A stretch of DNA of 5,831 nt from Nanopusillaceae archaeon (GTDB lineage: Archaea > Nanobdellota > Nanobdellia > Nanobdellales > Nanobdellaceae). The stretch spans positions 1 through 5,831 of the forward strand of contig JBMFJL010000037.1 in assembly GCA_049973735.1 (NCBI GenBank), written 5' to 3'. Of this stretch, positions 1 to 5,831 are shown piece by piece. A program made the position numbers and the translations under genes. The stretch's first letter is position 1. Each line of letters begins with the position of its first letter. The notes below the pieces were generated by a model. It was not told the origin of the DNA, searched no databases, and saw only the letters and a list, made by a program, of their open reading frames with translations.

Positions 1-369
1 ATAGTAACAAAAAATACACCAGATATATTAGGAATGATTAAAAAGGTTGAACAATGGGTTGCATGGGGAGAAATAAATAAAGAAACATTCAAACAATTAT
101 TATTAAAAAGAGGAAGATTGGAGGGAAATAAGAGATTAACAGAAGAGTATATAAAAAATAATTTGAATATGAGTGTTGACGAGTTTGTAAATAAATTCTT
201 TAATTTTGAGTTAGAATTAGATTCTATTCCAAAAATAAAACCATATTTTAGATTAAAACCACCATCTGGAGGATATCCAAGAAAGGGTATAAAGGTACCA
301 TATAGTCAAGGCGGGGCATATGGATACTATGGCAAAGACATAAATATATTATTAAGAAATATGATATAA
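1..369 (+). CDS. rpl30p: 50S ribosomal protein uL30 (archaeal L30P), 5' end cut by the window edge
   Basis: Frame 1 is open from nt 1 (IVTKNTPDILG precedes the first Met at 34), so the gene starts left of the window. WGEINKETFKQLLLKRGRLEGNKRLTEEYI...FRLKPPSGGY...GGAYGYYGKDINILLRNM is collinear with archaeal L30P as I remember it (Methanocaldococcus: [30 protein letters not shown]...FRLHPPRGGF...GGALGYRGEKINELIKRM). Stop TAA at 367-369. Confidence 0.9.
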   Translation: MVTKNTPDILGMIKKVEQWVAWGEINKETFKQLLLKRGRLEGNKRLTEEYIKNNLNMSVDEFVNKFFNFELELDSIPKIKPYFRLKPPSGGYPRKGIKVPYSQGGAYGYYGKDINILLRNMI

Positions 370-370
370 T

Positions 371-928
371 ATGGCCAAGAGGCCTTGGAGAATATTTAGG
401 GAAATAGAGAGACCATATACAAGATTTTCATATAGTAAAAACGAAAACAAAATACCAGGTGCCCCTGTATCTAAACTTAGGATGAACATTATGGGAATGA
501 AGAACATACCAAAGGAAAATTGGAAATATGTGGGACATCTAATTTCCCTATATAATGTTCAAGTTTCCGATTATTCATTAGAAGCTGTAAGAACAAATTT
601 GTTGAAATATTTGGAAAAGGATGTAAAAGAATTTCTATTTATTATAAGAAAATATCCTCATCATGTTGTTAGAGAACATGCTTTGGTATATGGTGCTGGT
701 GCTGATAGAATTTCTCAGGGGATGAGACTCGCCTTCGGAAAACCATACACTAGAGCAGCTCAAGTATATTATAAAGATATAGTTTTATCTATATACTTTA
801 ACAAACCAGAATTTATTAAAAACATAGAATTTTATTTGGAAGTTGCTAGGAAAAAGATTGCCGGAAAATATAGGAAATATATAGGAGAAAACATCCCAGA
901 AGAGGAGATATTAAAGAATATTCAATAA
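371..928 (+). CDS. rpl10e: 50S ribosomal protein uL16 (archaeal/eukaryotic L10e)
   Basis: N-terminus MAKRPWRIFREIERPYTR and core YPHHVVREHALVYGAGADRISQGMRLAFGKPYTRAAQV match the L10e pattern (RPARCYR..RPYTR; ...ADR...GMR..FGKP). The length of 185 aa is typical. The ATG starts 1 nt after the uL30 stop. Confidence 0.9.
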   Translation: MAKRPWRIFREIERPYTRFSYSKNENKIPGAPVSKLRMNIMGMKNIPKENWKYVGHLISLYNVQVSDYSLEAVRTNLLKYLEKDVKEFLFIIRKYPHHVVREHALVYGAGADRISQGMRLAFGKPYTRAAQVYYKDIVLSIYFNKPEFIKNIEFYLEVARKKIAGKYRKYIGENIPEEEILKNIQ

Positions 929-943
929 TAACACAGAATTTTT

Positions 944-1630
944 ATGATATTCTACAATATAAAGGGTGTAGTATTAGATTTAGACGGAACATTAGTAAGC
1001 AGTATTAAGATATATGATGAAGCTCATAGAGAATTCATAAAAAGGAAATTTAATATAGATATAGGAGATGGAGTAAAATTAGATAATTCTGGAGCGCCAA
1101 TGGAAGAATTAGTAAGATCCTTGATAGAAAAATACAAATTAAATGTAGATGTAAGAGAATTACTCAAAGAATATGAGGAATTTTTCATAAATAGCGGTTA
1201 TATAAATAAAATAAAGTTTACTACAGGGGCAAAGGAGATATTAAATTATTTCAAAGATAAAAAATATAAATTGGGTTTGGTAACTTCAAATACAAGAAGA
1301 GTAACAACAGAAATATTAAAGAAATTAGGTATATTTGGATTATTTGAGGCAGTAGTTACAAGAGAAGATATAAAAAATCCAAAGCCAGATCCAGATCCAT
1401 ATCTTATGGTATTGAAATTAATCAATTTATCTCCCTTAGAGGTAATAGCTATTGAAGATTCTGTATATGGCATAATATCTGCCAAGAGGGCTGGATTAAA
1501 TGCAATTGGAGTAGCAAGCGGTGTAAATAAAAAAAGAGAATTGATGAATGCGGGGGCTTCGATGGTATTCAAAAATCTAAAAGAATTATATGATTATCTT
1601 ATAAAACAGGATAAAAATAATAATCAATAA
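944..1630 (+). CDS. HAD-superfamily hydrolase, subfamily IA (beta-phosphoglucomutase / phosphoglycolate-phosphatase-like); substrate unknown
   Basis: HAD motifs are in the correct order: motif I VVLDLDGTLV, motif II GLVTSN, the motif III Lys region KNPKPDPDPY, and motif IV IAIEDSVYGI. A helical cap region lies between motifs I and II, as in subfamily IA. Confidence 0.85.
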   Translation: MIFYNIKGVVLDLDGTLVSSIKIYDEAHREFIKRKFNIDIGDGVKLDNSGAPMEELVRSLIEKYKLNVDVRELLKEYEEFFINSGYINKIKFTTGAKEILNYFKDKKYKLGLVTSNTRRVTTEILKKLGIFGLFEAVVTREDIKNPKPDPDPYLMVLKLINLSPLEVIAIEDSVYGIISAKRAGLNAIGVASGVNKKRELMNAGASMVFKNLKELYDYLIKQDKNNNQ

Positions 1631-1810
1631 AACTAAAATTATAATAGAAATTATTAGAAGACCCATAGAATTTGATACAACTATTGGTATAGGTCCTATT
1701 AGCACAATTGCAGAGTACTTAACATTGCTGGATTGGGAAAAATAGGTTAAAATAAAAATTAGACCAATTATTATAAGTAAAATACCTAAAATAAGATATA
1801 GATTATTCAT
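1586..1810 (-). CDS. small two-TM membrane protein (from memory resembles archaeal DUF131/TIGR00304 family)
   Basis: The 74-aa ORF has two long hydrophobic segments (LYLILGILLIIIGLIFILTYF and GLLIISIIILVLLIIIFILFY). They flank a VLIGPIPIVVS loop that I recall as characteristic of DUF131. Its ATG overlaps the upstream gene's stop (ATGA at 1807-1810), indicating translational coupling. Family assignment was not verified by HMM. Confidence 0.6.
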   Translation of the reverse strand: MNNLYLILGILLIIIGLIFILTYFSQSSNVKYSAIVLIGPIPIVVSNSMGLLIISIIILVLLIIIFILFYKIII

Positions 1811-2076
1811 ATTAGTTTTAGTTTATAGAATTTTGAGTGTCCAAAATGTATTATCAGATCAAATCCATATTTATCCAAATATACTGGAATATCGCATCCA
1901 CCAAAATTTGATCCGAGCCATATGAATATCTGAATATCTTTATATCTACTTTTTATTTTATCGTAAATTTCCTTTGCGTATGGTTTTAATCCATCCGGCA
2001 ACTGTATAAGTATTTTTTTATATTTACCACTATCTAAAACTTCATATATCTTATCTAATTCAAAATCTATTTCCAT
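1807..2076 (-). CDS. dph2: Dph2 (2-(3-amino-3-carboxypropyl)histidine synthase, diphthamide biosynthesis), N-terminal fragment only; split gene or decayed remnant
   Basis: KKILIQLPDGLKPYAKEIYDKIKS..IQIFIWLGSNFGGCDIPVYLDKYGFDLIIHFGHS is collinear with the first ~85 residues of Pyrococcus horikoshii Dph2 (KRVLIQSPEGLRREAEELAGFLEE..IEVFLHGEINYGACDPADREAKLVGCDALIHLGHS). The ORF stops 9 codons after the GHS motif, whereas archaeal Dph2 is ~330-340 aa. Confidence 0.75.
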   Translation of the reverse strand: MEIDFELDKIYEVLDSGKYKKILIQLPDGLKPYAKEIYDKIKSRYKDIQIFIWLGSNFGGCDIPVYLDKYGFDLIIHFGHSKFYKLKLI

Positions 2077-2834
2077 TTAAATAACTCTAAGAATTTATTA
2101 AATAAGCCTTTTCTTTCTTCAAAATATCTATATTCTCTACCAGTTATTTTTTCAGCTATTCTGAATACATCTATTGCTGCTATAGAACTTTTTTTATAAT
2201 CAATTAGCGGAATTCCATAATCTAGAGATATTTTCACATTTTCATCATAATGTACTATTCCCAATATTTCTTTCCTGAAAAATCTTTCCAATACAACAAA
2301 ATTTATCTTTTCTTTTTTTACTTTATTTATAACAATTCCAAGGATATTTATATCTAACTTTTCTAATGTTCTTACTAGTCTATATGCATCTAATAATGCC
2401 GATTTTTCATAGTTAGTAATAACTATAACTTCTTCAGAATTCTTTACAGACTCTAAAGCTTCTCTTCCAATTCCAGCAGCAGAGTCGAGTATTATATAAT
2501 CAAAATCATCATATAATTTAACTATACCAGACTTTAGCTTTTCTAAAGATATATTTATGAGATTATTAATATTTAAGCTTCCAGGTATGACGAACAGATT
2601 ATCTTTATAATTAATTATTGCATCTTTTATCTCTATTTCTCCTCTAAGATATCTATGTATATTTTTTTCTTCATTAACAAGATTTAGATTTATAGAGACG
2701 TTTGGAGTTGTAAGATTTAGATCTATCAATAAAGTTTTATATCCAAATATTGATAAAGCCCTGGATAGATTGATAGAAAAAAATGTTTTACCAACGCCAC
2801 CCTTTCCAGATGCTATAGCAAAAATTCTTGCCAT
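2067..2834 (-). CDS. minD: MinD/ParA-family P-loop ATPase (archaeal MinD-like) with a C-terminal amphipathic helix
   Basis: Deviant Walker A SGKGGVGKT (GKGGVGKT spans 2784-2807, checked by reverse-complementing). Walker B is YIILDSAAG. The 255-aa length is typical of MinD/ParA/Mrp. The C-terminal GLFNKFLELFKWK (2070-2108) alternates bulky hydrophobic residues with Lys, like a MinD membrane-targeting helix. The stop overlaps the dph2-fragment start by 10 nt. Confidence 0.85.
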   Translation of the reverse strand: MARIFAIASGKGGVGKTFFSINLSRALSIFGYKTLLIDLNLTTPNVSINLNLVNEEKNIHRYLRGEIEIKDAIINYKDNLFVIPGSLNINNLINISLEKLKSGIVKLYDDFDYIILDSAAGIGREALESVKNSEEVIVITNYEKSALLDAYRLVRTLEKLDINILGIVINKVKKEKINFVVLERFFRKEILGIVHYDENVKISLDYGIPLIDYKKSSIAAIDVFRIAEKITGREYRYFEERKGLFNKFLELFKWK

Positions 2835-2836
2835 TA

Positions 2837-3280
2837 CTAATTTTTCTCAATGTATTCAGAAAAATTTTTTATGCTCTCAAATATTTCTTTAATATCCTTT
2901 ATAGTTAATATTATTTCTCTATCAATTCCTTTACACTTTATTATCATAGACCTTCTAAACTCATTTTGTATCATAATTTCGCTATTTAAACAAACTCTTA
3001 AAGTTTTGTAATATTTAAAATAATCTTTTAGTTTATCATCTATTATACTAAGGAAAAGTTCGTATCTTTTTATCGGTGTATTCGGTATTTCATTTATATT
3101 ACCCTTTTCTTTTTCTTTTTCTAAATAATAATATATGACATAATCATAATAGTCTAAAACAGCCTTTATGAAATTCTTTATTGTTTCTAAACCCTTATTG
3201 TTTTTTAGTGAAACATTATATATATGTAATACTTCCTTTAATCTTCTCTTATACTCTAAATCTTCTACAATAGACCACAT
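2837..3280 (-). CDS. hypothetical protein, predicted all-helical, no family recognised
   Basis: The 147-aa ORF ends 2 nt before the MinD-like start codon, so it is in the same transcription unit. Composition and periodicity look like real coding sequence (heptad-like K/E/I/L/Y runs). A HEPN-like helical layout is only a vague impression, and no R-x4-6-H motif is present. Confidence 0.7.
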   Translation of the reverse strand: MWSIVEDLEYKRRLKEVLHIYNVSLKNNKGLETIKNFIKAVLDYYDYVIYYYLEKEKEKGNINEIPNTPIKRYELFLSIIDDKLKDYFKYYKTLRVCLNSEIMIQNEFRRSMIIKCKGIDREIILTIKDIKEIFESIKNFSEYIEKN

Positions 3281-3423
3281 GATATTAATAAATTTAAAGA
3301 ATATATGGTTAAAGCTGTAGCAATAGTCAGAATTATCAACTTATTTCTATCTAACAATATTTTTGATCTTCCCTTCCCAAATCTATACAAACCAGCATAG
3401 AAGAATGTAGGTTGATCCGGCAT
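3265..3423 (-). CDS. candidate small membrane protein (52 aa), below the cutoff of the supplied ORF track
   Basis: Hand translation of the - strand from ATG 3423-3421 gives MPDQPTFFYAGLYRFGKGRSKILLDRNKLIILTIATALTIYSLNLLISCGLL, with stop TAG at 3267-3265. It has a basic N-terminal part and one TM-like segment. An in-frame stop sits 2 codons upstream of the ATG. The 3' end overlaps the 147-aa gene start by 16 nt, like the other junctions of this block. No homology was recognised. Confidence 0.35.
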   Translation of the reverse strand: MPDQPTFFYAGLYRFGKGRSKILLDRNKLIILTIATALTIYSLNLLISCGLL

Positions 3424-3426
3424 AGA

Positions 3427-3438
3427 TTATATATTTTG
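3427..3438 (+). promoter_or_regulatory. candidate TATA box for the RNase P-like RNA gene
   Basis: TTATATATTTTG is centred about 27-30 nt upstream of the first G of the terminal helix (3461), which is the usual archaeal TATA-to-TSS distance. This is weak evidence because the spacer is A+T-rich throughout. Confidence 0.35.
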
Positions 3439-3460
3439 CTCGAAATAATTATTAATATAC

Positions 3461-3695
3461 GGGCGGCTGTCGGAAGGTCCACTTACCGATACGGCACCGG
3501 GGAAACCCGGAGGGAGAAATCCCTGGCAACATAAAGAGAAATCCAGGGCATATTACCGATGAAGATGAAGGGTTAAGGCCTGGAAGCAATTCCGGGCCAA
3601 CCTGGAGAGGTAATATGTACCTTGAGAAGTATGTCCTGCCGGTACAAGGTCCTCCGCTAAGAAATATATATACAAAAAGTGGCCTACAGCCGCCC
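3461..3695 (+). ncRNA. rnpB: RNase P RNA, unusually compact (about 235 nt, no P3 hairpin, reduced specificity domain)
   Basis: This is a G+C-rich island. There is a 10-bp terminal helix (GGGCGGCUGU / ACAGCCGCCC). CGGAAGGUCCAC at 3471-3482 resembles CR-I (GAGGAAAGUCC). ACAAAAAGUGGCCUA at 3672-3686 matches CR-V (E. coli ACAGAACCCGGCUUA) with the same length and spacing. AGG(U)CCAC pairs with GUGGCCU to form P4, leaving U3478 bulged. AGAAAUAU at 3660-3667 fits CR-IV (AGnnnnAU). Three GNRA-capped hairpins and G-U pairs fix the strand as +. Confidence 0.75.
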
Positions 3696-5378
3696 TTAAT
3701 AGCTTTTTCCTACATATACATAATATTTTGCATCATTACCACATACTATACATTTTTTATTGCTAGCTAATTCTGGTTCTATATCCGTTCCTCTCACATC
3801 TAAATTATAATTTTCTTTTAATTTATTTGCGCATTCTTCATTCATACAAAATGGAACCTTAAATACTACATTCTTATCTAAGTTTCTTTCTATTTCTTTT
3901 AAATCATCCACTTTTAATATCTTTTCCTCTAAATATTTCTTTGTTCTTTCTTTCATTTCGTTTTCATAAATTTCCACAACTTTTTCTATACCGCTTAATA
4001 AGTTATCCAATTGAAATACAAAACTTTTGGATTTTTCATTGTATTTTCTCATAGATACTGTTACAGAGTTTTCTTCAATTTCTTTTTTTCCTATCTCAAT
4101 CCTTATTGGCACTCCAATCTGCTCATATTGGTTAAATTTCCATCCAGGACTCTTTGTTTCATCTTTATCTATTTTTACGCGATATTTATCCTTTAACAAA
4201 TTATATACTTTTTCACAATATTCTATTACTTTTTTCTTTTCTTCTTCAGAATAATATATTGGAATTATTACTATCTGTATTGGTGCTATGCTAAATGGCA
4301 AAATTGCCCCCTTATTGTCACCATGTATACCAATAACTGCTGCAAGAGTTCTCATAGACAAACCAAAAGATGTTTGCCAAGCATATTTGTGTTTTTTCAT
4401 TTCCTTATTGGATATTTCTTTGATTTTATTTAATAAAAATTCTATTAATTCTTTGTTATCTTCCGATATTTCTTTATTTTTAATATTTAACTCTGCTTCA
4501 TAAATAATTTTTTCTTGATTTTCCTCTATCAATGATATTTTTACTTTATTATCTGTTATGGTTATTAAGTACTTTCCTCCACTATTATCATATGCTTCAA
4601 ATTTATTTTTGTCTATTTTTACAAATGGATGAATGTCTTCAAAAATTATCTCAAATGCTTTTGAGAAGTTTCTACCAAGTAAATGTGTTGTACCTATTTG
4701 TAAAAATCTTCCATCTGGCATTACTGTCTCTGCAGCAAATGTATAATCTGCACCAGCAAATTTATCCCATTCTGGTCTTTTAACCCATATATGTGGTATA
4801 CTTAGATAATCCCAAAATAGCTTTGAATATATTTCCATAGATTTTTTAATCATCTTTTCTGCGTCATCTAAATCTTTATGAACAGTATGAGCTTCATTCC
4901 ATAAAATTTCTCTACCTCTTATCAATGGTTTGGTAGCTTTTGTTTCATATCTATAGACTGTATTTGTCATGTAAGTCAACAAAGGCAAATCTCTATATGA
5001 TCTTATCCATAGAGAAAACATAAAATACATTTCTGTTTCTGATGTTGGTCTCAAAACATATTTAATTTCTTTTTCTTCTTCGATTGGCTTTGCTGGAGTT
5101 ACATAGAATACTTCTTTTTCAAATCCTTTTATATGCTCAGATTCTTTTTTAAATATCTCATATGGTATCAATATTGGAAACCAATATGGATCGAAGCCAT
5201 TTTTTTCCAATTCTTTTTCTAATAATGATAAAATATTTCTAATTAACCTATAACCATAACTAGTATAAACAGGCATACCTTTAACCGGATATCTATCATC
5301 TATTATCGGTATGGTTCTTACAATTTCATTATACCACTCTGAAAAGTTGCTATCCTTATTAATTTTGTCTTTGTTCAT
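3696..5378 (-). CDS. proS: prolyl-tRNA synthetase, archaeal/eukaryote-like type, with Zn-ribbon C-terminal domain and a ~80-aa internal insertion
   Basis: The sequence is collinear with Methanocaldococcus ProRS as I remember it: FSEWY, LRPTSET, YRYETKATKPLIRGREILWNEAHT (motif 2), RPEWDKFAGADYT, FSKAFEIIFE, YAWQTSFGLSMRTLAAVIGIHGDNKG (motif 3) and APIQIVIIP (anticodon-binding domain). It ends in the conserved terminal Tyr (GKSY). Four Cys residues (C511, C516, C543, C546) form a CxxxxC...CxxC motif. Confidence 0.95.
   Translation of the reverse strand: MNKDKINKDSNFSEWYNEIVRTIPIIDDRYPVKGMPVYTSYGYRLIRNILSLLEKELEKNGFDPYWFPILIPYEIFKKESEHIKGFEKEVFYVTPAKPIEEEKEIKYVLRPTSETEMYFMFSLWIRSYRDLPLLTYMTNTVYRYETKATKPLIRGREILWNEAHTVHKDLDDAEKMIKKSMEIYSKLFWDYLSIPHIWVKRPEWDKFAGADYTFAAETVMPDGRFLQIGTTHLLGRNFSKAFEIIFEDIHPFVKIDKNKFEAYDNSGGKYLITITDNKVKISLIEENQEKIIYEAELNIKNKEISEDNKELIEFLLNKIKEISNKEMKKHKYAWQTSFGLSMRTLAAVIGIHGDNKGAILPFSIAPIQIVIIPIYYSEEEKKKVIEYCEKVYNLLKDKYRVKIDKDETKSPGWKFNQYEQIGVPIRIEIGKKEIEENSVTVSMRKYNEKSKSFVFQLDNLLSGIEKVVEIYENEMKERTKKYLEEKILKVDDLKEIERNLDKNVVFKVPFCMNEECANKLKENYNLDVRGTDIEPELASNKKCIVCGNDAKYYVYVGKSY
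3704..3708 (+). terminator. oligo-T tract, possible terminator for the RNase P-like RNA
   Basis: TTTTT lies 9 nt downstream of the last paired nt of the terminal helix. Archaeal RNA polymerase terminates at oligo-T. The tract sits inside the last codons of the convergent proS gene (antisense of GKS). Confidence 0.3.
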
Positions 5379-5447
5379 ATTGAATTAGAAACAGCAATTA
5401 TATTTTTAAAATTTTGTAGATTAATATTTAATCATACATGACATGAG
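5379..5447. promoter_or_regulatory. divergent promoter spacer between proS (-) and the 23S rRNA gene (+)
   Basis: This 69-nt A+T-rich spacer has TATA-like runs. TTATATTTTTAAAA (about 5398-5411) is centred ~26 nt from the proS ATG, which fits a leaderless mRNA. TTAATATTTAAT (5421-5432) is ~20-30 nt before the G+C-rich leader starts. Not discriminating in this base composition. Confidence 0.3.
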
Positions 5448-5470
5448 CTTCCTTACTCAAGGTAAGGAAG
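5448..5470 (+). other. perfect 9-bp hairpin in the 23S rRNA 5' leader
   Basis: CTTCCTTAC (5448-5456), loop TCAAG, GTAAGGAAG (5462-5470). The arms are exact reverse complements. It lies about 40 nt upstream of the estimated mature 23S 5' end. Confidence 0.5.
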
Positions 5471-5509
5471 TGAGCCTGATACTTAAGATGAGGGGTATGA
5501 AGGGAGTTA

Positions 5510-5831
5510 TATGGTCTCAGTAACCCGTCCGGTGGATGCCTTGGCTCGGGGGCCGAAGAAGGGCGCGGCAAGCTGCGAAAAGCCCGTGGGAGGTGCATGC
5601 AACCGTTGATCACGGGATCCCCGAATGGGATATCCTGCCGGTTTATCCGGCGTCCCGTAAGGGACGGGAACGCGGGGAAGGGAAACATCCTAGTACCCGC
5701 AGGAAGAAAAAACAAAATGTGATTCCCTCAGTAGGGGCGACCGAAAGGGGAATAGCCCAAATCGAATCCTCTGGAGTAATCCAGAGGAGATGTGAGGTAG
5801 AGGGGCGGGGGCTTTCCGTTATTATGCTTTC
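5510..5831 (+). rRNA. rrl: 23S (LSU) rRNA, 5' part; the gene continues past the right window edge; mature 5' end estimated to +/-20 nt
   Basis: GGTGGATGCCTTGGC at 5531-5545 matches the universal 23S 5' motif GGUGGAUGCCyUGGC. GAAGAAGGGCGCGGCAAGCTGCGAAAAGCC matches GAUGAAGGACGUGCnAAnCUGCGAUAAGC. CCCGAATGGG is present. GGAAACATCCTAGTACCCGCAGGAAGAAAA...GATTCCCTCAGTAGGGGCGACCGAAAGGGGAATAGCCC matches E. coli GAAACAUCUAAGUACCCCGAGGAAAAGAAA...GAUUCCCCCAGUAGCGGCGAGCGAACGGGGAGCAGCCC. Confidence 0.95.

Follow-up and report, generated by a model that had tools for sequence, protein, structure and literature searches.

The segment 3461-3695 of the plus strand in the studied window (the whole analyzed stretch of DNA, 5,831 nt long) is a genuine RNase P RNA gene, encoding the RNA subunit of the enzyme that trims tRNA precursors. 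The host, a tiny symbiotic archaeon of the Nanopusillaceae (Nanoarchaeota), is represented by a metagenome-assembled genome. As a whole, the data are best explained, with high confidence, if the gene product acts as the catalytic RNA subunit of the Nanopusillaceae RNase P, in the reduced form typical of this family. The host family, the orthology with the RNA of Nanobsidianus stetteri Nst1, and the lack of helices P2 and P3 all agree with this assignment. The short RNase P RNA of Nst1 was reported by Podar et al. 2013 (PMC3655853) and connected with the apparently missing POP5 by Samanta 2016, and Nanopusillaceae RNase P RNAs without P2 and P3 are described in the SI of "Coevolution of RNase P and the ribosome" (PNAS 2026, PMC12974513). 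Hence the existence of this RNA, its shortness and its lack of P2 and P3 are already in the literature, and the gene is real and unusual, but not new.

3461-3695, plus strand: RNase P RNA gene, reduced Nanopusillaceae form (235 nt; RF00373 match, orthologues, covariation)

The Rfam model of archaeal RNase P (RF00373) matches exactly positions 3461 to 3695 over model positions 1-288, with the score of 85.6 bits against the gathering score of 84 (cmscan E value 2.9e-23 for the full window, 1.8e-24 for the region alone). In the permissive cmscan of the region 3400-3760 no match to SRP was obtained, and the sole other match, "Avashort thermometer" (22.8 bits versus the gathering score of 88, E 0.035), was taken as a chance one. 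The covariance-model search with SRP as a control, proposed in an earlier note made from the sequence alone, favors RNase P. The identification given in that note, based on the terminal helix P1, P4 with a bulged U, and CR-I/IV/V, agrees with the Rfam match at the same coordinates, with orthologues at the same position and with covariation. Moreover, all five conserved regions, CR-I to CR-V, align to the RF00373 consensus in the canonical order and are largely invariant within the family. The predicted folding energy has the z-score of -6.2 relative to shuffled sequence. The G+C-rich island in A+T-rich DNA, also described in the note, is evident as well: the G+C content is 52% in the RNA and 22-30% in its flanks.

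In 11 further genomes the RNA resides in the same place, between the ProRS gene and a Sec61-beta-like gene; these include the complete genomes of N. acidilobi 7A (CP010514.1) and YN1 (AP031373.1), and also Nst1. The host is a nanoarchaeote, a case that the note had considered conditionally: the ProRS protein of the window is 100% identical to that of a Nanopusillaceae metagenome-assembled genome, and genomes of the family carry same-position orthologues of the RNA. In addition, 18 distinct metagenome sequences or contigs carry the RNA. The set of 30 sequences considered below consists of 12 genome-derived ones, found via gene order and including the window, and these 18 metagenome ones, found via a search pattern. 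The RNA is kept in every Nanopusillaceae genome examined; in orthologues its length is 234-239 nt and its identity to the window RNA is 67-82% (80% for Nst1), and all 30 sequences lack P2 and P3.

3696-5378, minus strand: ProRS (prolyl-tRNA synthetase) gene, convergent with the RNA gene, the adjacency being conserved

The stop codon of ProRS lies immediately next to the RNA 3' end. The ProRS gene order is not conserved in Nanoclepta minutus and four other, more distant lineages of Nanoarchaeota (L015, L016, L018-L020), and in their ProRS neighborhoods neither cmscan nor nhmmer identified RNase P RNA.

The family lies at the edge of the archaeal Rfam model, since seven of the 12 genome-derived members, Nst1 and N. 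acidilobi being below the threshold, score 65-82 bits, and one more orthologue (L009) yields no cmscan match at all. Only 4/12 pass the RF00373 gathering score, the window RNA just above it, while nhmmer with the family alignment recovered all members. As the gathering score misses most of the family, N. acidilobi included, annotation pipelines may wrongly report that there is no RNase P RNA.

The window being a short (5.8 kb) metagenomic contig, one could suppose that a normal type A RNA has suffered an internal deletion during metagenome assembly or binning. The probability of this is negligible: the same architecture, at 234-239 nt, is found in the complete genomes CP010514.1 (from cultured N. 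acidilobi) and AP031373.1, as well as in single-cell genomes and independent metagenomes, and such an artefact is already refuted by the architecture shared among orthologues.

The core of the RNA is formed by the following elements.

3461-3470, plus strand: P1, 5' strand (GGGCGGCUGU), pairing with 3686-3695
3471-3474, plus strand: joiner CGGA (NGGA in the family), the equivalent of J3/4 and the start of CR-I, leading from P1 straight to P4
3472-3482, plus strand: CR-I-like element (GGAAGGUCCAC)
3475-3482, plus strand: P4, 5' strand AGG(U)CCAC, in CR-I, with U3478 bulged
3484-3487, plus strand: P5, 5' strand, pairing with 3641-3644
3672-3686, plus strand: CR-V-like element (ACAAAAAGUGGCCUA), whose last A is the first base of the P1 3' strand
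3679-3685, plus strand: P4, 3' strand GUGGCCU, in CR-V, pairing with 3475-3477 and 3479-3482
3686-3695, plus strand: P1, 3' strand (ACAGCCGCCC), pairing with 3461-3470

The terminal 10-bp helix proposed previously is indeed perfect in the window; the orthologues keep its inner 8 bp, five of them with compensatory changes, and the outer 2 bp are not conserved. The joiner region UCGGAAGGUCC is aligned by Rfam, after a 25-position deletion, to the consensus GAGGAAAgUCC, and GGA of the joiner is invariant in 12 genomes. The suggested resemblance of GGAAGGUCCAC to CR-I and of ACAAAAAGUGGCCUA to CR-V holds too. All seven P4 pairs form in each of the 12 genome-derived sequences, across 29 distinct sequences pairing is retained in 98.5% of cells, and three of the seven pairs covary. 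U3478 is unpaired, as the earlier note had it; in one divergent metagenome sequence (L033) the bulge is A instead of U. The compensation of A-to-G in CR-I by U-to-C in CR-V, which the note had deduced by comparison with the consensus, can be seen directly, as this pair is G-C in 26 orthologues, canonical A-U in two, and G-U in one. In P5, 100% of cells are paired, and one pair covaries, A-U being replaced by G-C in YN1.

The fold is supported by covariation. In the 30 sequences, compensatory changes are observed at 42 of the 67 proposed pairs, and 96.7% of cells are paired; the 12 sequences yield 36/67 pairs and the same percentage of paired cells. None of the 500 shuffles matches these covariation and pairing values, and when the partners are slid along, pairing is only 30-43%. 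The three helices earlier singled out for such a check (the terminal helix, P4 and the 3549-3557/3609-3617 helix) all have compensatory changes.

These observations bear on the possibility that the RNA is a decaying relic, that is, a nonfunctional RNase P RNA pseudogene, transcribed or not, en route to the loss of the N. equitans type. Podar et al. 2013 (PMC3655853), who could not fold the Nst1 RNA, read it as "partial degradation" and the complex as "partially degraded"; much of the catalytic domain is indeed gone, and POP5 is reported as absent in Nst1. However, a pseudogene would not keep up such pairing (96.7% of cells, with 42/67 pairs compensated) in sequences that have diverged to 67-82% identity to the window. 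Moreover, CR-I to CR-V and the P4 bulge have all been preserved, whole helices have been removed cleanly while their joiners are at full length, the upstream TATA element is conserved, and no family genome examined has lost the gene. We consider decay very unlikely, and retain the reading of the RNA as a working enzyme subunit.

The middle part of the RNA comprises the specificity domain.

3493-3496, plus strand: P7, 5' strand, pairing with 3637-3640 (compensatory changes at 4/4 pairs)
3497-3510, plus strand: P8 hairpin with a GAAA loop (P8 of RF00373; 3/5 pairs covary)
3511-3524, plus strand: P9 hairpin with a GAAA loop (P9 of RF00373; 4/5 pairs covary)
3525-3533, plus strand: P10/11, 5' strand (3525-3526 pairing with 3635-3636, and 3530-3533 with 3630-3633)
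3534-3545, plus strand: internal loop, CR-II side (aligned with ACAGAAACGAcA in RF00373)
3546-3556, plus strand: P12 proximal stem, 5' strand, pairing with 3610-3621 (the 3549-3557/3609-3617 helix of the earlier note)
3557-3569, plus strand: P12 internal loop (CGAUGAAGAUGAA), opposite GGAGAG (3604-3609)
3570-3603, plus strand: P12 distal stem-loop with a GCAA loop and an AA bulge (9/14 pairs with compensatory changes)
3622-3629, plus strand: internal loop, CR-III side (UUGAGAAG, aligned with aUGAAACG in RF00373)

This domain is intact, with P7-P12, CR-II/III and the K-turn-like loop. The previous claim that it is reduced to a few GNRA hairpins must be abandoned: the hairpins cited are ordinary helices, namely P8 (3497-3510), P9 (3511-3524) and, at 3570-3603, the tip of P12, while P7, P10/11, the CR-II/CR-III loop and the long P12 are all present and covarying, the shrinkage being in the catalytic domain. 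The 4-bp segment of P10/11 covaries at all four pairs, the proximal stem of P12 has compensatory changes at 9 of the 10 counted pairs, and 6/8 positions are invariant on the CR-III side. The P12 internal loop, which aligns to the AuGAuGAU/cuGAgg region of RF00373, is invariant at 10/13 and 6/6 positions in 12 genomes. Judging by the possible tandem G.A pairs, it looks like a K-turn, and would be the site of L7Ae binding.

The reduction in size is located in the catalytic domain, the 3' part of which contains two further elements.

3645-3655, plus strand: J5/15 (CAA, CR-IV region) and vestigial P15 (GG/CC, 4-nt loop)
3656-3678, plus strand: fused J15/2 and J2/4 single strand (23 nt) with the start of CR-V, the P2 3' strand being precisely deleted

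In the Rfam alignment, the gene has no counterpart to 25 model positions, covering the end of P1, the P2 5' strand and P3, nor to the 6-nt 3' strand of P2. Nothing between P1 and CR-I is able to form P3, in line with the earlier note; its list of losses, correct in the absence of P3, is incomplete, as P2, P6, P16 and P17 have disappeared too, and of P15 only 2 bp are left. The P6 pseudoknot, P16, P17 and the L15 loop are all absent; the 41-nt P15-17 insert of Rfam is replaced by 4 nt, and J5/7 is shortened. In the P15 stub, GG/CC is invariant, and the loop varies both in sequence and in length (4-5 nt). The conserved single strands are NGGA, the K-turn-like loop, CR-III, and J15/2 with J2/4. 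In the latter, the 12 genome-derived sequences all agree at 17 of 23 positions, AUAUAUAC being the invariant stretch. For the metagenome sequences, part of the invariance of the segment starting with ATATATAC (3665-3678) follows from the way they were found, as the search pattern demanded that stretch, and for this segment only the 12 sequences derived from gene order are unbiased.

Such invariance of the fused strand, unusual next to helices that vary freely, could be explained if the RNase P RNA were split, with the P2-P3 arm provided in trans by a separate small RNA pairing with AUAUAUAC, the more so as split tRNA and protein genes are known in Nanoarchaeota (PMC3655853). Still, the chain from P1 to P4 is continuous, with no break that would mark a split, the 3' strand of P2 (6 nt) is itself deleted, and Nst1 has no split tRNA genes (PMC3655853). 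No partner RNA has been found, the motif being too low-complexity for a search in A+T-rich sequence, and the mitochondrial RNase P RNA of yeast functions with neither P2 nor P3. We regard a split RNA as even less probable than decay, and consider the single-chain, reduced RNA below.

Comparison with known RNase P RNAs places this RNA next to those of Nst1 and other Nanopusillaceae (PMC3655853; PMC12974513 SI). The Nst1 RNA is an orthologue (80% identity) that also adjoins ProRS, with P2 and P3 absent in both, and only lineage-level differences are seen: the 10 bp of P1 differ in sequence, P8 has 5 bp here and 4 there, and the P15 loop is 4 nt here and 5 nt there. With type A RNAs (e.g. Pyrococcus; RF00373) the window RNA has in common P1, P4 with its bulged U, P5, P7-P12, CR-I to CR-V, and the P12 K-turn region. 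Unlike them, it lacks the P2/P3 helices, P6 with its pseudoknot, the P15-P16-P17 structure and L15, and, at 235 nt versus the 288-position RF00373 consensus, it is miniaturised, as was noticed earlier.

Type M RNA was reportedly characterized by Harris and colleagues in 2001 as lacking P6, P16, P17, the bacterial-type L15, and P8. The type M RNA of M. jannaschii (252 nt) shares with the window RNA the absence of P6/P16/P17 and of a bacterial-type L15, and the expected dependence on proteins; however, type M retains P2-P3, where Pop5/Rpp30 dock (PMC6565675), and has no P8, whereas the window RNA has lost P2-P3 and its P8 is present and covarying. The other strongly miniaturised archaeal RNase P RNA, type T (Thermoproteaceae, Pyrobaculum; Lai et al. 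2010), is a mirror image: it has kept the catalytic domain and lost most of the specificity domain, while in the window RNA the specificity domain is complete. The reduction of type T is tied to the loss of RPP21, just as that of the Nanopusillaceae RNA has been linked to an apparently missing POP5. The mitochondrial RNase P RNA of S. cerevisiae (RPM1) also has neither P2 nor P3, yet is functional, though it is organellar, unlike the window RNA. The losses of RPM1 go much further and extend to most of the specificity domain, and its protein partner is unrelated.

The flanks of the gene contain two candidate signals.

3427-3434, plus strand: TATA-box-like element (TTATATAT), beginning and ending some 34 and 27 nt before P1
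3704-3708, plus strand: five-T run, 9 nt past P1

A TTATATA(T/G) element is present at a similar upstream distance in all ten orthologues inspected, and the rest of the spacer differs; by sequence and position, TTATATAT is likely the own archaeal promoter of the RNA gene. The five-T run, found in 7/10 orthologues inspected, is a possible archaeal terminator signal; its conservation is ambiguous, since it overlaps the last codons of ProRS (G-K-S) on the opposite strand. The scan for sigma-70 promoters and intrinsic terminators, which is not relevant to an archaeon, produced nothing useful. In the fetched loci there are only four distinct tRNA genes, a fifth, tRNA-Glu at the edge of L050, being of the same type as that of L037; TATA-like elements upstream of these genes have no single fixed distance, four genes being too few for inference. 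Two genes from the RNA, a conserved hypothetical protein of 147 aa is encoded (2837-3280, minus strand). It was rejected as a cryptic POP5 or another RNase P subunit: its model (pLDDT 89) has only weak best PDB matches, to HEPN toxins (E 0.03, TM about 0.5), and no fold of Pop5 or any other RNase P protein is among the PDB matches.

The following scheme may be proposed. The RNA would be transcribed from its own TATA promoter (3427-3434), the transcript probably ending at or just past 3695. In the fold shown by covariation, P1 is followed by the 4-nt NGGA joiner and by P4 with bulged U3478, then P5 leads to the complete specificity domain (P7, P8, P9, P10/11, the CR-II/CR-III loop and the long P12), and 3' of P5 the chain returns through J5/15, the 2-bp P15 stub, and the largely invariant 23-nt strand joining J15/2 and J2/4. 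By homology, the CR-II/III module together with P9-P11 would hold the elbow of pre-tRNA formed by the T-loop and D-loop, and the P4/CR-I/CR-IV/CR-V core would position Mg2+ and cut off the 5' leader.

The activity of the Nanopusillaceae RNA probably depends on proteins. In Nst1, RNase P RNA and three protein subunits were reported (Podar et al. 2013, PMC3655853); according to the Nst1 literature (Podar 2013, Samanta 2016), RPP21, RPP29, RPP30 and L7Ae are present, and POP5 was not found. In the cryo-EM structure of the M. jannaschii enzyme (PMC6565675), Pop5 is located at the junction of P2 and P3, and Rpp30 makes contacts with P2-P3, supporting the link to Pop5-Rpp30 docking that the earlier note drew for P3. 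The P2-P3 arm thus serves as the platform for both proteins in this species, and an RNA devoid of it is consistent with the report that Nst1 lacks POP5. By the same analogy, an RNA without P2-P3 probably forms no dimer bridged by (Pop5-Rpp30)2. A joint reading, in which the P2-P3 deletion accompanied a real loss of POP5 and of the dimer, and the fused 23-nt strand became a docking surface or an active-site scaffold, is tentative, and we would rather doubt it than accept it; the idea was hinted at by Samanta 2016.

The family indicates which parts of this ribozyme are dispensable in a cell, namely the whole P2-P3 arm and P15-17, while P1, P4, P5 and the specificity domain are under tight selection. 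Nanopusillaceae are close relatives of N. equitans, the one organism for which life without RNase P has been reported. The cultured species available include N. acidilobi and Nanobdella aerobiophila, the latter carrying the conserved neighbor gene, and the proposed joint loss of POP5 and P2-P3 is thereby open to a direct laboratory test. If POP5 has indeed been lost, no other cellular RNase P ribonucleoprotein would be known to operate with its catalytic domain devoid of a Pop5-type cofactor, and the Nanopusillaceae enzyme would represent a living intermediate toward the RNase P-free state of N. equitans.

The segment 3461-3695 (235 nt) has a G+C content of 52%, versus 22-30% in the surrounding DNA, and its RNA folds far better than shuffled versions (z-score -6.2). 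Only two Rfam 15 matches are found in the whole window: the archaeal 23S rRNA, starting at 5508, and RNaseP_arch (RF00373), the latter at exactly 3461-3695 on the plus strand, over model positions 1-288, with 85.6 bits (gathering score 84). Thus, the identification of this segment as an RNase P RNA, made in the earlier note from the sequence, holds with the same boundaries. A permissive Rfam scan leaves RNaseP_arch as the sole credible match in 3400-3760 (E 1.8e-24); no tRNA genes were found within the window. The terminal helix GGGCGGCUGU/ACAGCCGCCC is a perfect one of 10 bp, the CR-I-like GGAAGGUCCAC begins one base past its 5' strand, and the CR-V-like ACAAAAAGUGGCCUA continues into its 3' strand. 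P1, P4 with its bulged U, CR-I and CR-V agree with the sequence as had been claimed, and both P1 and P4 carry compensatory changes (see below). Overall, the segment represents a genuine RNase P RNA that looks functional and belongs to the reduced Nanopusillaceae type already published.

An explicit structure was drawn by combining the Rfam alignment with the alignment of the family.

Elements of the RNase P RNA (plus strand) and the adjoining gene
3461-3470 / 3686-3695, plus: P1
3471-3474, plus: joiner, CGGA here and NGGA across the family
3475-3477 and 3479-3482 / 3679-3685, plus: P4, with U3478 bulged
3484-3487 / 3641-3644, plus: P5
3493-3496 / 3637-3640, plus: P7
3497-3510, plus: P8
3511-3524, plus: P9
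3525-3526 / 3635-3636 and 3530-3533 / 3630-3633, plus: P10/11
3534-3545 / 3622-3629, plus: CR-II / CR-III loop
3546-3556 / 3610-3621, plus: P12 proximal stem
3557-3569 / 3604-3609, plus: internal loop, CGAUGAAGAUGAA opposite GGAGAG
3570-3603, plus: P12 distal stem-loop
3645-3647, plus: J5/15
3648-3655, plus: P15 stub, GG-UCCU-CC
3656-3678, plus: single strand of 23 nt (fused J15/2 and J2/4)
3696-5378, minus: prolyl-tRNA synthetase (ProRS) gene, 560 aa, adjoining the RNA gene

Compared to the archaeal consensus, the RNA lacks 25 positions, which take in all of P3, the P2 5' strand and the innermost part of P1, as well as the 6-nt 3' strand of P2; moreover, the 41-nt P15-P16-P17 insert of the consensus is replaced by 4 nt, and any partner for the P6 pseudoknot is lost with it. 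J15/2 and J2/4, which flanked the lost P2 strand, are fused and retain approximately their usual combined length; the P2-P3 arm has thus been removed cleanly, leaving P1 directly beside P4. The earlier note was right about the absence of P3, but its list was incomplete, as P2, P6, P16 and P17 are also missing and P15 is vestigial. Its description of a specificity domain reduced to GNRA hairpins does not stand: these hairpins are the ordinary P8, P9 and P12 tip, and the helix 3549-3557/3609-3617 is the P12 proximal stem. The shrinkage sits in the catalytic domain, the specificity domain being intact.

The ProRS protein matches, at 100% identity, an NCBI entry from a Nanopusillaceae metagenome-assembled genome. 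Close ProRS relatives (63-75% identity) are found in Nanopusillus acidilobi 7A and Nanoarchaeota archaeon YN1 (both complete genomes), Candidatus Nanobsidianus stetteri (Nst1 and a single-cell genome) and several Nanopusillus metagenome-assembled genomes. This places the host, in accordance with the nanoarchaeal context suggested earlier, among nanoarchaeotes of the family containing the cultured N. acidilobi, a family related to N. equitans. Its members share a conserved gene order in which the 23S rRNA and ProRS genes are followed by the RNA, then by genes for a small membrane protein, a ~147-aa protein and a MinD-like ATPase, with further genes beyond. At the equivalent site adjoining ProRS, cmscan finds RNaseP_arch in loci from 10 of the 11 relatives, in each case over the full model (65-91 bits). 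The eleventh, locus L009, contains an obvious orthologous sequence (4191-4424, minus strand), for which cmscan gives no RF00373 match even at E <= 0.1, probably since it is lost in the speed filters.

The RF00373 gathering score of 84 is reached by only four of the 12 genome-derived sequences (that of the window and its 11 relatives), while N. acidilobi scores 68.2 bits, Nst1 71.0 bits and others 65-82 bits. The members missed at this score are those in the relatives' loci L005, L007, L008, L009, L010, L012, L013 and L017, and annotation based on it would overlook the RNase P RNA gene in these genomes. When metagenomes were scanned with a 22-letter pattern taken from the 3' region of the RNA, 30 loci were returned, 20 of which nhmmer recognised as the same RNA (18 distinct). 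The family sequences all measure 234-239 nt, and P2 and P3 sequence is missing from every one of them, in agreement with the small size and the lack of P3 proposed earlier; an assembly artefact as the source of the short form is thereby ruled out.

The correlated changes were counted in the 12 genome-derived sequences, which form the unbiased set (67-82% identical to the window), and in 30 sequences including the metagenomic ones (29 distinct). In both sets, 96.7% of pair cells hold standard pairs; compensatory changes on both sides are seen in 36 of 67 pairs in the smaller set and in 42 of 67 in the larger one, and none of 500 shuffles in either set attains the observed values. When the 3' partners are slid by 1-3 columns, pairing falls to 30-43%. 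In the 30-sequence set, the covarying pairs are 5/10 in P1, 3/7 in P4, 1/4 in P5, 4/4 in P7, 3/5 in P8, 4/5 in P9, 4/4 in P10/11, 9/10 in the P12 proximal stem and 9/14 in the distal one, and the only helices without compensatory changes are two invariant 2-bp elements, the P10 base and P15. The compensation of A-to-G by U-to-C in P4, pointed out in the earlier note, is confirmed, this pair being G-C (26 sequences), A-U (2) or G-U (1).

Single-stranded regions are conserved as well. In the 12 genome-derived sequences the GGA of the joiner is strongly conserved, as are 10/13 and 6/6 positions on the two sides of the K-turn-like loop and 6/8 positions of CR-III; in the fused J15/2 and J2/4 strand (3656-3678), 17 of 23 positions are invariant, while the helices vary freely. 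The kept pairing, the compensatory changes and the conserved single-stranded functional regions contradict a decaying pseudogene and argue for a functional RNA under selection.

Some sequence variants were also observed. The fused strand reads GCUAAGAAAUAUAUAUACAAAAA in the window and GCUUAGAAAAAUAUAUACUAAAA in most relatives, with a fixed A/U-only stretch AUAUAUAC that could be a protein, tertiary or dimer contact. In a divergent metagenome member (L033:8757-8991, plus strand), which has a 13-bp P1, the universally conserved bulged U of P4 is replaced by A (GGAAGGACCGC); this may be a sequencing error, as the contig holds ambiguous bases (seen as X in translated ORFs). An uncompensated U-to-C change in P4 occurs in three metagenome sequences that are close relatives of one another (L047:6266-6499, L026:4036-4269 and L023:518-751), yielding a C.A mismatch where relatives show U-A or C-G, possibly an intermediate of a compensatory switch.

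A TTATATA(T/G) element precedes P1 by ~25-35 nt in each of the ten orthologues inspected, the remaining spacer being variable, which fits an archaeal TATA promoter with the start at or near P1. A T run follows P1 within ~10 nt in seven of the ten, but its conservation is ambiguous, since it overlaps the final ProRS codons on the opposite strand.

Among the neighbouring genes, the one encoding a hypothetical protein of 147 aa (2837-3280, minus strand; MJ1_0739 in Nanobdella aerobiophila) is conserved throughout the family genomes at a distance of two genes from the RNA. The protein is family-specific, with only 22 homologues, the named ones all from nanoarchaeal assemblies (one labelled Aenigmatarchaeota), and has no significant Pfam match. 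Its confident AlphaFold model (pLDDT 89), made up of helices and a three-stranded sheet, is only weakly similar to HEPN toxins (Foldseek E 0.03, TM ~0.5) and is not Pop5-like; the protein was rejected as an RNase P subunit. A conserved 52-aa ORF beside the RNA gene (3265-3423, minus strand) carries the motif 'YAGLYRFGKG' in its N-terminal part and a hydrophobic helix at the C-terminus; it matches nothing in Pfam or NCBIfam and by eye looks like archaeal Sec61-beta (SecG). Nanopusillaceae ProRS (3696-5378, minus strand) carries a K/E-rich (lysine, glutamate) insertion of ~80 residues (~249-328) that separates the catalytic core from the anticodon-binding domain, where Infirmifilum ProRS has 3 residues. 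The 5' end of a 23S rRNA gene occupies 5508-5831 (plus strand), and the 5.5 kb preceding it contain no 16S rRNA gene; directly upstream are, across the family, the genes for ProRS and RNase P RNA, and thus the rRNA genes appear unlinked. An 89-aa ORF (1807-2076, minus strand) matches the Pfam model of diphthamide synthase (DPH2) over its first 58 positions only, which agrees with the split DPH2 gene reported for Nst1 (Podar 2013, PMC3655853). Past the HAD hydrolase gene, positions 1-930 hold uL30 and uL16 (L10e) genes, while KM4331 and YN1 (loci L001, L002) have a MoxR-like AAA ATPase and a VWA protein there, a local rearrangement inside the family.

The reduced RNA is already known. Podar et al. 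2013 (PMC3655853) used Infernal to detect the RNase P RNA of Nst1, found it much shorter than usual, failed to obtain a typical fold for it, and reported three protein subunits in Nst1, set against N. equitans; Samanta et al. 2016 drew attention to the reduced size of the RNA and to an apparently missing POP5, suggesting catalytic-domain remodelling. 'Coevolution of RNase P and the ribosome' (PNAS 2026, PMC12974513) describes P3 and P2 as deleted 'within Nanoarchaeales (Nanopusillaceae)', its SI modelling the N. stetteri and yeast mitochondrial RNAs as examples without both. Hence, our additions are limited to the covariation test over 30 sequences, some sequence variants, the explicit finding that P15-17 and P6 have been lost as well, with the specificity domain left intact, and the observation that most family members fall under the Rfam threshold.

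By homology, the CR-II/CR-III module and P9-P11 would hold the pre-tRNA elbow, and the P4/CR-I/CR-IV/CR-V core would catalyse metal-dependent leader cleavage. The P12 loop GAUGAAGAUGAA/GGAGAG could form the tandem G.A pairs of a K-turn and is aligned to that part of the archaeal consensus where the K-turn lies, so L7Ae likely binds here. In the M. jannaschii cryo-EM structure (PMC6565675), Pop5 is placed on the junction of P2 and P3, clamping CR-IV, and Rpp30 touches P2-P3 of both RNAs, forming the dimer, which bears out the relevance of Pop5-Rpp30 docking to the loss of P3. Unlike the M. jannaschii RNA, the Nanopusillaceae one has no P2-P3, and published surveys of Nst1 (Podar 2013, PMC3655853; Samanta 2016) found RPP21, RPP29, RPP30 and L7Ae, but not POP5. 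Together, these make plausible a holoenzyme without Pop5 and without the dimer bridged by Pop5-Rpp30.
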